Source: a bacterium (GTDB taxonomy: Bacteria; Patescibacteriota; Minisyncoccia; Phycocordibacterales; UBA12088). From it: a stretch of DNA of 64,000 nucleotides. Below the pieces are notes generated by a model, which was not told where the DNA came from, did not search any database, and saw only the letters and a program-made list of their open reading frames with translations. Both the position numbers and the translations under genes were made by a program. The stretch covers positions 7,127 through 71,126 of the forward strand of contig QKEV01000011.1 in assembly GCA_003252295.1 (NCBI GenBank), written 5' to 3'. The number at the start of each line of letters is the position of its first letter. Positions within the stretch are counted from its first letter, which is position 1. Positions 1 to 64,000 of the stretch are shown piece after piece.

Positions 1-376
1 ATAAAAATTTTGGTTGCACACCGTCGAGTACATAGAGGTAATTTGTAGCTAAGAAAAAAACACTTGCACTCACAGAAAATGTAAGGATCCGTTTATGCTG
101 TTTCGTTCTACCTGTAAAACTTGCTACAAAATAAATAAAACTAACTGGAACAAGAATAGCAGCATAATGAAGAGTGATATTAAAAACATTAGCAACCTCG
201 GTAGAAGTTGCATTTATCATTCCCAAATACCCAAGAGCCCATATCGTGGCAGATATTGAAAGCAACATCCACCACCCATACGCCCGACCTCGATGATACA
301 AGGTAAGTAAACCAGACCCAAATGCAATCAATGCACCTAGTAAAAGTACAATATTCCAATAATCTAACTCTAACAT
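1..376 (-). CDS. Membrane protein, N-terminal part only; gene continues beyond window start
   Basis: Reverse-strand ATG at 376..374 opens a frame that reads MLELDYWNIVLLLGALIAFGSGLLTLYHRGRAYGWWMLLSISATIWALGYLGMINATSTEV... with several hydrophobic segments and no stop before coordinate 1. Truncated, so absent from the ORF track. Confidence 0.4.
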   Translation of the reverse strand, partial: MLELDYWNIVLLLGALIAFGSGLLTLYHRGRAYGWWMLLSISATIWALGYLGMINATSTEVANVFNITLHYAAILVPVSFIYFVASFTGRTKQHKRILTFSVSASVFFLATNYLYVLDGVQPKFL

Positions 377-381
377 GTATC

Positions 382-2043
382 CTAAAGGTACTTATTGCCC
401 AACGAGACTATTTCCGGTTTTGATGAAAAAAATAAAGAAAGTTCCTTCAAAGACGGATAAATAATATTTGATCCATGGTGTGGCTCTATGTGAATATCCC
501 CAAGATAATTTTCACCATGCATCCGTGCAACTGCATACGTATTTAGTTTACCATCAAGTGCATAGATTGCAGACTGTGGAGATGAACAAGCAACATGGGG
601 ATTAGTAATCCCATATGTATGCCACCCATCAGGCACACTGTCTTTACTTATGTAACCGTGCCAATGACTAATAGCAACACCGTCCTCTTCAACCATCTTT
701 CCGTAGACACTGTTTTCATCTAAGTGTTTCTCTATTGAAGCAATGATCACATTTCCAAGAGCGTGTGCAAGTATAACCTGTGTATCAAATGATGAACGCA
801 CTCCTTTGTCCAGAACAAGAGCTGATGGTAACTGCAATTGCATTTGACCATTTGATAAACCTAGTTTTATCAGATCATTCGCAGGGTCCATGTGCACCTT
901 GTTACAACCTGAACGTTGTGTGAGTACCCAAACATCAGGTAGGAGAATACAATGTTCGACTTTATTAATCTTAAACTTAAAAAGCAAACCTTCTTTGGTT
1001 TTAAAAAGCGACTTATCTTCCTGTGCAATAAAATCAAAACGTGCTTCTGCATCAGCAAGTGGTAACACCTTTGGCAGTTTTGTTGGCATCTGTCGTGCCA
1101 AAAATCCATAGCTCATGCCATTACGCTGATCCATATGTATCGAACCAATCCATCGGTAAAGTTTTGATCTAAAAGGTAGATCAGCAACTTTTTTACCACT
1201 AGGCCAAAGTCCTGACTTGGCCAAAAGCTTACCTCCTTCAACCATATCCTGAACATGCGACTTGTGTTTTTGGTCACCATGATCAAACCTGTTCTTTAAG
1301 ATTGTAAACTCATCCATATGAATAGGACTTATTGGAGCTGCGAGTTTAGGGATAATATTACTTAACAGTGCATCTTTTAGATCAGCATTAAGTTCATACA
1401 CTGGATGAGATGCATTAAAATTGTACACGACAAAAAAATCACTACCCAAACCTAAAACCAGATGTGACATGTGTCGAGCAAACATGTTCATTGCTGTTTC
1501 AAAATGAGTTTCAAAATCTGAATCACGCGTTACATGTTCTGGAAGTTCAATGATTGTGACGACAGAGCTACTCTTGTAGCTACTCAACCAATCGATTGGG
1601 AGCTCCTTTTCATCATGTTCACCGAGAGAAATAATGATAGTTCCAGGTGCAACACGAGATCTGCGAAGACTCTTTTTTATCGCATTTACATCAAAGTAAT
1701 TTTCAACTTGTTTTCCAGTAAGTTTTTCATAGGTACCTGCAATAAACATTCCGGCTATCCTAAAGAAACGCTTAATAACCTTGTTAAAAGGTAATGTAAA
1801 ATGTACTGATTCAAATGGCACAACCTTAACGCCCAAATCTTTCATTGAACCCTCGAGTCTTTGAGAAAATTCACGCATTTTTGCGGTAACATGTTTTCCC
1901 TCTTTAGGAAAAAAAGTTACTCCAGTGAGCGTGTGTGCCATTTCCTCAACTTGCGTAGGAACATCGGTCGCTATCCCCAGTAGACCTTTAATTGTTTTTT
2001 CCTCTGGAAATTCAATATTGTATGTAACTTGTTCTTTATGCAT
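382..2043 (-). CDS. Hypothetical protein (553 aa)
   Basis: Long uninterrupted ORF, His-rich C-terminal region, no family motif recognised by eye. Confidence 0.5.
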   Translation of the reverse strand: MHKEQVTYNIEFPEEKTIKGLLGIATDVPTQVEEMAHTLTGVTFFPKEGKHVTAKMREFSQRLEGSMKDLGVKVVPFESVHFTLPFNKVIKRFFRIAGMFIAGTYEKLTGKQVENYFDVNAIKKSLRRSRVAPGTIIISLGEHDEKELPIDWLSSYKSSSVVTIIELPEHVTRDSDFETHFETAMNMFARHMSHLVLGLGSDFFVVYNFNASHPVYELNADLKDALLSNIIPKLAAPISPIHMDEFTILKNRFDHGDQKHKSHVQDMVEGGKLLAKSGLWPSGKKVADLPFRSKLYRWIGSIHMDQRNGMSYGFLARQMPTKLPKVLPLADAEARFDFIAQEDKSLFKTKEGLLFKFKINKVEHCILLPDVWVLTQRSGCNKVHMDPANDLIKLGLSNGQMQLQLPSALVLDKGVRSSFDTQVILAHALGNVIIASIEKHLDENSVYGKMVEEDGVAISHWHGYISKDSVPDGWHTYGITNPHVACSSPQSAIYALDGKLNTYAVARMHGENYLGDIHIEPHHGSNIIYPSLKELSLFFSSKPEIVSLGNKYL

Positions 2044-2201
2044 TGCAAATATAATTATTTCAAAAGCAAATCATATATTTATTTGATTTGCCCTCTGTAC
2101 AAATTTCTAAACCAAAACAGAGCTCATTTTATAATGAGAAATTTTGTAAGCGTTCCAGTATAACATGACCTGGCAAGTATAAATGCTGTGCTTGTTGCTT
2201 A

Positions 2202-2999
2202 TTATATATTAGAAACTGGTTGAAGTTTCTTTTTTTTCACCAGCATCCTGAAATCCTCTTTTACCAAAGAATTTTTTTGTATCATTACATGAATCTCTTT
2301 CGTTATCCGACTACTTGCTGATGAAAACTTTTTGTCACCATCCTTGATTCCAGCAAAAAGTTCTTTCCTCTGTATCGGTTTACCAAAGCGAATTATTATT
2401 TTTTGACGACCAAAGAAAATTCTCCAATAAGATAGGTTAAACGTTCCCGTAATAGCAACAGGGACCACTGGTAAACCAGTAGTCCATGATAAATACGCAG
2501 TACCTCCCTTATTTTTTATTGTCTCACCTTCTTTCCTTTGTCTTCCTCCAATAAATATAAGAACTGTCTGTTTACTATTTCCAATATCAACCAATGTTTT
2601 AAGAGATGTTCCATAGTCATGCGTCCCTTTTATTGCAGGATAGGCCCCCATCACTCTGAAAAACCAATCACTGTAGGCAAACTTTCTCCAACCATGCCAA
2701 TCGTACTCTTTTCTCTCTCTACAAACGGCAAACAGTGTACTCTTTTTATTAAAAATTGGCAGTGTGGTACGTATCAAAACTGAATCAAGCTCACTGACAT
2801 GATTCGAGGCATATATGTAGGGACCATATTTTTGCTTTTGAATATATTCTTCACCTTCAACAACCACCTTGAACACCATTTTAAAAAAGATAGTAGCAAA
2901 AACAGCAGCAGTACCTTGTACAAGGTGATTTACCATTATCTTATAACGTGGAAATGCATTCTCTGTTTTTACCTTACTCATATTAGTATGTATATACAT
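2202..2999 (-). CDS. plsC: Lysophospholipid (1-acyl-sn-glycerol-3-phosphate) acyltransferase family protein
   Basis: NHVSELD matches the HX4D acyltransferase motif. PlsC-like size and hydrophobic N-terminus. Confidence 0.6.
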   Translation of the reverse strand: MYIHTNMSKVKTENAFPRYKIMVNHLVQGTAAVFATIFFKMVFKVVVEGEEYIQKQKYGPYIYASNHVSELDSVLIRTTLPIFNKKSTLFAVCRERKEYDWHGWRKFAYSDWFFRVMGAYPAIKGTHDYGTSLKTLVDIGNSKQTVLIFIGGRQRKEGETIKNKGGTAYLSWTTGLPVVPVAITGTFNLSYWRIFFGRQKIIIRFGKPIQRKELFAGIKDGDKKFSSASSRITKEIHVMIQKNSLVKEDFRMLVKKKKLQPVSNI

Positions 3000-3029
3000 T
3001 AGACCACATATTAGAAAAAAAGCAATCGT

Positions 3030-3530
3030 CTACCCTTTTACCAGAACTGGAATGCTGATAAGTGGGGTGATGAGCCAGACGAAGAGGGCTTGCGACGAGG
3101 TGAAAATGGTGTCGAACAGCGGACTGAAAGAGTACAGTAGGTGGAGGTCGGCACAATGGCACAGAAGCGCTATACACAGCCCTGTCGAGACAACCGACAG
3201 AGTCACCATCTCAATCCACCGCCACAGTGTATTAGGCTGATAGTTGGCATCGATATGATCTTTTAAGACATAGAACACACCTGCCATACTTGCTGCAAAG
3301 ATAACAAATGAAACATATCTTGCAAAAGCAGTACCCTCTACTGCACCGTAGAAAGGAAAAAAACTTGTGATGAGTACCGATGGATATAAAGAAAAAAGGA
3401 AAATGAGCAACTTGCTTTTTCCTTTTGTGAATCCAAGCGTAACAAGTAGTGCACAACACAACAGCACGCCAAATATATCAATTGAAATGTTTCCTATGAG
3501 ACTAAGTGCAGTTTCCGTTGCGCTAGACAT
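3030..3530 (-). CDS. Integral membrane protein, hypothetical
   Basis: 166 aa with 4-5 hydrophobic helices. Confidence 0.45.
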   Translation of the reverse strand: MSSATETALSLIGNISIDIFGVLLCCALLVTLGFTKGKSKLLIFLFSLYPSVLITSFFPFYGAVEGTAFARYVSFVIFAASMAGVFYVLKDHIDANYQPNTLWRWIEMVTLSVVSTGLCIALLCHCADLHLLYSFSPLFDTIFTSSQALFVWLITPLISIPVLVKG

Positions 3531-3539
3531 GTATACAAA

Positions 3540-4604
3540 CTAGATACCTTCGTCTCGCAGTGTCTCAATAGCCTTCTTTGCATTCCGGGAGAGCTTGCTT
3601 GGTACCTGTATGTCTATTTTAACGTATAGGTCCCCTCTGCTGCTACCACCCTTAGGCACACCTTTTCCTTTGATACGTAACTTTTCTCCAAACGAAACGC
3701 CTTGTGGTATCTTGAGAGTAAGTTCGCCGTCGAGTGTTTCTATCTTCTGTGAGTTTCCTAAGAGTGCATCAGTGAGCTTAATAGAGAGTGGCATGATAAG
3801 GTCGTAACCCTGTTTTATAAAACGCTTATCGTTCTCAACATGCACCTTGACGTAAAGGTCTCCCGGCGTACCTCCAGGTACCGCTTCTCCACCCCCAGTG
3901 AGGCGGACCATCTCTCCATTGTTTATTCCTGCTGGTACAGCAATAGGAACCTCTTCCTCGATACGTGTTACACCAACACCGTCACATTTCTTACACTTTT
4001 CTTTTGGCACCTTGCCCTTCCCGTGACACGTCTCACACACACGTGTTGTGGCGAACGTGCCAAACATTGTCTGCTTTGCTTCATGTACCTTACCTTGCCC
4101 ATTACAGGTACTACAGGTCACTAGCTCACTACCTTTTTTTGCTCCAGTACCATCACACTCATCACAGGTACCCACCTTAGTTAAGAGCACTTTTCGCTTC
4201 ACACCAAACACAGCTTCTTTAAACGTGAGCTCTATATCAATAGAAATGTCACGCCCTCGTCGCTCCTGTGACCTACCTCCACCAAAGATATCGCCAAAAA
4301 TATCGCCAAGATCAAACTCTACCTGTTGTCCACCAAACCCTTGAGCAAAATTTGAAAAATCAAAACCACCTGCAGGACCACCTCCTCCAGCACCGTTAAA
4401 AGTCCTGCCGTATGCATCATACTCAGCACGTTTCTTGTCATCAGAGAGCACACTGTATGCCTCACCTATTTCCTTGAAACGCTCTTCATCACCACCTGCT
4501 TTATCAGGATGGTACTTGTGCGCCAATTTGTGAAAGGCTTTCTTTATTTCACTCTTTGTGGCACCCTTCTCAACCCCAAGAACTTTGTAGTAATCTTTGC
4601 TCAT
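3540..4604 (-). CDS. dnaJ: Molecular chaperone DnaJ
   Basis: J-domain with HPD (KYHPDK), G/F-rich linker, four CxxCxGxG zinc-finger repeats. Confidence 0.95.
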   Translation of the reverse strand: MSKDYYKVLGVEKGATKSEIKKAFHKLAHKYHPDKAGGDEERFKEIGEAYSVLSDDKKRAEYDAYGRTFNGAGGGGPAGGFDFSNFAQGFGGQQVEFDLGDIFGDIFGGGRSQERRGRDISIDIELTFKEAVFGVKRKVLLTKVGTCDECDGTGAKKGSELVTCSTCNGQGKVHEAKQTMFGTFATTRVCETCHGKGKVPKEKCKKCDGVGVTRIEEEVPIAVPAGINNGEMVRLTGGGEAVPGGTPGDLYVKVHVENDKRFIKQGYDLIMPLSIKLTDALLGNSQKIETLDGELTLKIPQGVSFGEKLRIKGKGVPKGGSSRGDLYVKIDIQVPSKLSRNAKKAIETLRDEGI

Positions 4605-4606
4605 TA

Positions 4607-4706
4607 ATTTTCAATTTGAAATTTTTAATTCTTAATTTTCATTTAATTTTTAATGAAATAATTTTAAATTAAACAATTAAAACATTCATTACAAATTAAA
4701 AATTGA
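4607..4706. repeat. Extremely A+T-rich dnaK-dnaJ spacer with a 12-bp inverted repeat (AATTTTCAATTT / AAATTGAAAATT)
   Basis: Read directly in the sequence; arms at 4607..4618 and 4695..4706. Confidence 0.5.
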
Positions 4707-4716
4707 AAATTATAAA

Positions 4717-6618
4717 TTACTCGGTTTCTGCGTCTCGTACCTTCTCCTCGCCATCAGTATCATCTTTTTTATCATCTTTATTTTCCTTATCTTCTGTTGT
4801 TTCAGAAGAAGAAGCTTCATGTTTACTCACCGCTTCACCAATTTTCTGCATTGCAGTAGAAAGCTCATCTGAAGCTTTTCTGATATCATCTCTCACTGTC
4901 CCCTCCACTGCTTTTTTCAAAGCAGTAATCTTTTCTTCAACTTCAGTCTTTATTGAAGCGTCCACCTTGTCACCATAATCCTTGAGTGACTTCTCTGCGG
5001 TGTAGATAAGCTGCTCTGCTACATTCTTTGCTTCAATGAGTTCACGTTTTGTTTGGTCATCTTTCTCGTGTGACTCAGCATCATTCTTCATTTTATCTAT
5101 CTCTTCGTCTGAGAGACCGGAACTTGCCTCGATCTTGATTGATTGTTCCTTACCTGTCGCCTTGTCCTTTGCTGTAACATTCAAAATACCATTTGCATCC
5201 ACATCAAAGCTCACCTCGATCTGTGGCATGCCGCGAGGTGCAGGGGGAATGCTATCAAGAATGAAGCGTCCAAGTGACTTGTTGTCAGTCGCCATCGCAC
5301 GTTCTCCTTGTGTGATATGTATTTCCACCTGTGTCTGGTTATCAGCAGCAGTAGAGAATGTCTGACTACGTTGTGTTGGTATGGTTGTGTTTCGTTCAAT
5401 GAGTTTAGTAGAGACACCACCCATGGTCTCAATACCAAGCGAGAGTGGTATAACATCAAGCAAGAGAATATCTTTTACATCACCCTGTAGAATACCTGCC
5501 TGAATAGCAGCACCACTTGCAACCACTTCATCAGGATTGATACTCTTGTTTGGCTCCTTACCAAAGAGATCCTTCACTGCCTTCACAATAGCTGGCATAC
5601 GAGTCTGTCCTCCCACAAGGATAATCTCATCAATGTCACCTATACCAAATGGAGACGCTTCTACAGCACGCTTTGTAATAGTGATCGAACGTTCAATGTA
5701 CTCACTTGCGAGCTCTTCGAGTTTTGCACGAGTCAACGTAAGGAGAAGATGTTTTGGACCATCACTGTCTGAGGTAATGAACGGTATGTTTATCTCAGTG
5801 TCTGTTGTCGTTGAAAGCTCCATCTTTGCCTTCTCAGCTGCCTCATCGAGACGCTGCAGTGCAAGCGGGTCCTTCGTCACATCAATACCAGAATCTTTCT
5901 TGAACTCATCTGCTATCCAGCGCACAATCTTCTGGTCAATGTCACGACCTCCCATATGTGCATCACCATCGGTACTCTTCACCTCGATTACATCATCACC
6001 AACCTCAAGTACTGACACATCAAATGTACCACCTCCGAAGTCGAAGACTACTATTTGCTCATCTTTCTTTTTGTTGAAACCGTACGCAAGTGCTGCTGCA
6101 GTTGGCTCGTTGATAATACGCTTCACCTCAAGACCTGCGATCTTACCAGCATCCTTTGTTGCCTGACGTTGTGAGTCGTTGAAGTATGCAGGGACCGTAA
6201 TCACTGCCTCGGTAATCTCCTCACCAAGCTTTCGCTCTGCGTCTGCCTTGAGCTTCTGGAGAATCATTGCGCTAATCTCTTCCGGTCGGTACTGCTTATC
6301 ACCCATAGCAATGAGTACACCACCGGTGTCACCCTTCTCAACCTTGTATGGGACTATCTCCTTATCCTTCTGCACCGCGTCCTCTTCAAAGTTGTGACCA
6401 ATAAAACGCTTGATACCATAAATAGTGTTCTGTGGGTTCGTAACTGCTTGTCGTTTTGCAACAACACCTACAGCACGTTCCTTGTTCTTACTGATTGAAA
6501 CTACTGATGGAGTAGTACGATTACCCTCCTCATTTTCTATGATCTGTGGTTCACCACCTTCAACGTACGCCATTGCTGAATTTGTGGTTCCAAGATCTAT
6601 TCCTAGTATTTTTGACAT
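4717..6618 (-). CDS. dnaK: Molecular chaperone DnaK (Hsp70)
   Basis: [30 protein letters not shown], acidic C-terminal tail. 633 aa. Confidence 0.97.
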
Positions 6619-6673
6619 GATGGTTTAACTTAGATGTATAAATGTTCCGAAAGTTACTTTCGGGGGCTGAATG

Positions 6674-7258
6674 TTATGTTTTATCCTGTAGCTGCGCAAC
6701 AACAACTTTTGCTGGTCGCACAAGCTCACCATTAATAGTGTATCCCTGCTGAAAAACTTGCGCTACCGTGTGATCTTCTTTTTTCTTTTCTGTCGGTACG
6801 ATACTCATACACTCGTGTACATTTGGATCAAATGCCTCACCGGGAGCACCAAAGCGTTCTAAACCCTCACTCTTCAGTGCCTGATGAAACTGGCTCGCGA
6901 TTCGTTCTACTCCTTGTCGCCAGTTCTCATCGACGTCGTGCCAACTTTTTTCCTGCATTGCGGCTTCAAACGTATCGAGGGCTGGGAGCAGTTTTTCAAT
7001 AATAGACCCTTTGATACGTGATTCATTTCGCTCCCTATCTTCTGCAACTGTCTTACGAAAGTTCACGAGATCTGCCTTTGATCGTTGCCAACCCGCAAGG
7101 TTCTCATCTCGCTCATGCTGAGCCTCTCGTAACTCAGCTCTGAGGGCTTTTAGTTTATCCTTAAGGGCAGCATTAGTGACCTCTTCTGTTTCAAGTTCTA
7201 TCTCGTCACCAGTCTCAAAATCTATTGAAATCTCCTCATTTTCCGCGCCTTTTTTCAT
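6674..7258 (-). CDS. grpE: Nucleotide exchange factor GrpE
   Basis: Coiled-coil N-terminus and GrpE C-terminal beta domain. Sits directly upstream of dnaK in operon order grpE-dnaK-dnaJ. Confidence 0.9.
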   Translation of the reverse strand: MKKGAENEEISIDFETGDEIELETEEVTNAALKDKLKALRAELREAQHERDENLAGWQRSKADLVNFRKTVAEDRERNESRIKGSIIEKLLPALDTFEAAMQEKSWHDVDENWRQGVERIASQFHQALKSEGLERFGAPGEAFDPNVHECMSIVPTEKKKEDHTVAQVFQQGYTINGELVRPAKVVVAQLQDKT

Positions 7259-7266
7259 GGGTCATT

Positions 7267-7294
7267 ATTATAACGTTACAAACAGGAATGTCAA
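7267..7294 (-). promoter_or_regulatory. Consensus sigma70-type promoter for grpE-dnaK-dnaJ; near-leaderless
   Basis: Reverse strand reads TTGACA, 16 nt, TATAAT; the -10 ends 8 nt before the grpE ATG. No CIRCE (TTAGCACTC-N9-GAGTGCTAA) found in 7259..7436. Confidence 0.5.
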
Positions 7295-7436
7295 TTTTTA
7301 GTACATATGCAGTAACATTTTTTCGACGTCACACATAGCAAAAAAGATGACAAACCATTTGAAATAGGTACACTGTCAAAAGGTAAAGAGACCATTTACA
7401 ACAAACAGTAAGAACCTGCCAAAAGGAGACTCATCA

Positions 7437-8207
7437 ATGACCATAGGAGCAATTATTGCAATAGGTGGTGGTGAAATTTGTGTTCCCCAAAAAGAACCAG
7501 AGACACTAGGGATTGATGTTGCTATTGTTGGATTGACTACTTTTCTTACACAAAAAGAAAAACCAAACCTCTTATTCATTCCAACAGGGGCATGGAGTAA
7601 GCAAGGTGGTGAAGACGACATACTGTACTGTGCTACTGCATATAAACATTTTCGTCAACGACTGGGATGTAATTTTGAATCACTTCGCATCATTGCTGAT
7701 TGCTTAACAACAAAACAAATAGAACAGAAGATGCATTGGGCTGATGTGGTATACGTCGGTGGAGGTAATTCACGCAAGATGATGCAGGTATGGAGAGAAA
7801 CGGGTACCGACCAAATACTCACACGCGGGTACATGGAGCATGGGCTCATACTCTCAGGTTTGAGTGCAGGATCGATCTGTTGGTTCAAGCACAGCATTAG
7901 TGACTCTGAAAGATGTGAAGGCAAAGAAGATTGGAAACCTGTATGGGTACGAGGACTCGGGTTGATACAACGAGACCATAGCCCACACTACGACACAGAA
8001 CCTTGGCGTAAAGAACACCTTGTAAACAGAGCAAAGAAACGTATAAAAAGTATTGTTGCTCTTGAAAACAACACCGCACTTGTCGTGATGAATGAGCAGT
8101 TCAAGATTATTTCTTCACAACCAAACAAGCAGGTGTGGAGAATCACCTGCAACGGAAGCTCGCCTATCCTTCAGGATGGTACATGGAGAGACATCGAAGA
8201 GCTGTAA
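7437..8207 (+). CDS. pepE: Peptidase S51 (dipeptidase E / cyanophycinase-like)
   Basis: VYVGGGN and LSGLSAGS (Ser nucleophile) plus SPHYD correspond to PepE IVGGGNTF, WSAGAN and NPHF. Confidence 0.8.
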   Translation: MTIGAIIAIGGGEICVPQKEPETLGIDVAIVGLTTFLTQKEKPNLLFIPTGAWSKQGGEDDILYCATAYKHFRQRLGCNFESLRIIADCLTTKQIEQKMHWADVVYVGGGNSRKMMQVWRETGTDQILTRGYMEHGLILSGLSAGSICWFKHSISDSERCEGKEDWKPVWVRGLGLIQRDHSPHYDTEPWRKEHLVNRAKKRIKSIVALENNTALVVMNEQFKIISSQPNKQVWRITCNGSSPILQDGTWRDIEEL

Positions 8208-8211
8208 CATT

Positions 8212-8246
8212 AAAAGACCTGCCAGTATACACTGCCAGGTCTTTTA
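8212..8246. terminator. Intrinsic-terminator-like hairpin between convergent genes
   Basis: AAAAGACCTGCCAGT atac ACTGCCAGGTCTTTT (one mismatch) followed by a T-run. Lies between the pepE stop and the stop of the convergent 8286..8732 gene. Confidence 0.5.
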
Positions 8247-8285
8247 TACATGCAAACACATGGAGGTTTATAAAACAAATCATTC

Positions 8286-8732
8286 CTACAACCAGTGTCT
8301 TAGTTTCCACAATCTCCGTAAATATTGTAAATTCTTGCCCTTACCTCTTTCGCTTCTCTCCTGCACGGTACACCACTTCTCCTCATGTACGTACTCATGC
8401 AACCGACTTTCAGAAAGTGTCTCATCCACTACATAGATTAGACACGTATCAGGATCAATATTTGCTTCAGGTTCATCATTCATTTTGTACCACCAGCCAA
8501 AAGAGTTTCGCAAAAGACCAAAATTTACGTAACTTGTTGGCACGAGAACCAATGTTATACCACTCTCATGTACGTCACACATTTCACATTCACCAGGAAA
8601 GTTACCTATTAGTTGTGCAGCATAGGACAAACCCTCACAGGTAGAGCATCTTGGTATAGTGGAATGTACATTTGGATCATACTCAGGATGCACAGGACAC
8701 CATTCATTCTTGTCTATCATGCAGCACCTCAC
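8286..8732 (-). CDS. Cys-rich hypothetical protein
   Basis: 148 aa with multiple CxxC-type pairs (CSTCEG, CEMCDV). Overlapping plus-strand ORFs judged spurious. Confidence 0.4.
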   Translation of the reverse strand: MRCCMIDKNEWCPVHPEYDPNVHSTIPRCSTCEGLSYAAQLIGNFPGECEMCDVHESGITLVLVPTSYVNFGLLRNSFGWWYKMNDEPEANIDPDTCLIYVVDETLSESRLHEYVHEEKWCTVQERSERGKGKNLQYLRRLWKLRHWL

Positions 8733-8848
8733 TGGTTGAATTACTCTAAGGTTCGTAACTATATCAATCTGCTTTCAAGGTACCGCAATACATAAAGAAA
8801 GCAAGCCGTATGTTTCCATGCAGCTTGATGTAGTACATAACGTAACAA

Positions 8849-9514
8849 CTACCACTGTATTTCAGTTTCTTGATGTTCCTTGAGGTATGTATTTGCCTTG
8901 CTGAAGTGACGACACCCAAAGAAACCACTGTTTGCACTGTATGGTGACGGATGTGCCGCCTCAAGCACGAGATGCTTTTCTCGGTCTATGAACTCACCTT
9001 TCCTCTTTGCGTAGTTACCCCAGAGCATGAAAATGAGATGCTCTCGCTCATCATTGAGCTTCTGTATTACTACATCGGTAAATGCTTCCCATCCTTTTCC
9101 CTGATGACTTCCCGGCTGACTGGCACGCACGGTGAGTGTTGCATTCAAGAGGAGCACTCCCTGTTGTGCCCATTTTTCCAGGTTGCCACTCTCAGGCATC
9201 TCAACCCCAAGATCACTCTTGAGCTCTTTGTAGATGTTCTGGAGCGAGGGCGGCATACGCACTCCTTCCGGTACCGAGAAGGACAAACCATGTGCCTGTC
9301 CTGCACCATGGTATGGATCCTGTCCAAGGATCACCACTTTCACCTTTTCAAAGGGGCACAGATCAAATGCATTGAAAATATGTTTAGGTGCAGGGTACAC
9401 CTTTGCAGTCTTATACTCATCTTTCACAAAAGCGGACACCTTCTCCCAAGTATCCGTTGCAAACACATCAGCAAGCTCCCTTTTCCATGATGCTTCTATA
9501 CGTACGTCGGTCAT
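8849..9514 (-). CDS. ung: Uracil-DNA glycosylase (family 1)
   Basis: GQDPYHG water-activating loop, HPSP motif, UNG-like length. Confidence 0.9.
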   Translation of the reverse strand: MTDVRIEASWKRELADVFATDTWEKVSAFVKDEYKTAKVYPAPKHIFNAFDLCPFEKVKVVILGQDPYHGAGQAHGLSFSVPEGVRMPPSLQNIYKELKSDLGVEMPESGNLEKWAQQGVLLLNATLTVRASQPGSHQGKGWEAFTDVVIQKLNDEREHLIFMLWGNYAKRKGEFIDREKHLVLEAAHPSPYSANSGFFGCRHFSKANTYLKEHQETEIQW

Positions 9515-9533
9515 GAGTAACAGTTTACCATTT

Positions 9534-9803
9534 TTATAAACTTACCTCATAGGCACCCTCTCCACCGTCCTGAAGCTTAGCAGGTTTCCAGTCGAGTTCA
9601 TGTTCACGCAAGTACGCTTGCACTTTGAACGGCAGCACCGGACCATGCTCTGAGTGCACCCCCTTGCCAACTATGATGCGTACTCGTTGCCACCCCTCTT
9701 CCAGTGCTTCCTCGAAGAATTCATCGAGACCCATGTGTGCCTCATCAGCGGTACACCCATGTAGGTCTAGCTCAGCATCTACTATCTGTTCATACTTGTT
9801 CAT
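9534..9803 (-). CDS. Smr domain protein
   Basis: LDLHG motif, 89 aa stand-alone Smr. Confidence 0.8.
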   Translation of the reverse strand: MNKYEQIVDAELDLHGCTADEAHMGLDEFFEEALEEGWQRVRIIVGKGVHSEHGPVLPFKVQAYLREHELDWKPAKLQDGGEGAYEVSL

Positions 9804-9841
9804 GCACGCGAGTATACACTACCAATAGCTACTTTTTCCAA

Positions 9842-9959
9842 TCCCGTTAGAGACAGGTCATACAATGACCGTACAACATGCAAAGATATACCACCACGTA
9901 TCACACATGTGTTATATTCTCTGTTTTTTACAATACGAATATTCTAGTCTCTAACGGGA
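9842..9959. repeat. 13-bp perfect inverted repeat pair (TCCCGTTAGAGAC / GTCTCTAACGGGA) separated by about 92 nt
   Basis: Arms at 9842..9854 and 9947..9959. The right arm overlaps the stop codon of the AbrB-like ORF. The spacer contains smaller palindromes (GGTCATacaaTGACC, CACACATGTGT). Confidence 0.6.
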
Positions 9960-10127
9960 CCAATCCTCAATGATTATTTTCTTCCCAGATTGACGAACGA
10001 CAAGGTTTTGCTTATCACGCCACTTAAGGTTGCGCACCATCTCAATAGGAATTCTTACAAAAGCACTTCCTCTTTTTGTTTTTGTAAGTTTTCGTATGTT
10101 TCTATTTTCTACTGCACGTCTTCCCAT
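9951..10127 (-). CDS. SpoVT/AbrB-domain protein (MazE/VapB-type antitoxin-like or AbrB-family regulator), 58 aa
   Basis: Unlisted small ORF MGRRAVENRNIRKLTKTKRGSAFVRIPIEMVRNLKWRDKQNLVVRQSGKKIIIEDWSR. The core (R/K)IPxE(I/M)(V/R)xxL followed by a G(D/K)x(V/I) strand is the swapped-hairpin AbrB/MazE signature. No cognate toxin ORF is adjacent. Confidence 0.5.
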   Translation of the reverse strand: MGRRAVENRNIRKLTKTKRGSAFVRIPIEMVRNLKWRDKQNLVVRQSGKKIIIEDWSR

Positions 10128-10167
10128 ACATGCACTATAGCATCCATATGATAAACCATATGATTTA

Positions 10168-11436
10168 TCATATGGATAATTTTACCTGAGTAATATCACT
10201 CCATCTTGTGGTGTAGCGTGGTGACATGTGTGCACGCTTTGAACGCCAGGTGTTTTTCCCGAGCTCAGCAGCAGTCTGGACTGTGAGACCGTACTCACCC
10301 TGTAGCATGTCGAGTGTATCCATGAGCTTACTGTTCTCATCTACCTCTTCGGCAAACAGTGTCGCTTTGGGCTGTGCGCCAACACGAACAATATCATGTA
10401 CAGCAACTCCAGCTTTCACGTACGCAACATCAGACCTATACAAGTACTCCAGTATCCTCTCTGCAACCTCCACTATAGTGAGCGTGTTGCTGGTATGGAC
10501 CGAAAGAATCTCAAAGTGGGAAAGATTCTTTGTTTGACCATACCCTTTTGCCCGCACGAACACCGATACACGTTTTGCTACACAATCCTCTGCGCGTAGC
10601 ATCTCTGCTGCAGCACGAGCATGACGAGCAACAGCTGAACACACCTCATGTTTCTCTTGTACAGCAGTACCAAATGACTGTGAGTTCATGAGTGACTTAC
10701 GCACCTCATTACTCTCCCCGATAGAAAAGTATTGCTTGCCACTGAGCTCCTGTACCGTGCGCCCTAGTCCCACGTGCACACTCCTCCCAGCATCACTCTT
10801 CACATACTCCACAAGATCATGAGCAGTTGCTATACCTAAACGTTCCAACTGTGGTGCACCACGTCGTCCGACACCCCACACATCTGCAACAGCAGTATCT
10901 CTAAGCACATCCTGTACAGCACCTTGTTCAATGAGTACTGGAAAGTGTCGCTTCTGGTAACTCGGCTTCATGGTATGCGCTGACACTTTTGCTAGAGTCT
11001 TTGTGCTACCTATACCAATAGTTACTGGTACACCTACCTCCTTGAGCACAACTTGTCGTATCTTCTTAGCTTGTGAGCACAGTATCCCACCATCTCTACA
11101 CTCAAGTACAAGAAAGGCCTCATCAATCGAGTATGTTTCGACCGTATCAGAAAAACGGCGTAGTACACTCATGACACGCTTCGATACATCACGGTACAGT
11201 TCGAAGTTTGAGGAAAACACCGCAACATCTTCACGCTTGCACACATCACGGACCATAAAGAATGGTACCCCCATAGAAATACCAAGCTGCTTCACCTCTT
11301 GTGAACGCGAGATCACGCAACCATCGTTACTCGAGAGCACGAGAACCGGGTGTGTACGCAGGTCAGGACGAAAGAGCCGTTCACACGACACAAAGAAGTT
11401 GTCACAATCAACAAGTGCTATCACTGACTTCTTCAT
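10168..11436 (-). CDS. umuC: Y-family translesion DNA polymerase, UmuC-like
   Basis: N-terminal ALVDCDNFFVSCERLFRPDL, YSIDEAF, and the C-terminal MSPRYTTRWSD tail align closely with E. coli UmuC. Confidence 0.9.
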   Translation of the reverse strand: MKKSVIALVDCDNFFVSCERLFRPDLRTHPVLVLSSNDGCVISRSQEVKQLGISMGVPFFMVRDVCKREDVAVFSSNFELYRDVSKRVMSVLRRFSDTVETYSIDEAFLVLECRDGGILCSQAKKIRQVVLKEVGVPVTIGIGSTKTLAKVSAHTMKPSYQKRHFPVLIEQGAVQDVLRDTAVADVWGVGRRGAPQLERLGIATAHDLVEYVKSDAGRSVHVGLGRTVQELSGKQYFSIGESNEVRKSLMNSQSFGTAVQEKHEVCSAVARHARAAAEMLRAEDCVAKRVSVFVRAKGYGQTKNLSHFEILSVHTSNTLTIVEVAERILEYLYRSDVAYVKAGVAVHDIVRVGAQPKATLFAEEVDENSKLMDTLDMLQGEYGLTVQTAAELGKNTWRSKRAHMSPRYTTRWSDITQVKLSI

Positions 11437-11533
11437 AGCAATACATCACAATCACGAACTAATAGATTTGAATGAAGTTCGAGGTGTCGAGGAAACATCA
11501 GCTTGAATAGCACAAACACACGAGTCCTAATAC

Positions 11534-12031
11534 CTAAAGTCTACGGCTAAGAGCGGAAACAACACCCCAGATGTATACCCCATCACCATCACACACCTCC
11601 TGCTTTACCGCATCTCCCACACCACACACCAAAAACTGTCTACCTTCATGCTCAGTGTAGCGACAAAGAGAAAATGCACCTTCACGTACCGCTAAGACGA
11701 GGTTACCGAGAACAGGAGTGAGTGCTCTATCGATAGTGAGTATGTCACCCTGCATAACACCAAGAAACTTGTTCTCCTCTATCTTTACTGGACCATCAGG
11801 ATTACCCACTTCAACAAAGTAGGTTGCTGCAGGGTGCTGTACGAACAACTTATCTAGAGAGAGAGCGTTCTTGTAACCATCAGACATTGCATAGTCCGCA
11901 CTCTCCTCAAGTGCATAGCGACATGCAGCACACACCACCTCACCACCATTGCCATGCACATGCTTGTCCTTACTAAGTGACGTACGTACAAAAGATACTG
12001 GTTTCATAGTTTTATGTTCTTGTTTTTCCAT
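11534..12031 (-). CDS. umuD: UmuD-like S24-fold protein; catalytic dyad apparently degenerate
   Basis: QHPAATYFVEV aligns with UmuD QHPSATYFVKA. Directly upstream of umuC. By-eye alignment places GNPDG where GDSM is expected and REGAFSLCRY where GEFTVKKL is expected. Confidence 0.7.
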   Translation of the reverse strand: MEKQEHKTMKPVSFVRTSLSKDKHVHGNGGEVVCAACRYALEESADYAMSDGYKNALSLDKLFVQHPAATYFVEVGNPDGPVKIEENKFLGVMQGDILTIDRALTPVLGNLVLAVREGAFSLCRYTEHEGRQFLVCGVGDAVKQEVCDGDGVYIWGVVSALSRRL

Positions 12032-12075
12032 ACCACCTAGTACGAAAAGATTGAGTGGTAAATTTCACAATTAAT

Positions 12076-12642
12076 TTATGAGTATGTTCTAATAACACTT
12101 CGCACCACACCGCCAATCTCCAGAGACTGCTCAGGCCACAGGTCATCATAATCTTCGTTTGCCGCCTCGAGGTACCTCTTTCCTTTCTTCTCTCGTAAGT
12201 ATTTAACTGTCCATTCGCCATCAAGGTTTGCTGCTACAATATCTCCCACCCGCGCAGTCGATGTTTTCTCCACCAAGAGAAGATCACCCTCATGTATGCC
12301 GGCATCTATCATGGAGAGTCCTTTCACACGCAAGAGGTACATGTTCTCTTTTTTACCAAGTAAGAGGTCATCTATAGCAATGTGGTCGAGTGACATCTCT
12401 TCTGCAGGTGAAGGGAAACCTGCCTCAATGTATCCAAGAAGCGGCACCTCACTCTCAAGAGCAAGTGGCACCAAACGCCCCTGATTATCACGTTCTACCA
12501 TTCCAGCATCGACAAGTTTCTGTACCACCTTAGCAACAGCATTCTTAGAGGCAAAACCAAAGAGGGTGCACATCTCACTGTATCCAGGCATCCTCTTGTG
12601 GTTCTTGTAGAACGTTTTGAGTAGGTCTCTGTAGTGCTCCAT
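12076..12642 (-). CDS. lexA: LexA repressor
   Basis: N-terminal winged HTH, AG cleavage site (EAGFPSPA), GLSM Ser nucleophile, EWTVKYL Lys. Confidence 0.9.
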   Translation of the reverse strand: MEHYRDLLKTFYKNHKRMPGYSEMCTLFGFASKNAVAKVVQKLVDAGMVERDNQGRLVPLALESEVPLLGYIEAGFPSPAEEMSLDHIAIDDLLLGKKENMYLLRVKGLSMIDAGIHEGDLLLVEKTSTARVGDIVAANLDGEWTVKYLREKKGKRYLEAANEDYDDLWPEQSLEIGGVVRSVIRTYS

Positions 12643-12650
12643 ACCGTATA

Positions 12651-12914
12651 CTATGCAAAGTTCCAGTTAAAGAGTCGTGTAGAGACACGTTGGTTGAGAC
12701 TCTTACGGACAGGACTTTTTCCGAAACGAGAGCGTCGGAAGATCTGCAAGGTTGTGTCTTCCTGTACACCCAAGCGCTGGAGTGCGCTGAGGAGGTCTCG
12801 GTGACGACGTGCTTCTTTTTCATATGAACAACCCCGTACGATCTTGGTATCTATCACAGTATTAAGCTTTTTTAGCTCCCTGTTAAGTTCTTTGAGAAGT
12901 GTTGTTTTGTTCAT
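12651..12914 (-). CDS. Hypothetical basic protein co-transcribed with lexA (87 aa if started at Met68)
   Basis: The ORF ends 8 nt before the lexA ATG. The ORF track's longest form (12651..13115) would contain the LexA-box-like palindrome, so the Met68 start just downstream of the box is preferred. Confidence 0.35.
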   Translation of the reverse strand: MNKTTLLKELNRELKKLNTVIDTKIVRGCSYEKEARRHRDLLSALQRLGVQEDTTLQIFRRSRFGKSPVRKSLNQRVSTRLFNWNFA

Positions 12915-12948
12915 AAGCCCTTTAGTTAATGAATATGTGTACAGTATA

Positions 12949-12964
12949 AGTGAACGTTCGTTCA
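12949..12964 (-). promoter_or_regulatory. Candidate LexA operator (Cheo-box-like GAAC-N4-GTTC palindrome)
   Basis: GTGAACGTTCGTTCAC is a perfect 6-bp inverted repeat with a 4-nt spacer, about 35 nt upstream of the Met68 start of the ORF that precedes lexA. Confidence 0.4.
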
Positions 12965-13041
12965 CCGTCAACTTTTTTCCCCGCTTTACCCTCTTTACGG
13001 TACGCATTTTTCTCACTGTCAAACTTATCGACATACACCCC

Positions 13042-13069
13042 ATGGTATGAATTGACAACAGGTATTCCT
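13042..13069 (+). promoter_or_regulatory. Consensus sigma70-type promoter upstream of the small ORF / radical SAM gene
   Basis: TTGACA (13042..13047), 16 nt, TACTAT (13064..13069). An AAAGGGGGA Shine-Dalgarno sequence follows at 13123..13131. Confidence 0.55.
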
Positions 13070-13136
13070 TTGCTACTATCAAAATAGACCGTAGGTGGTA
13101 ACTATCACACTGCATTAATCAACAAAGGGGGATACA

Positions 13137-13250
13137 AATGGAAAAGAAACAAAGTACCGAAGAGAAGGCAGAAAAGGTTCTCAAACAACTGCAGAAGATG
13201 AGAGGAGATGTCAAAGACATTCCGCCAATGAAACGTCTTCCCATGGTTAA
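13137..13250 (+). CDS. Small ORF (37 aa as written) immediately upstream of the radical SAM/SPASM enzyme; candidate precursor peptide, frame uncertain
   Basis: ATG at 13137 sits 6 nt after a strong SD and reads MGKETKYRREGRKGSQTTAEDERRCQRHSANETSSHG. The +1 frame reads ...EKKQSTEEKAEKVLKQLQKMRGDVKDIPPMKRLPMVNGEGC, stops at 13264..13266, and is more protein-like. Confidence 0.3.
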   Translation, partial: NGKETKYRREGRKGSQTTAEDERRCQRHSANETSSHG

Positions 13251-13274
13251 TGGAGAAGGATGCTAAGAGTTTTT

Positions 13275-13317
13275 GAGCCCTCGTATTTGTACCGGAGGGC
13301 TCTAACATTTTTTCTGG
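13275..13317 (+). terminator. Hairpin plus T-run between the small ORF and the radical SAM gene (attenuator or partial terminator)
   Basis: GAGCCCTC gtatttgtaccg GAGGGCTC is an 8-bp GC-rich stem with inner GTA/TAC pairing, followed by TAACATTTTTTC. Confidence 0.5.
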
Positions 13318-13326
13318 AGATCAGAG

Positions 13327-14337
13327 ATGGAATATGAAAAATTTTCTGCGCTGCAGATTGAATACTCTTCAAGATGCAATATGCAGGATGTATGCAAGCA
13401 TTGCTATGGAGCAACAGGTATTCATGAAGCAGAAAAGACGATACCAGATAAAGTGATGGAGGTCATACTTGCTGAAGCAAAATACATTGCGTCTTCTATC
13501 ACCATTACCGGAGGTGAACCAGCAACATTTCCTCACATGACGAGAAGGATTTGCAATGAGTCAGGGCTTCCGGTTTTTGTTATGACCAACGGAATGAAGC
13601 TCATTGAAGGTATTACGCCAGCTAGCGTACTTTTTTCCTTGGATGCAAATGATGCACGTCCAGGTATCAACCCAGACACCATACTCAAAAATGTTCTTGG
13701 TTACAATTGCAACCTAGCATGCAATACAGTACTCACGAGTGATCTGGACCTGTTGTCGTACTTCGAAAAAATGAAAGCGCTCAACAAGAAATTGCTTTCA
13801 CGAGGACAGCATTTGAGAGAGTGGAAACTTGGTTTTGTTATAGACAGAGGGCGAGCAACGAAACATAGAAACCTGTTCCCCGATATCGATGTCGTATTTA
13901 AACAACTACGGCAGCTACTCATCACCTATTTCGAAGACCCACCTTTTCACTTGGCAATTCGCGGCTTCCTGTACACAAAGTTTTTAACCGATGCATACTT
14001 GCAGTCAATAAAAAACTTTAAGCTTCAAGAAAAGCGAAACCCATGCCTCGACTGCTACGGCAGAGGTGAGATACTCACCGTAAACACGGAAGGACGTGTA
14101 CAGATGTGCACCGTACATCGTACTGTTTCCGAACCGATCACAGACAGTCTCATTGATGCCGTACTAAAGCTTCTACAACGGAATGAGTTCACTGCCCTCA
14201 CGTACAGAGATTGGTCTGAGTGTCACAGTTGTCGGTACTGGAACATTTGTGGCGGTGGTTGCCCATCACTTGCAGAAAACTACGGAGGTTCATGGACAGG
14301 AAAGGACACCTTTCAATGTACCATTATGGGAAAATAG
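13327..14337 (+). CDS. Radical SAM protein with C-terminal SPASM domain (peptide-maturase-like)
   Basis: N-terminal Cys triad CNMQDVCKHC (CX5CX2C, not the canonical CX3CX2C), the GGEP SAM-binding motif, and the C-terminal CLDC...C plus CHSCRYWNICGGGC (CX2CX5CX3C SPASM signature). Confidence 0.8.
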   Translation: MEYEKFSALQIEYSSRCNMQDVCKHCYGATGIHEAEKTIPDKVMEVILAEAKYIASSITITGGEPATFPHMTRRICNESGLPVFVMTNGMKLIEGITPASVLFSLDANDARPGINPDTILKNVLGYNCNLACNTVLTSDLDLLSYFEKMKALNKKLLSRGQHLREWKLGFVIDRGRATKHRNLFPDIDVVFKQLRQLLITYFEDPPFHLAIRGFLYTKFLTDAYLQSIKNFKLQEKRNPCLDCYGRGEILTVNTEGRVQMCTVHRTVSEPITDSLIDAVLKLLQRNEFTALTYRDWSECHSCRYWNICGGGCPSLAENYGGSWTGKDTFQCTIMGK

Positions 14338-14460
14338 GAAGAATATATACTTCCTATACTACCTAAAAAAATTCAAGACAGTTTTCAAACCTTACTGTCA
14401 TAGCACGCTGCCGCTCTCCACATTGTGGACAGCGGCAGTAACTATTACTATTATCTACAC

Positions 14461-15150
14461 ATGTACACAAAAGATTTTGCAAACAACTACGACACGCTTG
14501 GCTGGGGAAACTTTTCAGAAAAGGTTTATATGGATATTCGTGCACATGTAAAAAACAAAAAAAATATTTTAGATATTGCTTGTGGGACAGGTGTACTCGC
14601 AAACAAACTGGCAGCTGATGGACATAATGTGTGGGGATTTGACCTATCTGACGACATGATACGGGTCGCAAAAAGAAAAACGTCAACAGCAGTATTTAGT
14701 GTCAACAATATGAATACGTTCCAGATGAAAAAAGAATTTGATGCTATCACCTGTGTATATGACTCGATAAATCACATAACAAACTGGAAACATTTTTTTA
14801 AGAATGTTGCAAAACATTTAACGCAAGACGGTGTGTTTATTTTTGACTACAACACGATTGCCGGACTCAAAAAATGGGGTAACCCGTTTATACAAGAAAC
14901 AAAAGACACCATATGCAGCTTTTCTGGTTCATACAACAACAAAAAGCACTCAGCAAAACTCAACCTCAAATGCTACAAAAAACAACACAGTAATGAACTT
15001 ACGACACTTGTTGAAGATTCATTTACAAGTTACACCTACACCAAAAGAGAGGTTATGTGGTGGCTAAAAAATGCTGGATTAACAACAAAGAAACTATACC
15101 CGAATAAACATAACCCTTATCGAGAAACCCTCATTTGTACAAAAAAGTAG
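14461..15150 (+). CDS. Class I SAM-dependent methyltransferase
   Basis: ILDIACGTGVLANKL (motif I) and DAITCVYDSINHI (motif II). The ORF track starts at 14425; the ATG at 14461 is the more likely start. Confidence 0.8.
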   Translation: MYTKDFANNYDTLGWGNFSEKVYMDIRAHVKNKKNILDIACGTGVLANKLAADGHNVWGFDLSDDMIRVAKRKTSTAVFSVNNMNTFQMKKEFDAITCVYDSINHITNWKHFFKNVAKHLTQDGVFIFDYNTIAGLKKWGNPFIQETKDTICSFSGSYNNKKHSAKLNLKCYKKQHSNELTTLVEDSFTSYTYTKREVMWWLKNAGLTTKKLYPNKHNPYRETLICTKK

Positions 15151-15209
15151 TGCTACTACACACAGGATCTACGTGTGAGTGTTTGATAAAAATATGCTAC
15201 AGTTTACGC

Positions 15210-15785
15210 ATGAAAACTTTTTTACTTAAATCAATACTACTTCTATCACTTATTAGTAATGCCCTCCTGCTCTACCTCGTAGTGGAGCAGAAGAATGTGC
15301 AGAATGCAGTTGAACATGAAGAACTTGCACAGCAAGCAGAGCAACCTGTCATGCGTTTACCTGAGAGTGGCAACACGTACCCTCTCATACGTATTATCGA
15401 CGGCGATACTATTGTAGTAGGTTTTGATAAGCAAACACAGTACGTACGTCTCATTGGTATTGACTCACCTGAACCAAATGACCCAGGAGGACCTGAGTGT
15501 TACGCTGATGAAGCAACAAAACATCTTCAAGCATTAGCACAAACAGGATTAGTGGTGCTTCATTTTGATGAGTCACAGGGTACACGCGATACGTATGGAC
15601 GTCTTCTTGCCTACATTGAACTTCCTGATGGAACCGACCTTGGAAAGAAAATGATTGAAGATGGTTATGCACGTGAGTACACCTACAACACAGCATATAC
15701 TCGACAAGCAGACTACCAAGCAGCTGAAAATGATGCTATGGAAAATGAGCGTGGTTTATGGGCTCCAGGTGCCTGTGATGAATAG
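15210..15785 (+). CDS. nuc: Secreted thermonuclease (SNase-like)
   Basis: Signal/TM segment MKTFLLKSILLLSLISNALLL, then IDGDTIVV...YVRLIGIDSPE...YGRLLAYIE, characteristic of staphylococcal nuclease homologues. Confidence 0.8.
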   Translation: MKTFLLKSILLLSLISNALLLYLVVEQKNVQNAVEHEELAQQAEQPVMRLPESGNTYPLIRIIDGDTIVVGFDKQTQYVRLIGIDSPEPNDPGGPECYADEATKHLQALAQTGLVVLHFDESQGTRDTYGRLLAYIELPDGTDLGKKMIEDGYAREYTYNTAYTRQADYQAAENDAMENERGLWAPGACDE

Positions 15786-15789
15786 TAAA

Positions 15790-16629
15790 CTACTTGTCCT
15801 CTAGTTTCTTAAGGCGTTCATCTTCCACCTCTATGTAGCCAGTGGCAGCATTCTCTACACACTGTAGTACGAGGTACTGCGTACCAGAAAGCACATCAGT
15901 TGTGAGTAAGTAGTACTCTCTCGATACACGCGCAAGCGAAAGCGCAAGCCCTTCGGTCTCATATGCAGTATGAGGAAGTTCGGGAAGTTTATTAACTGGG
16001 TTAGTTACGAGAAGCGTACTTTCAAGTGAATAGTCTACGCCATACTCAGTCTGTGGACCGTACGCTACCACGAGCCCTGTTTCCACATCGATAACTGCAT
16101 GCTGCTGACAACTTGAGCCACAACCCCACTCAGCAACTGCAAACCGTCCTGCAAAGACCGCTCCCTTTTTCAACGCAGCCGTAATGACACGTTCATTCTC
16201 TTCCGCTTCTTTAAATATTGAAAAGTCTGGTTTGGTAGCAACTTCTCCTTCATACATGACGATCTTACTATCTGAACTTGTTGCAAAACGAAACTCCTGA
16301 CGCTCTAGTACACTCTTGCAGGTAAGTGCTTTTGATTGCACTTCTTGCAGTTCACCGGCTCGTTTGTACACACCACCCTGCTCACGCACAGCACCCCATA
16401 CCCAGAGTACGTAGTCACCAGAACAAGTGTGTACCAAACGACCAAACGGATACCAGGATACCTGTACACCGTCCTGAAGAAGAGCTCCCTCGCTGTCATA
16501 ACACACCGAAGCAAGAGGTCCGAATGACTCGAGTACCTTGTCTGTTGTGTGCCCAATACCACTTGAGTCCATCCATGGCGCCCACAGAGGGATTACCACT
16601 AAGAGTGTAATAAATAAGGCACGTACCAT
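15790..16629 (-). CDS. Secreted hypothetical protein
   Basis: N-terminal signal peptide, 279 aa. Confidence 0.5.
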   Translation of the reverse strand: MVRALFITLLVVIPLWAPWMDSSGIGHTTDKVLESFGPLASVCYDSEGALLQDGVQVSWYPFGRLVHTCSGDYVLWVWGAVREQGGVYKRAGELQEVQSKALTCKSVLERQEFRFATSSDSKIVMYEGEVATKPDFSIFKEAEENERVITAALKKGAVFAGRFAVAEWGCGSSCQQHAVIDVETGLVVAYGPQTEYGVDYSLESTLLVTNPVNKLPELPHTAYETEGLALSLARVSREYYLLTTDVLSGTQYLVLQCVENAATGYIEVEDERLKKLEDK

Positions 16630-16701
16630 GAAAGCAGTATACCGTCATGTCCTCTCTACGAGAACTTCACAGACTGTAGAAAAATAGTAAAAAATGAGTC
16701 C

Positions 16702-17628
16702 TTAGTAGAACAGATCCTCAAGTGCACCATACGATGTCGGACAGATAGTGAGTGCTTCACCTGGAAGGAGAAGGTTAGTGAGGTACTGTACCGCTTCTTC
16801 AAAACCACCTATCTCATCTATGAGACCAAGAGGTAACGCATCAGTTCCAAGGTATGCACGACCATCTGCAAGTGCCGCCAGGTCCTCACGAGAAAGTGGG
16901 TCACGTGCACTTGCAATCTGTGTCACCATGTACTCATGTACCTCATCAACTTCATTTTGGAAATGTTCACGTTCTACATTTGAGAGAACCCGTTCAGGAT
17001 GACCCGCATCCTTGTACGCGCCGCTTGAAATGTCTATCCAACGTGAACCTTGGTACTCGGTAGAGCTCGCAAGTTCAAGGTATGACATCGTTACCCCGAT
17101 AGACCCAACATCAGAAACAGGTGACGCAACAATGTAGTCTGTTCCAGCTGCTGCCCAGTACGCAGCGCTCGTTCCCCTGTCACGTATTACCGCAACTGTT
17201 GGCTTTGTGGCTGCAAGGAGTGCACGCATAATCTCATCACCGGCAACAGGCGTACCTCCAGGAGAATCAATATCAATAATGGTCGCTACAATACTATCAT
17301 CATTTTCAGCACGGTTGATTTTCTCAATGATACTGTCAGCACTCGTTACTGGTCCAAGATCCAACATGCCAGTAAGACCATTGTTAGTAGTAGCAATAAT
17401 ACCCTGCACCGGCACTCTCGCGACATTACATTTATTGTCCTCTCCACCCCCTGAAAATGACAAAACAACGACTAAAACTATTGCAGCAAGAAACCAAAAA
17501 ATAAGTGCTGGCACCATAAAAAGGAACGCAAGCGAAACCTTTAGTAGTTTTGTAAAAAAACCTTTTTTCTTTGAAACCTTATTAGTCTCTATAACAACCT
17601 GTTGTTCATCTGTTACATGTTGCTCCAT
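16702..17628 (-). CDS. sppA: Signal peptide peptidase SppA (S49, 36K type)
   Basis: N-terminal TM segment, GSIGV region with catalytic Ser, Lys-containing loop. Confidence 0.8.
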   Translation of the reverse strand: MEQHVTDEQQVVIETNKVSKKKGFFTKLLKVSLAFLFMVPALIFWFLAAIVLVVVLSFSGGGEDNKCNVARVPVQGIIATTNNGLTGMLDLGPVTSADSIIEKINRAENDDSIVATIIDIDSPGGTPVAGDEIMRALLAATKPTVAVIRDRGTSAAYWAAAGTDYIVASPVSDVGSIGVTMSYLELASSTEYQGSRWIDISSGAYKDAGHPERVLSNVEREHFQNEVDEVHEYMVTQIASARDPLSREDLAALADGRAYLGTDALPLGLIDEIGGFEEAVQYLTNLLLPGEALTICPTSYGALEDLFY

Positions 17629-17649
17629 ATATGTATTGTAACTATACCA

Positions 17650-17898
17650 CTAAGACCCAAGCAAAGTCTGCAAGGTTTCTAGGTAACCCGGCATGTAGGT
17701 GTGAAAAAAGATCTTTAAGAAAATAGGTAATGCAATAGTTGGTACAAGAATAGCCACAAGAAGGATGATCAAACGCCAAAACATAAACTTGCGCATTTGC
17801 CGTATGGATGTCTGCGTCATCTGCACTTGTGCCTCTATCTGGTTTAAACGCTCAAGTATCTCTTTATGTTCACTTTCTGTTTCCATGTACTCATTCAT
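17650..17898 (-). CDS. Small membrane protein, hypothetical
   Basis: 82 aa with one C-terminal TM helix. Confidence 0.4.
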   Translation of the reverse strand: MNEYMETESEHKEILERLNQIEAQVQMTQTSIRQMRKFMFWRLIILLVAILVPTIALPIFLKIFFHTYMPGYLETLQTLLGS

Positions 17899-17900
17899 AC

Positions 17901-18905
17901 TTACTCATGGTATAACGTTTTCGCTCGTTCCCAAAACTCAGGGTGTTCATGACGAACCTTCAACCAGTACCACCACTCAGCACCCCAGAGATACTGCTTC
18001 TCAAAACGAGTTTCGCGGGCATAGCTAATAATATTCTCAAACTTATCTATATTCATACGTGAAAGTTGGAGGTCAAGATCAGACTCTGTTACTGGTTTAT
18101 TGAGCCAGGGCTCAACAGATAGTTCAATGAGCATGGACTCCTTCTTCCCCAAAAGAAGCTCCATGAGTTTTCGTTTCGCAATGTACGCTTCAGGAGGAAG
18201 AGCTGTCTTGATAGGACCAGTCGTCTCGTTCCAGAGATGCACATACACACTAGTACCAAAACTGTCGCCACGTCGATATGCCCCAAACCAAGTACCCAAG
18301 TTGCCACTATCGGTCACCAAGACCGGGTGTGCAGGATCAAGCTCGTGCACAAGAGCTATCTCTTCATCAAGAAAGTCCTTGTCGAGCGAACCACACTCTT
18401 CACGTGCATACACGGTGAGGAAGGGTTCGTTCTCAACCTGCCAGTACGCAATAGCAGGGTTATCCTTGTAGCGCTCCACAAGCACCTTCAAGTACTCACG
18501 AAGATAGTCCTTTTGCTCATCCCAACTCTTATCCTGTGCCCACTCTGGCACATGACACTCCGGCCACCTCGGCAACCGTCGCCCAACAGCAAACACCACC
18601 TTTGCATCGTACTTATTAGCAAGTTCGAGCTGCCTATCGAGCTCTGCAAAGTTCCACACACCCTCCTCTGGTGAGACCATGGTCCAGTGAGCTGCAAGTC
18701 GAAGATGTCGTACTCCTAAGTCTTCAAGGATAGCCGTATATACTTCCTCCCAATCCAACCCGAGTTCCCTCGCGTAGAGTGTGTTAAACGAAACACCATA
18801 CTGCACCTTTTCCGGATACTCGGTATGTGTGAGGTAGAGCCATACGACCCAGAACAAACATACAGCTACTATAAGGTACACCATTGTTTTTATAAGAAAT
18901 TTCAT
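17901..18905 (-). CDS. Membrane-anchored glycoside hydrolase (GH5-like TIM barrel, NEP motif)
   Basis: N-terminal TM helix and WQVENEP acid/base motif. Confidence 0.55.
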   Translation of the reverse strand: MKFLIKTMVYLIVAVCLFWVVWLYLTHTEYPEKVQYGVSFNTLYARELGLDWEEVYTAILEDLGVRHLRLAAHWTMVSPEEGVWNFAELDRQLELANKYDAKVVFAVGRRLPRWPECHVPEWAQDKSWDEQKDYLREYLKVLVERYKDNPAIAYWQVENEPFLTVYAREECGSLDKDFLDEEIALVHELDPAHPVLVTDSGNLGTWFGAYRRGDSFGTSVYVHLWNETTGPIKTALPPEAYIAKRKLMELLLGKKESMLIELSVEPWLNKPVTESDLDLQLSRMNIDKFENIISYARETRFEKQYLWGAEWWYWLKVRHEHPEFWERAKTLYHE

Positions 18906-18906
18906 A

Positions 18907-19857
18907 CTACATGAACAGAAGGAAGAAACCGAGTACGATGAGTGGTATGGAAACAGCTTTCTGAACTATGTCACGAAAGGTCACATTTTCACCCCAATCT
19001 TTAGAAATGTAGCGACCACAACATACTGAGAACCCAAGAAGGAACAGGTACTGCAACCCTCCCAGTGCCTGAGGAAGTGACACCATACTCTTGTCCACCA
19101 TATCAACCGCCATGAGCATCATGATGCTGGCGATACCACCCAGGAGCTTGTTCCCTATAAGCAACATGCTGTCGCGTTTCTTCGCTCTCTGTGTACGCGC
19201 CATAACCTTTTCGTAGTAGTACGGAATGAGGAGCATGGAGAGTGCTATAGCCACAATAGCCATACGAGACCAGAAGAAGCCAGTGTCAAAGTTTGTCTCC
19301 TCAAAGAGTTCTTTCAAAACCACATAGTGCAAACCGAACATGATACCTGCATGGAAAACTGAGAACATGGTTTGCTTTGTAAAGCGAAGACCTGAGGTGA
19401 GGATAGTTCCTGCAACAAGAAGGAGCATGCCTGCAAGAAAGTTATGCGGCAGTGACGTATCAAAAAAGTAGTACCCGAGGAAAAATGTTGCAAGTGCATT
19501 TACAGCTCCAACAACAGGCACCACATCAGATGCATCTGAGTACTTTAAGGCAGTAAACATAGAGAGGAGTGCGGTAAAAAAGGTGTACCCAGTAGTGAGA
19601 GAAAGTGCAAATGTCGTAATAGTGAGTGCCTGTACATTTTCAAAAGTAGGTATGGATATTCCATCAACAAAGACGGGAATAGGGAGCCAACCAAGCAGAA
19701 AAACGAGTACGGAACCAGATGAAAGTATGCTAATCCAAAACGTATAGGTGAACGGACGAAGCACTACCGTTTCAGAACTAACGATGTACTTATCAATGAG
19801 GGCCACAGCAGCAAGAAAAACCTGTGCTACAACAACAAGTGTTAACCAAAGCGGCAT
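18907..19857 (-). CDS. Polytopic membrane protein (about 10 TM), possible transporter
   Basis: Hydrophobicity pattern only. Starts 2 nt after the downstream hydrolase gene. Confidence 0.45.
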   Translation of the reverse strand: MPLWLTLVVVAQVFLAAVALIDKYIVSSETVVLRPFTYTFWISILSSGSVLVFLLGWLPIPVFVDGISIPTFENVQALTITTFALSLTTGYTFFTALLSMFTALKYSDASDVVPVVGAVNALATFFLGYYFFDTSLPHNFLAGMLLLVAGTILTSGLRFTKQTMFSVFHAGIMFGLHYVVLKELFEETNFDTGFFWSRMAIVAIALSMLLIPYYYEKVMARTQRAKKRDSMLLIGNKLLGGIASIMMLMAVDMVDKSMVSLPQALGGLQYLFLLGFSVCCGRYISKDWGENVTFRDIVQKAVSIPLIVLGFFLLFM

Positions 19858-19925
19858 ACGTATATTGTACCCACTATTCAGTAACTAATCGCACATGTTA
19901 CCCACATGAAGAGTTGTTAAGATGA

Positions 19926-21149
19926 CTATTTTGAGTAGTGCACTATGAGATCCTTATAGACGTATGCAGATGGACGAATGGTACGCTCCTGCGTCTCGTA
20001 GTTTATCTCAACAAGACCAAACTTCATTTCAAAACCATCATCCCATTCGTAGTTGTCGAGCAGTGACCAGTAGAAGTGACCACGAACATCCACTCCTTCT
20101 TCCAGTGCACGTGCAACACCAGCCACCTGCTTTCGAATATATTCAGCACGATCCTTATCACGAGCATCTGCAATACCTGCCTCCGTAATAAGTATTGGCT
20201 TCTTGTACCTCTCTAAATACTTCAATGCATCGTAAATTTCCCAAGGAGTTACCTTCCAACCAATATCAGTCATATCAAAAACTTCTGTACCTCCAAAGTG
20301 TGTACTTTTATAGTAGTTCAATCCAATAACATCAAGTTTGTTCACTACACCCCTCAAAAAATGACCACTCTGAAAATACTGTGCAACTACAGCAAGCAAT
20401 TTGTTGAACGGATTCCAGTTACCAACAAAGAACCTTACATGCTTTACAACGCTCACCTGAACAAATGGGGCAATTTCTTTTATTGCATCATACGCACTGT
20501 TGTGTGCTTTAATGAGATTTCTCTGTACACGAAAAAAACTAACAATGTGCGAAAACCTTCCAATCCTTGCGGATGTTTTCTCTCCATAATCTTTTTCAAT
20601 ATCAATACCTAAAATACGTACACCTTTAAATGGAGGTCTGCATCCATACAAGTAACCATGTGTCACAAAAACACCTGGTTCATTTATTGTACTGAATTGT
20701 GTACATAGGTCAGACAACTCGGCAACCACATGACTAGCATACCTTGCAAAAAGTTTACTAAAATCTTTTCGTTCTACACCACCCCCTTCGTACAGCCAAA
20801 TTGGAAGTGTCCAATGCCATAAGGTAACTATAGGCTCAATACCTCTCTCGTGAAGTGCACGAAGTACGGTTCTGTAGTGCTCTATTGCCTCTGTGTCAAA
20901 CTCACCCTCACGTGGCTCAATGCGTGCCCATTCAACTGAAAAACGGTGTGCATTGTGTCCAAGCGATTTAGCAATATCAAAATCTTCTTGGTACCTATTG
21001 TAGTGGTCACAGGCATCACCGCAAACCGGCACCTTTCCCTCAGCAGCAGCTTGTGCCCAGTCGCAGTTGTATATACCACCCTCCACCTGGTAGCTTGCAG
21101 TTGCAGCACCCCACAGAAAACCCTTTGGAAACACGTTCTTTGAGTCCAT
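19926..21149 (-). CDS. Beta-glucosidase, glycoside hydrolase family 1
   Basis: GH1 N-terminal signature FLWGAATASYQVEGG and ILITEAGI nucleophile region. Start moved to Met25 (21149) because the longer track ORF overlaps the upstream terminator hairpin. Confidence 0.85.
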   Translation of the reverse strand: MDSKNVFPKGFLWGAATASYQVEGGIYNCDWAQAAAEGKVPVCGDACDHYNRYQEDFDIAKSLGHNAHRFSVEWARIEPREGEFDTEAIEHYRTVLRALHERGIEPIVTLWHWTLPIWLYEGGGVERKDFSKLFARYASHVVAELSDLCTQFSTINEPGVFVTHGYLYGCRPPFKGVRILGIDIEKDYGEKTSARIGRFSHIVSFFRVQRNLIKAHNSAYDAIKEIAPFVQVSVVKHVRFFVGNWNPFNKLLAVVAQYFQSGHFLRGVVNKLDVIGLNYYKSTHFGGTEVFDMTDIGWKVTPWEIYDALKYLERYKKPILITEAGIADARDKDRAEYIRKQVAGVARALEEGVDVRGHFYWSLLDNYEWDDGFEMKFGLVEINYETQERTIRPSAYVYKDLIVHYSK

Positions 21150-21194
21150 GTATATAGAATAGCATATGAGACAAAGCAAATATAAAAAACATGG

Positions 21195-21233
21195 GTAAAA
21201 AAATACGGGGCACTGATCCATTCAGTGCCCCGT
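21195..21233 (-). terminator. Rho-independent terminator
   Basis: 12-bp stem ACGGGGCACTGA tcca TCAGTGCCCCGT, followed on the reverse strand by ATTTTTTTA. Confidence 0.6.
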
Positions 21234-21312
21234 GGGGGACGCATACGCCTTACGTGTTCAAAACGCGAACAAAAGCGCATGCCAGGAAAATGTACTTACA
21301 TCCCTGCGGATG

Positions 21313-22011
21313 TTACGGAATGGAGACTTTGATCGATCCATCCATACTGCTCTTGAAATAATCAACCGCAGCATTTGCACCACTCAGTACCTCTTTGAAG
21401 TCCTGACCTGATGACTGTGACTGTACCAGTTCTGCAAACTCAAAACTGTTATTGTCTGACGGATCGCCCAATCTGACCTTTCCAGTGAGCAAAGTAACAG
21501 CTCCGACATCAACTTCCTTACCGTACGCAGCAACGCGCGTCGCACCATCTGCATTAAACATGGTTGCATCAAAGTACTCCGGCAAGCAGCCATCTTCACA
21601 GTTAGCACCGCCATCGACTAATACCCTGTCAACGCCCCAGACGTCCATCTTTTCGTACTGCATGGCTGCTTGAATCTCGCCACCAGCACCAAGATTGCCG
21701 GCACCTTCATTGATTGCTAACCATGCACCAGCACTCTGATAGGCAACATTGTCACCCACCTGATCAGGATCGCCGAATTGTGCATTTATGGCGGTTTCGC
21801 CTTGCGAGAGAAGTTTAACCTCATCACCATAACCATAGGTGTCGCCTGCAGCATTCACTATAACCGTGCCGCTACTAAGCTCACCAGCATAACAACCAGG
21901 ACCGTCACAGGTAATCACATCATCATCGCTGCAGTTATCGCAAGCAAATACATTTGCGGCTACTGCAAAAAACAAATAAAACATGGATACAACAAGCAGA
22001 ACCTTTTTCAT
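21313..22011 (-). CDS. Secreted hypothetical protein
   Basis: Signal peptide MKKVLLVVSMFYLFFAVAANVFA. Gly/Asp-rich. Confidence 0.5.
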   Translation of the reverse strand: MKKVLLVVSMFYLFFAVAANVFACDNCSDDDVITCDGPGCYAGELSSGTVIVNAAGDTYGYGDEVKLLSQGETAINAQFGDPDQVGDNVAYQSAGAWLAINEGAGNLGAGGEIQAAMQYEKMDVWGVDRVLVDGGANCEDGCLPEYFDATMFNADGATRVAAYGKEVDVGAVTLLTGKVRLGDPSDNNSFEFAELVQSQSSGQDFKEVLSGANAAVDYFKSSMDGSIKVSIP

Positions 22012-22311
22012 ACCACACCTCCGTTTTGTTTTTTTTCCCGTTTTTTTAACAAAAAACTCTTATCTGTACACCGGGTTTTCACCCAATGTAGATTTCCATA
22101 CCTTGTATATGCTACGTGGTACTGAAATGGGCAATTGCCCAGTGCTGCCGCGAATGTATCACACACTTTTTTATGTGTCAAGTGTTTTATAGTAGCAACA
22201 CTTGCGTATTCAAAATCTGTGTGGTATAAGTGCGGATAGTCAAAAGTACTCTGATAAATACATACAACAACAAAAACACTGAAGAAAAAACACCAACGAG
22301 GGGGTGTACCT

Positions 22312-22941
22312 ATGAAAAAAAGGATTCAAATGCTCATCTATTGTACTCTGCTCTGTTTCGTACCAGTACTTGTACAAGCGGAAACTGAGGGTTTTCTGAA
22401 GAGAAATAACACTCGTACGCCACAGCAAATGATCGAGGAAACGCTGCAACTGCCTGCATACGTGCAGGAAATTTTCTTTTCTACCATTCAGATCCATACA
22501 GGTCTCGACAAAGCGACCTTTGTGAAAAGAATCAAAAGTGGAAACTTTAAAGTAGCTACCGAGTTCCCACTCCAACTTCTCACGGCACGCATTGTCAACA
22601 AGGAGGTAGAGTGGTGGCGCGAAGTGGAAGACAAGGAAGCGGTTCTCTGGGTACCTGACAAACAGGGAGTTTGGGTTCCTGCATCCTTACCAGCGTGCGG
22701 TAACCCGGTTGAAAAAACCGAAACACTCAAGGCCATTGCCACCCAAAAGACAACTGGGGGTGGTGAGTACGTCTGTGAAGACTGTAACTGTATGTGGTGT
22801 GAACCTATTGGACCACCGCAGTACGAGCACGAAGGTGGTGATTCGATTCACTACCGAATTGGACGTTTCGTTTTTGAAGAAGCAACAGATACTGACGTAG
22901 AGGTATTCGTACCTGTCCATTGCGTTAACTTAGGAAAATGA
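22312..22941 (+). CDS. Secreted hypothetical protein
   Basis: Signal peptide; 4-nt overlap with the next gene. Confidence 0.5.
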   Translation: MKKRIQMLIYCTLLCFVPVLVQAETEGFLKRNNTRTPQQMIEETLQLPAYVQEIFFSTIQIHTGLDKATFVKRIKSGNFKVATEFPLQLLTARIVNKEVEWWREVEDKEAVLWVPDKQGVWVPASLPACGNPVEKTETLKAIATQKTTGGGEYVCEDCNCMWCEPIGPPQYEHEGGDSIHYRIGRFVFEEATDTDVEVFVPVHCVNLGK

Positions 22942-23585
22942 AGGGGGATGATATGAAGATTACAGGTAAAAGATTTGTTATTTTGTTGTCACTCACTTTG
23001 GCCATAGCCAGTCTTACCGGCTGCGGAAAAGGATGGCAAAGAACTGATTCTGGCTTCGATGTTTCTGGAGCCCCGCTCACCTGCCCTGAGGGCATCAAAG
23101 AAGGTGAGCAGTGTGTTGCAGTAGCCAAAACGCCTTGGGATCCAGGCGGAAGTGAAAAGATATCAGTTGTCTACACAGCCGTTAAAGGTGGCGGTAATTG
23201 CACTTTCACTCGCAAGGACAAGTACGGTAACGTAGTATTAGGTGATGACAATAAACCAGTAATAACTGTTGCCAAATGCGGTACTAAGATTGAAGCGATC
23301 AGGTCCGAAAAGGATCGCCTTGCTACCATTTCTGGCTACCTTATTAGCGGCGCCACCGAAATTGGAGGCAAGTTTATTGATCGGGACGCCAGGATTCAGG
23401 CTGCTGAAAGAGATAACAGCGGGGATACATGGATCATAGCACCGACCTCTAATGCAGTTGCCGGCTCGAGTTCTCATCCGTTTGTGTACTCGCCGAGCAG
23501 TGCAGGTGCAAACCAGTATACTGGTGTTGGTGTTTCAAATCAGCAAAGCGGCGTAGCAAGCTGCCCATCGGGCAAGTGTCAGTAA
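22938..23585 (+). CDS. Lipoprotein, hypothetical
   Basis: LAIASLTGC lipobox. Confidence 0.5.
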   Translation: MKGDDMKITGKRFVILLSLTLAIASLTGCGKGWQRTDSGFDVSGAPLTCPEGIKEGEQCVAVAKTPWDPGGSEKISVVYTAVKGGGNCTFTRKDKYGNVVLGDDNKPVITVAKCGTKIEAIRSEKDRLATISGYLISGATEIGGKFIDRDARIQAAERDNSGDTWIIAPTSNAVAGSSSHPFVYSPSSAGANQYTGVGVSNQQSGVASCPSGKCQ

Positions 23586-23608
23586 TATTCAACCTGTTGT
23601 TGTATCGG

Positions 23609-23646
23609 AAAGGCCGACGATCATATCGTCGGCCTTTTGTATTTAT
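23609..23646. terminator. Bidirectional intrinsic terminator
   Basis: GGCCGACGAT cat ATCGTCGGCC flanked by A-run and T-run, between convergent genes. Confidence 0.65.
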
Positions 23647-23652
23647 TCACCT

Positions 23653-24624
23653 CTAACGAGCAAGTGCTCGCTCTATAACATGCTCCAAGAAGTGTGGCAG
23701 CTTTGCTCCCACCGCATCAATCGCTTTTGGTACGAGTGATGTTGGTGTAAGACCTGGTAGTGTGTTTACCTCAAGAAAGAACACATCTCCTTGTTTGGTC
23801 ACCATGAAATCACTACGTGAATAGTCACGAAGTCCAAGCTCTCGATGCACGTGTCGCGCATGCTCCATGAGTGCCTGTGTGGTTGCACGATCGAAAGGTG
23901 CAGGACATAGCTCTCTCGCCCCTCCTTCGTCAGCATACTTCTCCTTGTAATCAAAAAAGTCACTGTTGGTGTACGCAATCTCAATAGGTGGAAAAACATA
24001 CAAATTCTCACCACGAAACCCTTCTGCAACCGCCACGGTCACCTCCCTGCCACGGATGTAGTTCTCAATGAGAGCTGTTGCACTCACCTCAAATACTTCA
24101 CGGAGTGCTGCGGCAAGTTCACGTCGTGTACGTACAAGTGCCGTTGCAACTGACGAACCGCCATCCATTGGCTTTACCACCGCAGGCATCATAAACGTCG
24201 TAAATAGCTCAAGTACCGCCTCGTCAGTATAGTCATCCACAACCATAACCCTATGCTCTGCAAACCGATATGGGGCACCTTCAAGTGCACGTTTCGCACT
24301 TGCCTTATGCATGGAGAGCGCACTCCCCAGTGGACCAGTTCCTGTGTACGCCTTACTGTGTGCGTCAAGGTACTGCTGTAGCTCACCATTTTCACCATAG
24401 GAACCATGTAGCGCTATGAAAAATACATCTATCTGGTCGAGTACTCGAATTGGATCCATTGGTCTGCCATGCAGGTGCCAGGTACCTTGCCGATCTATGA
24501 GTACATCACGTACATCAAAGTTACTATCAGCCAAATGTGACAACACCGTCTGACCGGTTTTGAGTGAGACGTCATACTCAGTTGACTGCCCACCACGAAT
24601 CACCCCTACTCGAGTTCTGTTCAT
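23653..24624 (-). CDS. ddl: D-alanine--D-alanine ligase
   Basis: N-terminal VGVIRGGQSTEYDVSL and an ATP-grasp core. Confidence 0.9.
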   Translation of the reverse strand: MNRTRVGVIRGGQSTEYDVSLKTGQTVLSHLADSNFDVRDVLIDRQGTWHLHGRPMDPIRVLDQIDVFFIALHGSYGENGELQQYLDAHSKAYTGTGPLGSALSMHKASAKRALEGAPYRFAEHRVMVVDDYTDEAVLELFTTFMMPAVVKPMDGGSSVATALVRTRRELAAALREVFEVSATALIENYIRGREVTVAVAEGFRGENLYVFPPIEIAYTNSDFFDYKEKYADEGGARELCPAPFDRATTQALMEHARHVHRELGLRDYSRSDFMVTKQGDVFFLEVNTLPGLTPTSLVPKAIDAVGAKLPHFLEHVIERALAR

Positions 24625-24645
24625 AAGAATAATTATACCAGAGCA

Positions 24646-25914
24646 CTACTCCCTCATTCTTCTCGCACGCCTCTTCTTGTGGAATGACAAAGCGAATCGA
24701 TGTGCCTCGCTATTTGCGAGCAGGATATCGTTCTGGTACCTATTTTTAACCTTGAGAGGTCCCTGAAGGTTTCGTGGTCGATGATGCTTATCCTTTGTAA
24801 CTGCAACAAGCGGTATGACCACACCTGCTTTTTTACAAACACGCTCAGCAACATTCATCTGCGCCTTACCACCATCAAGTACCATGAGTTTTGGATACTG
24901 CCACTCAGGGTGAGCTAAACGTCGTTCAAGCAGTTCCTCAAGTGCACCCGTGTCACTTCCTGAAGCAGCATCTCGAATAGTAAATGTTCTGTACTCACTC
25001 TTTTCCATCACACCACCATCAACAACCACCATAACACCCACCGTATCTGTACCACCGAGGTGTGCCACGTCATACGCTTCAACACGATACCCAGCACCTG
25101 AACGTAACGGTACATCTCGTTTTAGAAGTGACACATCCTCTATGTGTTGCAACGCAAAGAGTTGACGCTTTACCGTTGCTGCTTCTTCGAAACGTTCCTC
25201 TCGCGCAAGTTTATGCATGTCACGTTCAAGTGTGCGGAGTAGTGTCTTGAGCTTCCCATCAAAGATGGTTTTTAGGTAGCGCACCGTACGTGCGTACTCT
25301 TTCTGTGTTACATCTCCTCTTGGAAACACGCCAATTGATTCATTAAAGAGTAGTTTTCTATCATACTTTTCACGAAGCATCTGTACCGGTTCTTTTGTAT
25401 CGTAGTATGGAAAAATTTTTCGTAGCAACTTAAGTGCCTCCTTGAACTGACCAGCATGTGGAAACGGTCCATACACTAGTGGATCTTTATACCTCTTTCG
25501 CTCCCCCTGATACAAACGTTTAAGCTGTGCCAAAGTGATGGTTAGATCTTTACCACGTACCGTCAATAACCGTGGGTATACCTCATGTATTGTTATAACA
25601 AGATGGTTAAAACTTTTATCATCCTTATCTCGCACGTTGTACGGCGGCTTAAACTCCTTTATGAGCTTCGCTTCAAGAATGAGTGCTTCGAGCACAGAAT
25701 CAGTTGTACGAAAATCAACTCTCTCTGCCCGCTCTACCATACGAACGATTTGTACACCACGTGAAGCAAGTACATTTTTACCAAAGTAGCTTCGCACACG
25801 ACTCTTAAGCGACGTTGCTTTTCCAACGTAAAGCAGTTCACTCTTTTTTCCGAGAAAGAGGTACACTCCAGAGCAATCCGGAAGTGCCTGTATACTTGCG
25901 TGAGTAATCTCCAT
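24646..25914 (-). CDS. uvrC: Excinuclease ABC subunit C, short form (no C-terminal helix-hairpin-helix)
   Basis: GIY-YIG (GVYLFLG...LLYVGKATSLKSRVRSYF), a UvrB-interacting region and an RNase H-like endonuclease segment. 422 aa. Confidence 0.8.
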   Translation of the reverse strand: MEITHASIQALPDCSGVYLFLGKKSELLYVGKATSLKSRVRSYFGKNVLASRGVQIVRMVERAERVDFRTTDSVLEALILEAKLIKEFKPPYNVRDKDDKSFNHLVITIHEVYPRLLTVRGKDLTITLAQLKRLYQGERKRYKDPLVYGPFPHAGQFKEALKLLRKIFPYYDTKEPVQMLREKYDRKLLFNESIGVFPRGDVTQKEYARTVRYLKTIFDGKLKTLLRTLERDMHKLAREERFEEAATVKRQLFALQHIEDVSLLKRDVPLRSGAGYRVEAYDVAHLGGTDTVGVMVVVDGGVMEKSEYRTFTIRDAASGSDTGALEELLERRLAHPEWQYPKLMVLDGGKAQMNVAERVCKKAGVVIPLVAVTKDKHHRPRNLQGPLKVKNRYQNDILLANSEAHRFALSFHKKRRARRMRE

Positions 25915-25920
25915 ATCGTC

Positions 25921-28506
25921 TTACTTGAGTACCTTTTTAAGATACTTTCCAGTGTGCGTTTTTGTCTGAGCAACCTCCTCTGGAGTCCCTTTAGCAACAA
26001 TCTTACCTCCATCAACTCCTCCTTCGGGACCAATATCAATGAGCCAGTCAGCACTCTTAATAATATCCATATTGTGCTCAATAATAACGACACTGTTACC
26101 TCTGTTAATGAGTGCATTTAATACATCTAAGAGTTTCTGCACATCATCGTAGTGCAACCCAATCGTTGGTTCATCAAGAAGGTATATGGTCTTTTGTGTG
26201 TGTGGTCTAAACAGTTCACTCGCAATCTTAACTCGTTGTGCTTCCCCACCAGAGAGCGTATTTGCTGCCTGCCCGAGCTTCAGGTACCCAAGTCCCACCT
26301 CGGTCAAAGTCTTCAACCTGTCATGCACCTGCGGAATATCCTTAAAGAACTCGTACCCCTCATCAATACTCATCTCAAGTACGTCATATATGTTTTTCTT
26401 TTTATACCGTACCTCAAGTGTCTCCTTCATAAAGCGTTTACCATTGCACACATCACACTGCACGTACACCGTAGGGAGAAAGTGCATTTCAACCGCAATT
26501 GTACCGTTTCCCTGACATGCTTCACATCGTCCACCACCCTTTGCTGTTGCCACGTTAAACGAGAACCGTCCCGCTTTCCACCCACGGAACCGTGCTTCTT
26601 CGGTCGAAGCAAACAGGTCACGAATGTAGGTCCAGGCACCCGTGTAGGTTGCCGGGTTGCTTCGTGGTGTACGTCCAATAGGACTCTGGTCCATCAAGAC
26701 CACTCTCGAGAGGTACTCCGTACCAGTGAGACTTGAGATGTTGTAGAGCTTGTTGGTTCGATACTGTCGTTCGAGTCGCGCTCGTAGGTTTTTATGTAAC
26801 AGCTCATACATGAAGGTACTCTTACCCGAACCAGAAACACCCGTGATCACCACCATCTTCTGTAGCGGTACATCTGCGTTCATACCCTTGATGTTGTTTG
26901 CGTTGCCGTTGCGCAGACGAAGCCATCCTCGCTCTTCCTCCCTTCGCACCTCAGGTATCTCTATTTCTTTTTCACCACGCAAGTACGCAAGTGTACGTGA
27001 ACCACTCATATTTCGTTTTGCCGTTAAAAGCTCTTCGAGCCATCCTTGCACGACAACCTCACCACCCTGCACACCAGCACCAGGACCGATGTCTACAATG
27101 TAGTCAGATGAAAAAATAGTATCCTCATCATGCTCAACAACAACAATCGTATTTCCGAGATCACGAAGTGCGGTGAGGGTTTTAATGAGTCGGTCATTAT
27201 CACGTTGATGCAGACCAATCGTTGGCTCATCAAGCACGTAGAGTGCACCAACGAGACCAGAGCCGAGTTGACTCGCAAGGCGTATACGCTGAGCCTCACC
27301 ACCTGAGAGCGTGTTTGCTCGTCTGTCGAGTGTCAGGTAGTCGATACCAACATTGAGCATGAACTGCAAACGTGCCTGTATCTCCCGCAATACTACTGAA
27401 GCTATTTCCTTATCCTTTTTTGAGAGCTCTAGAGAAGTAATGAAGGTATGCGCGTCCCGTATCGAGAGCGCTGTAAGGTCAACAATACTTTTTCCTACCT
27501 TTGGATCACCTCCAAGAAAAACCTGCAACGCCTCAGGGCGAAGACGTTTTCCGTTACACTCAGTACAAATATCATCATGAAAGAAACCGATCGTTCCTAG
27601 ACCGTTACAGCCACTACAGGCACCATATGGAGAGTTGAACGAAAAGAGTCGCGGCTCTACTTCAGGAAACGAGAAACCATCCTTTGGACAGATAAACTTC
27701 GAAGAGAGTACTTCAGTACTGCCATCTGGAGCTTCTATCTCTATGAGGCCATCTGACTCATCGAGAGCAAGTTCAATTGCTTCAGCAAGTCGTTCCTCAG
27801 CATCTTTTTTACCTCCCGTAAGTTCTGAAAAGAAGAGCTCATCAACGAGTACACTAATGTCATGACGTTTCTGTTTTCCAAGAGTTATCTTCTCCCGTAG
27901 GGAGTACTCTTTTTTATCAATACGTACCTTTTCATATCCCTTTCCAAGTAAGTCATAGAGCATTTGGTAATACTCTCCCTTTCGTCCAACCACAACAGGT
28001 GCCCAAAGTCGAAGTTTTCGATCATCATAGGCAACACCCATCACCTCTTTCCCTTCGCCTTTACCATGTTGCAATACAAGATCCTTCACCATCCTTTGCA
28101 TTTCCTCATTTGAGAGACGCTTGATCGGTGTACCACAAATTGGACAATAGGCACTACCTACACGAGCATAGAGAATACGAAGGTAGTCGTATATTTCAGT
28201 GATTGTAGCAACTGTTGAGCGTGGATTATTTGAACGTGATTTCTGATCAATAGATATTGCTGGCGAAAGCCCAAGTATCTCATCAACATCCGGTTTCTTC
28301 ATTTGATTCAAGAACTGTCGTGCATAAGCAGAAAGTGACTCTACGTAACGACGCTGTCCTTCAGCAAAAATAGTATCAAAGGCAAGTGACGACTTACCGG
28401 AACCAGAAAGACCGCTAATAACCACAAGAGCATTCCGTGGAATCTTCACGGAAATGTTCTTGAGATTATGTGTTCGTGCACCTTTTATGTATATATGATC
28501 TTCCAT
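25921..28506 (-). CDS. uvrA: Excinuclease ABC subunit A
   Basis: [18 protein letters not shown]...[35 protein letters not shown] is nearly identical to the E. coli UvrA N-terminus. Two ABC modules with zinc fingers. The track ORF starts at 28587; Met28 (28506) is preferred. Confidence 0.95.
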
Positions 28507-28683
28507 GTTGTATGTAAACGTACCCTCACAGGCAGTTTTGCCTGTGCTTGGAGGCACAGGTAGTACGTGTTTGATTGTAGCAAACAATTATCCACAATCA
28601 AGTTGTATACGTGTCAAATCATAAAAAATGCTTGGTACAATATACGTACGATCGAGATAAACATTATTCATAACTAATTTACT

Positions 28684-28884
28684 ATGGTTCATATTCGACA
28701 ACCGTTCTTTTCAATTATCACTGCAACTGTGTTCAGTCTCATGGGACTCATGTACGGCATTTCTGCAGGAAAAGGAGCTGGTATTGCTTTTGGTACAATA
28801 GAACTCAACATGTCAGCAAGTTGGGCACTCACCGGTGTCATGTTCCTCATGGCATACTTCGCACTTGTACACATCAAGGACTAG
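28684..28884 (+). CDS. Small membrane protein (66 aa), hypothetical
   Basis: Two hydrophobic helices and its own downstream terminator. Confidence 0.4.
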   Translation: MVHIRQPFFSIITATVFSLMGLMYGISAGKGAGIAFGTIELNMSASWALTGVMFLMAYFALVHIKD

Positions 28885-28906
28885 TTTCTAATAACAGTAC
28901 TTTCTA

Positions 28907-28932
28907 AAAGCCGACATACTGTGTCGGCTTTT
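28907..28932. terminator. Bidirectional intrinsic terminator
   Basis: GCCGACA tactg TGTCGGC with flanking A-run and T-run. Overlaps the uvrB stop. Confidence 0.6.
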
Positions 28933-30982
28933 ACTTTCGCTTCTTTTTTTTAACACCACCTTCCAGTGCACGTATCTCATCACGTAAAAGTGCTGCTGTC
29001 TCAAAATCAAGACGTGCAACTGCCTCATTCATCTGTTTTGTTTTCTCAGCAACCACTTTCTTGGGATTCTTTTTATAACGCTTCTCATCCACTGCAACGA
29101 GAGTATGGATCGCCTTCTCATGATCACTTCGTAATTGTTCTGTTATATCCTTCACCGCTTTTTGTATGGTCTTTGGTGTGATCTTATGCTTCTTGTTGTA
29201 CGCTTCCTGCACTTCTCGACGTCGATTTGTCTCACTGATGGCTGCCTGCATGGACTTTGTCATGGTGTCTGCATACAGGAGCACTCTGCCGTTCACGTTT
29301 CTGGCAGCACGTCCTATGGTCTGAATGAGTGATGTTTCTGAACGCAGGAACCCTTCCTTGTCAGCATCGAGGATACCGATGAGTGATACCTCAGGGAGAT
29401 CGAGTCCCTCACGAAGCAAGTTAACCCCAACGAGCACGTCGAACTCTCCCTTGCGAAACTGTGAAAGTATTTCAATACGATCAATCGTCTTCACATCACT
29501 ATGTATGTACTGTGACCGCACCTTCTTCTCCTTGAGGTACTCAGTGAGATCTTCTGCCATCTTTTTTGTCAGCGTGGTTACGAGTGAACGTTCTCCATGT
29601 TTCGTGTTCGCCACCACCTCCTTGATAAAGTCCTCCACCTGACCAGCATAACCCTTGCCTGAAATCACAGGACGTTCAATAATTTCCGGATCCAAGAGTC
29701 CCGTTGGACGAATGATCTGTTCTACAATCTGACCAAATTGCACACTCTTCTCTTTTTCATACCTTGCCGGAGTTGCTGATGTATAGAGTACAGGACCAAC
29801 ACGTTCCTCGAACTCATTAAATTGCAACGGCCTATTATCAAGTGCTGAAGGAAGGCGAAAACCATGTTCTACAAGCGTTTCTTTTCTTGACCTATCACCA
29901 GCGTACATACCTGCTACCTGCGGTACGGTCACATGCGACTCATCAATGATGGTAAGGAAATCAGGTGTACCATCCGCTTTATGCGGGAAATATGAAAGCA
30001 GAGTGTGAGGAGGTTCTCCTGCCTTTCTACCGTCGAAGTGACGTGAGTAATTCTCAATGCCGTTGCAGTACCCTACCTCACGAATAAGTGCGAGGTCGTG
30101 TGTCGTTCTGCGTTTTATGCGCTCATGCTCAAGTACCTTCCCTCTCGCTTCAAGTTCTTGTAATCGCTTCTGCAATTCCTGCTCGATATCATGCACCGCT
30201 CGCTTACGCTCATCCTCTGAGGTAATGAAGTGCTTTGCTGGGAACACGTACAGTGCTGCATGCTCGTTTTTAATAATCCTTGAGATAGGATCAAGTTCTG
30301 CAACGGTGACGATCATATCCTCTGAAAATGACACACGAAAGATAACCCGTTCATTCGTTGGCATGATCTCAACCATGTTCCCCTTAGCGCGAAACAGTCC
30401 CGGCATGAGGTCTGCATTTGTTCGAGAGAAGTGTATACGCACCAACTCACGTATGAGCTCTGTGCGAGTGAGTGCTCCACCCACCTCAAGCCGCAAGTGC
30501 ACCTTCTCGTACTCCTCAGGACTTCCCAAACCATAGATACATGAGACAGACGCGACGACGATGGTATCACGCCTCGTGAGGAGTGCTTGTGTGGAGGCGT
30601 GCCGCAGGCGCTCTATTTCTTCATTTACCATCGCCTCCTTCTCTATGTAGGTATCAGAAACTGGCATGTACGCCTCAGGCTGGTAGAAGTCATAGTACGA
30701 AACGAAGTAGTGTACGGCATTTTCGGGGAAAAACTCTCGATACTCAGCAGCGAGCTGTGCAGCGAGCGTCTTGTTGTGTGCAATGACCAAGGTCGGTTTC
30801 TGTACGTGCTGTATCACATTTGCCATCGTGTAGGTCTTTCCTGTTCCCGTTGCACCAAAGAGTACTTGGTGCTGCATTCCCTCATCTAACCCTTTCGTAA
30901 GTGCACGAATAGCCGCAGGTTGGTCACCTGCTGGTTCAAACGGTTTATGTAGCTTGAATGCTTGTTCGTTTCCGTACTTCAT
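28931..30982 (-). CDS. uvrB: Excinuclease ABC subunit B
   Basis: GATGTGKTYTMANVI Walker A, helicase motifs, C-terminal UVR domain. Confidence 0.95.
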   Translation of the reverse strand: MKYGNEQAFKLHKPFEPAGDQPAAIRALTKGLDEGMQHQVLFGATGTGKTYTMANVIQHVQKPTLVIAHNKTLAAQLAAEYREFFPENAVHYFVSYYDFYQPEAYMPVSDTYIEKEAMVNEEIERLRHASTQALLTRRDTIVVASVSCIYGLGSPEEYEKVHLRLEVGGALTRTELIRELVRIHFSRTNADLMPGLFRAKGNMVEIMPTNERVIFRVSFSEDMIVTVAELDPISRIIKNEHAALYVFPAKHFITSEDERKRAVHDIEQELQKRLQELEARGKVLEHERIKRRTTHDLALIREVGYCNGIENYSRHFDGRKAGEPPHTLLSYFPHKADGTPDFLTIIDESHVTVPQVAGMYAGDRSRKETLVEHGFRLPSALDNRPLQFNEFEERVGPVLYTSATPARYEKEKSVQFGQIVEQIIRPTGLLDPEIIERPVISGKGYAGQVEDFIKEVVANTKHGERSLVTTLTKKMAEDLTEYLKEKKVRSQYIHSDVKTIDRIEILSQFRKGEFDVLVGVNLLREGLDLPEVSLIGILDADKEGFLRSETSLIQTIGRAARNVNGRVLLYADTMTKSMQAAISETNRRREVQEAYNKKHKITPKTIQKAVKDITEQLRSDHEKAIHTLVAVDEKRYKKNPKKVVAEKTKQMNEAVARLDFETAALLRDEIRALEGGVKKKKRK

Positions 30983-31023
30983 GTAGGTATCACACAGTAT
31001 AGTACTTTTTAGATATGTTCAAC

Positions 31024-31057
31024 ATAAAAACAAGTAAGCTGCCCTAGTTAGGGCAGC
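31024..31057 (-). terminator. Intrinsic terminator after the 31072..31677 gene
   Basis: GCTGCCCTA gtt AGGGCAGC followed on the reverse strand by a T-rich tract. Confidence 0.5.
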
Positions 31058-31071
31058 TCGACACGTTAAAA

Positions 31072-31677
31072 CTATTTTCTTGCTGTTACATTTTTAACAT
31101 CATAGAAATTGACATATTCTCCACCTGGGTCAGTCGTCTCACATCCATGATAGTTCTGAAACACCATATCAGCCACCTTCATTTCAACAGTACATCCATC
31201 CTTCATGTGAAAGATAATGGTTTCTGCACCAGTTGTCACAAAGAAATTAACTTTGCTCACTAAAAAATTGCAGCAAAGTATGTCAGCATGCCAATCAAGG
31301 TAATTCCTTACCTCCTTCCCGCAGGTACCCTTCTCAAAGTGTGATGAGGAGATTTCTCGAAGTCTAGACTCGACACCCGTCACAACCTCCTCTGTGTCTG
31401 AAATTTTTGACCCTACTAACACAACACAGAGACGTTCAAGCAATAAACTGATTGTTTCTGATGTACCATTAAGTATTGCTGCGTTTTCTATCTCACGTAA
31501 AACATTTTCATACCACGGTTTTTGCTCTAACATCATTACACCTCTCTCTTGGTATTTATTAGCAATAGTGCACTCACGACATTCTGCACAATACGGTACA
31601 GTACTGTACAAAAAAGTAAACACAAAAGCTAAAGCCGAGGCAGGATTACCTCGGCTTGTAACAAAAATTTTTCTCAC
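31072..31677 (-). CDS. Hypothetical protein
   Basis: ORF. Likely true start is an internal Met (MMLEQ...). Overlaps the upstream gene by 4 nt. Confidence 0.4.
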   Translation of the reverse strand: MRKIFVTSRGNPASALAFVFTFLYSTVPYCAECRECTIANKYQERGVMMLEQKPWYENVLREIENAAILNGTSETISLLLERLCVVLVGSKISDTEEVVTGVESRLREISSSHFEKGTCGKEVRNYLDWHADILCCNFLVSKVNFFVTTGAETIIFHMKDGCTVEMKVADMVFQNYHGCETTDPGGEYVNFYDVKNVTARK

Positions 31678-32123
31678 CCATGCCGTACTTCTTTTATACC
31701 GAGCAATTTTAACTTTATAGAAACTTGACTCAACAGCATGTTTCCACTAACTGAGTCACTTTCTAATTCCATACCTTTTGTATACAGCACCACAGCACCA
31801 CCTTCATTCATACAGAAAGAAATGCTCGACTTATCTTGATTCACAATATTACGAATCTCTTCCGCAATGAAATACTCATGCACATTGTTTGCTGCTTCAA
31901 GTAACGCATCACGTGCCGGCACATAGGTTACTTCTTCTGCAAAATGACGCAGTTGTGTACAAACCTCATTCACTTCAAACTTGTGCTGATACAAACTTTG
32001 CTTAAGTATTGATAGATACGTCTGAGGAAAATGAAGATGTTCAATGTTTTGCGTTGCATCACACTGATCTATGTATATCTTCAGTGTATCTAATACCACG
32101 AGGTACCATTTCTTCCTTTTCAT
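31674..32123 (-). CDS. Hypothetical protein
   Basis: 149-aa ORF, no motif recognised. Confidence 0.45.
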   Translation of the reverse strand: MKRKKWYLVVLDTLKIYIDQCDATQNIEHLHFPQTYLSILKQSLYQHKFEVNEVCTQLRHFAEEVTYVPARDALLEAANNVHEYFIAEEIRNIVNQDKSSISFCMNEGGAVVLYTKGMELESDSVSGNMLLSQVSIKLKLLGIKEVRHG

Positions 32124-32231
32124 GAACTACCTCCCTCTAATTTGAATAGATGTTAGTATTTCTCACCAACCTAACGTAAACATACACCACAAGTTGAAAA
32201 CAGCAAGATACACATCTTGCTGTTACTTTTT

Positions 32232-33410
32232 TTATGAATGCAAAATAGCTTCTCGTTCTTTACGAACGGTTTCAATAAGGAAGTGTAGGTTGTGCATACT
32301 TGCGAGTACCGCTCCAAGCATCTCATGAGCACGGAAGAGATGTGCGAGGTACGCACGTGTGTAGTTCTGACAAACATCGCAGGTACATGTTGCATCGATT
32401 GGAGTGAAGTCCTCAATGTACTGGTTGTTGCGTAAGCCAAGCTTCACACCATTTGGACCATATACGGTACCGGTACGAGCAAGTCGTGTTGGTTGTACAC
32501 AATCAAAAAGATCCACACCTTTCGCAACTCCGGCAACCATATCTTCCGGTTCACCAATACCTAAGAGGTGACGTGGCTTTTCTTCAGGTAATTCATCGGT
32601 TACCCATCCAACAGCAGTATCGAGATCCACTTTGTGATAGCTACCACCGATACCGTATCCATCAAAATCCATAGCACCAAGCACCCGAGCACTCTCCCTT
32701 CTCAGATCCTCAAACCGTCCTCCTTGCACGACACCAAAAATACCCTGTTTCTTCTGTGCTGCAATGTTTTGTCTATGAGCAGAAAGAGAACGACGTGCCC
32801 ATGCATGCGTTCGCTCCATCGCTTCTCTCTGGTAGTCATAGTTTGCTTCCGCACCAGTACACTCATCAAACGCAAAAAATATATCAGCACCAAGCTGATG
32901 CTGTATCTCAACACTGCGTTCCGGAGTAAACCTGTGTAATGTACCATCAATGTGACTCGTAAAACTCACACCTTCGTCGTCGATTTGTGCAAGCTTACCG
33001 TGCTGACTCGCCACGTCCGGATCATACACCGTTGCAGTATACTCCTCCGCATCGAGTTCTTCTCTGGTTACCTTTGAAATAGTTTTGTTGAAACCAGCAC
33101 CCAACGAAAACACTTGAAATCCTCCCGAGTCGGTGAGCATTGGACCATCCCAATTCATGAACGCATGCAGTCCTCCTGCTTTCTCCACAAGTTCACTTCC
33201 TGGTTGTAGATGTAAATGGTACGTGTTTGCAATGAGTGTCTGCAAACCTATTTGTTTCAAGTCTTCTACAGTAAGACCTTTAACTGTTGCCTTGGTACCT
33301 ACTGCAACAAATGCTGGTGTCTCTATATCACCATGCGGCGTATGAAGTACACCAGCACGCGCCTTGCTTCCCTTTTTCTTTTTTTGTATCTCGAGAGAGA
33401 TGGCTCCCAT
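32232..33410 (-). CDS. tgt: Queuine tRNA-ribosyltransferase (tRNA-guanine transglycosylase)
   Basis: LHTPHGDIETPAFVAVGT, catalytic Asp region, and the zinc site CTCDVC...H. Confidence 0.9.
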   Translation of the reverse strand: MGAISLEIQKKKKGSKARAGVLHTPHGDIETPAFVAVGTKATVKGLTVEDLKQIGLQTLIANTYHLHLQPGSELVEKAGGLHAFMNWDGPMLTDSGGFQVFSLGAGFNKTISKVTREELDAEEYTATVYDPDVASQHGKLAQIDDEGVSFTSHIDGTLHRFTPERSVEIQHQLGADIFFAFDECTGAEANYDYQREAMERTHAWARRSLSAHRQNIAAQKKQGIFGVVQGGRFEDLRRESARVLGAMDFDGYGIGGSYHKVDLDTAVGWVTDELPEEKPRHLLGIGEPEDMVAGVAKGVDLFDCVQPTRLARTGTVYGPNGVKLGLRNNQYIEDFTPIDATCTCDVCQNYTRAYLAHLFRAHEMLGAVLASMHNLHFLIETVRKEREAILHS

Positions 33411-33413
33411 ACC

Positions 33414-33989
33414 TTACTCCACTGGTTCTAGTTCAACTTCGTCCTGCAAACTATCACCAGTGTCCTCCTTTTTTGTTACGTCAGAAATAACAACAGCACC
33501 ATTATCTAGTGGCGTGTCTTCACCATTTATGGTAATACCATCGATAGTTGCATTCACTTCATTATCAGCAGTTATGTCTTCAAGTACAACTCCTGGAAAC
33601 TCACACTGAGCTCTCTGAGCTAGTTGTTGTAATGGTACTTCACCCATAATGATGCCTCCATCAGCAAACTCCCATGTTGGGTAACTTGTGATACCAGCAT
33701 CCGCACACACCTGTACCTGATTTTTACCGTCTGGTGTTGAACATTCAACATACGGCATGAGACTTTGTGCTTCACCAAACGCACGTTTCTGTGCTTGGCA
33801 ATGTGTACACCAGAACGCTCCATACATTTTTACTCCAGTATCTGCAAGACAGGTTGCAAGTGATGCAAGATCAGACTCAGAATACTCTGTTGCTTGTGAC
33901 CCTTCCTCTTCATAGTGAGTAAGTATGATCATTGCTCCTACTACTACTAAAGCCACCAAGGTTGTAATGATGATTACTTTTTTTTCCAT
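33414..33989 (-). CDS. Membrane-anchored thioredoxin-fold protein (WCTHC active site)
   Basis: N-terminal TM helix and FWCTHCQ CxxC motif. Confidence 0.65.
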   Translation of the reverse strand: MEKKVIIITTLVALVVVGAMIILTHYEEEGSQATEYSESDLASLATCLADTGVKMYGAFWCTHCQAQKRAFGEAQSLMPYVECSTPDGKNQVQVCADAGITSYPTWEFADGGIIMGEVPLQQLAQRAQCEFPGVVLEDITADNEVNATIDGITINGEDTPLDNGAVVISDVTKKEDTGDSLQDEVELEPVE

Positions 33990-34018
33990 ACTCCTTAATT
34001 TAATATATTACGTAGTTA

Positions 34019-34627
34019 CTACTTTGTAGTTGTACCATTATACTTGTCCATTGCAGAAACTCTACCTTCACAAAGGAGACATTCCAATGCATCCCCAGCC
34101 ATTGTGATAACTGGTGCAAACTTTTCACTGTCATGCTTACTCATCTTCTTTAAAATAAAATTATGAACGCGTTCCTTACCTTGCGGCTTTTTAAATGATC
34201 CCCAAAGAGTCTTTGGAATCACACCAACACGCAAGCGCACAAATGCCTTCGTTCTTATGGCACGTTCAATTGATGCAACTCCGTTATGCCCTCCCGCTCC
34301 ACGGTCATACGTAAAACGAAGAGTACCAAAGTTAAGATCAATATCATCATGTACCACTATGAGATGTTCAGCTTCCGCCTCATTACCAATAAGTGGAGCA
34401 ACTGCCCCTCCAGAATTATTCATATAGGTATCTGGCAACACGAGCACAACCTCAACACCTGAAGGTGTAACCCCTTCAGAGATTTTCGCGTGCAACTTTT
34501 TATCATCACGCCACCCACTTGTCAGCCATCGTTCTTGCAGTGCAGCAACTACCGCACGTCCAACATTATGTCGTGTCTCTTCATACTCACTTCCTGGATT
34601 TCCAAGTCCAACTAGCACATACCTCAT
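34019..34627 (-). CDS. pth: Peptidyl-tRNA hydrolase
   Basis: LVGLGNPGSEYEETRHNVG N-terminal signature. Confidence 0.9.
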   Translation of the reverse strand: MRYVLVGLGNPGSEYEETRHNVGRAVVAALQERWLTSGWRDDKKLHAKISEGVTPSGVEVVLVLPDTYMNNSGGAVAPLIGNEAEAEHLIVVHDDIDLNFGTLRFTYDRGAGGHNGVASIERAIRTKAFVRLRVGVIPKTLWGSFKKPQGKERVHNFILKKMSKHDSEKFAPVITMAGDALECLLCEGRVSAMDKYNGTTTK

Positions 34628-34744
34628 GCATACATTATAAGTAATATGAAAGAAAAAGTTATTTACTTATGCAGATATGTGTTTCGCTTTTTTAGTTTTT
34701 TGATTGTTTGTAAAAAAATTTGTTATACTACACGTACTTGCACT

Positions 34745-35416
34745 ATGGACCCCCTGACTATTGAACCAAGAAATACTTCAAACACTACCGACATGCATAC
34801 AGAGCATACTGATGGTGGTAGTACTGAAAAAGATTCTGATAAAAAAGAATCGAGTTTTATTGGGGAGGTGTTCAAGTTTGCAGTACTCGCACTCATTATT
34901 GTCATCCCTTTCCGACTCTTCATTGCACAACCATTTATTGTAAGTGGTGCTTCTATGGAACCAACATTTGCAACAGGTGAGTACCTTATTGTTGATCAGA
35001 TAACGTACCGACTTGAAGAACCAAAACGTGGCGATATAGTTATTTTCCGTTACCCAAATGATCCATCAAAGTTTTTCATTAAGCGTATCATCGGTCTACC
35101 GGGAGAAGTGGTACAGCTCGCAAATGGCACAACGACTATTATTGATCCAGCAACACAAGAGGAAACTACTCTTGATGAAGAATACTTAGTGAAAGACAAA
35201 ACTGATGATCATCTCACTATCACCCTCTCCTCTGATGAGTACTTCGTTATGGGTGATAACCGAAGTGCTAGTTCAGATTCAAGGAAATGGGGCCCAGTAC
35301 AGAGAGACAAGATCGTAGGACGGGCTCTGATACGACTTCTTCCTGTTAATACCTTTGATGTATTTCCTGGCGCATACAACTTTAGCGCCACAGAAACAGA
35401 CAACACTAATGTGTAA
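34745..35416 (+). CDS. lepB: Signal peptidase I
   Basis: SGASMEPTF (Ser box), RGDIVIFRYP (Lys box region), GDNRSASSDSR. The track ORF starts at 34646; the ATG at 34745 is preferred. Confidence 0.85.
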   Translation: MDPLTIEPRNTSNTTDMHTEHTDGGSTEKDSDKKESSFIGEVFKFAVLALIIVIPFRLFIAQPFIVSGASMEPTFATGEYLIVDQITYRLEEPKRGDIVIFRYPNDPSKFFIKRIIGLPGEVVQLANGTTTIIDPATQEETTLDEEYLVKDKTDDHLTITLSSDEYFVMGDNRSASSDSRKWGPVQRDKIVGRALIRLLPVNTFDVFPGAYNFSATETDNTNV

Positions 35417-35431
35417 CTTTGTTGTGCAAGT

Positions 35432-36616
35432 ATGAAAACACTTCCATTTACCACTGAGTCTTTTTTCAAAAGAGCGATATGTATAGCTGAACACTACGGA
35501 TTTTCTAATATCGATGATTTACGCAAAGAAGCAAACGCAAAAGGAACCAGTCTACTTGGCTTGCAGCAACACAAAAGTGAGAAAGAGTCATTTGAGCATC
35601 ATGTACTTGAAGATACACTCAAAAAGTATACAGAAATGGTTGAGAAACAGAACAGAAAACCACTTATGTTTTACACACCATCTGTGGTATCACCTTCAGG
35701 TACACCAAGTGCAAAAATAAATGCACTTACATTAAACACCGTTGGTACCAACGACCCTCTTGCTGAAGTAGTGCTTCTCAAGAGCACTATTTCTATCCTG
35801 CAAGACCTTGGTATTAAAAATCTCCGTCTTCGTATTAACAGTATAGGTGATAAAGATTCCTCTGTACGTTTTCTTCGTGAAGCTTCATCATTTATTAGGA
35901 ACAAAATGGATGACCTTCCTGTTGAACTAAAAAATAGCATACGGACTAATCCTGGCTCCATGCTTGCAAAACTTTACCTGGAAAAACATCCTATTGTAGA
36001 CAAACTTCCAAGTCCTATTGAGTATCTCACAACACCAAGCAGAAAATACTTTAAAGAAGTGCTTGAGCTGCTGGAACATGCAGAAATACCATTCGAACTT
36101 GCTGACAAGCTCTATGCAGATCCAAGTGTATACTCACACACTATTTTTGAAGTAGTAGAACATACTGATGATTCATCTGAGGATACTGATGAACATATAG
36201 TACTTGCACGTGGTGGACGTTATGATGAACTTACGCGACCGTTTGTTCGTGGCACACTTCCATCAACTGGTATAGTTATTGCAGTAAGAACAAAGGATAA
36301 ATGTTCAAAGGTGGGACGACCTCGTAGGAGAAAACCTAATGCCTGCCTCGTACATATTGGGCGTGAAGCGCGCCTACGCAGTATCGATATTATTGAAACA
36401 TTACGTGAGCAGAAAATACCAATTGAAAGTTGTCGTTACTTTGAACGATTCTCTGATCAAATGGCATATGCAAAACGTAAGAAAACACGTTTTATCATTA
36501 TCATCGGACAACAGGAAGCAAGAGATGGTGTCGCTCTCATGAGGAACACTGACAATCACTCACAGCAAACTGTACCAATCGATATGCTGCCTGAGATACT
36601 CAAAGCGAAGTCATAG
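35432..36616 (+). CDS. Histidyl-tRNA synthetase-like protein (class II core plus anticodon-binding domain; motif 2 degenerate)
   Basis: Motif 3 LARGGRYDEL, a HisRS-like AEVVLLK...LGIKNLRLRINSIG segment, and a C-terminal HGTP-anticodon-like RFIIIIGQQEARDGVALMR. The motif 2 Arg residues are not evident. Confidence 0.5.
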   Translation: MKTLPFTTESFFKRAICIAEHYGFSNIDDLRKEANAKGTSLLGLQQHKSEKESFEHHVLEDTLKKYTEMVEKQNRKPLMFYTPSVVSPSGTPSAKINALTLNTVGTNDPLAEVVLLKSTISILQDLGIKNLRLRINSIGDKDSSVRFLREASSFIRNKMDDLPVELKNSIRTNPGSMLAKLYLEKHPIVDKLPSPIEYLTTPSRKYFKEVLELLEHAEIPFELADKLYADPSVYSHTIFEVVEHTDDSSEDTDEHIVLARGGRYDELTRPFVRGTLPSTGIVIAVRTKDKCSKVGRPRRRKPNACLVHIGREARLRSIDIIETLREQKIPIESCRYFERFSDQMAYAKRKKTRFIIIIGQQEARDGVALMRNTDNHSQQTVPIDMLPEILKAKS

Positions 36617-36667
36617 GACAAGCTGTATACTTGCTCACTATTAGTGCGTGTGGTACGATATCCCGCA

Positions 36668-36907
36668 ATGATTAATGTTGAAGTACAAAGACACGGAAAT
36701 GAAAACGTTGGCGGTTTAATGCGTCGTTTTTCACGTAAGATGCAGAGCAGTGGCGTTATCCGTCGTGTTCGAGGTTTGCGATACCATAAGCGAAACACCT
36801 CTAACGCAAAACAAAAGAAAGAGGCACTTATTCGCATTGAACGAACTGAGAAGTTTTTGAAAATGCATAAAGAGGGTCGTAAAATGCCTTCAAAGGGCCG
36901 TCGTTAA
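36668..36907 (+). CDS. rpsU: 30S ribosomal protein S21
   Basis: MINVEVQRHGNENVGGLMRRFSRKMQSSGVIRRVRGLRYHKRNTSNAKQKKEALIRIERT follows the S21 pattern. Start taken at Met9 of the track ORF. Confidence 0.7.
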   Translation: MINVEVQRHGNENVGGLMRRFSRKMQSSGVIRRVRGLRYHKRNTSNAKQKKEALIRIERTEKFLKMHKEGRKMPSKGRR

Positions 36908-36908
36908 A

Positions 36909-37292
36909 ATGGAAACTACCGTATCAAAAACGATACGAACTACGTGGAACACCTCAGGATACTCTGAAATAGTCCGAGGTGTTTTAGGTTTGGACTACTC
37001 ACTCTCTGTTGTGCTTATTGGAGACAAACGTTCAAAAATTCTTAATAAACAGTTCAGAAACAAAGATAAAGTGGCAAATGTACTTACTTTTCCACTTAGT
37101 AAAACTGCTGGGGAAATATACATAAACATACCAAAAGTAAAACGAGACGCCCATTTATTTGGTCTATCCACAAAAAACTATGCAAAATTTTTGCTTATCC
37201 ACGGTTGTTTGCATTTGAAAGGGTATACCCACGGTAGTACAATGGAAAAAGCGGAAGACACCCTACTTTCAAAGTACACTACCCTCCGCTGA
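36909..37292 (+). CDS. ybeY: Endoribonuclease YbeY
   Basis: HGCLHLKGYTH zinc-binding motif. Confidence 0.85.
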   Translation: METTVSKTIRTTWNTSGYSEIVRGVLGLDYSLSVVLIGDKRSKILNKQFRNKDKVANVLTFPLSKTAGEIYINIPKVKRDAHLFGLSTKNYAKFLLIHGCLHLKGYTHGSTMEKAEDTLLSKYTTLR

Positions 37293-37414
37293 ATCAGCCC
37301 CTTCTAGAGTTTAGAGTTTTTAGGTAGGAGTTTAGAAAACACCCCTGTGTTTTGATATGCAAAATACAGAGAAATCAAAACTCAAAAACTCTACACTCAA
37401 AACTCATAATATAC

Positions 37415-38575
37415 ATGGCAAGAAAAATAGCAGTTGGAATAGATGTCGGTACATACCAAATAAAGGTGGTTATTGCTGAACAGGATTCAAGAGAACAGCG
37501 TATAAAGATACTTGGTACTGGCTTTGCGCAATCACGAGGTATTCGACATGGTTACGTAGTAAACCGTCAAGATATCAGTAAAATGTTGCAGCAAGCTGTT
37601 CATCAAGCTGAGAAAGCATCTGGTATTGCAATACGTCGAGCATACCTTTCTATTGGGGGTGTTGGACTTGAGGAGTTTCGTTCACGTGCTGAAGTGCTCG
37701 TATCACGTGCCGACAGTGAAGTAACCGAGCTTGATCTTCGAAATGTTATTGAGGAAAGTGAAAGGAAAATAAGTTCACGCCTCATCAACAGAAAGATTAT
37801 TCATCCGATCCCCCTCACCTACCGTCTTGATGGCGAACGACTCATGGGTTCCCCTTTGGGAATGAAAGGAACAAAATTGGAAATTGACTCTCTCTTTATT
37901 ACCGCTCTTGAGCAACACTTGAATGATCTAATAGCCGCCGTCGAAGAAGTAGGTATTTCTGTTGTTGATGTTATGGCAAGTCCACTTGCAGGCAGTTTTG
38001 TAACACTAACAAAAGCGCAGAAAATTGCTGGTGTCATACTTGCAAACATCGGTGCAGAAACTGTATCAATCGCTGTGTTTGAAAATGAAATACCGATCTC
38101 AGTAAAAGTGTTCCCTATGGGCTCAACTGACATAACACATGATATTGCACTTGGTCTCAAGATTTCCATAGATGACGCAGAGCAAGCAAAGATGGGTGCA
38201 CTTGTAAACTCTTCTGCATCAAAGAAGCAGCTTGATACCATTATCACACGAAGGCTGTCAGACATTTTTGCACTCATTGACGCTCATTTAAAACGTCTTG
38301 GCAAAAATGGTCTGCTTCCTGCTGGTGTAGTTATTTCAGGTGGAGGTTCTGGTATTACTACCATTGAAGATATTGCGAAAGCAGTTTTAAAAATTCCTTC
38401 AAAGAAAGCGGCTTTTTCTATCAACACAAAATCAAAAGTGAGAAATAGTACTTGGGCAGTAGCATATGGCCTCTGTATTTGGGGACTCAGTAACGATGCT
38501 GAGTCAAGTAGCCTGTCCTCCATAAAAGAAAGTGCGAGTGGAATTTTTGGTTGGCTTAAACAGTTCCTTCCATAG
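37415..38575 (+). CDS. ftsA: Cell division protein FtsA
   Basis: MARKIAVGIDVGTYQIKVVIAE actin-fold N-terminus. Precedes ftsZ. Confidence 0.85.
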   Translation: MARKIAVGIDVGTYQIKVVIAEQDSREQRIKILGTGFAQSRGIRHGYVVNRQDISKMLQQAVHQAEKASGIAIRRAYLSIGGVGLEEFRSRAEVLVSRADSEVTELDLRNVIEESERKISSRLINRKIIHPIPLTYRLDGERLMGSPLGMKGTKLEIDSLFITALEQHLNDLIAAVEEVGISVVDVMASPLAGSFVTLTKAQKIAGVILANIGAETVSIAVFENEIPISVKVFPMGSTDITHDIALGLKISIDDAEQAKMGALVNSSASKKQLDTIITRRLSDIFALIDAHLKRLGKNGLLPAGVVISGGGSGITTIEDIAKAVLKIPSKKAAFSINTKSKVRNSTWAVAYGLCIWGLSNDAESSSLSSIKESASGIFGWLKQFLP

Positions 38576-38660
38576 CCCTTTGTTTACGACATATTTTTAA
38601 TACATTTACATAAATACAAATGGGTTTGCGTGTCAATCTCTCTTTTGATTTGCGTCTGTT

Positions 38661-39947
38661 ATGATGACCCTACATAATCATTACGCTAAAAATATGCCAC
38701 AAGTACAAACAGACGTAGAATCATTTGCACGCATCAGAGTGGTAGGAGTTGGTGGCTCAGGATGCAACGCCATCAACCATATGATTAACTCCAATGTTAA
38801 AGGGGTTGATTTTATTACCATCAACACTGATGCACAAGATCTACAAAACTCACAAGCTAAAAAGAAAGTTCATATTGGAAAGAACCTCACCCGTGGACTT
38901 GGAGCAGGTGGTAATCCTGATTTTGGAAAAAGAGCTGCAGAAGAAACGCAAGAAGAAATTCTAGAGACACTTCGTGATTCTGACATGGTCTTTATTGCAG
39001 GTGGACTTGGTGGCGGAACAGGCACTGGTGCATCACCCGTTGTGGCACGCCTTGCCAAAGAAGCAGGTGCTCTTACTGTGGGTATTGTCACTAAACCTTT
39101 CACCTTTGAAGGTCAGCAACGTATGCGTGCTGCTGAGGAAGGTCTTGCAGCTCTCAAAGAAGAAGTCGATGCCATTATTGTTATTCCTAACGATCGTCTC
39201 CTTGCTATTGTTGATCGAGATACTTCTGTTTTGAATGCATTTGCACTCTGTGATGACGTGCTACGACAAGCTGTCGAGGGTATCTCTGACCTCATTACCA
39301 GTCCTGGTATTGTTAACGTAGACTTTGCTGACATACGTGCTGTTATGGACAACGCTGGTTCAGCACTCATGGGTATTGGCTACGGCGCAGGTGAGAAACG
39401 TGCAGAGGAAGCAGCGCAAAAAGCCATCAACTCACCTCTCTTGGAGGTTTCCATCTCAGGTGCACGTGGAGTACTCTTCGCTATCGCTGGAGGTGAAGAT
39501 CTTGGTATGCTTGAAATACAAGACGCTGCACAGATCATTACAGAAACAGTTGATCCAAATGCGCGAGTTATTTTTGGTGCATTCCGTGATGAAAAATTGA
39601 AAAAAGACGAGATCAAAGTTACCGTTATTGCAACTGGTTTCTCTGAGGATGATATCCAAGGAACATCTTCTTCCCTCTTCTCACTCAGTAATGATCTTAA
39701 CCAAAAAGAAGAGATCACTCCTGCAGCAATCCATAACACTATCGCTGACGTACGCACTGCAAACGCTTCACGTAGCAATGCAGGAAAGACACTCACACCA
39801 AAACCTGAAAAGAGTACTTCACTTCAGTTTGACAAAAAGATCCCAAGAAAGGATGTGGCAACTCAACCAAAGAAGGAAATAGATGAAGAGGATGATGATG
39901 CTGAATGGGGTATTCCACCTTTTCTTCGAAAATCAAAAATCAAGTAG
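38661..39947 (+). CDS. ftsZ: Cell division protein FtsZ
   Basis: GGGTGTG tubulin signature and NTDAQ; C-terminal disordered tail. Confidence 0.95.
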   Translation: MMTLHNHYAKNMPQVQTDVESFARIRVVGVGGSGCNAINHMINSNVKGVDFITINTDAQDLQNSQAKKKVHIGKNLTRGLGAGGNPDFGKRAAEETQEEILETLRDSDMVFIAGGLGGGTGTGASPVVARLAKEAGALTVGIVTKPFTFEGQQRMRAAEEGLAALKEEVDAIIVIPNDRLLAIVDRDTSVLNAFALCDDVLRQAVEGISDLITSPGIVNVDFADIRAVMDNAGSALMGIGYGAGEKRAEEAAQKAINSPLLEVSISGARGVLFAIAGGEDLGMLEIQDAAQIITETVDPNARVIFGAFRDEKLKKDEIKVTVIATGFSEDDIQGTSSSLFSLSNDLNQKEEITPAAIHNTIADVRTANASRSNAGKTLTPKPEKSTSLQFDKKIPRKDVATQPKKEIDEEDDDAEWGIPPFLRKSKIK

Positions 39948-40040
39948 AACTACCTGTCTAATAGGAACGAGCTAAAAAACACGGTATAGTATACAAGCAG
40001 GACACATGTTCTGCTTGTATTTTTATTTAAGATAACTTTC

Positions 40041-40982
40041 ATGATGTACGATGTAATAATTATAGGTGGCGGTCCCGCAGCTGCAGCAAGTGGTGTATAT
40101 GCAGCAAGAAAACAGCTAAAAACACTTGTAGTAACAAAAGCGTTTGGTGGTCAAAGTATTGTTTCCCCACTCATACACAACTGGATAGGTACACCAGCAA
40201 TAAGTGGCGAACAGCTTGCAAAAAATCTTAAAGCACATTTAGAAGAATACAAAGGCGAATACCTCACTATCGTTGAAGACGCAAAAATTGAAAAAGTTAT
40301 TCAAAATGAAAACAAAAACTTTACGGTAACTAGTGAAAACGGAACTTCTTACGAAACAAAAACAGTACTTATTGCGAGTGGTGCAAACAGGAGAAAGCTT
40401 GATGTACCTGGAGCACAGGAATTTGATCAGAAAGGTCTTACATACTGCGCCACCTGCGATGGTCCGCTCTTTTCTGGTATGGATGTTGTTGTTATTGGAG
40501 GTGGTAATGCAGGCTTTGAAACAGCAGCCCAACTGCTTGCGTATACAAAGAGTGTTACTCTGCTTGATGTTGGAGACACGTTCAAAGCAGATGCCATCAC
40601 CGTTGAAACAGTTCTCAAAAATGAGAATATGAAAGCGCTACACAACGCAAAGACAACAGCCATAGTTGGAGATGCTATGGTAACCGGAGTTACTTACGAA
40701 AATTCAAATACAGGAGAGGGACATACTATACAAGCAACAGGTGTCTTTGTTGAGATTGGTATGGTACCAAATACCGAAATGGTAAGCGAGCTTGTGAAAG
40801 TAGATGACTACAACCACATCACCGTTGATCCTCGAACACAAAAAACTTCAATGCTTGGTATCTGGGCTGCAGGTGACTGTACCGACGGACTTTATGCCCA
40901 GAACAACATTGCTGTAGGTGATGCAATAAAAGCAATTGAGGATATATACGTGCATCTACACACTACAGAGCGATCTGCTTAA
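40041..40982 (+). CDS. trxB: Thioredoxin reductase
   Basis: DVIIIGGGPAA FAD motif, CATCDG redox disulfide, GGGN NADPH motif. Confidence 0.85.
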   Translation: MMYDVIIIGGGPAAAASGVYAARKQLKTLVVTKAFGGQSIVSPLIHNWIGTPAISGEQLAKNLKAHLEEYKGEYLTIVEDAKIEKVIQNENKNFTVTSENGTSYETKTVLIASGANRRKLDVPGAQEFDQKGLTYCATCDGPLFSGMDVVVIGGGNAGFETAAQLLAYTKSVTLLDVGDTFKADAITVETVLKNENMKALHNAKTTAIVGDAMVTGVTYENSNTGEGHTIQATGVFVEIGMVPNTEMVSELVKVDDYNHITVDPRTQKTSMLGIWAAGDCTDGLYAQNNIAVGDAIKAIEDIYVHLHTTERSA

Positions 40983-41520
40983 GCTCTGCTCGAATATCTC
41001 TATACTGCGGAACTGCCTGCTCTACAAGTTTCCAGAAACGTGAGGAATGATTCATCTCACGGAGATGACAAAGTTCGTGTACTAAAAGGTAGTCCTGTAA
41101 TGGTGGTGCTAAAAAAAGTATCCGATAATCAAAGTTTAGATTACCAAGCTCTGAACAGCTTCCCCACCTGCTCGTATTCGTGCGTACAGACACTCTCTTG
41201 TACTGAAAATTGTAGTGAAGTTCATTGAGAATACGTAAACGTTCTTCAATAAAGACCCGGGCTGCCTCCTTATGTTGCAAGTAATGCTCTCTATTCCACA
41301 CATTCTCATTTTTTGGAGTAGTGCTCAGTATTTTTTGAAGCCAACGCTTCTTCTTTTTGAGAAATTCTTCAACCATTCCTATAGTGACAAATCGGGGTAC
41401 TGTAACAATAACCCTACCATCCTGATGAACAGAGAGTGTGTATGACATATGACCCTTGCGTTTTCTCAAAGTGTACGGAACACTCATTCCTTCAAGCAGT
41501 ACTGTGCGTTGATATTTCAT
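40963..41520 (-). CDS. YgjP/DUF45-family metal-dependent hydrolase (SprT/WLM-like)
   Basis: HELCHLREMNHSSRFW (HExxH...NHS). 20-nt convergent overlap with trxB. Confidence 0.7.
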   Translation of the reverse strand: MKYQRTVLLEGMSVPYTLRKRKGHMSYTLSVHQDGRVIVTVPRFVTIGMVEEFLKKKKRWLQKILSTTPKNENVWNREHYLQHKEAARVFIEERLRILNELHYNFQYKRVSVRTNTSRWGSCSELGNLNFDYRILFLAPPLQDYLLVHELCHLREMNHSSRFWKLVEQAVPQYRDIRAELKQIAL

Positions 41521-41577
41521 GAACGTACAGTATACCGCAGAGAGTATTGCAATACATCACAGGAGATACTACTCTGT

Positions 41578-41937
41578 ATGTATATGAATGAAGAACACAC
41601 TCAAGAGGCACAGAAAGTTGAAGGTACACCTTTCGAACCTCATCACGAAAAGAATACCGGTATGGCGATTGTGGCATACCTACTCTTTTTCGTACCACTT
41701 TTAACAGAAGATAAAAATGATCCGTTTGTTAAGTTCCATGTGCGACAAGGATTTCTTGTTTTTATAACTGCTGTGATCGCGTCACTGCTTAACATGACCA
41801 TTATTCTCGCACCTATCGGCATGATTGTATTCCTTGGTGTTGTGGTACTTGCTGTACTCGGTATCGTCAATGCAGCACAAGGAAAAGAGAAGAAACTTCC
41901 TATTCTTGGTCAGTTTACTGACAAGGTACCTTTTTAA
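41578..41937 (+). CDS. Small membrane protein (DUF4870-like)
   Basis: Two or three TM helices after a short polar N-terminus. AGGAG about 11 nt upstream of the ATG at 41578. Confidence 0.5.
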   Translation: MYMNEEHTQEAQKVEGTPFEPHHEKNTGMAIVAYLLFFVPLLTEDKNDPFVKFHVRQGFLVFITAVIASLLNMTIILAPIGMIVFLGVVVLAVLGIVNAAQGKEKKLPILGQFTDKVPF

Positions 41938-41960
41938 GAACCTAATTTTTTATTAAAAAT

Positions 41961-42000
41961 AACCGTTCATGTGCATATGTGCACATGAACGGTTTTGTGT
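41961..42000. terminator. Bidirectional terminator (15-bp perfect palindrome)
   Basis: AACCGTTCATGTGCA tatg TGCACATGAACGGTT flanked by A-run and T-run, between convergent genes. Confidence 0.65.
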
Positions 42001-42014
42001 TAGCTATAAAACTA

Positions 42015-42284
42015 CTACTCTTGGTATGCTTCCTTCAGCTCTTCAACAAGAATGGTAACAAACTCCGGGTCGACCTCTAGACCGTAACCCTCTCTTGCAA
42101 GTGCACGTGCATCATCACTTGTTATACAACCAGCATGACCTGCCTTTCTCTCGGCAACTTCAACAAGGTCAAAAAAAGCATGCAAGTTAACACCACAACG
42201 TTTGACACTTACTGGCATCATACCAAATGTCTTTGGAAACCTTTTTGCATAACCCTCGAGACGTAGATCAACCTTTTGACTCAT
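42015..42284 (-). CDS. Hypothetical protein (89 aa)
   Basis: Last gene of a four-gene minus-strand operon headed by the GCS2 ligase. Confidence 0.45.
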   Translation of the reverse strand: MSQKVDLRLEGYAKRFPKTFGMMPVSVKRCGVNLHAFFDLVEVAERKAGHAGCITSDDARALAREGYGLEVDPEFVTILVEELKEAYQE

Positions 42285-42299
42285 CGTATCCCCCTGTTT

Positions 42300-42629
42300 T
42301 TAGCAAATATTTCTACGTTGAAGAAAAGTACATATACCTTCAATTACAGCATCCAAACTACCCTGTTTTTCTTCATTGAGCATGTATGTTTCAGATACGC
42401 TATATGCGCCATTATGCTCATAAATCTTAACAGACCCCTGTTCCGTCATGAAAAGAAAACACTTACCAGTGCCACCATGCGGAGAACCTCCACAAATAAC
42501 AATAGCAGATATTGGTTTTAGTAACTCCATACCATCAGGAACACATTCCATAAACTGAAACTCAAGGTTGTTTCCATCGGTACGGTTAGCAACTTTTTGA
42601 CCAATTTCTTTGATTTGTTCAGGATACAC
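42300..42629 (-). CDS. Hypothetical protein (109 aa; ICGGSPHGG motif)
   Basis: ORF in the operon, no family recognised. Confidence 0.45.
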   Translation of the reverse strand: MYPEQIKEIGQKVANRTDGNNLEFQFMECVPDGMELLKPISAIVICGGSPHGGTGKCFLFMTEQGSVKIYEHNGAYSVSETYMLNEEKQGSLDAVIEGICTFLQRRNIC

Positions 42630-42782
42630 TATTCCCCCTCCTTTACTGTTTTTAAGTAATAGATAGTAGCTACCTACTTATATTATCTCCACATACAAAA
42701 TCATTTTCTGCACATAAAGTCAAACAAAAAAATAAGCTAAGAAGGGTATCCTTCTTAGCTTATGTATTCTATCTATAGAACT

Positions 42783-43217
42783 CTACTTAATCTCCACCTG
42801 ATGGTTGCCACCACACCCGCCATTACAACCCGAGTCATGACACTCTTTGTTTGTTTTAACGAGTGAGCAACCAAACAACATAATACCGGCATTGATGCTT
42901 TGGAGTAGTGTAACGTTGACCACTTGCATCCCTTTTACTAGAGCAACTTGATCAGCAGCAGAGTATGCGGCAAATGCACCTACCTCAATGGGGCTAGAAT
43001 CACAGTAACTGTCTTTGATACTTGCAGGAACCTTTGTGACTTCAATACCTTTAATCTCTTTGATATCCAACACATCTCCAAAACGTTCGTAGTACTTTCC
43101 GGAGTATGTAATATCCCTTAAACCAACACTGTTATCATCAAAGTGTATAAATACAGTGATTATCACATACATCGATGGTGCCAGAGAACTTATTTCATTT
43201 TCCATTTTCTCCTCCAA
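42783..43217 (-). CDS. Hypothetical protein (144 aa; Cys/Gly-rich C-terminus CHDSGCNGGCGG)
   Basis: ORF in the operon. Confidence 0.45.
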   Translation of the reverse strand: MEEKMENEISSLAPSMYVIITVFIHFDDNSVGLRDITYSGKYYERFGDVLDIKEIKGIEVTKVPASIKDSYCDSSPIEVGAFAAYSAADQVALVKGMQVVNVTLLQSINAGIMLFGCSLVKTNKECHDSGCNGGCGGNHQVEIK

Positions 43218-43352
43218 GTGAGAAAGTAATCTTCTGTATTACACATCAACCTGATAGATATAGAAACATATATACTGCAATTGTCAATATATTAATATAA
43301 GTACAGGCTGAAGGTTTTACACCTTCAGCCTGAATAAAAGAACGATATTGGG

Positions 43353-44420
43353 TTAAAAAAAACAACTGTTGCCTACGAGTAAGTTAGAAATGAAAGTTGT
43401 TGCCATATCAAAAGCTCGTTCTGGATCACCCTTCTCTTTCAAGTAGTACCAATCATTTTCACTCATAACCGGCAACTCTTCTACGGGTGTACGTTTTACA
43501 AGACGTAGCAAACGATCATGCAACAAGACAGCTGGCACCGTTTGATGTGGTTCCATAGAACTTACTGCACGACCCTCAATACGAGCCATAAAACGACCTG
43601 CAGTGGTTAACTGTACACCGTTGTACCGAGCCAACCAGTATATGGTACCAAGGTGTGCCTGATTGAAATCCTTTGGCAACCCTTCATAAGAGTCAACTCT
43701 GCCATCAGGATGCATTTCAAAAAGCTGTGGAATTCTAAATAGCTCATCGAGTACATTATCGCAAAACTCCCAACTTTTATACTCTGGTCCACGACATGGA
43801 TGTGCAAACTGATAACTCATTGCAGACCTTTGGTTATCGTAGAGATCATCTGCATAACCTTCAAGAAATACACAGATAGCAGGGCCCCAGTTTATGAGAG
43901 CGTACAAAACTTTTTTTGGAAAATCAGCGAATGCATCAACGAAACCAAAATTAAACTGTGTTGCAGAGTGACCAGTCATACCTGGAACAATAAGTGCTGC
44001 ACCTTTAGGATTTTCCTTTCCCAAAACCTTGATCTTCATGTTGTACGCAGGAGCCTCAACAGCACCCAATGTCTTTTCGGCTGTTCCAGAAAATTGAAAC
44101 TGCCATTCCTTGGTTACCTCATTATGCGCAAGAAACTCAAACACGGTAATTAGCGCATTAAGATAGCTATGGATACTTTCACATGGGTTAAAAGAAATCT
44201 CTATTTGATTCTTGCCCAGATCATGACCAAGATACCACACGGAATCAACCTTCTTGAGTATCTCTATATACTCTGTAAGATCGACCGGATCCCCCTCCTT
44301 ATCAAACACAAAACCTTCCAACTCAACACCAATGGGACGTAAAAAGACGTACTGTGGTGTTGTGATACGTAACAACAAAAGACGTTTCAGCAGCTCAGTT
44401 GCTGTTTTTTTTCTTTTCAT
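43353..44420 (-). CDS. GCS2-family carboxylate-amine ligase (YbdK-like)
   Basis: IGVELEGFVFDKEGDPVDL resembles the YbdK N-terminal LGIELEMQVV motif; ATP-grasp-like glutamate-cysteine-ligase fold. Confidence 0.6.
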   Translation of the reverse strand: MKRKKTATELLKRLLLLRITTPQYVFLRPIGVELEGFVFDKEGDPVDLTEYIEILKKVDSVWYLGHDLGKNQIEISFNPCESIHSYLNALITVFEFLAHNEVTKEWQFQFSGTAEKTLGAVEAPAYNMKIKVLGKENPKGAALIVPGMTGHSATQFNFGFVDAFADFPKKVLYALINWGPAICVFLEGYADDLYDNQRSAMSYQFAHPCRGPEYKSWEFCDNVLDELFRIPQLFEMHPDGRVDSYEGLPKDFNQAHLGTIYWLARYNGVQLTTAGRFMARIEGRAVSSMEPHQTVPAVLLHDRLLRLVKRTPVEELPVMSENDWYYLKEKGDPERAFDMATTFISNLLVGNSCFF

Positions 44421-44558
44421 GATTCCCCCAAATGTTTTATTTTTACTTTTTACTGAACCTTAACCTGTTGTCCATAAAACTACTTTAAAAACACTTTGTC
44501 AACATATACACAAAAGCACCCAGTAAGGGTGCTTTTGCTCGTGTACTAGCATCTATCA

Positions 44559-45875
44559 CTAGTTCTCGTCAGTTGTGAAGTACTTTGTTGATCCACAAAG
44601 GATTGTATCGTCACCGTCCTCATCTTCAAAACCAACACAAATACTATAGTAGTATCGGGTATCATCATCGAGCCCATCAAGCTCCGCCTCATAGGTACCC
44701 TTTCCATCTAGATCTTTATCAACTCGAATAGCCTGGAAATCATCACCATCTTCATGATCATCTACCTCAGCATATGTATCGTAATCATCCTCAACATCCT
44801 TAACTTGATCTTCATCCGTACCATACACAAAGAACACTTCTCCATTTCTGAAATCGTTCATGTCTACAGTTCCCGTGAAGTCTGCACTGTCATCGGTTAT
44901 GTTACTTGCACTTCGTGTGGTCACATCTGGATACTCATCATCGTTACTATCACCACTATCAGTCACAAATGAGTATATTGTTCCGTACACTTCATCACCG
45001 TCCTCATCTTCTGCTACAGCACGGTAGTAGTAACGTGTGTCGTCATCAAGACCTGATATGGTCTTCTCAAACTCCTCGTCATCATTGTCATCTATCGTAC
45101 TATGACCAGTTTCCTCATCAAGATCGTAACGTGACTCTCCCCAAATAAAGTACACTTCGGCCTCATCATCACCATTGAGGTCAACCTCACCTCGAAGTTT
45201 TGCACTGTCTTCATCAATACTACTTGCTGAACGAGTGTAAACATCAACATCACTATTACTGTTACCACCATCACCATCTGTCACAAATGAGTACATGGCT
45301 CCATACATCACATCACCATCCTCATCTTCTACAGCAGCTTGGTAGTAGTAACGTGTATCTTCATCAAGGTCAGATATACTCTTCTCAAAAAGACCACTGT
45401 CGTTCTCATCAATGGTTATATGCCCTGTCTCTTCATCGAGATTATTTGAAGAGTCACCCCAGATAAAGTACACCTCAACTTCCTCGTCATCATCCAAAAC
45501 AACCTTTCCCTGAAGTGTCGCACTGTCCTCATCTATATCATCAGGCATACGAGTGAATATAGAGATATCACTGTTGTAACCATAGTTGTAGTTATAGTTG
45601 TAGTTATAGTTGCCACTTCGAAACGCCTGAAGTCTCAAACGAAACATTGCAAGCAGGTCATTAAAATCGTTATTACAATCACCAAAACAGTAGTTGTTGA
45701 TCTTTCCATTTTTATACCAACCTAAATGCAATCCATTGTTACCAGATATATTTACGGTCATCTGGTTTGCATTGCTACTTTTTGCTTCTGCAGTTGGTGT
45801 ACTGTAAGCAAAACCTCCCAAAAGGAGTAGTAACGCAAACGTACCAACTGAGGCATTACGTATATAATTTTTCAT
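44559..45875 (-). CDS. Secreted, highly acidic protein with three tandem Fn3-like repeats of about 90 aa
   Basis: Signal peptide. Repeats follow the pattern TRSASxIxxDSAxLxGxVDLN...VYFIWG...ETGHxTID...FEKTISxLDxDTRYYYRAVAEDEDGD..YGxxYSFVTD. Asp/Glu-rich with an NYNYNYNYGYN tract. Confidence 0.7.
   Translation of the reverse strand: MKNYIRNASVGTFALLLLLGGFAYSTPTAEAKSSNANQMTVNISGNNGLHLGWYKNGKINNYCFGDCNNDFNDLLAMFRLRLQAFRSGNYNYNYNYNYGYNSDISIFTRMPDDIDEDSATLQGKVVLDDDEEVEVYFIWGDSSNNLDEETGHITIDENDSGLFEKSISDLDEDTRYYYQAAVEDEDGDVMYGAMYSFVTDGDGGNSNSDVDVYTRSASSIDEDSAKLRGEVDLNGDDEAEVYFIWGESRYDLDEETGHSTIDDNDDEEFEKTISGLDDDTRYYYRAVAEDEDGDEVYGTIYSFVTDSGDSNDDEYPDVTTRSASNITDDSADFTGTVDMNDFRNGEVFFVYGTDEDQVKDVEDDYDTYAEVDDHEDGDDFQAIRVDKDLDGKGTYEAELDGLDDDTRYYYSICVGFEDEDGDDTILCGSTKYFTTDEN
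45583..45612. repeat. 12-nt tandem repeat (TAGTTGTAGTTA, about 2.5 copies) encoding the NYNYNY tract
   Basis: Read directly in the sequence; in-frame within the acidic repeat gene. Confidence 0.7.
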
Positions 45876-46024
45876 AGTATTTTCTTAAACTAATAGCCAA
45901 AGAACACATAGTACACTCCTCTACTACTTACTACGCATTCTATATGCTTTTCTTTCATTGTAAACACATGTGAGTATGGTCAAAAAAACTTCAAAATACT
46001 GTATTTTCGTATATACTGCTACGT

Positions 46025-46132
46025 ATGGCTAAAAGAAAAACAGGATTGGGTAAACCAAAAAAGTCCCCACCAAAGACAAAAAAGCGCATTGCAAAGAAAC
46101 ACGCAATGCTCGCAGCACGAAAAAAGAAGTAA
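46025..46132 (+). CDS. Tiny Lys/Arg-rich ORF (35 aa) with its own terminator
   Basis: MAKRKTGLGKPKKSPPKTKKRIAKKHAMLAARKKK. Unlisted because it is under 60 aa. No clear SD. Confidence 0.3.
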   Translation: MAKRKTGLGKPKKSPPKTKKRIAKKHAMLAARKKK

Positions 46133-46138
46133 GAAGAA

Positions 46139-46168
46139 AGCTGGCAGTTACAACTGCCAGCTTTTGTC
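46139..46168. terminator. Intrinsic terminator hairpin
   Basis: AGCTGGCAGTT aca AACTGCCAGCT followed by TTTTGTCTT. Confidence 0.6.
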
Positions 46169-46186
46169 TTACACCTATAAGTAAGG

Positions 46187-46588
46187 TTAAGAGAGTGTTT
46201 TTTTCATGTAAGTAACCAAATTCTCGGCAATAATTTTGTGTAGATTAGCGTTATCTACCCCATCGCTTGAAAGTTTGATTTTAAAACCAAATTCCCTGTG
46301 ATTAACAATTGCCTGAAAATATTCAATTTGGCACCCAAGGTACTCGACATAAAGATCTGGACACTGCTCGAGATTGTTAATGAGTGCATCAGTTTCACCT
46401 TCCCTGCCTGCCTCTGCTATAAGCATGTCACCTATTACCGTAACAAACTTTGTTATTGCAGGACATGGTTTTCCTAATTCTCCCCAACCACCTGGCACTT
46501 CATCAGTACCACCACAATTTATGCACTTTTCATCATATAACGATGAATCCGACCCACGTGTCACATGTGTCATATCAAAACCATTCAT
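46187..46588 (-). CDS. Hypothetical protein (133 aa)
   Basis: ORF with a Cys-containing N-terminus (CINCGG...CPA). Confidence 0.45.
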   Translation of the reverse strand: MNGFDMTHVTRGSDSSLYDEKCINCGGTDEVPGGWGELGKPCPAITKFVTVIGDMLIAEAGREGETDALINNLEQCPDLYVEYLGCQIEYFQAIVNHREFGFKIKLSSDGVDNANLHKIIAENLVTYMKKTLS

Positions 46589-46776
46589 AGCAACTCCTCC
46601 CCTTTTTCTTTTGCATTGAAAGTTATGCTTTCATCTAGCTGTACCATACCACGTAAACAAAAAAATGTAATACCTGCATTATAATTACTAAATACTAATG
46701 TATTTACTTGTTTTTCTAGATACCCAAGGGTGCTATTATGTACTACCGACACATTAGCAACGTAATCACATAAACC

Positions 46777-47505
46777 ATGAGACTAGAAAATAAAGTAGCC
46801 ATAGTCACAGGTGCCTCATCTGGACTTGGTAAAGCAATAGCAGAAATGTTCCTAAAGGAAGGTGCAAAGGTCGTTTTCTCAGACATCAACCCGTACCCAG
46901 GAGAGCTTAATGAAAATGCCATCTTTCAACATGCAGACACCTCTAAAAGTGAGGAGGTTGATGCTCTCATTGCCACTGCTGTTGAGAAGTTTGGCACGCT
47001 CGACATCATGGTCAACAATGCAGGCATTGGTGTACTCAATGAACTCACCAACCTGAGTGATGATGAATGGGACAAGGTTATAGCGGTCAACCAAGACGGC
47101 GTGTTCTACGGTGTCCGTGCAGCAGCACGATACATGAAGGAGCACAACATTGCTGGCTCTATCATCAACATGGCTTCAATTCTCGGGCAAGTTGGTTTCC
47201 GTGGTGCTGGAGCGTACTGTGCATCGAAAGGTGGCACGAACCAGATCACCCGCACCGCAGCTCTTGAACTCGCACCAGCAAACGTACGTGTGAACTCAAT
47301 AGCTCCTGGCTTCATCAAAACCGAAATGACAAAAGGTATACAGGAAGACACTGCTGCAAACAGCTTTATTGAGCAATCAACCCCGCTCGGCCATATGGGT
47401 GAGCCAAACGACATTGCCTACGCTGCAACATACCTTGCTTCAGACGAAGCAAGGTATGTTACCGGCTCAGTTCTCTACGTAGACGGTGGCTGGATGGCAC
47501 AGTAA
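46777..47505 (+). CDS. Short-chain dehydrogenase/reductase (3-oxoacyl-ACP reductase-like)
   Basis: TGASSGLGKAIA Rossmann motif, NNAG, catalytic S...YxxxK. Confidence 0.85.
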   Translation: MRLENKVAIVTGASSGLGKAIAEMFLKEGAKVVFSDINPYPGELNENAIFQHADTSKSEEVDALIATAVEKFGTLDIMVNNAGIGVLNELTNLSDDEWDKVIAVNQDGVFYGVRAAARYMKEHNIAGSIINMASILGQVGFRGAGAYCASKGGTNQITRTAALELAPANVRVNSIAPGFIKTEMTKGIQEDTAANSFIEQSTPLGHMGEPNDIAYAATYLASDEARYVTGSVLYVDGGWMAQ

Positions 47506-47527
47506 GCAACAAATCCATTCTCCATAG

Positions 47528-47556
47528 ACACTGCCCTACTGGGCAGTGTTTTTGTT
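47528..47556 (+). terminator. Intrinsic terminator
   Basis: ACACTGCCC tact GGGCAGTGT followed by TTTTTGTT. Confidence 0.6.
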
Positions 47557-47628
47557 GACTATTACCAGTAAACAAGTACGCTACTAAATAGAGGTCATAA
47601 TTATGATATTCAAACAGCACAGAAGAGG

Positions 47629-47859
47629 TTGCTTATGGAAACTCCTGAGGAAATAAATTATAAAAGGACACACAAGGAGCAGGGGTGTAGATGTTTTGAA
47701 TGTGCACGAATGTTTACGTTTTATCGAACCTGTTATATCCCTGTAGGAAATAGCCAAGTTAGGCCGGTTTGCCGCACCTGCAAAGGTGGTATTGTTGGTG
47801 ATATTATTGAAGTGCTGGCACAGATGTTACAAGTGACTGAAGAAACACTCATCCACTAA
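47629..47859 (+). CDS. Small Cys-rich protein (possible zinc ribbon)
   Basis: CRCFEC...C...C...CRTC. About 76 aa; followed by a GC-rich hairpin GAACCCCCT..AGGGGGTTC. Confidence 0.4.
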   Translation: MLMETPEEINYKRTHKEQGCRCFECARMFTFYRTCYIPVGNSQVRPVCRTCKGGIVGDIIEVLAQMLQVTEETLIH

Positions 47860-48103
47860 ACGTTCTACCGAACCCCCTCACAAAGGGGGTTCCAACTTGC
47901 ACTGTGAAAGAAAGTTGCAAATAGGTGCGTACAATACAACAGCATCCGAGGGTAGTGTAAAAATTTCACCATTAAAAAAATATGTCATGCATAGCGGATG
48001 CTCTATGGGCAAACACCACACATAACCAGTGTGGTGTTTTGCTTGTTATTTTGTAAAGCATAGGTAGGATGTATGCAGAATACAACACAAAAAGGAGGAA
48101 GGT

Positions 48104-48418
48104 ATGGAAAATAATACTGTGTACATTATTGAAGTTAATCAGGAAAAAAAAGGCGGCAGCATTGTGTTCAGTGTCACTCTATGTGGACAAAGAAAGTATT
48201 ATCAAATCACGGAAACAGAAACAGGAATGTATTCCTTTTGGGAAAATAATAGCAACCTTGTTGCAATTAAACTAATCGCAACAGGAATGGCTGACGTGGA
48301 TGCTGAACTCTTTACTCTCCTACACCCCCTACCATACAGCATTGATACGCCAAAAAACTTGCGGGAAATGATGATAGCAGCCAAGTACTGGAACCAGAGT
48401 GCATACCTGCACTGCTGA
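48104..48418 (+). CDS. Hypothetical protein (104 aa)
   Basis: ORF preceded by AAGGAGGAAGG. Confidence 0.45.
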   Translation: MENNTVYIIEVNQEKKGGSIVFSVTLCGQRKYYQITETETGMYSFWENNSNLVAIKLIATGMADVDAELFTLLHPLPYSIDTPKNLREMMIAAKYWNQSAYLHC

Positions 48419-48482
48419 CAAGTATAGTACTGCTATACAAAATGGGCACACATACATTGTGCCCATTACTGTTTCTAAATAT

Positions 48483-49307
48483 CTAAAAGCTATTTTTTGG
48501 CAGCACACCAAAATGCAAAAGTCCTTCTAAAACTCCCGATGCATAGTTACCATTGTAAGACCCTTCCCCATGAGCAAAGTATACCCTATCAATAATTCCC
48601 TTATCTTGTGCAATACATTGCACCTGGTCTTTAACTACAGCAGGTGCATTGTGTACTAGTATCGCTTTGTATCCACTTGTGAGAGGTAAAATATCATTAC
48701 CACTATCTCCCGCATATACCACATCTTCATTAGCGAGATTGAGTTTACCAACGAGGTACTGCAGTGCTGTTTCTTTTGTTGCAACAGTTGGCAACACATC
48801 TATGAGACCGAGGTTCTTATGTGGATCGACGCTACCCACTACTCGCACATCGTTACCACTCACTATCACAGCACGCCCTTCAACATACCTTACCCACTCT
48901 GTAAGTTTTTCAGGATTCTTAACGTAGTAACTTAACTTAAACTTGTTCTGTACGTACTCCTCCTGAAGAAATAATTCTTCCGTTCCAGTAACCTTTTCTT
49001 GTATTGCACGAACATTCCATCGCGGTGCTTCCCTTTGCACGTACTCCTCCCACATTTCCTCTTGAACCATCACACCATCTTCATCTTTTCTATAGAGTGT
49101 TGTTCCAACGTCACCAATAAGGTAGTCAGGAAAACCAAGTCCAAAGGTGTCTTTTGCCTCATACACCATGGAAAGATTTCTCCCTGTTACGTACACAAGT
49201 GTATGTTCAGAAGTATGCATGAACTCAAGAAACTTCCCAAGCATTCCATCGTCTGGTTCATGTCCATTAGGAAGAAGTGTTCTGTCTAAATCACAAGCAA
49301 CGAGCAT
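48483..49307 (-). CDS. HAD-IIB family sugar-phosphate phosphatase (SPP/MpgP-like)
   Basis: MLVACDLDRTLL (DxDxT) and GDSGNDI. Start set at 49307, which abuts the upstream gene stop at 49309. Confidence 0.7.
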   Translation of the reverse strand: MLVACDLDRTLLPNGHEPDDGMLGKFLEFMHTSEHTLVYVTGRNLSMVYEAKDTFGLGFPDYLIGDVGTTLYRKDEDGVMVQEEMWEEYVQREAPRWNVRAIQEKVTGTEELFLQEEYVQNKFKLSYYVKNPEKLTEWVRYVEGRAVIVSGNDVRVVGSVDPHKNLGLIDVLPTVATKETALQYLVGKLNLANEDVVYAGDSGNDILPLTSGYKAILVHNAPAVVKDQVQCIAQDKGIIDRVYFAHGEGSYNGNYASGVLEGLLHFGVLPKNSF

Positions 49308-49308
49308 A

Positions 49309-50505
49309 CTACAAGGTGAGGTAGTTAACCTGCTCACGAATTTTCTTGTATGCAAGAATGTATCCAGCTGCAGAAAAACCGAGTTCAGTGGTTCCTCGAG
49401 GTTCATACGTTTCGCCATGATAGAACTCAGGAAAAATATACATATCTCTCTTCAGGGTGTTAGCAAAACTCTCTAACCGGTACTCAACACTTTCATCATG
49501 ATCAGCAGCACCTGCAAGGAAGAAGCCATGTACGAGCGGCCAGAGTCCACCATTATGAAAACAGTACGGCTTATTTTTAAATTCATAGAGATAGTTATCT
49601 TTGAGGAACACCCACATTGGATCCTGCTCATCTATCACCGGACTAAATGCGGGAAGTATAGGGAGTGTGTCGTTCATACATCGTGAGAAGACGGTGTGCG
49701 TGATGGCAGTTTTCATGTCCTCATCAATAATATCGAGTACCAAGAGTAGTGCATTATCAAAATTTGCCACCCTGTGGTTAAATGCATTATGTGCAGAAAA
49801 GTACGCAATCGGAAGTGGTGGACTGTATGTTTCGAGACTCATTTCAAAGAGCGACTTATTGTATACCCTTGGATGATGTACATGCTTCTTTTGTGGAAAG
49901 TAGTTAACAGCAATAAGCTCACGCAGTACATCTGCACGCTCATCGGTACGCTGGTCATGAGTAAGGAGGTAGTAATTCCGTAGTGCTGTGTAGTACAACA
50001 CTTGGTCAAACAGTACATACGCATGTGTAATGTACTCATCAGCCCAATCACCCCCTTGCGGCACATAGAGCAAACCTCTTCCATTCAACTCAAGACACTC
50101 AAGATAAAACAAAGCTTTCTTTATCTCCTCATGCAGTTCATCAAAAATAAAATGCTCTCCTGTTCTCAGAGTGTATTGACACACACCAATAACAAACCAA
50201 ATAGTGGCATCAACCCTTCCTACTGTTGTACCGTAACTTTTCGTTCCCTCATCAAGTGTCACATTACTCACAATCCGTCCTGTGTGGTCTTGATTTCTTG
50301 CAAGTGTATGCAATGTAGCGAGAAATGTCTGCTTGAGGTCCTCACGTCCAGTTAACATACCAGCAAGACCAGCAATGATACCGTCACGTGACCAAATGCG
50401 CTTATAATTTGCAACATCCTCAAGAGAAGCAACAAACCCTTTTTCAGTTTGCAGGTGAGTAAGTAGATCTATGCTTTTTTCGTACGCTTCTTCAACAACT
50501 GACAT
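49309..50505 (-). CDS. (alpha/alpha)6-barrel glycoside hydrolase-like protein (GH63/GH100-type)
   Basis: Size and Trp/acidic-rich pattern; family assignment uncertain. GGAG SD 5 nt before the ATG at 50505. Confidence 0.5.
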   Translation of the reverse strand: MSVVEEAYEKSIDLLTHLQTEKGFVASLEDVANYKRIWSRDGIIAGLAGMLTGREDLKQTFLATLHTLARNQDHTGRIVSNVTLDEGTKSYGTTVGRVDATIWFVIGVCQYTLRTGEHFIFDELHEEIKKALFYLECLELNGRGLLYVPQGGDWADEYITHAYVLFDQVLYYTALRNYYLLTHDQRTDERADVLRELIAVNYFPQKKHVHHPRVYNKSLFEMSLETYSPPLPIAYFSAHNAFNHRVANFDNALLLVLDIIDEDMKTAITHTVFSRCMNDTLPILPAFSPVIDEQDPMWVFLKDNYLYEFKNKPYCFHNGGLWPLVHGFFLAGAADHDESVEYRLESFANTLKRDMYIFPEFYHGETYEPRGTTELGFSAAGYILAYKKIREQVNYLTL

Positions 50506-50651
50506 GACTCCTATACATACAGTTAAACACATCTTTCGCTTTACCTGCGGAACTTATGCACAAACAATATCACCTTGCATCACATGTACATTTAAGAACT
50601 ATATTTTGCAGATTAGAAACAAATGGTTGTATATAAAAAAAAGGGGGCAAC

Positions 50652-51485
50652 ATGGAACAAACTGTTCAAAAAAATCAAGTTATACTCACATACAACAGGA
50701 TGCTTGGTTTACCAGTAATACACATTTCTCATGAACTTAAGCAAGAAATAAGAGGAGGACTTACAGTACAGTACATACAGCAACTAAGAGAAGAGTACAA
50801 GATACCAAAGAGAATACCGTTCAGTAACCTTACTAGTATAGGATTTGGTTTTAATGACACCTTTACCTGTGGAGACCCAACAGAAACCCATTCACGATAC
50901 CTATTTAGCCCTAAACCAATATGTGCAATCACCTCGCAAACATGCTGTGAATGCAGCAGTATTGACTCAGCTAAGGAGGGTTGCATCTACTGCGAAGGAA
51001 GTGGGAAAAAGCTGCGCAAAGATGCAATGGTCGGACTACGACTTGCAGCAAGTTTACAAGCACTGTTTGACCAAGCTGCAATGTGCTTAAAAGATGTACA
51101 AATACCCTTACATATCACCTTTAGAAAAACGCAAACTGGGTATAATATCAAGGGACATCTCGCTGAACGACTGGTGCGGTACTTTCAAAAACCCATTGAA
51201 CACTACGTATGCAAATGCGTTACGTTCGCAATGAGTAGCATGTACATGAAACTTTGGCAGACATACACTCGTGACTGTCCTACTGCAGAGTCAGTCAAAG
51301 CTTATCAAGAGCATCAAAGCTTTGCACTTACCATTGCAGACAAGAGCATGTTACTGTTTAGTAAACCTACAGCAGATGCTGACATAGTTACATTTGAAAG
51401 CCATGGTGTAAAAACACCACTTGAGCTACTCGTATACTTCAGTGGTCTTGCGATGCTCAGCAACACACTACACTACAACCGTTAA
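50652..51485 (+). CDS. Hypothetical protein with Cys cluster (CCEC...CIYCEGSG)
   Basis: ORF preceded by AAAAGGGGG. Confidence 0.45.
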   Translation: MEQTVQKNQVILTYNRMLGLPVIHISHELKQEIRGGLTVQYIQQLREEYKIPKRIPFSNLTSIGFGFNDTFTCGDPTETHSRYLFSPKPICAITSQTCCECSSIDSAKEGCIYCEGSGKKLRKDAMVGLRLAASLQALFDQAAMCLKDVQIPLHITFRKTQTGYNIKGHLAERLVRYFQKPIEHYVCKCVTFAMSSMYMKLWQTYTRDCPTAESVKAYQEHQSFALTIADKSMLLFSKPTADADIVTFESHGVKTPLELLVYFSGLAMLSNTLHYNR

Positions 51486-51488
51486 TCC

Positions 51489-51818
51489 ATGCCCTGCGTA
51501 CTGCAGGGCATTTCTATTCTCAAGCGTTCTCTTTTTGCCGAACCACCTCATCGTGTACATCATGTATACGAGTATCCACGTATTAACCCTGGTATCGGCT
51601 TTTGCATCACCACCTATACTGGTGATGGAAGTCCACTCCCTTCTTTTGAAGGAGGACCATACCCTGTACCAATCGTTGGCGACACTATGATGGAGGTTGT
51701 AGACAACTACTGGTCTGCACTCAACAAGGACAACTGTGTATCGCTTGCTGTTAAATTCATCAATATCAAAACGGGCAAAAGTTACATACATGTAAAAAAC
51801 CGTTTTGAAAAAGTTTGA
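51489..51818 (+). CDS. Hypothetical protein
   Basis: ORF followed by a terminator. Confidence 0.35.
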   Translation: MPCVLQGISILKRSLFAEPPHRVHHVYEYPRINPGIGFCITTYTGDGSPLPSFEGGPYPVPIVGDTMMEVVDNYWSALNKDNCVSLAVKFINIKTGKSYIHVKNRFEKV

Positions 51819-51838
51819 TCTTTGCTCATGCAGTATAA

Positions 51839-51870
51839 AGCTGGAAGAGGTATCTCTTCCAGCTTTATTG
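51839..51870. terminator. Intrinsic terminator
   Basis: AGCTGGAAGAG gtat CTCTTCCAGCT followed by TTATTG. Confidence 0.55.
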
Positions 51871-51909
51871 TAAATTGATATTACCTCATGAAGTAATACA
51901 CAAAAACCA

Positions 51910-52374
51910 CTATGAAGTTTTTACACGAACGTACTCACGCCAAGTGAGCCACAGTATGAAAATGTCTACCAAAATTACCGATAGCAGTATCAGGGAATGG
52001 GTATGACTCATCCGTACCATCTCATACAGTACAAAAGCTCCTATAAGAACGAAACTTACCGGAAATGCCCACAGCTTATGTTTGATAAGGTTGTATGAAA
52101 GGATAATGTCTATGAGACCCCAGAAAATGAGATAGACAGCAAGAAAGTATGAAATAGAAATAGGATGATTAGTGAGAACATGTGTTGTTAAGGTGAAAAG
52201 CAAGTCATTTGGATCTTCAATAAGTTCATGACTCATCACCCTTGTAACAAGATCTATGAGAGGAATGTTGATGAGTCTCACAACAACAAGTCCTGACAAG
52301 ATACGCAACGTACCATAGGCAATACGCCACCACATACCAACAACAAACATCTGCTCTCCAAGCAATCTTTTCAT
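51910..52374 (-). CDS. Membrane protein (DUF2127-like, 4 TM)
   Basis: Hydrophobicity pattern. Confidence 0.5.
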   Translation of the reverse strand: MKRLLGEQMFVVGMWWRIAYGTLRILSGLVVVRLINIPLIDLVTRVMSHELIEDPNDLLFTLTTHVLTNHPISISYFLAVYLIFWGLIDIILSYNLIKHKLWAFPVSFVLIGAFVLYEMVRMSHTHSLILLSVILVDIFILWLTWREYVRVKTS

Positions 52375-52467
52375 CTGCTTAGTATATCAGTTTAAACTAG
52401 AAATACTGTACAGATACAGTATTTTCGGGTTGAGTAATCCTAAAAGCATAGTAAAATCAAAAGGAAT

Positions 52468-52953
52468 ATGACTATAAAAGATTTACACGAATTTCGTGAC
52501 CTGATCATAAAATCAAACACACCCGTTTCTGAAGTAGAGTTTACAAAAGACAACTACAATCATGGAGGTAAGCTTATAAAAAAAGGGTTGCCGACCATTA
52601 CAACAGATTTTTGTGAAATGGGACTTTTTAATGATGAAATATACTTTGTTTTTATTATTGAATCAGAAACATTCAGTGTAGGATTATTTGACAATATTAA
52701 AGAAAAATCTGGCATCAACATATACGGCTACACTGATTTTCACACAACGTTTTACCCCAACGAGAACCTCACTCTCAACGAACTCATAGAGAAGGTGCAG
52801 GAAGACAAGTACCTACAAATTCAATTTGACTTTCAAAGTTCTGACCTGACGTACCTTTTTAAAGAGTACACAAACCTCATAAGTATTTTCAAAAAGAACA
52901 AAGCAGTGGTTATAAACCAGCTCACAACAAAGCTGCCAAAGATAATAAAGTAG
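52468..52953 (+). CDS. Hypothetical protein
   Basis: ORF, no motif recognised. Confidence 0.45.
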   Translation: MTIKDLHEFRDLIIKSNTPVSEVEFTKDNYNHGGKLIKKGLPTITTDFCEMGLFNDEIYFVFIIESETFSVGLFDNIKEKSGINIYGYTDFHTTFYPNENLTLNELIEKVQEDKYLQIQFDFQSSDLTYLFKEYTNLISIFKKNKAVVINQLTTKLPKIIK

Positions 52954-52973
52954 AATAGTGTACTCAGCGCATA

Positions 52974-53864
52974 CTACGCACTGAATTCCTGTTTGATCTT
53001 GTCGTAATCTTTTGTACCTACCAGTTTTATCTTAGAGATAATTTCATTTCGAAATTCTTCGGAAAGATTATGGTTGTTCAATGCATCTACCATTTCAATT
53101 GCATGTACGTATAGTTTGAGCATGGCATCTGCCGTCTCATTATCCACTTGTGGCAACATATCAGCGTTACCTGAAAGGTAGCTCACAATATCACCCGAAC
53201 GATCAGCAACCGCATCGATTACCTTCTTTTGTGCCAGTGGCTTAATAAAACCACTCACGTTCTCTATGAGTTCCTTTGCTTTTGCATTAGTTTCTTTGAT
53301 TATGTGTTTAGCTTGCTCCTGTACCTCAACAGCAGCTCCTTCATTATCCAACCTAACCTGTTCGATAGTATAAGAGGGTTGTGCAAACTGCGACTCTGCA
53401 GCATGACCCTGATCAGCAGCAAATGTCGCTGTTGCAAGCGTGATTGTCAAAAAACTTGCCGCAGCTACAGCAAGTTTTTTGGGAAACAGTAATCTTACTT
53501 TTTCAAGAAACAAACTTGGGTCACCATTTTGCAATGCCCTTTCAACTTCCACTCTTTCAGGTTCCTCTATCCTCAACTCCATGAGAAGCTCCTTGATACC
53601 TCTCTCGGCAGCATCAAAAGTGAGTCTAGTGTACTCACGTAAAACTTCATCTGTAGAAAGTCCCGTCATCTCTTCAAGTCGAGAGAGTTCATCGTTGAGA
53701 GTGTCCATTTCACGTATCGCCTGCTCACGTTCTTTACCTTCTGGCATTTCTTCAACTTGGTAATTTTTCAACTCAAGTTCAAGTGCTTCTTCCTGCATTT
53801 CCCTTTTTAAGTCTGTTTCTTGTTCAGACCCATGTATATGTTGCGGTGTATCTTCTGGACTCAT
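52974..53864 (-). CDS. Hypothetical coiled-coil protein with one TM segment
   Basis: Glu/Leu-rich N-terminus and a central hydrophobic AAASFLTITLATATFAA. Confidence 0.45.
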   Translation of the reverse strand: MSPEDTPQHIHGSEQETDLKREMQEEALELELKNYQVEEMPEGKEREQAIREMDTLNDELSRLEEMTGLSTDEVLREYTRLTFDAAERGIKELLMELRIEEPERVEVERALQNGDPSLFLEKVRLLFPKKLAVAAASFLTITLATATFAADQGHAAESQFAQPSYTIEQVRLDNEGAAVEVQEQAKHIIKETNAKAKELIENVSGFIKPLAQKKVIDAVADRSGDIVSYLSGNADMLPQVDNETADAMLKLYVHAIEMVDALNNHNLSEEFRNEIISKIKLVGTKDYDKIKQEFSA

Positions 53865-53971
53865 AAGTTGTTTTTAATTCTATCTCTAAACTACTAAATT
53901 ACAAGACATCACCTATACACATTTGCACCACTATCGTACTTTTATGCAAGGTGTGCTAGTATCCCAGAACA

Positions 53972-54973
53972 ATGGACTGGCACAACATACAAACAGCACT
54001 AGAAGGCGAGCCCGGTTTCCGACTCAAGCAGGTTAAAAAGGCACTCTTTGTTGACCTAATTGATGACTGGGACAAGGTGACCGTACTACCAAAGAAGCTT
54101 CGTGAAGAGCTTGCCATATCTTGCCCACTCGACATACCAGCACAGGTTTTTCACTCAAAGGATGAAGCAACAGTAAAGGTACTCCTCACCCTCTCAGATG
54201 GAGTACAGATAGAGTCAGTACTCATGAGGCACAGCACAGGACGCAATACTGTCTGTGTATCAACCCTCGTCGGCTGTCCAATGGGATGCACGTTCTGCGC
54301 AACAGCAACCATGGGACTCGTACGGAAGCTTACCTCAAGCGAGATAATTGCCCAGGTACTTTTCTTCTCCAGATTACTCAGTAAGGAAAACGAACGGGTA
54401 GGAAGTATCGTCTTCATGGGTATGGGTGAGCCATTCCTCAACTACGACGTAGTTATGGATACAGTACGTATACTCAATGACCCGGAAATGTTCTCTATTG
54501 GTGCACGACACATCTCTATCTCTACCTGTGGCATACTCGAGGGTATTCAAAAGCTTGCAGAAGAATCACTACCGGTTAACCTTGCTATTTCACTCCATGG
54601 TAGCAATGACGAAGTGAGGAAACAGCTCATGCCGATTGCCCGCACGTACACACTGAAAGAGTTGATGACGGTCATTGATGGCTACATAGAGAAAACACAC
54701 CGAAAGGTCATGTTCGAGTACCTGCTTGTTGAAGGGATAAACGACAAAGATGAGCACGCTATCGAGCTTGCCCACCTACTGAAAGGTAAACTTTGCATGG
54801 TGAACCTCATTTCCTACAACGAGACCGGTAAGTACACAGCAACCACCGAGCAAGGTGTCGAACGCTTTAAAAAACTCCTACGGAAAAACGGTATTGAAGT
54901 ATCGATACGTTTCAGGTTTGGTAGAGATATCGAAGGTGCTTGCGGACAGCTCGCAACGAAGAGTAGTAAGTAA
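53972..54973 (+). CDS. rlmN: 23S rRNA / tRNA adenine C2 methyltransferase RlmN (radical SAM)
   Basis: CPMGCTFCAT CX3CX2C and RlmN-like N-terminal domain. Confidence 0.9.
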   Translation: MDWHNIQTALEGEPGFRLKQVKKALFVDLIDDWDKVTVLPKKLREELAISCPLDIPAQVFHSKDEATVKVLLTLSDGVQIESVLMRHSTGRNTVCVSTLVGCPMGCTFCATATMGLVRKLTSSEIIAQVLFFSRLLSKENERVGSIVFMGMGEPFLNYDVVMDTVRILNDPEMFSIGARHISISTCGILEGIQKLAEESLPVNLAISLHGSNDEVRKQLMPIARTYTLKELMTVIDGYIEKTHRKVMFEYLLVEGINDKDEHAIELAHLLKGKLCMVNLISYNETGKYTATTEQGVERFKKLLRKNGIEVSIRFRFGRDIEGACGQLATKSSK

Positions 54974-54983
54974 CAACCCGGTA

Positions 54984-57536
54984 TTAATAGTGCTCACGCA
55001 TGTGTGGGTGCAGGTACAGCTTTACGAGCTCAAACCATACAACACTCACAACCGCTATACCCACAACAAGGAAGATATCTATAACCGGTAGTGCTACTAC
55101 ATGGAAGAGTTCAGCAAAGAACGGTACATAGAACACTACTCCGAGACAGACAAGTGCTGCTGTCGTCACCACGTAGAGTGTTTTGTTACCCGAAAAGAAT
55201 GAGGACACCACACTGCGCTCCCAGGACAAATTAGTGACAATGAGCATGAGGTTTGAAAGTACGAGTAATGAGAAAACAAAACTTCGTGCAAGTTCTTCAC
55301 TCCTGCCTGAAGTGATTGCATAGTGATAGGTAATGAAAGTTACCACAAGCACACCGAGACCCTGTATCACACTTAACGTCACTGCACGTAAGCTAAACAT
55401 GGAATGGTTGAGGTCACGTGGCTTACGACGCATGAGGTCACGTGCACCACGCTGAGACTCAAACACTGTTGAACATGCAGGGTCAATAATGAGCTCTAGA
55501 AACGCTATGTGGGCTGGCAGCAAGACTGCTGGCAGACCAAAAACAAGTGGTAGTACCGACATGCCTGCAATAGGTACATGTATTGCAATGATGTACCCCA
55601 TAGAACGTTTCAGGTTACCGTAGATGCGTCTTCCAAGTCGTACCGCTGCCACGATCGAAGAGAAATCATCATCCAAGAGTATAAGTGCAGATGCCTCACG
55701 TGCAACGTCGGTACCACGCTCACCCATCGCTATACCGATATGTGCCGCCTTGAGTGCAGGTGCATCATTCACGCCATCACCCGTCATTGCCACAATGTCA
55801 CCGTTTGCCTTCAAAGCGTTCACTATGAGCAGTTTTTGCTCAGGTAGCACACGGGCAAAAATGTTCACCGTTTTGATTCTCTCCTGCAACTCAGCCGGTG
55901 GAAGGTTTGCGAGATCCTCACCGGTAAGGTAGCTTTCAGTGTCACGTATACCTATCTGCTGCCCGATGTACTGTGCGGTACCTGGATAGTCGCCCGTGAT
56001 CATAATGACGCGCATCCCTGCCCCGTACGCTTCTTCTACTGCTCGCGGTGCTGTCTCACGAGGTGGGTCAATAAAACCAACGAGACCAATGTATGTGTAA
56101 GTAAACTCTTGTTGGTGCTCAGGTAGTGCTTCTGCGTCACAGGTTGCTTGTGCAACTGCTAGTACACGCAAGCCGGTTGATGACATGTGCTCAACGGTCT
56201 CCAGAATTACCCTTCGCTCCTCGTCAGGCAAGTGACACAAGTTTGCGACCGCCTCAGGGGCACCTTTGACCGCGACAGTGCAAGGACCACCATGCTCTGA
56301 GTCACTCCAAACACGCGTAACAGCAAGACACTCCGGTGTGATTGGATACTCTTTTACAAACTTGAAACGGTCAACAAGATGCTCATGGTGTTCAGACCTG
56401 CCTTCACACACCCTGCGAAGTTCTTTCTCCATTGCATCGTACGGCTCTTTTTGACTCGCGAGCACACTATATGAGAGGAGTTGCTGGTACTCCTCTGGGA
56501 TTTCTGCAAGTGCATCATTGCGTATCTCATATGAAGCATTTCCCAAGTACAAACGTGATAAACGCATGGAATTGTGGGTAAGGGTGCCAGTCTTGTCAGT
56601 GCAGAGCACTGTAGCAGCACCTAAGGTTTCAATAGCTGCTGAACGTCGAGTTAAAACGTGACGTTTCGATATGCGCCACGCACCAAGGGTGAGAAAAATA
56701 GCGAGCACGACAGGAAACTCTTCAGGCAAGAGCGCCATCGCGAGCGTGAGCCCTGAGAGGAAACTCTCGAGCAGGTTACCTGTCGCCAGAGTAGAGAGCA
56801 CAACAACCACGATACACAACACCACAGCTATCACTGCTATGGTTCTCACGACACGAGATGTCTCCTTATGGAGAAGCGTTTGCTCGGTAGTGATACTCCC
56901 CAAACTCTTACCAATCTTCCCTATCTCAGTATGCACTCCCGTTTTATCAACTCGTGCCACAGCATGTCCGGACACAATGAGGGTGCCTGAGTACACGAAG
57001 GGCAGGTCCTCACCTCCTGGTCGCACCTCTTCCACTTCCCCACTCAGGACTGTTTTGCGCACTGCTACTGACTCACCAGTAAGGAGTGATTCGTCTACGA
57101 GTAGGTTGTTAGTCTCAAGGATCGAAGCATCAGCAGGAACACGGTCACCCTCACGCAATATCATAATGTCACCCCGCACCACCTCACGTCCTGCTATACG
57201 TTTCTGAACGCCATCGCGTATGACGAGTGCACGAGGACTCGAAAGGTCACGTAATGCCTCGAGTGTCTTCTCGGTCTTGTGTTCCTGATAGACGGTAATA
57301 ATCACTACCACAAATACGGCGATGAGGAGCATGATGGCGTCTCCGAGTGACCCCATGAAGAGGTAAATCGTACCGCTCGCAATGAGCAAGAGAAGCATTG
57401 GCTCAGAGAGCACCTTGAGAAAGGTCATGAGACCATTCTGCTTCTTTTGTGATGGAAGTTCGTTGTATCCTTCGGTGCGAAGCAGTCGAGTTGCCTCCTC
57501 CGTGGTGAGTCCTGTGTATGTTTTCGGATTCGGCAT
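54984..57536 (-). CDS. Cation-transporting P-type ATPase (type II/III-like)
   Basis: CTDKTGTLT phosphorylation motif, TGES, MITGD, GDGVNDAPAL, about 10 TM helices. Confidence 0.9.
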   Translation of the reverse strand: MPNPKTYTGLTTEEATRLLRTEGYNELPSQKKQNGLMTFLKVLSEPMLLLLIASGTIYLFMGSLGDAIMLLIAVFVVVIITVYQEHKTEKTLEALRDLSSPRALVIRDGVQKRIAGREVVRGDIMILREGDRVPADASILETNNLLVDESLLTGESVAVRKTVLSGEVEEVRPGGEDLPFVYSGTLIVSGHAVARVDKTGVHTEIGKIGKSLGSITTEQTLLHKETSRVVRTIAVIAVVLCIVVVVLSTLATGNLLESFLSGLTLAMALLPEEFPVVLAIFLTLGAWRISKRHVLTRRSAAIETLGAATVLCTDKTGTLTHNSMRLSRLYLGNASYEIRNDALAEIPEEYQQLLSYSVLASQKEPYDAMEKELRRVCEGRSEHHEHLVDRFKFVKEYPITPECLAVTRVWSDSEHGGPCTVAVKGAPEAVANLCHLPDEERRVILETVEHMSSTGLRVLAVAQATCDAEALPEHQQEFTYTYIGLVGFIDPPRETAPRAVEEAYGAGMRVIMITGDYPGTAQYIGQQIGIRDTESYLTGEDLANLPPAELQERIKTVNIFARVLPEQKLLIVNALKANGDIVAMTGDGVNDAPALKAAHIGIAMGERGTDVAREASALILLDDDFSSIVAAVRLGRRIYGNLKRSMGYIIAIHVPIAGMSVLPLVFGLPAVLLPAHIAFLELIIDPACSTVFESQRGARDLMRRKPRDLNHSMFSLRAVTLSVIQGLGVLVVTFITYHYAITSGRSEELARSFVFSLLVLSNLMLIVTNLSWERSVVSSFFSGNKTLYVVTTAALVCLGVVFYVPFFAELFHVVALPVIDIFLVVGIAVVSVVWFELVKLYLHPHMREHY

Positions 57537-57618
57537 ATGGTCTGTGTATTATAAAAGAGTACGCTACTATCTTCTAGTGACTTTTTACATAACAAGCACT
57601 GTCTTTACACTACACTCT

Positions 57619-57894
57619 ATGGCATTTGCTATACTACTAATAATGAGTGTTGCAAAGATACAAACCGGTGTAGTTCATAAGGTGCCGCAAGACCTACGGG
57701 AAGTATTATTGGAAAATACTGATGTCTTAGAGCTATGGAACAACCTAACACCACTTGCCCGCAATGAATGGATCTGTTGGGTTACCATTGTGGTAAAGGA
57801 GGAGACGAGAGAAAAGCACCTCAAGCGACTCTGTGAGGATCTCCGCAAAGGCAAACACCGACCGTGCTGCTGGGCAGGGTGCCCTCATCGGTAA
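57619..57894 (+). CDS. YdeI/OmpD-associated family protein (91 aa)
   Basis: LTPLARNEWICWV...KKEETREKHLKR pattern. The long track ORF from 57382 would overlap the ATPase and was trimmed to the ATG at 57619. Confidence 0.55.
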   Translation: MAFAILLIMSVAKIQTGVVHKVPQDLREVLLENTDVLELWNNLTPLARNEWICWVTIVVKEETREKHLKRLCEDLRKGKHRPCCWAGCPHR

Positions 57895-57923
57895 AAAATA
57901 TAAAGTGTACTAAATTCACAACA

Positions 57924-58700
57924 TCACACACTCATGAGCACCTTTTGATGTTTCTTTGTAAAATCCCATATTTCATGTAGAAAGTCCTCAAAATGCTTAC
58001 CTGATCTTAGATGTTTTTTGTACATTTTTGTGTAATGGGTCACGGGTCGCTTCCCTTCAATGCGAATTTTTTGAAATTGAGTATATGTCCTCTGCTTATC
58101 TTTAAACAATGTTTTGAAGTATGGATGTTCATTGAGGATCACGTCAGTAATTATTTCACTGAGTCTCCACACCAAATGTGGCTCATCCAACTCCTCGTAC
58201 TTTGTTTCAGGAAAAACTTCCATCCATTTTTTGAAATATACAAAATGCAGTATTTCATGACACGTGATTTCCCTTACTCTTCCTGGATTAAAGTAACTCA
58301 CGTTGAATGTCCAGTTATGTAGCCAACGTGGGTACACAGGAACCATGCTCACATAAGCTTTAAGCGTTTTGCGATTACTAGGAAACTTCGTTTCAACATG
58401 TTCACTCAGAGCGGTAAGGAACTTCTTCTCTACTGATTGCCAACCTTTTATGTTCATCCTGAGAGCACTATCAAACTGCTTACTGTTTTGTTTACGATAC
58501 GTATTGGCGTACGCATGACAAATACGCATTCTTTTTTTATCATCAGTCACACCCTCAAGCGCGAGTTTAAGTTCAGGATGACATTGAAAAACAACTTCAG
58601 CCAAGTCGAAACCCACTTCTTGTGGCTCACAAAAATCACACAAAACCCTTGCTTCCTTAGCTACCGAAGGCAACACAAATTCTACTTTTGGTGTAAACAT
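57924..58700 (-). CDS. Hypothetical protein with HExxH motif (possible zinc hydrolase)
   Basis: CHEILHFVYF. Confidence 0.45.
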   Translation of the reverse strand: MFTPKVEFVLPSVAKEARVLCDFCEPQEVGFDLAEVVFQCHPELKLALEGVTDDKKRMRICHAYANTYRKQNSKQFDSALRMNIKGWQSVEKKFLTALSEHVETKFPSNRKTLKAYVSMVPVYPRWLHNWTFNVSYFNPGRVREITCHEILHFVYFKKWMEVFPETKYEELDEPHLVWRLSEIITDVILNEHPYFKTLFKDKQRTYTQFQKIRIEGKRPVTHYTKMYKKHLRSGKHFEDFLHEIWDFTKKHQKVLMSV

Positions 58701-58817
58701 AAAATATAGTATATCACTTAAAAGATTGGTTATTTTTAAAGTGTATATTTTTTAATAACAAGAGCCGCACTGTACTTGCCAGTGCGGCCCAAACATTGAA
58801 CATGTATTAGCTTCTTT

Positions 58818-59093
58818 TTATTGCTTTTTTATTCCATCAGGAAATTTGTTGATAAATTCTACAATCATTGCCTCAACAACACAGACGACTACTTCGTCTA
58901 CACGTACTCCGTGTGTAAATGATAAAGGAACATCCTTAAGTGCATCTGAAATAAAACTTCCGGTCCTTGCGGTATCTCCTCCACCAATGGTCGGAAAAAT
59001 CTCGCCAACCTCTGCAGTGATCTTTGCAATCAAATCTTGAATATCGATCGTTACAGCATTTTTATCATCCATATCACCCATGATATCCTCCAA
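58818..59093 (-). CDS. Hypothetical protein (91 aa) downstream of the ClpX-ZBD gene
   Basis: ORF in an apparent two-gene operon. Confidence 0.4.
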   Translation of the reverse strand: MEDIMGDMDDKNAVTIDIQDLIAKITAEVGEIFPTIGGGDTARTGSFISDALKDVPLSFTHGVRVDEVVVCVVEAMIVEFINKFPDGIKKQ

Positions 59094-59111
59094 TTAATCA
59101 ATAAAATGAGT

Positions 59112-59660
59112 TTACAAAAGTGCACGTTGCCTGGCTTGTAAGGCAAGTAATTTCTCAGATAACTGAGCGCACGTTTCCTTCTTTTCTTGAAGATCAGCGA
59201 TTGCTTGCTCGTGCTCAGTAATCTGAACACATACTGGTGAGGTCTCTGTTAGAGTAGCACCACCCTGTATTGGATACAGCTCATGCTCTATCGCCTCAAT
59301 GCTTGCACGTACAGCAGTTGGAAGTATCTTGACCAATGTAGCGTTCAAGTCTCCAATAAATTCCTGTTCTGACACATCTTCTCTATCATTATTCCTAAGA
59401 ATAAAATCACGAAGATAGTTGAGAAAATTAAAAACACCACTATCAGCGATCATTTGGAGATCACCTGAACCTACTGCAAGGTATCCCAACGTATGCAAAA
59501 GTTCTTCAATATTGTCCTCGTACACAATTCGTACACCGAGAACAATACATTCATTACAAATGTGTACTTCTGGACCTGCAACCAGCTTTTTAACCTCGTC
59601 CTCATTTTTACTACAAAAGCTACACTTTGCTTTTGGGTCTGTATCGCCACTTATGCACAT
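59112..59660 (-). CDS. Stand-alone ClpX-type C4 zinc-binding-domain protein with a C-terminal coiled coil
   Basis: [29 protein letters not shown] closely matches the ClpX N-domain [27 protein letters not shown]. No AAA+ module (182 aa). Confidence 0.65.
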
Positions 59661-59869
59661 TACTCAACCTCCCTGATTAGAATGGATTATTAATTATAAG
59701 CATTACAAGCATCTACCTAATTTCACAGAATGTACTATTTTCTATATTTGTCAACGTTCACTGTGAAAGGGTTCCCCTTTCACAATAAGTATTTCTTTCT
59801 ACGAGTAGATTTAATCTTTTTATCTTGCTACTATATTTTTGTTAGTTCTTTCACATTTTCTCCAGTGAC

Positions 59870-60262
59870 ATGCTCGCAAATTACTGTTGGCAGGTGAACT
59901 GGAGAAAAAACATGGCACATCTTCGGGCAAAGTATTCATCTTGGTCTCCCGATACAAAGGGGGTAAAACAAATTGTTTGGTTTATCGTTTACACTGGCAA
60001 GGATGCTGATCGCTTCGGACCACATCCCAGAGCACATGAAGACGATCAAGCTCTTTTCAAAAAAGACCCTCAAGAATGGGCACACTCCATTCTTAAGAGA
60101 AATGAGCTGCCTTGCAATGCTCGTTTTGCCTTTTTAAACGGACCATTAGGTCCTTCCATTAAGGTAGTGTTTTCAGGAAAAACAACAGAGGGTGAAGACT
60201 ATCAATTACGGAGAAAGATTCTAAACACACTTCGCGAATTTATCTTTGTGTACCATAAGTGA
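59870..60262 (+). CDS. Hypothetical protein
   Basis: ORF; likely start at the internal Met MAHLRAKY. Confidence 0.4.
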   Translation: MLANYCWQVNWRKNMAHLRAKYSSWSPDTKGVKQIVWFIVYTGKDADRFGPHPRAHEDDQALFKKDPQEWAHSILKRNELPCNARFAFLNGPLGPSIKVVFSGKTTEGEDYQLRRKILNTLREFIFVYHK

Positions 60263-60384
60263 GTACCTCAAACCTCACGAAAAATTGCACCTCTGCGTCA
60301 TCAAGCACCGGTGCAATTTTATTTCACAGGATTGTTCATCACATAGTTAGATAAAATTGGAATCAATTGATCCCTGTTACATGA

Positions 60385-61068
60385 CTACTTAATCAACCGA
60401 TCTGTATACCCAAGAGAAACAAGATATTCATACGCTTCCCATACCTCATCAGGAATATCTTGTTCAATTTGAAATCCTTTTGCTGGATATTCTTTAATAC
60501 GCTGCAAATCTCCAATAAGTGCATGAATCCAGTGTTCATTATGACTATTACTTGCATCCTCATACTTTTCAATAGGGATAGGTGGTGATGTAACTATTAG
60601 TTCAATATTTGGCCACCACACTTTACCTGTCGCATAGGTACGACGTTCCATATACGGCTTTTGAACAGCTATTACTGTATTTGGTTCAATATTTTTTTCC
60701 CGCAAAAGCTGTATTGAAAATTCATAGTTTTGACCGGTATTTTGTGATCTGTTTTCAATCAAAATTGCCTCTTCAGGAACACCCATCTTACGTGCAATAT
60801 CCGCAAACACTTCTGCCTCTGTGGAACCGACAAATTGTTCTCTTCCTGGCTTGCTGTTGTGTATACTTCCAGATCCGGCAAAGATGATAATTGGTGCAAG
60901 ACCATCCAAGAACAACTGTGCAGCATGCTCTGCGACACGAGTATCACGACATCCAAGCACGAATATTGCATCTGCTTTTTTCAGTGTATGTTCCATATGC
61001 ATATAGTCCCATATGAGGTTTAGTGCTTTTTCCTTGGTCATTTCCATTTTTTTACTATTTTTCTCCAT
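60385..61068 (-). CDS. DUF218 (YdcF/ElyC/SanA-like) family protein
   Basis: AIFVLGCRD...IIFAGSG pattern. Confidence 0.6.
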   Translation of the reverse strand: MEKNSKKMEMTKEKALNLIWDYMHMEHTLKKADAIFVLGCRDTRVAEHAAQLFLDGLAPIIIFAGSGSIHNSKPGREQFVGSTEAEVFADIARKMGVPEEAILIENRSQNTGQNYEFSIQLLREKNIEPNTVIAVQKPYMERRTYATGKVWWPNIELIVTSPPIPIEKYEDASNSHNEHWIHALIGDLQRIKEYPAKGFQIEQDIPDEVWEAYEYLVSLGYTDRLIK

Positions 61069-61085
61069 ACAAAAATACTACCATG

Positions 61086-61343
61086 AACATACTATGGTAT
61101 GTTCATCGAACCCGGGTTTCGACCGTGAGAGGTGAGAACGTGCCAAAGCACGTTCGTAAAACCTTGTGAGCTATCTTTTTGAACTTGTAAAAAAAAGTAG
61201 CCACAAGGTGTACTGCACCTGTAAGGGGCGGTGAGCAGAGCGAGCACCTTATGGGTGCAGTCCTCTCAGGTCAAACCCGATTCCCTTCCCGTGCGTAGCA
61301 CCTCAAAAACAAAACACCAGTCTTGTACTGGTGTTTTGTTTTT
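61086..61343 (+). ncRNA. Candidate structured non-coding RNA ending in an intrinsic terminator; type undetermined
   Basis: A 370-nt gap free of ORFs on both strands. Several hairpins: ATGAACATAC/GTATGTTCAT, GAACGTGCcaaaGCACGTTC, long-range CCTTGTG/CACAAGG, nested GGTG...CACC helices. It ends in terminator 61306..61343 (AAAACACCAGT cttgt ACTGGTGTTTT plus T-run). tmRNA, RNase P and SRP signature motifs were not found by eye. Confidence 0.3.
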
Positions 61344-61442
61344 GATTTGTGACCCTAGTTAGACAGAATTGGAATCAAATTCTAATTTACTTAACTTTTA
61401 CAATATAAACTATCACATTCATTAAGTGATATAATTTATAGT

Positions 61443-62204
61443 ATGCGAAACAAAAAACTTCATAGGTTGTTTATTGATGAATCTGGTCAACCGCAATATA
61501 GTCATTCCGATAAAAATTTTACATATTGTGGAATAATAGCAAACCCAATTCAATCTGAGTATCTTAAAATTGTTGCTGATCAAATAAAATTTAAATATTG
61601 GAATCGCACCAGCACCGTCTTTCATTCAGTAGATATCGGAAAGAAAAGAAATGATTTTAGTATTTTAAATGATCAAGATACTTATAGTGACTTTAAAACT
61701 GACTTATTTAAATTTTTAAATAACAATAGTTACAGATGTATTATAGTTTCAATTAACAAAGAAAAAGCTAGAACACTTGGATGGAGTGAATTAAAAGTAC
61801 GAAATATTGCAACAGACACTCTCATTGAACTATATATAAAATTTTTACATGAAAAATGTTTCTTGGGTCAAATAATTGCTGAATCATCTAGTTCGGCAGA
61901 TATCAACTTATACAAAAGATATACTTCTTACTTGTCGCAAGGTTGTCCTTCAATGAACTTAAGTCATATAGATTTAAAAAAACAATTAACATCAATTACA
62001 TTCGTTAGTAAAAATAATCATGATATTGAGGCACAGATTGCAGACATATTGGTGTATGCTGGAGTAAAAAAAATCTTAAGTGACGAAGGTTTTTTTAGTC
62101 TTTTGCCTGAAAGTTATGAAGGAAAACTTATAAATATATTAAATACGAAACTCATTAATTTCAAAGATGGTACAAATAGTTTTATTCGATTACCTTTACC
62201 ATAA
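61443..62204 (+). CDS. DUF3800-like protein (N-terminal LFIDESG motif)
   Basis: RLFIDESGQ near the N-terminus. Lies in the A+T-rich segment. Confidence 0.45.
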   Translation: MRNKKLHRLFIDESGQPQYSHSDKNFTYCGIIANPIQSEYLKIVADQIKFKYWNRTSTVFHSVDIGKKRNDFSILNDQDTYSDFKTDLFKFLNNNSYRCIIVSINKEKARTLGWSELKVRNIATDTLIELYIKFLHEKCFLGQIIAESSSSADINLYKRYTSYLSQGCPSMNLSHIDLKKQLTSITFVSKNNHDIEAQIADILVYAGVKKILSDEGFFSLLPESYEGKLINILNTKLINFKDGTNSFIRLPLP

Positions 62205-62369
62205 ACGAAGAAAAAGCGGACTTGCCGCTTTTTCAAAAGAGAGTTTGTAGCTTACGCTTACTTGCTCTCTTATTGGTAATAATGCTATCAAAGATATTAA
62301 CATTTGTCAAGGTTATCCACAGGCACACCTTGACAGGTTTTATACTCAAAAAAAAACCTTTAGAGTAAC

Positions 62370-62918
62370 TCAAACTTGTTTTAGACTTGTTTCTTTTGAT
62401 CTTTTTACAGATTCTCTGTAATCCCAAGGTAGTATAATTCCATATTCTTTTGCAATCCAATCTTGTGACCTAGCGTACAAACGTGCAAGATCTGACTCCT
62501 TACTAGCTTCACAAAATAATAAATACAAAGTTGTTGCGACTATAGTTGAAAAAATTATTGTTATTATAAAATAAATTATTAAGTGTCTTTCTTGATGAAG
62601 TGTTGGAAATATCCCTGTAAGTATTGAATACATAAATACAATAATTGAAATTGTGATCGCCATCCAAGCATGATACGCTTGGGCTTCTTGTTTGTGCATA
62701 GAGGAATTTATTGATAAATAATTATAAATTGAATCAAACATCGCAGGACTTATGCTTCTGTTCTGTATTGAAGAAAGTGTCTTTGGACTTATTCCAACGT
62801 AAATTATTGCTTCTCTGGATATTTCATCAAGACGAGGAATTGTCTTATATTTTTTTTCTAGCTTTTTATAATATTTATCTTCTTCTTTTGAAGCTGTTTT
62901 TTTATCGAAGAACCACAT
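62370..62918 (-). CDS. Protein with a soluble N-domain and two C-terminal TM helices
   Basis: Hydrophobic segments ITISIIVFMYSILTGIF and IIYFIITIIFSTIVATTLYLLF. 25 nt downstream of the 321-aa gene. Confidence 0.45.
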   Translation of the reverse strand: MWFFDKKTASKEEDKYYKKLEKKYKTIPRLDEISREAIIYVGISPKTLSSIQNRSISPAMFDSIYNYLSINSSMHKQEAQAYHAWMAITISIIVFMYSILTGIFPTLHQERHLIIYFIITIIFSTIVATTLYLLFCEASKESDLARLYARSQDWIAKEYGIILPWDYRESVKRSKETSLKQV

Positions 62919-62943
62919 AATTGTAATATTTTGTAATTAATTT

Positions 62944-63909
62944 TTATTTTTTAAGTTTTATATTTGCAACTGACAAAGTTTGTGCTGATAATACAAACAC
63001 TGGATCATTTTTCAATTTGTCCATGAGTTCAAACATGACAATTTTCTGCTCCTCTCCATTGCTCAACAACATTTTTACTACTCCATGTAACATGGAAATT
63101 ATTGAATCTCCTTCCATAAAATTTTTACCAAGAGGTCTTTTGATATTTGAAAACTGTTTTGTTGCTTCAGTGATACCTAATTCTTTTAACTCAGTATCAA
63201 GAGTGTTACGAACCTTAATTTTATTTTTTAGTAACTGATTAACAAAACCGGATTCCCATCTTTCAACCATTTCACTCAAGATATACCAACCCCAAGGCTC
63301 AAACTCAATTTCTTTTATCTTTCCGTCGTTACTTAAATAAATATGTCTTGTAAGTTGTGCTAAATTTCTTCCAATGTCTGCTTTTCCATTTGGATTTACA
63401 AGAACTTTTAACATTCCAAAAGCATACCCTAGTAGCCACAATGGTTTTTGATTGTCGCATTGTTTTTTATGCAACTCTTCAAGTTCTTTAAAATCTGATT
63501 CTTGCATAATCTTTTTTTTCTCTAAGTCCTCCCTGATCAATAGCGTAGTGTTTTCAATCCGATCATCTGTGTCGTCCATATCAAACATTGTGTCATCAAA
63601 GAGATCAAAAAGATTGTCTTTTAACAACTGTTTAAAATATTTGCCACTATTTTCCTTTTTTAAATGTAGCCCTGACGCATATCTTGAAAATGCTGTTTCA
63701 AGTGTTTTTTGCAGTATACGCTTTTCATTAGCTGAACAAATATTTTGCGCCTTTTTCGTACATCTGTAGTATCGGTCTGATAGATGCAACTTATGTCCAC
63801 TCTCAAGGAATACTAATGTTCCCTTTTTGAAATAGGGAATTTTTTTTAGCTTGAATGCAGTTTTATTTTTCATACTTCCACATAAAACATCGCTTGAATA
63901 CGTGACCAA
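62944..63909 (-). CDS. Hypothetical protein (321 aa) in the A+T-rich segment
   Basis: ORF, no motif recognised. Confidence 0.45.
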   Translation of the reverse strand: MVTYSSDVLCGSMKNKTAFKLKKIPYFKKGTLVFLESGHKLHLSDRYYRCTKKAQNICSANEKRILQKTLETAFSRYASGLHLKKENSGKYFKQLLKDNLFDLFDDTMFDMDDTDDRIENTTLLIREDLEKKKIMQESDFKELEELHKKQCDNQKPLWLLGYAFGMLKVLVNPNGKADIGRNLAQLTRHIYLSNDGKIKEIEFEPWGWYILSEMVERWESGFVNQLLKNKIKVRNTLDTELKELGITEATKQFSNIKRPLGKNFMEGDSIISMLHGVVKMLLSNGEEQKIVMFELMDKLKNDPVFVLSAQTLSVANIKLKK

Positions 63910-64000
63910 ATAAGAAAAGCACCTATAAGCGACAAACTCATAATGTACTTTCTATATTAGTTGTCAATTTTCAAGGCGCAGGCGGACTCCTGCTCTCGCC

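What the first reader, a model, noticed from the sequence alone, without database searches (positions are those of the whole stretch)
11534..12031. UmuD homologue apparently lacking the Ser/Lys autocleavage dyad
Seen in sequence:
- The protein sits in the canonical umuD position upstream of umuC and shares QHPAATYFV with UmuD.
- Where S24 peptidases carry G-D-S-M it reads VGNPDGPV.
- Where the general-base Lys lies (GEFTVKKL in E. coli) it reads GAFSLCRY.
- LexA next door retains both (GLSM, EWTVKYL).

Inference: a non-cleavable UmuD-like accessory subunit, either constitutively UmuD'-like or regulated differently. This would change how translesion synthesis is licensed in this organism. The alignment is by eye, so residue assignment needs confirmation.
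Basis: partly seen in the sequence, partly recalled or inferred. Interest (0 to 1): 0.6.

Follow-up and report, generated by a model that had tools for sequence, protein, structure and literature searches.

The report
Protease-dead UmuD partner of UmuC
A Patescibacteria (CPR) bacterium encodes, between lexA and umuC, a conserved UmuD-like protein that has lost the serine, the lysine and the cut site needed for self-cleavage. The textbook RecA-triggered UmuD-to-UmuD' activation step of error-prone DNA polymerase V therefore cannot operate here.

Summary
The ORF at 11534-12031 (-) is a UmuD descendant with an S24 fold; its likely true start is the ATG at 12007. Three independent alignments put Cys123 at the position of the general base Lys97. 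They put a serine-free, 7-residue-longer segment (G76-L90, GNPDGPVKIEENKFL) where S-G-D-S-M lies. The scissile Cys/Ala-Gly bond is also missing: the window protein reads Cys37-Arg38.

This is not decay. About 45 homologues, all from Patescibacteria where a source is named, share the losses. dN/dS is about 0.1. The gene sits in a conserved operon of SOS-box promoter, orf87, lexA, umuD*, umuC and a terminator. LexA keeps its Ala-Gly site, Ser and Lys. UmuC keeps its catalytic motifs and its UmuD'-binding tail.

Most likely it is a non-proteolytic accessory subunit of a Pol V-like polymerase. Licensing would then rest on LexA derepression, and presumably on RecA binding to UmuC, not on UmuD cleavage.

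Dyad loss is not unique to this family. Chitinophagaceae and Rhodothermales UmuDs next to umuC carry Ser->Ala and Lys->Arg. I found no paper describing either case. I rate it a new variant of a known kind, of moderate interest. How the retained N-terminal arm (MKxVSFVRT, CxxC) works remains open.

The parts
11534..12031 (-). umuD* ORF as listed (165 aa). The probable real CDS is 11534-12007 (157 aa, starting MKPVSFVRT).
   Evidence: 33 of 35 homologues start at MKxVSF
11981..12007 (-). Conserved extreme N-terminus M9-T17 (MKPVSFVRT). It is the most conserved element of the otherwise variable arm, which is predicted to be disordered.
   Evidence: also kept in short-arm members P0040, P0041 and P0046; arm pLDDT <50
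11921..11932 (-). CxxC motif (C34-A-A-C37) at about the place of the UmuD Cys24-Gly25 cleavage site. It is followed here by Arg38 (no scissile bond); most relatives have CxxC-G.
11762..11806 (-). G76-L90 (GNPDGPVKIEENKFL). This serine-free segment, 7 residues longer, replaces S-G-D-S-M-I-D-G of UmuD and ends in the family motif ENxFLGV.
   Evidence: pLDDT about 90
11663..11665 (-). Cys123 codon (tgt) at the position of the general base Lys97 of UmuD, within the invariant context L-C-R-[YF]-T-E-H-x-G.
   Evidence: codon read directly
11624..11626 (-). Cys136 codon. By hairpin register around the E129-G130 turn it is the cross-strand neighbour of Cys123. In the family, Cys136 never occurs without Cys123.
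   Evidence: strands 119-128 and 131-135; 29 both, 8 C123 only, 0 C136 only, 11 neither
10168..11436 (-). umuC-like Y-family polymerase (422 aa). It has the catalytic motifs DCDNFF and SIDEAF, a full-length match to the UmuC profile, and a DUF4113 C-terminal tail that runs 4 residues past the profile end.
12076..12642 (-). lexA (188 aa) with an intact Ala-Gly site, Ser (GLSM) and Lys (TVKYL).
   Evidence: (TIGR00498, 118 bits, above its cutoff of 110.95)
12651..12914 (-). orf87, a conserved small helical protein of unknown function and the first gene of the operon.
12943..12971 (-). Promoter-like site TTGACG-17 nt-TATACT. A perfect 16-nt palindrome GTGAACGAACGTTCAC (12950-12965; core GAAC-N4-GTTC at 12952-12963) lies in the spacer and is the predicted LexA box.
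   Evidence: same architecture in 8 of 8 related loci
10142..10177 (.). 14-bp inverted repeat overlapping the umuC stop codon; terminator-like, and the likely end of the operon.

Best explanation
umuD* encodes a UmuD-derived protein with an S24 fold that can no longer cut itself. The Ser nucleophile region has been replaced by a longer, conserved, serine-free loop (…ENxFLGV). The general-base Lys is a Cys. The Cys/Ala-Gly scissile bond is gone.

The gene is kept under purifying selection as the third gene of a LexA-repressed operon: SOS-box promoter, orf87, lexA, umuD*, umuC.

The most likely mechanism is as follows:
1. DNA damage leads to RecA*-stimulated cleavage of the still-canonical LexA.
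2. The operon is then transcribed.
3. [quoted passage not shown]
4. It thereby serves directly as the small subunit of a Pol V-like translesion polymerase, with no UmuD->UmuD' processing step.

Licensing of mutagenic synthesis would then rest on transcription, and presumably on RecA binding to UmuC, rather than on a second proteolytic checkpoint.

Shown: loss of the catalytic and cleavage determinants, fold retention, selection, synteny, and the promoter/box architecture.
Inferred: binding to UmuC, activity without processing, and any role of the conserved free N-terminus (MKxVSFVRT) as the arm that reaches into UmuC.
For: - Dyad and scissile-bond loss.
- Fold: AF2 core pLDDT >90. Foldseek top hits are UmuD' 1ay9, 8gmt and 1umu (E about 1e-5), followed by LexA C-terminal domains.
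- UmuD descent rather than a LexA duplicate: hhalign score 209.6 (E 2.7e-35) against UmuD, versus 60.2 (E 4e-9) against the cognate LexA.
- Selection: dN/dS 0.09-0.18 with saturated dS. Invariant motifs persist across 45-82% identical homologues.
- Synteny: lexA-umuD*-umuC in L001-L006, L008, L011, L016, L017, L019 and L020.
- UmuC: full-length match to the UmuC profile (1.5e-93) plus the DUF4113 tail; catalytic motifs read directly.
- Regulation: the TTGACG-box-TATACT promoter is conserved in 8 of 8 loci. LexA is canonical.
- Precedent that small subunits work through a tail-binding core plus a free N-terminal arm: the Pol V model in PMC11791011 and YqjX/YolD in PMC12926913.
- Independent recurrence: dyad-less UmuDs sit directly upstream of umuC in Rhodothermales and Chitinophagaceae.
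Against: - No experiment and no complex model.
- In E. coli, non-cleavable UmuD (S60A) blocks mutagenesis (PMC3901139). An uncleaved arm could therefore be inhibitory rather than permissive.
- In the Pol V model, the UmuC C-terminal carboxylate docks on UmuD' S36/T71/K73. By my +24 mapping these are S60/T95/K97 of UmuD, the very residues lost here. Tail binding must therefore differ.
- Two of 13 loci (L012, L021) have lexA-umuD* without an adjacent umuC.
- The arm is modelled with low confidence, so its behaviour is unknown.
- recA is not in the window.
Confidence: 0.6

Rival explanations
1. Permanent brake. UmuD* mimics uncleaved UmuD2, the checkpoint or 'polymerase manager' form. It holds UmuC inactive or slows replication until UmuD* or its arm is removed by a housekeeping protease (Lon/ClpXP type). 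The conserved N-terminus would act as the degron.
For: The full N-terminal arm is retained, with a conserved end motif. In E. coli the uncleaved form inhibits mutagenesis, and the arm carries protease-recognition and partner sites (PMC3901139 and PMC5342242).
Against: Streamlined genomes would be unlikely to keep a polymerase together with a constitutive inhibitor in one operon under strong purifying selection. The cleft the arm would occupy has been remodelled. No degron was tested.
Confidence: 0.2
2. Cysteine-based switch. The former active site has become a metal or redox site. Cys123 (at the Lys97 position) and its cross-strand neighbour Cys136, together with the arm's CxxC (at the old cleavage-site position), bind Zn or form disulfides. 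This would reversibly tether the arm and replace irreversible proteolysis.
For: There are four conserved Cys. Cys136 is never present without Cys123 (29 both, 8 C123 only, 0 C136 only, 11 neither). The hairpin register pairs residues 123 and 136. The CxxC lies about 20 residues before the LSLD motif, against 16 for Cys24 in UmuD.
Against: CxxC and Cys123 are not co-conserved: the five members that have lost Cys123 and Cys136 keep CxxC, and several members keep both of those Cys without CxxC. AF2 does not dock the arm (pLDDT <50). The sequences are related, so the counts are not independent. I could not inspect model coordinates.
Confidence: 0.1
3. LexA/RecA* modulator. UmuD* acts as a non-cleavable decoy that heterodimerises with LexA or occupies the RecA* groove. 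It would tune SOS induction rather than serve UmuC.
For: It always lies directly after lexA (13 of 13 loci where the upstream side is visible). It persists next to lexA in two loci that lack an adjacent umuC. UmuD and LexA bind the same RecA filament groove (PDB 8gmt/8gms).
Against: It is far closer to UmuD than to its own LexA. umuC follows it in 9 of 11 loci where the downstream side is visible. UmuC retains the UmuD'-binding tail.
Confidence: 0.07
4. Trans-cleavage. UmuD* is still processed at the arm, but by another S24 active site such as the neighbouring LexA or a partner protease. The precedent is intermolecular cleavage within UmuD dimers.
For: Most family members keep Cys-Gly after the CxxC, i.e. 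a UmuD-type scissile dipeptide.
Against: The window protein and its subclade (P0001-P0008, P0023, P0028, P0033) read Cys-Arg, and the window protein's arm has no A-G or C-G. Short-arm members lack the site altogether. The GFPSP motif that follows the cut in UmuD is absent.
Confidence: 0.04
5. A decaying pseudogene or an annotation artefact.
For: Pfam S24 score is below the gathering threshold (15 vs 23.3 bits), and the NCBIfam UmuD score is below its cutoff.
Against: The ORF is intact in all loci. dN/dS is about 0.1. There are 17 invariant columns across 34 sequences. The core model is confident.
Confidence: 0.01

Closest known systems
E. coli UmuD / UmuD' (Pol V accessory subunit; PDB 1AY9, 1UMU, 8GMT)
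   Same: Same fold and clear homology (hhalign 99.9%). Shared motifs are HPAATYFV, GDxLxVDR and WGVV. It sits upstream of umuC, is under LexA control, and its partner UmuC has the DUF4113 tail.
   Different: It has no Ser60, no Lys97 and no Cys24-Gly25, and it lacks the GFPSP arm motif. The loop replacing SGDSM is 7 residues longer. It has a new conserved N-terminus and a CxxC. It scores below the Pfam and NCBIfam cutoffs.
Phage P1 HumD (NCBIfam NF051876; a natural UmuD'-sized homologue that needs no cleavage)
   Same: It is a UmuD-family cofactor that would work without a self-cleavage step. There is a weak profile match (E 1e-9).
   Different: HumD bypasses cleavage by lacking the N-terminal peptide. 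The protein here keeps an arm of about 50 residues and has instead lost the catalytic machinery. It scores 38 bits against a cutoff of 120. That HumD is a truncated analogue is from my own knowledge of the literature; the papers listed were not read.
Bacillus YolD/YqjX small subunits of YqjW/UvrX polymerases
   Same: They are non-proteolytic small partners of UmuC-like polymerases, with a beta-core plus an unstructured N-terminal arm proposed to insert into the polymerase (PMC6511836 and PMC12926913).
   Different: They are a different family (PF08863). There is no Pfam hit here and no sequence similarity in the arm.
Dyad-less UmuD homologues of Bacteroidota/Rhodothermota found here (GDAM / VRR type)
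   Same: They lack the Ser and Lys and sit directly upstream of a umuC with a DUF4113 tail.
   Different: Those have simple substitutions (S->A, K->R, A/C-G -> T/V-G). They keep the GFPSP-like arm, have no loop insertion and still pass the Pfam S24 threshold. They represent an independent loss.
Acinetobacter UmuDAb
   Same: It is a UmuD relative with a longer N-terminus that has been recruited to a non-standard role in the SOS response (PMC4807011).
   Different: UmuDAb has a DNA-binding N-terminal domain, still self-cleaves and replaces LexA. Here LexA is present, the arm is predicted to be disordered, and cleavage determinants are absent.
Catalytically inactive clan-SF homologues such as Streptococcus SipA (PDB 4N31)
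   Same: It is a precedent for a Ser/Lys peptidase fold reused as a non-catalytic scaffold. It appears as a weak structural match (rank 45).
   Different: It belongs to the S26 family and works in pilus assembly, so there is no functional relation.

Membership tests
Peptidase S24 / UmuD (PF00717; NCBIfam NF007621) | LexA/UmuD-type beta fold of the C-terminal domain | tested here: met
   AF2 core pLDDT >90. Foldseek top hits are UmuD' and LexA C-terminal domains at probability 1.00. hhalign 99.9% against canonical UmuDs.
Peptidase S24 / UmuD (PF00717; NCBIfam NF007621) | Score above the curated family thresholds | tested here: not met
   Pfam 15.0 bits vs 23.3. NF007621 46.7 bits vs 110.
Peptidase S24 / UmuD (PF00717; NCBIfam NF007621) | Nucleophilic Ser in G-D-S-M (UmuD Ser60) | tested here: not met
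   It aligns to Val82 or Gly80. The segment G76-L90 has no Ser. It is absent in all family members.
Peptidase S24 / UmuD (PF00717; NCBIfam NF007621) | General-base Lys (UmuD Lys97) | tested here: not met
   Cys123 in an ungapped alignment block. In the family the position is C, S, G, A or R, never K.
Peptidase S24 / UmuD (PF00717; NCBIfam NF007621) | Scissile Cys/Ala-Gly bond in the N-terminal arm | tested here: not met
   The window protein reads C37-R38, and its arm has no A-G or C-G. Most other family members do keep C-G.
Peptidase S24 / UmuD (PF00717; NCBIfam NF007621) | RecA*-stimulated or alkaline self-cleavage | not testable with these tools
   Needs purified protein. It is predicted negative from the three missing determinants.
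Pol V-type operon (umuDC under LexA) | Small-subunit gene immediately upstream of a UmuC with a C-terminal UmuD'-binding tail (DUF4113) | tested here: met
   The arrangement is conserved in related loci.
Pol V-type operon (umuDC under LexA) | LexA box in the promoter | tested here: met
   GAAC-N4-GTTC lies between the -35 and -10 hexamers, and the architecture is conserved in 8 of 8 loci. Actual binding is not testable here.
Pol V-type operon (umuDC under LexA) | Physical UmuD'2-UmuC complex and dependence of translesion synthesis on the small subunit | not testable with these tools
No experiment was possible.
HumD-type pre-truncated UmuD' (NF051876) | No N-terminal peptide before the UmuD' start, and a score above the cutoff | tested here: not met
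   An arm of about 50 residues precedes the core. Score is 38.4 bits vs 120.
YolD/YqjX (PF08863) | Match to the YolD profile | tested here: not met
   No Pfam hit other than the weak S24 match at E <= 1.
UmuDAb-type repressor | DNA-binding N-terminal domain plus retained self-cleavage | tested here: not met
   No HTH or other domain hit. The arm is predicted to be disordered. The dyad is absent.

The most novel reading that the evidence does not exclude
The dead active site has been rebuilt as a cysteine-based metal or redox site. Cys123 replaces the general base, Cys136 lies across the hairpin from it, and the arm's CxxC sits where the cleavage site used to be. This site would reversibly clamp the N-terminal arm onto the core. 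Irreversible RecA*-driven proteolysis would thus have been replaced by a reversible Zn or thiol switch that licenses a Pol V-like polymerase.
Probability: 0.08. Interest if true: 0.8.

Novelty: new variant of a known kind. Interest (0 to 1): 0.5.

Why it matters
UmuD self-cleavage is the textbook second checkpoint that delays mutagenic Pol V after SOS induction. Here a whole clade of reduced-genome bacteria keeps the UmuD fold, its arm and its UmuC partner, but has discarded the nucleophile, the base and the scissile bond. Bacteroidota UmuDs have done something similar by point substitutions.

If these proteins still support translesion synthesis, two conclusions follow:
- The cofactor role of UmuD is separable from proteolysis even when the arm is present.
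- The timing of mutagenesis in these lineages is set differently, by transcription only or by some other switch.

There is also a practical consequence. Current annotation ('autoproteolytic subunit') is wrong for these proteins. The systems also offer natural experiments on what the arm and the former active-site cleft do in the Pol V complex.

Tried and rejected
There is therefore no model of the complex.
Only the hairpin register could be used.
- An Rfam scan of the window found nothing.
- orf87 has no Pfam or NCBIfam family and only 6 homologues. It is predicted as a helical hairpin with no significant fold match.
- Literature searches for non-cleavable or inactive UmuD homologues found no description. 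The one paper on the Patescibacteria SOS network (Sanchez-Osuna et al. 2017) is not held, so I cannot exclude that it mentions this gene.
- The idea that umuD* is a recent duplicate of the neighbouring LexA C-terminal domain was rejected (hhalign score 60 vs 210).
- The pseudogene idea was rejected.
- A Cys123/His128 catalytic pair was considered. It was set aside because the two residues lie five positions apart on one strand.
- The genome and metagenome scans used a single peptide pattern and returned few loci, so the family's size is better judged (13 clusters at E <= 1e-30).

Full report
**What is there.** The finding's ORF (11534..12031, minus strand, 165 aa) is the third of four co-directional genes:
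- a small ORF (12651..12914, 87 aa);
- lexA (12076..12642);
- the UmuD-like gene, here called umuD*;
- a 422-aa Y-family polymerase gene (10168..11436).

LexA passes the curated TIGR00498 threshold. The polymerase matches the UmuC profile over its full length (E 1.5e-93) and carries IMS, IMS_C and the C-terminal DUF4113 domain. The catalytic motifs DCDNFF and SIDEAF can be read directly in its sequence. umuD* itself scores only 15 bits on Pfam Peptidase_S24 (threshold 23.3) and 46.7 bits on the NCBIfam UmuD model (cutoff 110).

**Checking the observation.** phmmer against all PDB sequences returns E. coli UmuD/UmuD' as the best hits (E 2e-7). It aligns QHPAATYFV to QHPSATYFV, G-D-S-M to G-P-V-K, and FTVKKL to FSLCRY.

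A profile-profile comparison of 34 family members with 23 canonical UmuDs gives probability 99.9% and E 2.7e-35. Lys97 maps onto Cys123 in an ungapped block. Ser60 falls inside G76-L90 (GNPDGPVKIEENKFL), which is 7 residues longer than the UmuD loop and contains no serine. MAFFT alignments agree.

First, the scissile bond is gone too: the protein reads C37-R38 and has no A-G or C-G anywhere in the arm. Second, the real start is probably the ATG at 12007, because 33 of 35 close homologues begin MKxVSF.

**Fold.** An AlphaFold2 model built on the family alignment is confident for residues 66-165 (pLDDT above 90 for most blocks). It is not confident for the arm (pLDDT below 50 for most of residues 1-62). 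Foldseek against the PDB ranks UmuD' (1ay9, 8gmt, 1umu; E about 1e-5) first, then LexA C-terminal domains (TM-score 0.69-0.73 on the target, rmsd 2.6-2.8 Å). The family profile is much closer to UmuD (score 209.6) than to its own neighbouring LexA (score 60.2). It is therefore a UmuD descendant, not a recent duplicate of the LexA C-terminal domain.

**A family trait under selection.** A search of 5.8 billion proteins found 35 close homologues (45-82% identity). One of them comes from Parcubacteria GW2011_GWA2_43_11. An exhaustive HMM search of 1.84 billion cluster representatives found only 13 clusters at E <= 1e-30. Genome hits are labelled Candidatus Saccharibacteria MAGs.

Every member lacks the Ser and the Lys. 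The shared features are:
- the N-terminus MKxVSF[VI][RK]T;
- usually a CxxC;
- NPLSLDxL-HPAATYFV;
- the inserted loop ending ENxFLGV;
- GDILTIDRALTP;
- L-C-R-[YF]-T-E-H-x-G;
- WGVVSALSRRL.

Synonymous sites are saturated between the window gene and its relatives, and dN/dS is 0.09-0.18 where it can be computed. A pseudogene is excluded.

**Operon and regulation.** The order orf87, lexA, umuD*, umuC recurs in the related loci. The only GAAC-N4-GTTC in the 64-kb window (12952-12963) is the core of a perfect 16-nt palindrome. By itself one match is what chance predicts. However, it lies in the 17-nt spacer of a TTGACG/TATACT promoter-like site. The same -35/box/-10 arrangement is found about 100 nt upstream of the orf87 similarity region in 8 of 8 related loci. 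A 14-bp hairpin overlaps the umuC stop codon. Transcriptional SOS control through a canonical, cleavable LexA is therefore well supported, although binding itself was not tested.

**How it probably works.** The recent in-silico Pol V model (PMC11791011) describes two contacts. The last residues of UmuC add a beta-strand to one UmuD', with the terminal carboxylate contacting UmuD' S36, T71 and K73 and a salt bridge to E69. The free N-terminal end of the other UmuD' inserts near the UmuC active site. Adding 24 to those numbers gives S60, T95, K97 and E93 of full-length UmuD. All four residue identities match, but this mapping is my own inference. If it is right, the vacated protease cleft is the docking site for the UmuC tail. 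YqjX/YolD partners are likewise proposed to work through an unstructured N-terminal arm (PMC12926913).

In that framework the best reading is that UmuD* is a non-proteolytic small subunit:
- The beta-core is retained as a scaffold for dimerisation and tail binding.
- The cleft is remodelled.
- The protein is used as made.
- TLS licensing therefore depends on LexA derepression, and presumably on RecA binding to UmuC.

The strongly conserved native N-terminus is a candidate for the arm end that reaches into UmuC. It is kept even in short-arm members that lack the CxxC. This role is inference only.

One observation is consistent with this but rests on a small sample. UmuC tails paired with dyad-less UmuDs are longer. 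There are 10-13 residues after the YTT motif in seven family loci and 11 in two Ser->Ala/Lys->Arg loci. There are 9 in two canonical pairs, in one dyad-less Chitinophagaceae pair, and in E. coli (the E. coli tail is from memory). Relative to the end of the DUF4113 profile, the tails run +3 to +5 against +1.

**Rivals.**
- *Permanent UmuD2-like brake, released by general proteolysis.* This is plausible because non-cleavable E. coli UmuD blocks mutagenesis (PMC3901139). It is hard to reconcile with strong conservation of the operon in reduced genomes.
- *Cysteine switch.* This is suggested by Cys123 at the Lys position and by its cross-strand neighbour Cys136, which is never present without Cys123 (29 both, 8 C123 only, 0 C136 only, 11 neither). 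The CxxC at the old cleavage-site position also fits. However, CxxC and Cys123 are not co-conserved, and the arm is not docked in the model.
- *LexA/RecA* decoy.* This fits the invariable adjacency to lexA and two loci without an adjacent umuC. It does not fit the UmuD affinity or the usual pairing with umuC.
- *Trans-cleavage.* This is conceivable for members that keep C-G, but not for the window protein (C-R).

**Comparison with what is known, and novelty.** The protein works like, and descends from, UmuD. It nevertheless fails four defining tests of the autoproteolytic family: the score thresholds, the Ser, the Lys and the scissile bond. It is not a HumD-type pre-truncated UmuD', because the arm is present. 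It is not YolD or UmuDAb.

Dyad loss is not confined to this clade. Many of the UmuD-sized S24 proteins most similar to the family profile have non-canonical residues, with A/R the commonest combination. Examples sit directly upstream of umuC in a Rhodothermales MAG and another genome, and in a Chitinophagaceae MAG. Of the 120 closest relatives of the Chitinophagaceae protein, 118 read GDAM and T-G, and all 120 read VRR or IRR at the Lys position. Where NCBI names them, it calls them 'autoproteolytic subunit'.

I found no paper describing protease-dead UmuD homologues. The 2017 paper on the Patescibacteria SOS network could not be read.

**Verdict.** It is a real, conserved feature and a new variant of a known kind. 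Interest is moderate (0.5). The finding questions how general the UmuD cleavage checkpoint is and gives natural material for testing what the arm and the cleft do. It is also an expected kind of evolutionary outcome (a pseudo-protease used as a scaffold), and its mechanism is still unproven.

Noticed in passing
Among the 120 closest relatives of the Chitinophagaceae protein, 118 read GDAM and T-G. Where NCBI names them, it calls them 'autoproteolytic subunit'.
   Followed up: partly
window 12651-12914 (-): A conserved 87-aa ORF is the first gene of the SOS-box operon, ahead of lexA. It has only 6 database homologues; the two that carry a source name are from Patescibacteria/Parcubacteria. It is predicted as a helical hairpin plus a basic C-terminal helix. 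It has no Pfam or NCBIfam family and no fold match, so its function is unknown.
   Followed up: yes
window 10171-10206 (-) and the UmuC C-termini of L001, L004, L006, L008, L009, L010, L011, L019: UmuC tails paired with dyad-less UmuDs run 1-4 residues beyond the canonical 9 residues after the YTT motif, or +3 to +5 past the end of the DUF4113 profile against +1 in two canonical pairs. There is one exception (L014). The sample is small and the pattern is unexplained.
   Followed up: partly
window 13327-14337 (+): A 336-aa ORF with a Cys-rich N-terminal motif (CNMQDVCKHC) and a C-terminal Cys cluster looks like a radical-SAM/SPASM protein. It is transcribed divergently from the SOS operon, about 365 nt from the LexA box. 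A radical SAM protein is reported as part of the Gram-positive core SOS regulon (PMC7739468). I did not check it with a profile search.
   Followed up: no
L012:4469-7318 and L021:1092-3479: In two related loci umuD* follows lexA but no umuC is adjacent. In L012 a cytosine methyltransferase and a second ORF (possibly a restriction-modification pair) occupy that place. In L021 a ribosome-recycling-factor-like gene and a membrane-protease-like gene follow, and that UmuD* (P0034) has a degenerate N-terminus. The names given to these neighbouring genes come from reading the translations, not from a profile search.
   Followed up: partly
L019:1954-3500: One related locus has about 1.5 kb inserted between lexA and umuD*, with a second GAAC-N4-GTTC box at 2695. 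This suggests that umuD*-umuC can acquire its own SOS promoter.
   Followed up: no
window 1-64000: No Rfam family, not even a tRNA, reaches its gathering threshold in 64 kb. Local gene order (dnaK/grpE-sized ORFs, UDG at 8849-9514, nuclease) resembles that of Parcubacteria GW2011_GWA2_43_11.
   Followed up: no

Follow-up and report, generated by a model that had tools for sequence, protein, structure and literature searches.

Patescibacteria have tiny genomes and almost no recognised secondary metabolism. Sactisynthases such as AlbA and SkfB carry an N-terminal RRE, and the precursors of sactipeptides usually contain several Cys residues. In sactipeptides the sulfur of the Cys is bonded to an alpha carbon, in ranthipeptides to a non-alpha carbon of the acceptor residue. 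SPASM domains have 7-8 Cys residues, which hold two auxiliary Fe-S clusters. NxxcB forms a radical Asn-to-Cys beta-thioether, and in NxxcA the Asn C-beta is joined to the Cys S (PMC9389541). HcgA (HmdB) is a known radical SAM enzyme with a CX5CX2C motif (PMC10100467; PMC9477430). We analyzed a stretch of 64,000 nucleotides (hereafter the window) in which a preliminary description, made from the sequence alone, had proposed a promoter, a Shine-Dalgarno (SD) sequence with a small open reading frame (ORF), a hairpin, a radical SAM enzyme, a methyltransferase and a nuclease, and had read them as a peptide-modification system. All six elements are found in the window, and that reading is supported by co-location of the small ORF with the enzyme in relatives. 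Judging from these comparisons, the combination of a tiny gene with a radical SAM/SPASM enzyme, usually accompanied by a methyltransferase, very likely represents a conserved, rare RiPP cassette of ultra-small Patescibacteria. The cassette family appears to be undescribed: no description of the enzyme family was found in literature on Patescibacteria/CPR with radical SAM, RiPP, ranthipeptide or SPASM.

Organization and distribution of the cassette

The locus in the window is arranged on the forward strand as a promoter, an SD sequence, the precursor ORF, a hairpin, the radical SAM/SPASM maturase gene and a class I methyltransferase gene, with an SNase-domain gene downstream. Its host, judging from a DnaK that is 84% identical to Parcubacteria/Patescibacteria proteins, has a Parcubacteria-type genome, and a LexA-like gene and a UmuC-type polymerase gene adjoin the cassette; both observations agree with the setting described previously (a reduced genome with the SOS regulon nearby). 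A second assembly holds a sequence identical to the window copy, and the comparison locus L010 is a 77% relative of it. An Rfam scan of the whole window gave zero matches.

The enzyme family is sharply isolated, as scores above 500 bits are reached by 16 protein clusters, and the best match after them among 5.8 billion proteins gives only 60 bits. An exhaustive HMM search recovered only 9 clusters (at 50% identity) with E<1e-30, and neither the enzyme nor the distant relatives from this search reached any curated family. A genome scan and a metagenome scan each added one locus. The distribution is very patchy, with about 16 enzyme clusters against hundreds of close DnaK relatives. In one lineage the cassette lies inside a phage-like region; no enzyme relatives were detected in viral contigs by a scan with the enzyme alignment or in GenBank phages by tblastn. 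Models of anti-phage defence proteins gave no full-length match: PADLOC yielded nothing specific, and matches to prokaryotic viperin (pVip, 30 bits) cover only the generic N-terminal 80 residues.

Precursor peptide gene and its expression signals

The precursor gene (13138..13266, forward strand) consists of 42 codons and a TAA stop and encodes MEKKQSTEEKAEKVLKQLQKMRGDVKDIPPMKRLPMVNGEGC; it corresponds to the small ORF of about 37-43 codons proposed earlier and is annotated as a gene in public data. Among the 12 enzyme family members whose contigs were fetched, 11 have a motif-bearing homologue of this ORF beside the enzyme gene, whereas the contig of the twelfth stops 92 nt upstream of the enzyme gene, leaving too little sequence to show one. 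Such conservation and co-location in relatives, whose lack had been named in advance as evidence against the reading, argues in its favor. In one locus (L017) the precursor gene is located downstream of the enzyme, between it and the methyltransferase gene.

Alignment across the family defines a conserved recognition/core motif, IPPMKRLPMVNGEGC in the window (13219..13263, forward strand), with the consensus h-P-h-x-[KR]-R-h-x-x-[LM]-N-G-x(0-3)-C. If the invariant Asn is numbered 0, the window motif has P at -9, K/R at -6, R at -5, G at +1 and Cys at +4. The spacing between Asn and Cys ranges between 2 and 5 residues, and the Cys either is the last residue or precedes a variable tail (0-11 residues after it). 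The Cys, singled out in the preliminary description as the C-terminal residue of the candidate peptide, is invariant across the core family, being present in 13 of 13 cores, most of which contain it as their single Cys. Two precursors carry repeated motifs, with three copies in L003 and two in L015. The motif was not found elsewhere in six-frame translations of every locus examined and of the 64-kb window. Between the window and L010, the core (last 16 codons) has 7 synonymous and 0 non-synonymous differences, and the leader has 5 synonymous and 12 non-synonymous ones; at the sequence level, the core is thus under purifying selection.

In the short contig of a distant CX5CX2C relative (P0044, locus L018), the ORF upstream of the enzyme keeps P(-9), K(-6) and N(0) and has no Cys.

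Transcription of the precursor gene would start from a sigma-70-type promoter at 13052..13079 (forward strand), in which TTGACA and TACTAT are separated by 16 nt and an upstream TG (TG-n-TACTAT) forms an extended -10 element. The hexamers and spacing reported earlier are correct, but their coordinates (13042-13069) were 10 nt too low. Such a site alone is not above chance, since 4 promoter-like sites are present in the region and 6.5 are expected. The -35 and extended -10 elements are, however, shared by L010, and 7 of 10 loci have a perfect TTGACA-16-TAnnAT ahead of their small ORF. The previously noted SD sequence AAAGGGGGA is present at 13124..13132 (forward strand), 6 nt before the precursor ATG, and most precursor orthologues are preceded by a GGAGG-type SD. 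The only Cheo-type LexA box of the window (12952-12963) lies about 90 bp upstream of the precursor -35 element and overlaps the promoter of the lexA operon, which is divergent on the minus strand. Direct SOS repression of the precursor gene is therefore unsupported.

Between the precursor and maturase genes, the hairpin and T-run claimed earlier are confirmed at 13275..13313 (forward strand), a candidate partial terminator or RNA-stabilising stem. The 8-bp GC-rich stem (13275-13282/13295-13302) encloses a 12-nt loop (dG -20.9, z -2.06), and a T6 run occupies 13308-13313. A terminator scan did not call this hairpin because the T6 run begins 5 nt beyond the end of the stem. A strong hairpin is found at the equivalent position in 9 of 10 loci, with unrelated stem sequences, and in L014 too.

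Radical SAM/SPASM maturase

The maturase gene (13327..14337, forward strand) has 336 codons and ends at an in-frame TAG. The GGEP motif (residues 62-65) and the SPASM motif CX2CX5CX3C (C299-C312) of the preliminary description were both located, and the SPASM model TIGR04085 gives 38.8 bits, above its cutoff of 27. The fold is clearly that of a radical SAM enzyme, with a GGE-type SAM-binding motif and a partial TIM barrel, and the score for PF04055 is 29.6 bits against a cutoff of 29.5. The three Cys of the SAM cluster (C17-x5-C23-x2-C26; 13375..13404, forward strand) are invariant in 16 of 16 family members and are spaced CX5CX2C rather than in the canonical CX3CX2C pattern; compared with all next relatives two residues are inserted, which had been missed before. 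To our knowledge, this cluster motif has otherwise been reported only for HcgA-type enzymes. The SPASM domain (14044..14319, forward strand) contains eight invariant Cys residues (C240, C243, C261, C299, C302, C308, C312 and C331); with all of them present, an obviously open coordination site, such as CteB has, is lacking.

With regard to substrate recognition, PF05402 did not match, the barrel strand begins at residue 8-9, and a small PqqD-like gene was not found nearby, so that no RRE was detected in or next to the enzyme. Over its full length, the enzyme shows its best, though weak, similarities to peptide maturases such as PapB, CefB, ryptide, DarE and QhpD, and the nearest solved folds are the peptide-modifying SPASM enzymes ChlB, SuiB, CteB, PqqE and SkfB, and also anSME. 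Models for the anSME, PQQ and mycofactocin enzymes, SPASM groups to which the protein might have belonged according to the preliminary description, all score far below their cutoffs.

Methyltransferase and neighboring genes

The class I SAM-dependent methyltransferase gene is located at 14461..15150 (forward strand), as had been described, and encodes a probable tailoring enzyme that is frequent, though not universal, in the family. Its orthologues (33-67% identity) directly follow the maturase or precursor gene in 9 of 12 members and are missing from three lineages (L002, L005/L009 and L008). We found no correlation between methyltransferase presence and any feature of the core peptide. Outside the family, the next-best relatives of the maturase are radical SAM-SPASM proteins fused to a class I methyltransferase. 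The closest methyltransferase sequences are N,N-dimethyltransferases of the TylM1/DesVI type and the daptide methyltransferase, whose model NF041820 gives 61 bits, below its cutoff of 175 and hence a resemblance only. In sequence, the cassette methyltransferase thus appears most like amine N-methyltransferases. A second strong hairpin (14407..14439, forward strand; dG -26.7, z -5.0) lies beyond the extended maturase frame and overlaps a promoter-like site (14426-14454) that precedes the methyltransferase gene.

An SNase-domain protein with a hydrophobic N-terminus is encoded at 15210..15785 (forward strand), in agreement with the secreted nuclease proposed earlier. Its inclusion in the cassette was rejected because it is downstream in no other locus; other loci carry ThyA, MetRS, a DUF4410 protein or phage genes at this position. 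In the loci compared, the cassette has no conserved neighbor that encodes a protease, an exporter or an immunity protein, and export and cleavage of the peptide may be carried out by unlinked genes.

Proposed mechanism

In the mechanism that we propose, the strong dedicated promoter and SD sequence would drive expression of the 42-residue precursor, whose Lys-rich N-terminal portion would act as a leader and whose last 15 residues would carry both P-x2-[KR]-R-h-x2-h-N-G as recognition element and the site of modification. The hairpin might allow just a fraction of the transcripts to extend into the maturase gene, or it might stabilise a short precursor mRNA. The compact, RRE-less maturase would bind the motif directly, cleave SAM at its unusual CX5CX2C cluster and then take hydrogen from the peptide, giving a single intramolecular thioether between the invariant Cys and a carbon of the invariant Leu/Met-Asn-Gly segment. 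Where present, the methyltransferase would then methylate the modified peptide. By analogy with NxxC/ranthipeptide systems, our best guess for the chemistry is a thioether that joins the invariant Cys to the region of the invariant Asn. A more far-reaching possibility, which we put forward tentatively and consider rather unlikely, is a RiPP class specific to Patescibacteria (CPR) and phage-like elements, in which an RRE-less CX5CX2C SPASM maturase directly recognises a motif beside the modified site and installs an uncatalogued crosslink or modification, with the product used by the ultra-small episymbionts against or with their hosts. On this reading, the Cys-less L018 relative hints that the reactive center is located around the invariant Asn and not at the Cys.

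Alternative explanations

It is possible, though on the whole doubtful, that the peptide is a RiPP with other chemistry, in which the Asn or a neighboring hydrophobic residue is modified (by epimerisation, a C-C or C-O link, or a change in the backbone) or the Cys is oxidised as by anSME; in both variants, the role of the Cys would be confined to binding an auxiliary cluster or to a later step. The variable Asn-Cys spacing is in line with such chemistry, and so is the Cys-less ORF of L018, which comes from a single short contig and implies that a Cys thioether cannot be the chemistry of the wider clade. On the other hand, no core of the core family lacks the Cys, and for the anSME-type variant the C/S-x-P/A-x-R motif is absent and the anSME model score lies far under its cutoff (18.8 versus 349 bits). 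A different question is whether the system is still active in this genome. The maturase frame is interrupted by an in-frame TAG (14335-14337), overlooked previously, where L010 has TGG, and relatives continue for about 22 residues beyond this position. Since the 21 codons after the TAG (EEYILPILPKKIQDSFQTLLS, then a stop; 14335..14403 with the TAG, forward strand) are intact and match the family's conserved C-terminal tail, the TAG is either a premature stop or a read-through site. Of 15 relatives, 14 keep the tail, which is also conserved in distant SPASM proteins; in a full-length relative it is predicted as two confident helices (pLDDT about 90) whose presence raises the confidence of residues 215-230, so that in structural models the lost tail looks structurally integral. 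The loss of the tail by the TGG-to-TAG change may therefore impair the window maturase unless the stop is read through. That the window copy is a decaying, non-functional remnant of a real RiPP family, with its maturase inactivated in this way, seems to us quite conceivable, if somewhat short of an even chance; both neighboring genes use TAG as an ordinary stop, which fits such a remnant. However, no further lesion is seen, as the precursor, promoter, SD sequence and methyltransferase are intact, the second assembly has the same sequence, and low-level read-through is possible. Besides, the tail of one relative (P0007) is much shorter and different, indicating that it may be non-essential.

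Two other explanations assign the small ORF a different role. In the first, the peptide would give rise to an intracellular cofactor, as happens with mycofactocin or PQQ, and not to a secreted product; in its favor, exporter, leader protease and immunity genes are not linked in the loci compared, and the modified site is at or near the C-terminus. Moreover, the L/M-N-G-G-x-C-G of the precursor loosely recalls the I-D-G-M-C-G-V-Y end of MftA. We nevertheless regard this explanation as improbable, given the very patchy distribution, the location of one cassette in a phage-like region, the lack of a conserved dehydrogenase or chaperone partner, and the MftC and PqqE scores far below cutoffs. It is more improbable still, to the point of being barely credible, that the ORF is a regulatory uORF whose arrest or attenuation peptide, together with the hairpin, controls a radical SAM enzyme with another substrate. 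Conserved residues grouped at the C-terminal end of a short ORF, a hairpin following it and a Pro-Pro motif that could slow ribosomes would suit such a regulator, whereas the two or three motif copies within longer ORFs, well away from the stop, tails of 0-11 residues after the Cys, and the downstream position of the ORF in L017 would not; the SPASM enzymes nearest in fold also act on peptides.

Implications

Because secondary metabolism is nearly unknown in Patescibacteria, a conserved modified-peptide system with a strong promoter, found once on a phage-like element, is a candidate effector or signal toward host cells in obligate host association. The maturase is among the smallest SPASM peptide enzymes and, lacking an RRE, may provide a useful minimal model of substrate recognition without one. 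The short and tandem-core precursors make heterologous co-expression tests easier.

Comparison with known systems

Among the closest known systems are the NxxC-type and the PapB/CteB-type ranthipeptides, with which the cassette shares a short precursor beside a radical SAM/SPASM enzyme and an essential Cys; as in NxxcA, an Asn is found within a few residues of the Cys. PapB gives the best full-length NCBIfam similarity (NF047865, 34 bits, below the cutoff of 340), and CteB belongs to the best matches in both sequence and fold, its sequence match (E 2e-4) covering the N-terminal core only. In contrast to these systems, the window enzyme lacks an RRE, carries a CX5CX2C motif where they have CX3CX2C and comes from a Patescibacteria host, and its precursor has one Cys per core instead of several and another conserved motif. 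The absence of an RRE and the mostly single Cys per core also separate the family from sactipeptide systems. Compared with anSME (TIGR03942), a sulfatase gene and the C/S-x-P-x-R motif are missing, and the locus has a small precursor gene of its own. The triceptide synthase ChlB is 18% identical, but the window core has no aromatic residue for a cyclophane, and the triceptide/3-CyFE model of YhhB (NF041707) gives 20.5 bits against a cutoff of 445. Mycofactocin biosynthesis is alike in the C-terminal modification site on a short peptide adjoining a radical SAM/SPASM enzyme and differs in that MftC (TIGR03962) scores 20 bits against a cutoff of 265 and neither an MftB chaperone nor a C-terminal Val-Tyr is present. 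The unusual spacing of the SAM-cluster Cys residues is common to HcgA and the window enzyme; HcgA, however, is not a SPASM protein and acts in the synthesis of the [Fe]-hydrogenase cofactor, whereas the window enzyme otherwise has an ordinary SPASM-type core.

Organization of the cassette

On the forward strand of the window, a promoter-like site (TTGACA-16-TG-n-TACTAT, 13052-13079) and a strong SD (13124-13132) precede a 42-codon ORF (13138-13266), which is followed by a GC-rich hairpin (13275-13302) with a T6 run 5 nt further on, a radical SAM (rSAM)/SPASM gene of 336 codons (13327-14337), a class I methyltransferase gene (14461-15150) and a gene for an SNase-domain protein whose N-terminus is hydrophobic (15210-15785). 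These positions agree with the preliminary description except for the promoter, which had been placed 10 nt too low. Precursor SDs are strong across the loci compared, and a perfect TTGACA with 16-nt spacing and a good -10 lies ahead of the precursor in 7/10 loci. A stable hairpin separates the precursor stop from the enzyme start in 9/10 loci; since its stems are unrelated in sequence, it is structure rather than sequence that is conserved. Considering the offset of the T-run in the window and a z of only -2.06, the precursor-maturase hairpin may reasonably be inferred to be a "leaky terminator", not a demonstrated one.

A conserved precursor with a C-terminal motif

Contigs of 12 members of the enzyme family were fetched for neighborhood comparison. 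A small ORF that ends in a common motif lies adjacent to the enzyme gene in 11 of these, and thus the conservation and co-location expected of a precursor are observed in relatives. The ORF ends in IPPMKRLPMVNGEGC in the window and L010 (its 77% relative), IPPMKRMATLNGGMCGATSKKS in L002, IPPLKRLPVLNGSCDTPTD in L016, MPVTKRLPSMNGGGCP in L005, TPVSKRIIMMNGGDCGT in L008, MPI(T/G)KRIPSMNGGSAC in L011 and L013, and LPATKRLPTLNGGCPVDDD in L017. On the twelfth contig (L014), just 92 nt precede the enzyme; they contain a short reading-frame end (GNIPKAKK and a stop) and then a hairpin. With the invariant Asn counted as position 0, the motif contains invariant P(-9) and K/R(-6), R(-5) in every core of the core family, a nearly invariant G(+1) and a Cys at +2 to +6.

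Several observations bear on whether this ORF might be a chance reading frame or purely regulatory. Three motif copies occur in the L003 precursor and two in that of L015, each with its own Cys and its own acidic stretch upstream; the gene order in L017 is enzyme, precursor, methyltransferase; and outside precursors no copy of the motif was found when the window and all fetched loci were translated in six frames. Between the window and L010, the last 16 precursor codons show seven synonymous and no non-synonymous differences, and the leader shows five and 12, respectively. Taken together, these sequence comparisons make a chance or purely regulatory role unlikely and support reading the small ORF as a conserved precursor.

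In L018, a 64-codon ORF (298-492) upstream of the distant CX5CX2C relative P0044 ends in PEPAIKAMLMMNDEDE, with the P/K/N register of the precursor motif and no Cys, and overlaps the start codon of the P0044 enzyme.

The maturase family

The window enzyme barely reaches the Pfam Radical_SAM cutoff (29.6 bits versus 29.5), and the SPASM assignment proposed earlier is borne out by TIGR04085 (38.8 bits, cutoff 27). None of the curated equivalog models was approached, including PapB (34 bits, cutoff 340), anSME (18.8, cutoff 349), MftC (20, cutoff 265) and YhhB (20.5, cutoff 445). Among 5.8 billion proteins searched, the family comprises 16 clusters with 42-77% identity, and profile search scores fall from >500 bits straight to 60 bits outside it; only nine clusters reached E<1e-30 when 1.84 billion representatives were searched exhaustively by HMM. 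All members share C-x5-C-x2-C, GGE and eight SPASM cysteines, ordered CX2C, C, CX2CX5CX3C, C. The cluster loop carries a two-residue insertion in the alignment with the next relatives, all of which have CX3CX2C. Published work treats CX5CX2C as unique to HcgA and assigns it to a non-SPASM megacluster (PMC10100467, PMC9477430). The closest solved folds are ChlB (20.7), anSME (20.4), SuiB (19.7), CteB (19.4), PqqE (18.2) and SkfB (18.1).

SPASM proteins from a wider set (P0048-P0050; about 360-400 residues, canonical CX3CX2C) have the C-terminal tail (F/W)E(K/E)(Y/K)IL/YPxLP in common and may represent a larger, as yet uncharacterised group of compact maturases; no protein of this set reached any curated family cutoff.

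The window enzyme ends at a TAG (14335-14337) where L010 has TGG, and the 21 in-frame codons beyond it (EEYILPILPKKIQDSFQTLLS; TAG and tail together at 14335-14403) still match the conserved C-terminal tail of the family, which distant relatives with the canonical motif have as well. In the predicted model of a full-length relative, the tail forms two confident helices, and with the tail, confidence at residues 215-230 is about 84, up from about 49. This TAG either arose by a recent nonsense mutation or serves as a read-through site; because TAG is the normal stop of both neighboring genes, this copy may have lost its activity recently, retain part of it or be expressed by read-through. Directly 3' of the extended frame lies a hairpin of very high stability (dG -26.7, z -5). 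It overlaps a promoter-like TGGACA-17-TATTAT located before the methyltransferase (14407-14454 for the two together), so that this gene may be transcribed separately.

Neighboring genes and host genome

Methyltransferases beside the enzyme are present in 9/12 family members (missing in L002, L005/L009 and L008) and are orthologous (33-67% identity, common N-terminal and catalytic motifs). The best matches of the enzyme outside its family, P0018 and P0021, are 591-residue Nanoarchaeia rSAM-SPASM proteins with a C-terminal class I methyltransferase fusion, which parallels the gene pair and hints independently, if weakly, that the two functions are linked. Nearest to the methyltransferase by sequence are 1y8c, the TylM1/DesVI amine N,N-dimethyltransferases and, with a score below cutoff, the daptide methyltransferase, and this likeness may suggest N-methylation.

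The secreted nuclease, previously included in the cassette, was removed from it, as it is never conserved downstream in other loci, where ThyA, MetRS, a DUF4410 protein or phage genes occupy its position. In PADLOC, its nuclease domain matches the candidate defence model SNc+LTD at 114 bits, probably just because this domain is shared. No conserved protease, transporter or immunity gene was found near the cassette in the loci compared. A MetRS-like gene lies 3' of the cassette in three distinct lineages (L005 1779-3233, L008 about 5081-6733, L013 2286-3998), with or without an intervening methyltransferase, which suggests a conserved chromosomal site and methyltransferase loss in some lineages. 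In L003 (1-12324) and L004, the region around the three-core cassette is phage-like or a prophage and contains genes resembling those for Erf recombinase, DnaD helicase loader and M23 endolysin, along with an HNH endonuclease gene.

The host genome is of Patescibacteria/Parcubacteria type; its DnaK shares 84% identity with proteins labelled Patescibacteria group or Parcubacteria group bacterium, and the contig of one enzyme relative is titled Patescibacteria group bacterium. Upstream of the cassette, the opposite strand encodes a LexA-like S24 peptidase, a 165-residue protein without a Pfam match (11534-12031) and a UmuC-type Y-family polymerase. GAAC-N4-GTTC, a Cheo-type LexA box (12952-12963; sole copy within the 64 kb), overlaps a minus-strand promoter-like TTGACG-17-TATACT (12943-12971) that would serve an 87-codon ORF (12651-12914) and these three genes, and the whole looks like a compact SOS operon. 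UvrC-, UvrA- and UvrB-like genes (24646-30982) cluster about 10 kb away, making the window DNA-repair-rich for a reduced genome.

Proposed chemistry and relation to known systems

A RiPP pathway is supported, with an enzyme that would bind the P-x2-[KR]-R-h-x2-h-N-G element directly and would act at the Cys or close by. Thioether formation is usual for Cys-requiring SPASM enzymes. NxxcB joins Asn C-beta to Cys S (PMC9389541). By analogy with both, a thioether between Cys and the Asn region would be the leading guess for the product bond; however, the variable Asn-Cys spacing, the presence of all eight of eight auxiliary-cluster ligands and the Cys-less, same-register ORF upstream of P0044 argue against a confident assignment.

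Full-text literature searches found no description of this cassette, and tests of membership placed it in none of the sactipeptide, ranthipeptide, triceptide, mycofactocin and anSME families. It differs from these five families in precursor motif, cluster motif and phylum, in its absence of an RRE, in its tandem-core precursors and in the phage-like surroundings of one member. Functionally, it is most likely a radical SAM/SPASM RiPP cassette: new to the literature searched, but of a kind already known.

Follow-up and report, generated by a model that had tools for sequence, protein, structure and literature searches.

ClpXP controls replication initiators and transposases (lambda O and MuA being examples), stress sigma factors and antitoxins, for the most part by means of docking to the zinc-binding domain (ZBD) at the N-terminus of ClpX. 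The anti-adaptors IraD, IraM and IraP bind the adaptor RssB via unrelated folds and block adaptor delivery to the protease. When isolated from the rest of the protein, the ZBD of E. coli ClpX dimerises and binds docking motifs of the SspB and RssB type (LKxh), and the purified domain, supplied in trans at 5-20 µM, inhibits the RssB-mediated breakdown of sigma-S by ClpXP in vitro (PMC7226468). The corresponding Pfam domain, zf-C4_ClpX, also occurs on cyanobacterial sigma factors, with no known link to ClpXP (PMC11119718).

Proteins that carry a ZBD but not the AAA+ module are common and already annotated. In the P2-like phages PhiR44_2 and P88, a gene situated just downstream of gpA, the replication gene, specifies a protein of 110 aa whose ZBD (64.7 bits) is C-terminal; as a prophage gene it is present in 112 of the 5,426 complete E. 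coli genomes and appears in RefSeq as "ClpX C4-type zinc finger protein". A marine family of proteins of about 78 aa (36-38 bits), in which the post-finger linker motif of ClpX is kept, is encoded in compact integrase-bearing modules, its gene overlapping a DUF6626 gene. In addition, an IMG/VR contig bears a 66-aa ORF consisting of the ZBD only. No published characterisation of a stand-alone ZBD protein was found in the literature that was searched, nor any member with a known function.

The window (the whole stretch of DNA that was analysed, 64,000 nt) contains a ZBD gene of this kind in its right-hand part. The initial annotation had claimed a 182-aa ORF, and the ORF is indeed present, on the minus strand; we refer to its product as ZBD182. 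The coordinates of the gene, of its partner gene p87 and of the surrounding signals are collected in Table 1. The exact ZBD182 protein is present in NCBI, JGI and Logan, and the GC content of its three codon positions (0.57/0.34/0.32) is typical of coding DNA.

Table 1. Features of the ZBD182-p87 locus (positions in the window).
Feature	Positions	Strand	Details and basis
Low-GC orphan/DUF segment carrying the gene pair	57900..64000		GC profile, Logan contig L001, Rep
Terminator-like (intrinsic) hairpin	58762..58790	minus	11 pairs (8 G-C), T-rich tail; terminator scan
p87 CDS	58818..59081	minus	87 aa, acidic, pI 4.4, orphan; three predicted helices; ORF list
Shine-Dalgarno GGAGG of p87	59087..59091	minus	5 nt before the ATG; sequence reading
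ZBD182 CDS	59112..59660	minus	182 aa, ATG start, TAA stop, pI 4.6; ORF list
Orphan C-terminal region of ZBD182 (residues 50-182)	59115..59513	minus	Acidic, predicted all-helical, final Leu-rich helix
ClpX-type C4 zinc finger of ZBD182 (residues 12-47)	59520..59627	minus	CSFC...CNEC ligands, KLVAGP core
Shine-Dalgarno GGGAGG of ZBD182	59668..59673	minus	7 nt before the ATG; sequence reading, regex
Perfect 9-bp inverted repeat	59762..59784		TGTGAAAGG-N5-CCTTTCACA; sequence reading, regex

That the protein begins with a ClpX C4 finger, as the initial annotation had also proposed, was borne out by the HMM check: the Pfam zf-C4_ClpX profile (PF06689) matches at 57.2 bits (E=1.6e-15), the gathering cutoff being 27 bits, and is covered from position 2 to position 38 of its 39. 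Matches to ZBD structures in the PDB were obtained for the finger as well: that of Listeria ClpX (6sfw) with E=2.4e-9, and those of E. coli ClpX, 1ovx and 2ds5-8, with E near 1e-8. Such values are well outside what chance would produce. The zinc ligands C13, C16, C35 and C38 are invariant in the ZBD alignment and the KLxAGP core is kept. Over 30-31 aligned residues the finger is 61-65% identical to those of Anaerolineae ClpX proteins, which makes it as near to real ClpX fingers as these are among themselves. An AAA+ ATPase, which the initial annotation had described as missing from this protein, was detected neither by NCBIfam nor by six-frame tblastn in the window. ZBD182 carries a genuine ClpX-type C4 finger without the unfoldase.

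Compared with ClpX, ZBD182 has in common the treble-clef-type C4 finger (CxxC...CxxC), the KLxAGP motif and the helix that follows; it differs in the lack of the AAA+ unfoldase and in a unique region of 133 residues after the finger. The post-finger helix has itself changed, reading VLGVRIV in ZBD182 as against the ClpX consensus D/E-LC-N/Q-D/E-II (e.g. DLCNDII). The two NCBIfam ClpX equivalog models score 39 and 34 bits against ZBD182, with cutoffs of 359 and 371 bits, and align to the finger only. When full-length ClpX and ClpP taken from a canonical locus were used as tblastn queries against the six frames of the window, the sole match was located at 59538-59627. No AAA+ sequence was found anywhere in the window, host clpX and the adaptor genes lying outside it, and in contrast to the canonical tig-clpP-clpX loci (L002-L004) the window yields no ClpP match. 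Seven full-length ClpX proteins were combined into a profile, to which residues 9-50 of ZBD182 align at 47 bits. Against residues 50-182 the same profile scores -2.5 bits; of the composition-matched shuffles, 352 yielded a score, and in 255 of these it was at least as high. A few ClpX alignments overran the finger, up to residue 75 and residue 94, through the ClpX linker. The record behind the residue-94 match, MT839725, was rejected upon inspection: despite its phage label it is a truncated piece of a bacterial tig-clpP-clpX locus, and MT838389 is another of the same kind.

The region of ZBD182 that follows the finger is unlike any ZBD protein or locus retrieved for comparison. A word-index search of a database of 5.8 billion proteins with these 133 residues gave no homologue besides ZBD182 itself at E<=10, the full-length protein likewise retrieved only itself from that database, and outside the finger there is no match in Pfam, NCBIfam, PADLOC, PHROG or the PDB. 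When 1.84 billion cluster representatives were scanned exhaustively with ZBD182 by HMMER, 6,265 matches were obtained at E<=0.001. Among the best 149 non-self matches, all align through residues about 2-75 (the finger) only, and none has a counterpart of the C-terminal region; these best 149 favour multi-finger proteins, so that relatives of the C-terminal region alone (E of about 3e-10 to 1e-3) could lie beyond them, a range that the search of 5.8 billion proteins with the C-terminal region covers in part, within the limits of its word index. The single-sequence AF2 model of ZBD182 is all-helical and poor (pLDDT 42.6). The initial annotation had described the protein as ending in a coiled coil; this description found no statistical support, the helix being seen only in that low-confidence model and the hydrophobic 3.5-residue (heptad) periodicity of the tail being not above that of shuffled sequences (p ~0.2).

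As regards the second gene, the initial annotation had reported an acidic protein of 91 aa. The acidic character stands, whereas the length has to be corrected. The 91-aa form would begin at a TTG at 59093, which overlaps the Shine-Dalgarno sequence of p87; since the GGAGG lies 5 nt upstream of the ATG at 59081 and the TTG falls within this Shine-Dalgarno sequence, the ATG is the likely start. The protein is recorded with 87 aa in NCBI and JGI, and in an 84-aa form in Logan. Its codon-position GC is 0.55/0.33/0.28, and its single-sequence AF2 model is again all-helical and poor (pLDDT 54.3). At E<=10, p87 retrieves only itself from the database of 5.8 billion proteins, and it has no Pfam, NCBIfam, PADLOC, PHROG or PDB match.

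ZBD182 and p87 are separated by 30 nt, the terminator scan found no minus-strand terminator between them, and a terminator-like hairpin 28 nt past the p87 stop codon closes the two-gene unit; on these grounds, the earlier description of the pair as a two-gene operon is retained. No complete sigma-70 promoter was found upstream of the operon on the minus strand, where TTGACA and TATAAT hexamers occur isolated and at incompatible spacing. The divergent intergenic region upstream of ZBD182 also contains the perfect 9-bp inverted repeat, which adjoins a TTGACA hexamer (59754-59749) and is, judged from the sequence, a possible operator.

Both proteins are known from one genome and from one Logan contig present in two samples. 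Among about 15 billion proteins the pair stands alone, and genome, viral and metagenome scans gave no second copy of the locus.

With a ZBD, no AAA+ module and a short overall length, ZBD182 falls within the class annotated as "ClpX C4-type zinc finger protein", and it is a singleton member of this widespread, uncharacterised class. Three PHROG families of short ZBD proteins (6797, 12435, 5259) match it over residues 9-51 only. ZBD182 resembles the stand-alone ZBD proteins of mobile elements in that these are small, lack the AAA+ module and are encoded on phages or integrative elements. The mobile-element proteins, on the other hand, have 66-110 aa and little beyond the finger, whereas ZBD182 is longer. 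Apart from the finger they have nothing in common with ZBD182, and their gene neighbours differ (DUF6626, gpA); furthermore, the finger is C-terminal in the P2-like proteins and the ClpX linker motif is kept in the marine ones, unlike in ZBD182. The best-scoring relatives in the exhaustive HMMER search are proteins of 90-300 aa with two to four tandem fingers. They have in common with ZBD182 that the ZBD occurs outside ClpX, but ZBD182 combines one finger with a non-finger domain. With IraD, IraM and IraP, finally, ZBD182 would share the proposed outcome, that is, blocked adaptor delivery to ClpXP; the Ira proteins are not ZBD mimics, and no sequence relationship between them and ZBD182 was found in Pfam or NCBIfam. 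When ZBD182 and p87 were checked for membership in the SspB, RssB, IraD/IraM/IraP, RcdA, CpdR and YjbH families, nothing but the finger gave a Pfam or NCBIfam match at E<=1.

The genomic surroundings of the pair change sharply within the window. Its left 57 kb are chromosomal, with dnaK, umuC-like, uvrC-like, uvrA, uvrB, ftsZ and P-type ATPase genes. From 0.47-0.51 the GC content drops at about 57.9 kb to 0.38-0.40, and subsequently to some 0.30 (range within the segment, 0.27-0.41), the ZBD182-p87 pair itself having 0.39-0.41, just slightly under the window average. The low-GC segment encodes p258 (258 aa, with an HExxH motif), the ZBD182-p87 pair, p116 (116 aa), a DUF218 protein, a DUF3800 protein, a membrane protein and p321 (321 aa). 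The Logan contig L001 (7,100 bp), assembled independently, is 100% identical to positions 57807-64000 of the window and extends for a further 907 bp, into the gene of a rolling-circle Rep of the HUH type. This Rep matches PF23343 at 78.3 bits, has the HFH and YxxKY motifs and is 28-36% identical to the Reps of small Firmicutes plasmids (Brevibacillus, Geobacillus, Bacillus); its relationship to the initiators of microviruses and inoviruses is more distant. In the window and the Logan contig together no integrase, att repeat or circular junction was found; the Logan contig has no terminal overlap and no flanking repeats, and the right end of the segment lies past it. Taking into account the Rep gene, the GC drop and the orphan gene content, we consider that the pair is probably cargo of an integrated rolling-circle mobile element.

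As the likeliest of the readings considered, we tentatively propose that ZBD182 may be a decoy that competes with host ClpX for the docking of adaptors or substrates, a possible role but by no means an assured one. The initial annotation had already thought of an adaptor, an anti-adaptor decoy for ClpXP or a regulator, a reasonable idea, but it had overlooked both the low-GC surroundings with their Rep gene and the frequency of ZBD-only proteins. ZBD182 would be a mimic, encoded by a mobile element, of the N-terminal docking domain of ClpX. It would dimerise, as the isolated E. coli ZBD does, and bind the short XB/LKxh-type docking motifs of ClpX adaptors or of ZBD-dependent substrates; as a decoy or anti-adaptor it would, by titration, withhold these from host ClpXP. 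Some of the substrates of ClpXP would become more stable in this way, plausibly the proteins with which the element itself replicates or is regulated. Specificity or regulation would come from the C-terminal region and p87, which might, for instance, mask or position the finger.

The proposal is based on what is described for the isolated ZBD, namely its dimerisation, its binding to LKxh motifs and its inhibition of sigma-S degradation in trans (PMC7226468). Two features of the locus speak for such a decoy: the finger is intact and close to bona fide ClpX fingers, in a protein that is not a fragment of ClpX, and the mobile-element-like context provides a rationale. The recurrence of ZBD-only genes on mobile elements suggests, moreover, a selectable function tied to host ClpX. 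p87 has one LKxh-type motif (LKDV, residues 48-51), which lends the decoy proposal weak support, as about 10% of proteins of similar size would contain one by chance. Against the proposal it counts that ZBD182 and p87 are singletons and hence offer no support from conservation or co-variation, that the change of the post-finger helix from DLCNDII to VLGVRIV could alter dimerisation or peptide binding, and that the domain is also found on proteins with no known ClpXP role.

This last point leads to the alternative that survives best, according to which the finger is a generic zinc-ribbon module for dimerisation or protein binding, and ZBD182 and p87 form a small regulator of the element with no connection to ClpXP. 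The reuse of zf-C4_ClpX on sigma factors, in tandem proteins with two to four fingers and in many short proteins agrees with it, and so does the divergence of the helix from that of ClpX. The perfect palindrome in the promoter region would also suit a regulator, for which control of replication or of the divergent promoter may be given as examples. Nevertheless, Pfam and NCBIfam reveal neither a DNA-binding domain nor a regulatory one of another kind, the pI values of 4.4-4.6 make both proteins more acidic than is usual for DNA binders, and the finger is as similar to real ClpX fingers as these are to each other. We regard a regulator of this kind as a doubtful, though serious, alternative.

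It is unlikely that the pair is drifting cargo, either functionless or lineage-specific, in which a 5' fragment of clpX was fused to random sequence that is open by chance. The singleton status of the pair and the low confidence of both AF2 models would be accounted for by such an origin. What argues against it is the integrity of the locus: two intact ORFs with strong Shine-Dalgarno sequences, a terminator and codon-position GC of the coding type, a finger that is complete at 57 bits, and copies from independent data that are 100% identical.

Decidedly improbable, in our view, is that ZBD182 acts as an adaptor, its finger pairing with the ClpX finger or its tail docking on ClpX, and that its C-terminal region brings p87, or else some protein of the host or the element, to ClpXP as a cargo to be degraded. 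ZBDs do dimerise, the combination of a docking module with a unique module resembles the logic of adaptors, and p87 is a co-transcribed partner at hand; yet neither protein shows similarity to known adaptor families in Pfam or NCBIfam. The ClpX ZBD dimer is, in addition, regarded as constitutive, which casts doubt on an exchange with a foreign finger.

We attach very little probability to the idea that the two genes form a toxin-antitoxin pair or a module of anti-phage defence, with the finger coupling one of the partners to ClpXP turnover. The compactness of the operon, its place in what is probably a mobile element, and the DUF3800 and other island-type genes nearby invite this comparison, but there were no PADLOC matches, no toxin or antitoxin domain was found in Pfam or NCBIfam, and the sole match to an antitoxin PHROG has E=0.85; both proteins are acidic, unlike the usual combination of a basic toxin with an acidic antitoxin. 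Finally, the reading of ZBD182 as what frameshift or decay has left of the N-terminus of a full-length clpX, to which the finger itself and the few alignments slightly past it might point, is effectively refuted: the initial annotation had noted that no AAA+ ORF follows on this strand, none of the frames holds any AAA+ remnant, the score of the C-terminal region against the ClpX profile is like that of shuffled sequence, neither clpP nor tig lies nearby, and the alignment that extends furthest comes from a truncated genuine clpX locus.

A broader interpretation also comes into consideration, which we put forward as speculative and rather doubtful. ZBD-only genes, that of ZBD182 among them, might represent a widespread and hitherto unrecognised strategy of mobile elements for manipulating host ClpXP, in which free docking domains would titrate adaptors or ZBD-dependent substrates or poison the N-domains of ClpX, protecting the replication or regulatory proteins of the element; the helical domain of ZBD182 and p87 would then retarget or gate the decoy. 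The ZBD182 locus, being a singleton with an unreadable C-terminal domain, cannot establish by itself a mechanism for the whole class. The question at the level of the class is more interesting than ZBD182 itself, and is better pursued through the P2-like prophage gene of E. coli and the marine 78-aa family. If mobile elements do routinely carry free copies of the ZBD in order to interfere with docking to ClpX, this would amount to a simple, general and so far unstudied mechanism of host takeover.

The intergenic region between the gene of the stand-alone ClpX-type zinc-finger protein (ZBD) and the divergently oriented neighboring gene contains a perfect inverted repeat, with a TTGACA hexamer (59754-59749) just downstream of it. 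This repeat could be an operator, or else a bidirectional hairpin. On the other side of the pair formed by the ZBD gene and that of its 87-aa partner, beyond the terminator, the next gene encodes a basic orphan protein. It includes the sequence HEILH, a metalloprotease-like HExxH motif, and no match to it was obtained in Pfam, NCBIfam, PHROG, PADLOC or PDB.

The Logan contig L001, which extends beyond the right end of the window, carries there a rolling-circle Rep gene. Relatives of this Rep are the Rep proteins of Firmicutes plasmids of 1.5-8 kb and the initiators of microviruses and inoviruses. The contig ends 10 nt past the Rep stop codon at one side and, at the other, about 90 bp within a chromosomal OmdA-like gene.

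With respect to the chromosomal part of the window, the best-scoring match of the short uvrC-like ORF spans the N-terminal ~230-245 positions of UvrC models that are 570-650 positions long; the ORF encodes a UvrC of reduced length or atypical form, or a Cho-like nuclease. Between positions 41000 and 54000, several sizeable ORFs (44559-45875, 49309-50532, 50652-51485, 52468-52953 and 52974-53864) lack a Pfam or NCBIfam match, which suggests a poorly sampled lineage.

Features of the window and of the fetched loci
Feature	Location	Strand	Remarks
Perfect 9-bp inverted repeat, TGTGAAAGG-N5-CCTTTCACA	window 59762-59784		between ZBD gene and divergent 116-aa gene
258-aa basic orphan protein gene	window 57924-58700	-	next gene downstream of pair, past terminator
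uvrC-like ORF, only 422 aa	window 24646-25914	-	adjoins uvrA
HUH rolling-circle Rep gene	L001 11-847		in the 907 bp past the window's right end; PF23343; HFH and YLSKYMAK motifs
Marine ZBD gene	L026 5427-5663
Marine ZBD gene	L028 2781-3017

The exhaustive search also retrieved many proteins of 90-300 aa (P0007-P0155) built of tandem ClpX-type fingers with short linkers between them. Among the best 149 matches listed, 121 contain two fingers, 11 contain three and 15 contain four. To our knowledge, no function has been described for proteins of this build.

A family of stand-alone zf-C4_ClpX proteins of about 78 aa (36-38 bits) was found in marine metagenomes (loci L014-L019 and L025-L031). These proteins retain KPxEI+K, the linker motif that follows the finger in ClpX. 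Their genes are located in compact modules that also contain a Phage_integrase gene and small unknown genes, plus a DUF6626 gene overlapping the start of the ZBD gene; the modules look like small integrative elements.

Two GenBank records from human faecal samples termed "Bacteriophage sp." (MT839725.1 and MT838389.1) were rejected as phage: both are plain bacterial tig-clpP-clpX fragments. They give spurious "phage" matches to ClpX-related queries.

The P2-like Escherichia phage PhiR44_2 (locus L009, 2309-2641) encodes a 110-aa protein with the ClpX-type finger at its C-terminal side (64.7 bits). In P2-like phages this gene is immediately 3′ of the replication gene gpA, and it is present in 112 of 5,426 complete E. 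coli genomes (matches H52-H59 included). No assigned function was found for the protein, named "ClpX C4-type zinc finger protein" in RefSeq. The P2-like/E. coli gene is a tractable model of the stand-alone ZBD class.

Follow-up and report, generated by a model that had tools for sequence, protein, structure and literature searches.

A low-G+C segment of contig QKEV01000011.1 with a DUF3800 gene: probable cargo region of a small integrative island

We report that the A+T-rich segment at positions 61344-64000 of a 64,000-nt stretch of bacterial DNA (assembly GCA_003252295.1, contig QKEV01000011.1, positions 7,127 to 71,126; hereafter the window) is probably the accessory or cargo arm of a small mobile island of the integrative type, with a core that extends across the window end. 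Defence or conflict between elements is the probable purpose of the cargo, and its membrane protein TM182 and DUF3800 protein may take part in it. The mobile islands and defence systems of CPR bacteria (Patescibacteria) are poorly charted, and a recurrent compact island with a serine integrase, a replication initiator, one unannotated protein and a defence slot would anchor the mining of defence genes in CPR genomes. No description of this island family was found in the literature. The segment and its borders comprise the following features.

61107..61302, plus strand: hyper-structured, GC-rich non-coding element; a long closing stem around a junction with three hairpins
61303..61343, plus strand: symmetric bidirectional intrinsic-terminator hairpin of 19 bp, with A-tract and U-tract
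61427..61435, plus strand: extended -10 promoter-like motif TGaTATAAT, read from the sequence, 7 nt before the DUF3800 ATG
61443..62204, plus strand: DUF3800-family protein of 253 aa (PF12686), cargo gene
62210..62234, no strand assigned: bidirectional terminator hairpin (10-bp stem, 5 G-C pairs) between the convergent DUF3800 gene and p321-TM182 unit
62370..62918, minus strand: TM182, orphan protein of 182 aa recognized by ORF and hydropathy, 25 nt downstream of p321, cargo gene
62944..63873, minus strand: p321/p309, conserved island core protein of 309 aa when started at ATG 63873
63940..63967, minus strand: promoter-like site TTGACA-16 nt-CATTAT (10/12 consensus matches) of the p321-TM182 unit, abutting the conserved hairpin
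63975..64000 in the window and on to about 64081, plus strand: conserved extended hairpin of about 107 nt between p321 and Rep, origin- or operator-like
64123-64896, just outside the window: rolling-circle HUH Rep gene (PF23343, PHROG 3419)

The G + C content is 30.6% in 61344-64000 vs 42.8% in 1-61343, and the segment is the minimum among 1227 sliding windows of the same length (mean 42.7%, sd 3.1%). Its three genes have a GC3 of 0.23 vs 0.39 ± 0.07 in 20 long ORFs elsewhere in the window, and in the same comparison the codons AAA, AAT and ATT together account for 176 vs 75 per 1000. The initial annotation, which had described a much higher A+T content from about 61343 to the window end and a codon shift to AAA/AAT/ATT, is borne out by these values; the terminator that it placed at about 61343 is the hairpin at 61303-61343, where the steep fall in G + C starts, and an ORF check recovered all three of its reading frames. 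The cargo genes are the more A+T-rich, with a GC3 of about 0.19 (DUF3800, 0.186; TM182, 0.198) vs about 0.28 in the core genes p321 and Rep. All junctions between 57807 and 64906 were recovered in an independent Logan assembly (SRR7216773; 7.1 kb), so the segment is not an assembly chimera.

The A+T-rich window end is foreign DNA, and we infer its insertion from the composition, the adjoining elements and the layout of its relatives. The earlier proposal of horizontal acquisition can thus be extended, since a rolling-circle Rep gene and an origin-like hairpin adjoin the segment and the homologs of the 321-aa protein always occur in the same small island layout. That it might be native, fast-evolving host DNA without significance for mobile elements is disfavoured and, in our judgement, scarcely credible: the adjoining stretch at 57.5-61.2 kb is also somewhat GC-poor and non-syntenic, and CPR genomes are heterogeneous, but the segment is an extreme compositional outlier directly adjoined by Rep and the hairpin, and the island architecture recurs in at least 10 unrelated contigs, with integrases beside tRNAs. 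The DUF218 gene is the sole gene that the ten nearest genomes share with the region; it is the single gene from which we assign the island to a host that is probably a CPR bacterium.

The Rep protein matches PF23343 (ORF2/G2P type; E=5.7e-22) and PHROG 3419 ('rolling circle DNA replication initiation'; E=2.3e-32), and its motifs ITLTYRD, VHFHALF and YLSKYMAK include the HUH signature and the catalytic tyrosine. It is weakly similar to RepSA (PF20199, NF041486), with scores far under the family cutoffs, and a metagenome scan with the Rep alignment retrieved distant Reps only (about 30% identity, on contigs of 1-3 kb). The origin- or operator-like hairpin next to it has a z-score of -7.9 when folded as single-stranded DNA; its architecture recurs in the sister element L003, where both outer and inner stems show compensatory changes. 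The Rep matches to PF23343 and PHROG 3419 might also suggest that the segment is part of an integrated ssDNA virus, such as a microvirus- or inovirus-like prophage, rather than of a non-viral island. We regard this as very improbable: no relative, including the complete core of L113, carries capsid, coat or morphogenesis genes, p321, Rep and DUF3800 all lacked relatives in scans of a viral collection, and Rep_O or HTH_36 initiators take the place of this Rep in other family members.

The assignment to a non-viral mobile island is based largely on the relatives of p321. In ten independent neighbourhoods, the p321-family gene is the first gene beside a divergent core operon that consists of a small gene, a replication initiator and a large serine recombinase, the latter being present in 6/6 loci with enough upstream sequence visible. 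The locus of the closest homolog (46% identity) has the same divergent layout; its Rep shares 71% identity with that of the present island, and a 70-aa gene and then a large serine recombinase come next. The layout is repeated in L084, L086, L088, L111 and L113, and the complete core of L113 has the order host genes, large serine recombinase, Rep, 72-aa gene, p328 and cargo. In three loci the 3' end of the integrase gene abuts or overlaps tRNA-Gln (L084, L088) or tRNA-Ser (L086). There is no tRNA within the window and no displaced tRNA fragment at its left junction, and a search for tRNA-derived direct repeats delimiting the islands found none.

The gene after the p321-family gene is different in all ten neighbourhoods, without pairwise similarity. 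In the sister islands this downstream slot contains recognized defence genes, namely SoFic (E=1e-98), a type II restriction endonuclease (E=6.5e-78) with its methylase and a BsaWI restriction-modification system, and further a PDC-S06/LmuB-like (Lamassu-like) ATPase, a NERD protein, an AbiV-like HEPN protein and a DUF2726 protein with an AAA_15 ATPase. Unrelated small membrane proteins directly follow the family gene in several islands, such as a 178-aa two-TM protein in L084. A defence role of the cargo is plausible because the slot holds recognized defence genes and DUF3800 is defence-associated. The initial annotation had likewise considered the segment a defence-like islet; this part of its reading stands on the contents of the slot and the DUF3800 literature, and not on the pairing of a sensor with an effector from which it had been derived.

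Several known types of small element resemble this island in part. Like the PLE of Vibrio cholerae, which has a large serine recombinase (PMC6002521), it is a small chromosomal island of the serine recombinase type, as judged by its relatives, and like PLE, PICIs and P4-like satellites it has its own replication initiator and a variable anti-phage slot flanked by conserved core genes. Unlike those satellites, it shows no genes for packaging hijack or capsid remodelling and appears much smaller, with some 3.5 kb of core and a few more kb of cargo; it seems to reside in CPR bacteria, neither a helper phage nor induction is known for it, and the p321 family has no counterpart there. With the AICEs of the pSAM2 type, in which excision is coupled to replication, it shares an integrative nature, tRNA targeting (here by the relatives) and a rolling-circle Rep with weak likeness to RepSA, but it differs from them in having, as judged by the relatives, a serine recombinase instead of a tyrosine integrase with Xis and in lacking an FtsK-like Tra protein and Kor/Pra regulators.

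The protein that unites these islands can be read from TTG 63909 (321 aa; ORF 62944-63909, minus strand) or from ATG 63873 (309 aa); the latter start is more likely since it is favoured by the homologs and by the NCBI/JGI gene call. Its family is small and unannotated (71 clusters, with representatives at 50% identity), and the alignment has invariant H27 and C38 and a near-invariant C46. The AF2 model (pLDDT 83.9, pTM 0.79) comprises, in this order, a degenerate zinc-ribbon, a coiled-coil hairpin (73-159), a beta-hairpin and a helical C-terminal domain. An hhalign comparison of the family with the zinc-ribbon of serine integrases (integrase residues 268-345) gave E=2.6e-4 at a probability of 42%. 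The top PDB match of the model in Foldseek was 4KIS, and the top BFVD matches were integrase-sized phage proteins, including one that bears the name Integrase; the TM-scores were about 0.22. PF13408 is matched by 4/44 family members (weakly; best E=0.0088) and PHROG 95 by 2/44 (E=8e-7); the p321 of this window has no Pfam or PHROG match, and a profile search of PDB sequences with the family returned no integrase.

By these comparisons, the p321 family resembles the zinc-ribbon and coiled-coil part of serine integrases without the catalytic domain, a likeness that is weak at the sequence level. The N-terminal 190 residues are similar, with marginal scores, to the zinc beta-ribbon and inserted coiled-coil of large serine recombinases (phiC31, Bxb1, LI and SPbeta integrases), a module that reads att half-sites and controls directionality (PMC3783163, PMC5499577, PMC11722253). 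Unlike these enzymes, the family proteins start at the ribbon: the resolvase catalytic domain (PF00239) and the recombinase domain (PF07508) are absent from p321 and from 44 family members. The first CxxC knuckle of the ribbon is replaced (S-x-H...C-x7-C), and the helical C-terminal domain is additional. Recombination directionality factor (RDF) genes often adjoin integrase operons, as the p321-family gene does in the relatives, but p321 resembles none of the known RDFs (gp3, gp47, SprB).

The core of the island would be formed by the 309/321-aa protein, the origin- or operator-like hairpin and the rolling-circle HUH Rep; by analogy with the relatives, we assume that this copy also encodes a small protein and, as its integrase, a large serine recombinase, which would place the island within a tRNA gene or next to one. 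The 309-aa protein would be an island maintenance protein that acts like a stand-alone zinc-ribbon and coiled-coil module of an integrase. It may bind the island DNA, either in the divergent promoter and hairpin region or at the att sites, or else the coiled-coil of the integrase, and through such binding it would govern whether the island stays integrated or is excised or replicated. A stand-alone directionality module that modulates integration and excision would be relevant to the biology of mobile elements and to genome engineering. The p309 gene would be transcribed along with whatever cargo lies downstream, in this island TM182, and the convergent DUF3800 gene would be cargo with its own promoter.

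The gene at 61443-62204 is indeed a DUF3800 gene, as had been proposed from its N-terminal motif: the protein matches PF12686 above the gathering threshold (33.6 bits vs a cutoff of 21; E=7.5e-8; profile positions 2-145 of 149). DUF3800 proteins are predicted to have an RNase H-like fold and are regarded as a defence-associated nuclease family (PMC7736814, PMC10910872, PMC12669027), with an N-terminal DE and a C-terminal QxxD motif as hallmark (PMC7736814). Both motifs are present here, the first as LFIDESG with D12 and E13 (DESG at residue 12) and the second as QIAD (residues 198-201), and by its sequence the protein is a bona fide member of this RNase-H-fold family. It forms a singleton cluster at 90% identity and has no match among the PADLOC, PHROG and NCBIfam models; plasmid and phage collections contain remote relatives only (23-34% identity). 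The short distance between the promoter-like motif and the ATG suggests a leaderless or near-leaderless mRNA.

The family is known from retrons, CRISPR loci and pairs with partner ncRNAs (PMC5737381, PMC7736814, PMC10910872, PMC12669027). No reverse transcriptase or CRISPR array is located near the gene, which differs in this respect from retron type VII effectors and from the accessory proteins of CRISPR V-A2/VI-F. It resembles the pairs of DUF3800 and partner ncRNA (DUF3800-I to -XI; PMC5737381), being a stand-alone gene with DE and QxxD motifs and a structured, terminator-ended element about 100 nt away, on its upstream side. The element at 61107-61302 is the top over-structured 200-nt window within the 64.9 kb examined. 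Together with its terminator (240 nt) it has a minimum free energy of -117.7 kcal/mol vs -64.5 ± 4.7 for shuffled sequences (z = -11.3), and the plus strand is slightly favoured (4 vs 1 G.U pairs; -89.1 vs -84.8 kcal/mol). The terminator itself forms 19 pairs with -25 kcal/mol on either strand. DUF218 (minus strand) and DUF3800 (plus strand) are both transcribed away from it; lying between divergent genes, it is most likely the point at which transcription of the structured element stops.

We consider 61107-61302 a candidate ncRNA and possible partner of DUF3800, or else a single-strand origin or island boundary structure. The simplest reading would be that the 240-nt element is an RNA and the partner of the nuclease. 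Unlike the known DUF3800 RNA pairs, it matches no DUF3800, drum or skipping-rope motif of Rfam: none of the DUF3800-I to -XI, drum and skipping-rope models matched its body even at E<=10 in a 401-nt search, in which all weak Rfam matches were to the terminator hairpin, and the body has no family match in Rfam 15. A second copy of the element was not found in 1.36 Mb of compared loci. The possibility that the element is a minus-strand, riboswitch-like leader for DUF218 was considered and rejected, because the 19-bp terminator would fall at the 5' end of such a leader; the relatives also have no counterpart upstream of DUF218.

Alternatively, 61107-61343 could be a feature of the DNA of a rolling-circle island, that is a single-strand origin or a structure at the boundary or next to att, with the adjacency of DUF3800 being coincidental. 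We hold this to be possible, if on the whole unlikely. The island encodes an HUH rolling-circle Rep, the stems of the element are near-perfectly Watson-Crick, and the two most structured regions of the 64.9 kb bracket the A+T-rich genes and both favour the plus, Rep-coding strand. In sister islands devoid of DUF3800 there are hyper-structured intergenic elements as well, which weakens the partner-RNA reading; they are unrelated to one another, as a sequence comparison among the structured elements of different islands links just one pair, the Rep-proximal hairpins of L003 and the window. However, the initiators of several sister islands with such elements are of the Rep_O or HTH_36 type and not rolling-circle Reps, one of the elements is a recognized candidate RNA (LOOT), a strong terminator between divergent genes makes most sense if a separate transcript ends there, and many unrelated terminator-bearing structured RNAs accompany DUF3800 genes (PMC5737381).

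The role of DUF3800-associated RNAs has been open since 2017, and DUF3800 with the adjacent element would be a possible new example in a mobile context. A more far-reaching version of the cargo-arm interpretation, which we put forward as speculation with a rather small chance of being correct, is that the p321 family is a new trans-acting accessory factor of large serine integrases, built from their own zinc-ribbon and coiled-coil module, which would engage the integrase coiled-coil or the att half-sites, as partner or decoy, and set the directionality or timing of excision, and that it defines a type of unrecognized defence-carrying island, probably in CPR bacteria, in which the 240-nt transcript and DUF3800 would constitute a twelfth class of DUF3800 RNA and nuclease, mobilized as cargo.

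For the other cargo gene, the initial annotation had proposed that a soluble sensor (the 321-aa protein) is paired in an islet with a small membrane effector (TM182), a layout resembling abortive-infection or defence modules; on this model DUF3800 would be a separate defence gene. The two genes share a strand and are separated by 25 nt that contain no terminator, TM182 is probably co-transcribed with the upstream p321 gene, and the slots of sister islands hold defence genes and, in several cases, unrelated small membrane proteins. Against the module, p321 is consistently accompanied by the small gene, the replication initiator and the serine recombinase, whereas the next gene differs in every relative; TM182 has no homolog among 5.8 billion clusters, and no PADLOC match backs the pairing. 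For want of co-conservation of p321 and TM182 the module is largely refuted and appears to us quite improbable; judged by its sequence relatives, p321 is a conserved island core gene and not the sensor of a two-gene defence pair. In the PADLOC search, p321 and DUF3800 had no match, and the only one of TM182, to ThsA-macro over the TM region (E=0.0095), is regarded as noise.

TM182, which we place among the cargo, has no convincing family match in Pfam, PADLOC, PHROG or NCBIfam and is not similar to the 178-aa membrane protein of L084. A single-sequence AF2 model (pLDDT 54) was too poor for use. By hydropathy, its N-terminal 80 aa are soluble and Lys-rich, two helices at about residues 84-106 and 112-136 form a membrane hairpin, and 46 aa follow as a tail, so that the two TM helices attributed to its C-terminus are present but are central to C-proximal. 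Residues 30-53 give the impression, by eye only, of an HTH-like stretch.

The A+T-rich segment at the end of the window (61344–64000) has a G + C content of 30.6%, compared with 42.8% in the remainder of the window, and ranks last among 1227 same-length sliding windows (mean 42.7%, sd 3.1%). The G + C content falls sharply, from about 0.40 to 0.27–0.33, immediately 3' of a 19-bp hairpin. The three genes of the segment have a GC3 of 0.23 and use the codons AAA, AAT and ATT at 176 per 1000, versus a GC3 of 0.39 ± 0.07 and 75 per 1000 in 20 long ORFs elsewhere in the window. Every junction between 57807 and 64906 was recovered in an independent Logan assembly (contig L002), which extends the sequence by 906 bases beyond the window end.

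Features of the segment and its borders (window numbering)
61107–61302, + strand: GC-rich structured element in the spacer between the DUF218 and DUF3800 genes, directly upstream of the latter (about 240 nt with terminator)
61303–61343: 19-bp terminator hairpin, 3' end of the structured element
61443–62204, + strand: DUF3800 gene (253 aa; PF12686, E = 7.5e-8, over threshold)
62370–62918, – strand: TM182 gene (182 aa), 25 nt downstream of the 321-aa ORF
62944–63909, – strand: 321-aa ORF (p321), by ORF call; 309 aa from ATG 63873
63975–64081 (L002 6169–6275): extended GC-rich hairpin, about 107 nt, separating the p321 gene from Rep (z = –7.9 as ssDNA)
64123–64896: rolling-circle HUH Rep (PF23343, E = 5.7e-22; PHROG 3419, E = 2.3e-32)

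The low G + C content, the codon shift and the gene content agree with the initial annotation: in the DUF3800 protein the DESG motif falls at residue 12 and the QxxD motif at residue 198, and both opposite-strand ORFs are present, although the family alignment and the NCBI/JGI gene call prefer the start at ATG 63873 for p321. TM182 has hydrophobic helices at about residues 84–106 and 112–136, followed by a 46-aa tail. All three segment proteins are singletons at 90% identity. Just past the window end, the Rep contains the motifs ITLTYRD, VHFHALF and YLSKYMAK, and the G + C content returns to about 40%. The hairpin beside it is conserved in the sister element with the closest p321 homolog (L003), with compensatory changes in the outer and inner stems, and looks like a candidate origin or operator because it adjoins the –35 element of the promoter-like site of p321.

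A word-indexed search returned one p321 homolog (46% identity), and an exhaustive HMMER search yielded a family of 71 representatives, nearly all 300–330 aa long; the protein of the window matched no Pfam, PHROG or PADLOC family. Ten neighbourhoods were compared (the window, L003, L084, L086, L087, L088, L110, L111, L112/L113 and L114). Their layout is constant: the family gene comes first in one transcription unit, and the core operon running divergently from it encodes a small protein, then a replication initiator and finally a large serine recombinase. Initiators of different types can fill the same place: the window, L003, L111 and L113 have an RC-Rep, L086 has Rep_O, and L084 and L088 have HTH_36. 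The recombinase is found in all six loci having enough upstream sequence. At its 3' end it adjoins or overlaps a tRNA, which is tRNA-Gln in L084 and L088 and tRNA-Ser in L086, and the flanks are ordinary host genes (FtsX, IF-2, RuvB, Obg); the sister loci are therefore small tRNA-targeting integrative islands. The A+T-rich segment is very probably the cargo arm of a small serine-integrase/Rep island, whose integrase is presumed by analogy with these relatives. That the DNA is foreign, as initially proposed, is upheld by its outlying composition, the adjoining Rep and the island layout in relatives.

The small protein of the core operon (55–72 aa) is clearly conserved among four loci, carries the motif ...AEEyLnSLANLYL..., gives weak DUF2164 matches and may be an Xis/RDF or Cro-like regulator. 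L111 (134 aa) and L114 (136 aa) have in common a conserved small protein of another kind.

Conserved 55–72-aa protein, encoded at the start of the leftward core operon
L084 9707–9874
L086 5942–6109
L088 2071–2241
L113 4311–4529

L087 carries a second-position large serine recombinase at its far (cargo) end, convergent with the cargo (5879–7252, – strand), which could reflect tandem islands or a different arrangement; circularity was not detectable for this contig.

The content downstream of the family gene differs at every locus, with no mutual similarity.

Cargo downstream of the family gene
L084: SoFic (E = 1e-98) and HD protein
L086: NERD
L087: BsaWI-type R-M system
L088: PDC-S06/LmuB-like ATPase and methylase
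L110: EcoRI-type methylase and type II REase (E = 6.5e-78)
L111: AbiV-like HEPN protein (sub-threshold match)
L114: DUF2726 and AAA_15 ATPase
Window: TM182 and DUF3800

TM182 has no homolog among 5.8 billion clusters and is unrelated to the small membrane proteins at the same position in other islands. Since the slot after the family gene also varies, the co-conservation test failed, and the pair of soluble sensor and membrane effector initially proposed for p321 and TM182 is not supported: p321 belongs to the island core, TM182 to the cargo. The defence mechanism suggested for this pair is mostly wrong, and plausibly right in spirit, in that the cargo would be of a defence type. GC3 is about 0.19 in the cargo genes versus about 0.28 in the core genes p321 and Rep, which fits a separate acquisition of the cargo.

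The p321 family shares the N-terminal signature F-x4-L-x4-S-G-H-x-L...Y-Y-R-C-x7-C-x3-E...LE, with H27 and C38 invariant and C46 nearly so. A confident AlphaFold2 model from a 44-sequence alignment (pLDDT 83.9, pTM 0.79) has a small beta-ribbon, an antiparallel helical hairpin (73–118/125–159), a beta-hairpin (175–191) and a helical C-terminal part. Several independent, individually weak signals make it look like the zinc-ribbon and coiled-coil module of large serine recombinases (LSRs): weak PF13408 matches in four of 44 members; matches to PHROG 95 'integrase' in two of 44 (best E = 8e-7); an hhalign match of the family to the islands' own integrases (E = 2.6e-4), which pairs residues 13–88 with the ribbon of the integrase and the beginning of its coiled-coil; 4KIS, an LSR C-terminal domain on DNA, as top Foldseek PDB match; and phage proteins of large-serine-integrase size (491–638 aa) as the three best BFVD matches, one of them named Integrase (best E = 4.9e-4, probability 1.0). 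We class p321 as module-like and not as a recombinase because TM-scores are weak (about 0.22, though this is expected with a flexible coiled-coil), the first CxxC knuckle and the catalytic and recombinase domains are absent, and a profile search of PDB sequences with the family returned no integrase.

The corresponding module of LSRs recognises att half-sites, its coiled-coils determine which site pairs may synapse, and it is a target of recombination directionality factors (PMC3783163, PMC5499577, PMC11722253). Encoded on its own, next to the integrase operon and the conserved divergent-promoter hairpin, such a module would most simply be a DNA-binding island regulator or integrase modulator. 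Two islands with p321 homologs encode suggestively short integrases.

Short serine recombinases
L084 8162–9244: 360 aa, stops just past its zinc ribbon
L111 315–1484: 389 aa, resolvase and recombinase domains recorded

Their lengths imply that the coiled-coil is missing, and complementation in trans is conceivable because the adjoining p321-family protein looks like a ribbon with coiled-coil.

DUF3800 is described as an RNase-H-fold nuclease, the effector of type VII retrons (PMC7736814) and an accessory protein at CRISPR V-A2 and VI-F loci (PMC10910872, PMC12669027). Eleven structured RNA motifs, unrelated to one another and of unknown function, accompany it, on either side and either strand, several ending in terminators (PMC5737381). 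The structured element lies in the 374-nt spacer that separates DUF218 from the divergently oriented DUF3800 gene. With its terminator it folds at –117.7 kcal/mol versus –64.5 ± 4.7 for shuffles (z = –11.3) and is the most over-structured stretch in the 64.9 kb examined, followed by the Rep-proximal hairpin. G.U pairs (4 versus 1) slightly favour the + strand, and as both flanking genes read away from the terminator, it would most plausibly end a + strand transcript of the element itself. The element matched no Rfam 15 family; of this structure the initial annotation recorded the terminator alone. Two readings arise because sister islands without DUF3800 also carry hyper-structured spacers (L086, z = –5.5, and those below).

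Structured elements in sister islands
L111 5905–6150: hyper-structured (z = –8.8)
L087 1360–1745: hyper-structured (z = –9.8), nested hairpin of about 330 nt
L086 7350–7468, + strand: LOOT RNA (RF03000; 85.8 bits, gathering score 46.4), between the p321 homolog and the NERD gene

The L111 and L087 elements are unrelated in sequence to each other and to that of the window, and neither is in Rfam. Such unrelated spacers speak for a DNA-level structure, e.g. a single-strand origin of the rolling-circle island, to which we give a distinctly smaller but real chance. We favour, at about even chances, a candidate cargo ncRNA partnered with a nuclease; something else accounts for the remainder. The LOOT RNA lies directly upstream of the NERD nuclease gene, and its place inside a serine-integrase island supplies a genomic setting for this RNA motif, whose function is unknown.

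Integrative defence-carrying islands are a known kind, and we found no description of this family in the literature; with its integrase-module-like protein, defence-gene slot and unusual structured elements, it is apparently a variant not described before. Two leads stand out, namely what the p321 family does and what kind of element adjoins DUF3800.

The DUF218 protein, the one informative marker of the host, shares 64–74% identity with genes from MAGs of Ca. Kaiserbacteria, Paceibacterota and Saccharibacteria, which makes a CPR host probable; there is no synteny between these MAGs and the window. A –10-like TAGTAT lies 6–7 nt before the DUF218 ATG (61066–61081), and TGaTATAAT lies 7 nt before that of DUF3800 (61427–61445); these motifs nearly touch the start codons, without Shine-Dalgarno sequences, and hence suggest leaderless mRNAs for both genes. 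The block 57500–61250 (a 258-aa gene, an 84-aa gene, a 182-aa protein that is little beyond a ClpX-type zinc finger, a 130-aa gene and DUF218) is moderately GC-poor (0.37–0.43), lacks synteny in the nearest genomes and could either be an older accessory region or belong to a larger island. Across the whole window (1–64000) there is neither a tRNA nor a tmRNA gene, and no Rfam family reaches its gathering score. Between 47506 and 48482, about 1 kb has no ORF of at least 105 aa; its start carries nothing more than an ordinary terminator hairpin, and the local folding z-score is –1.1.
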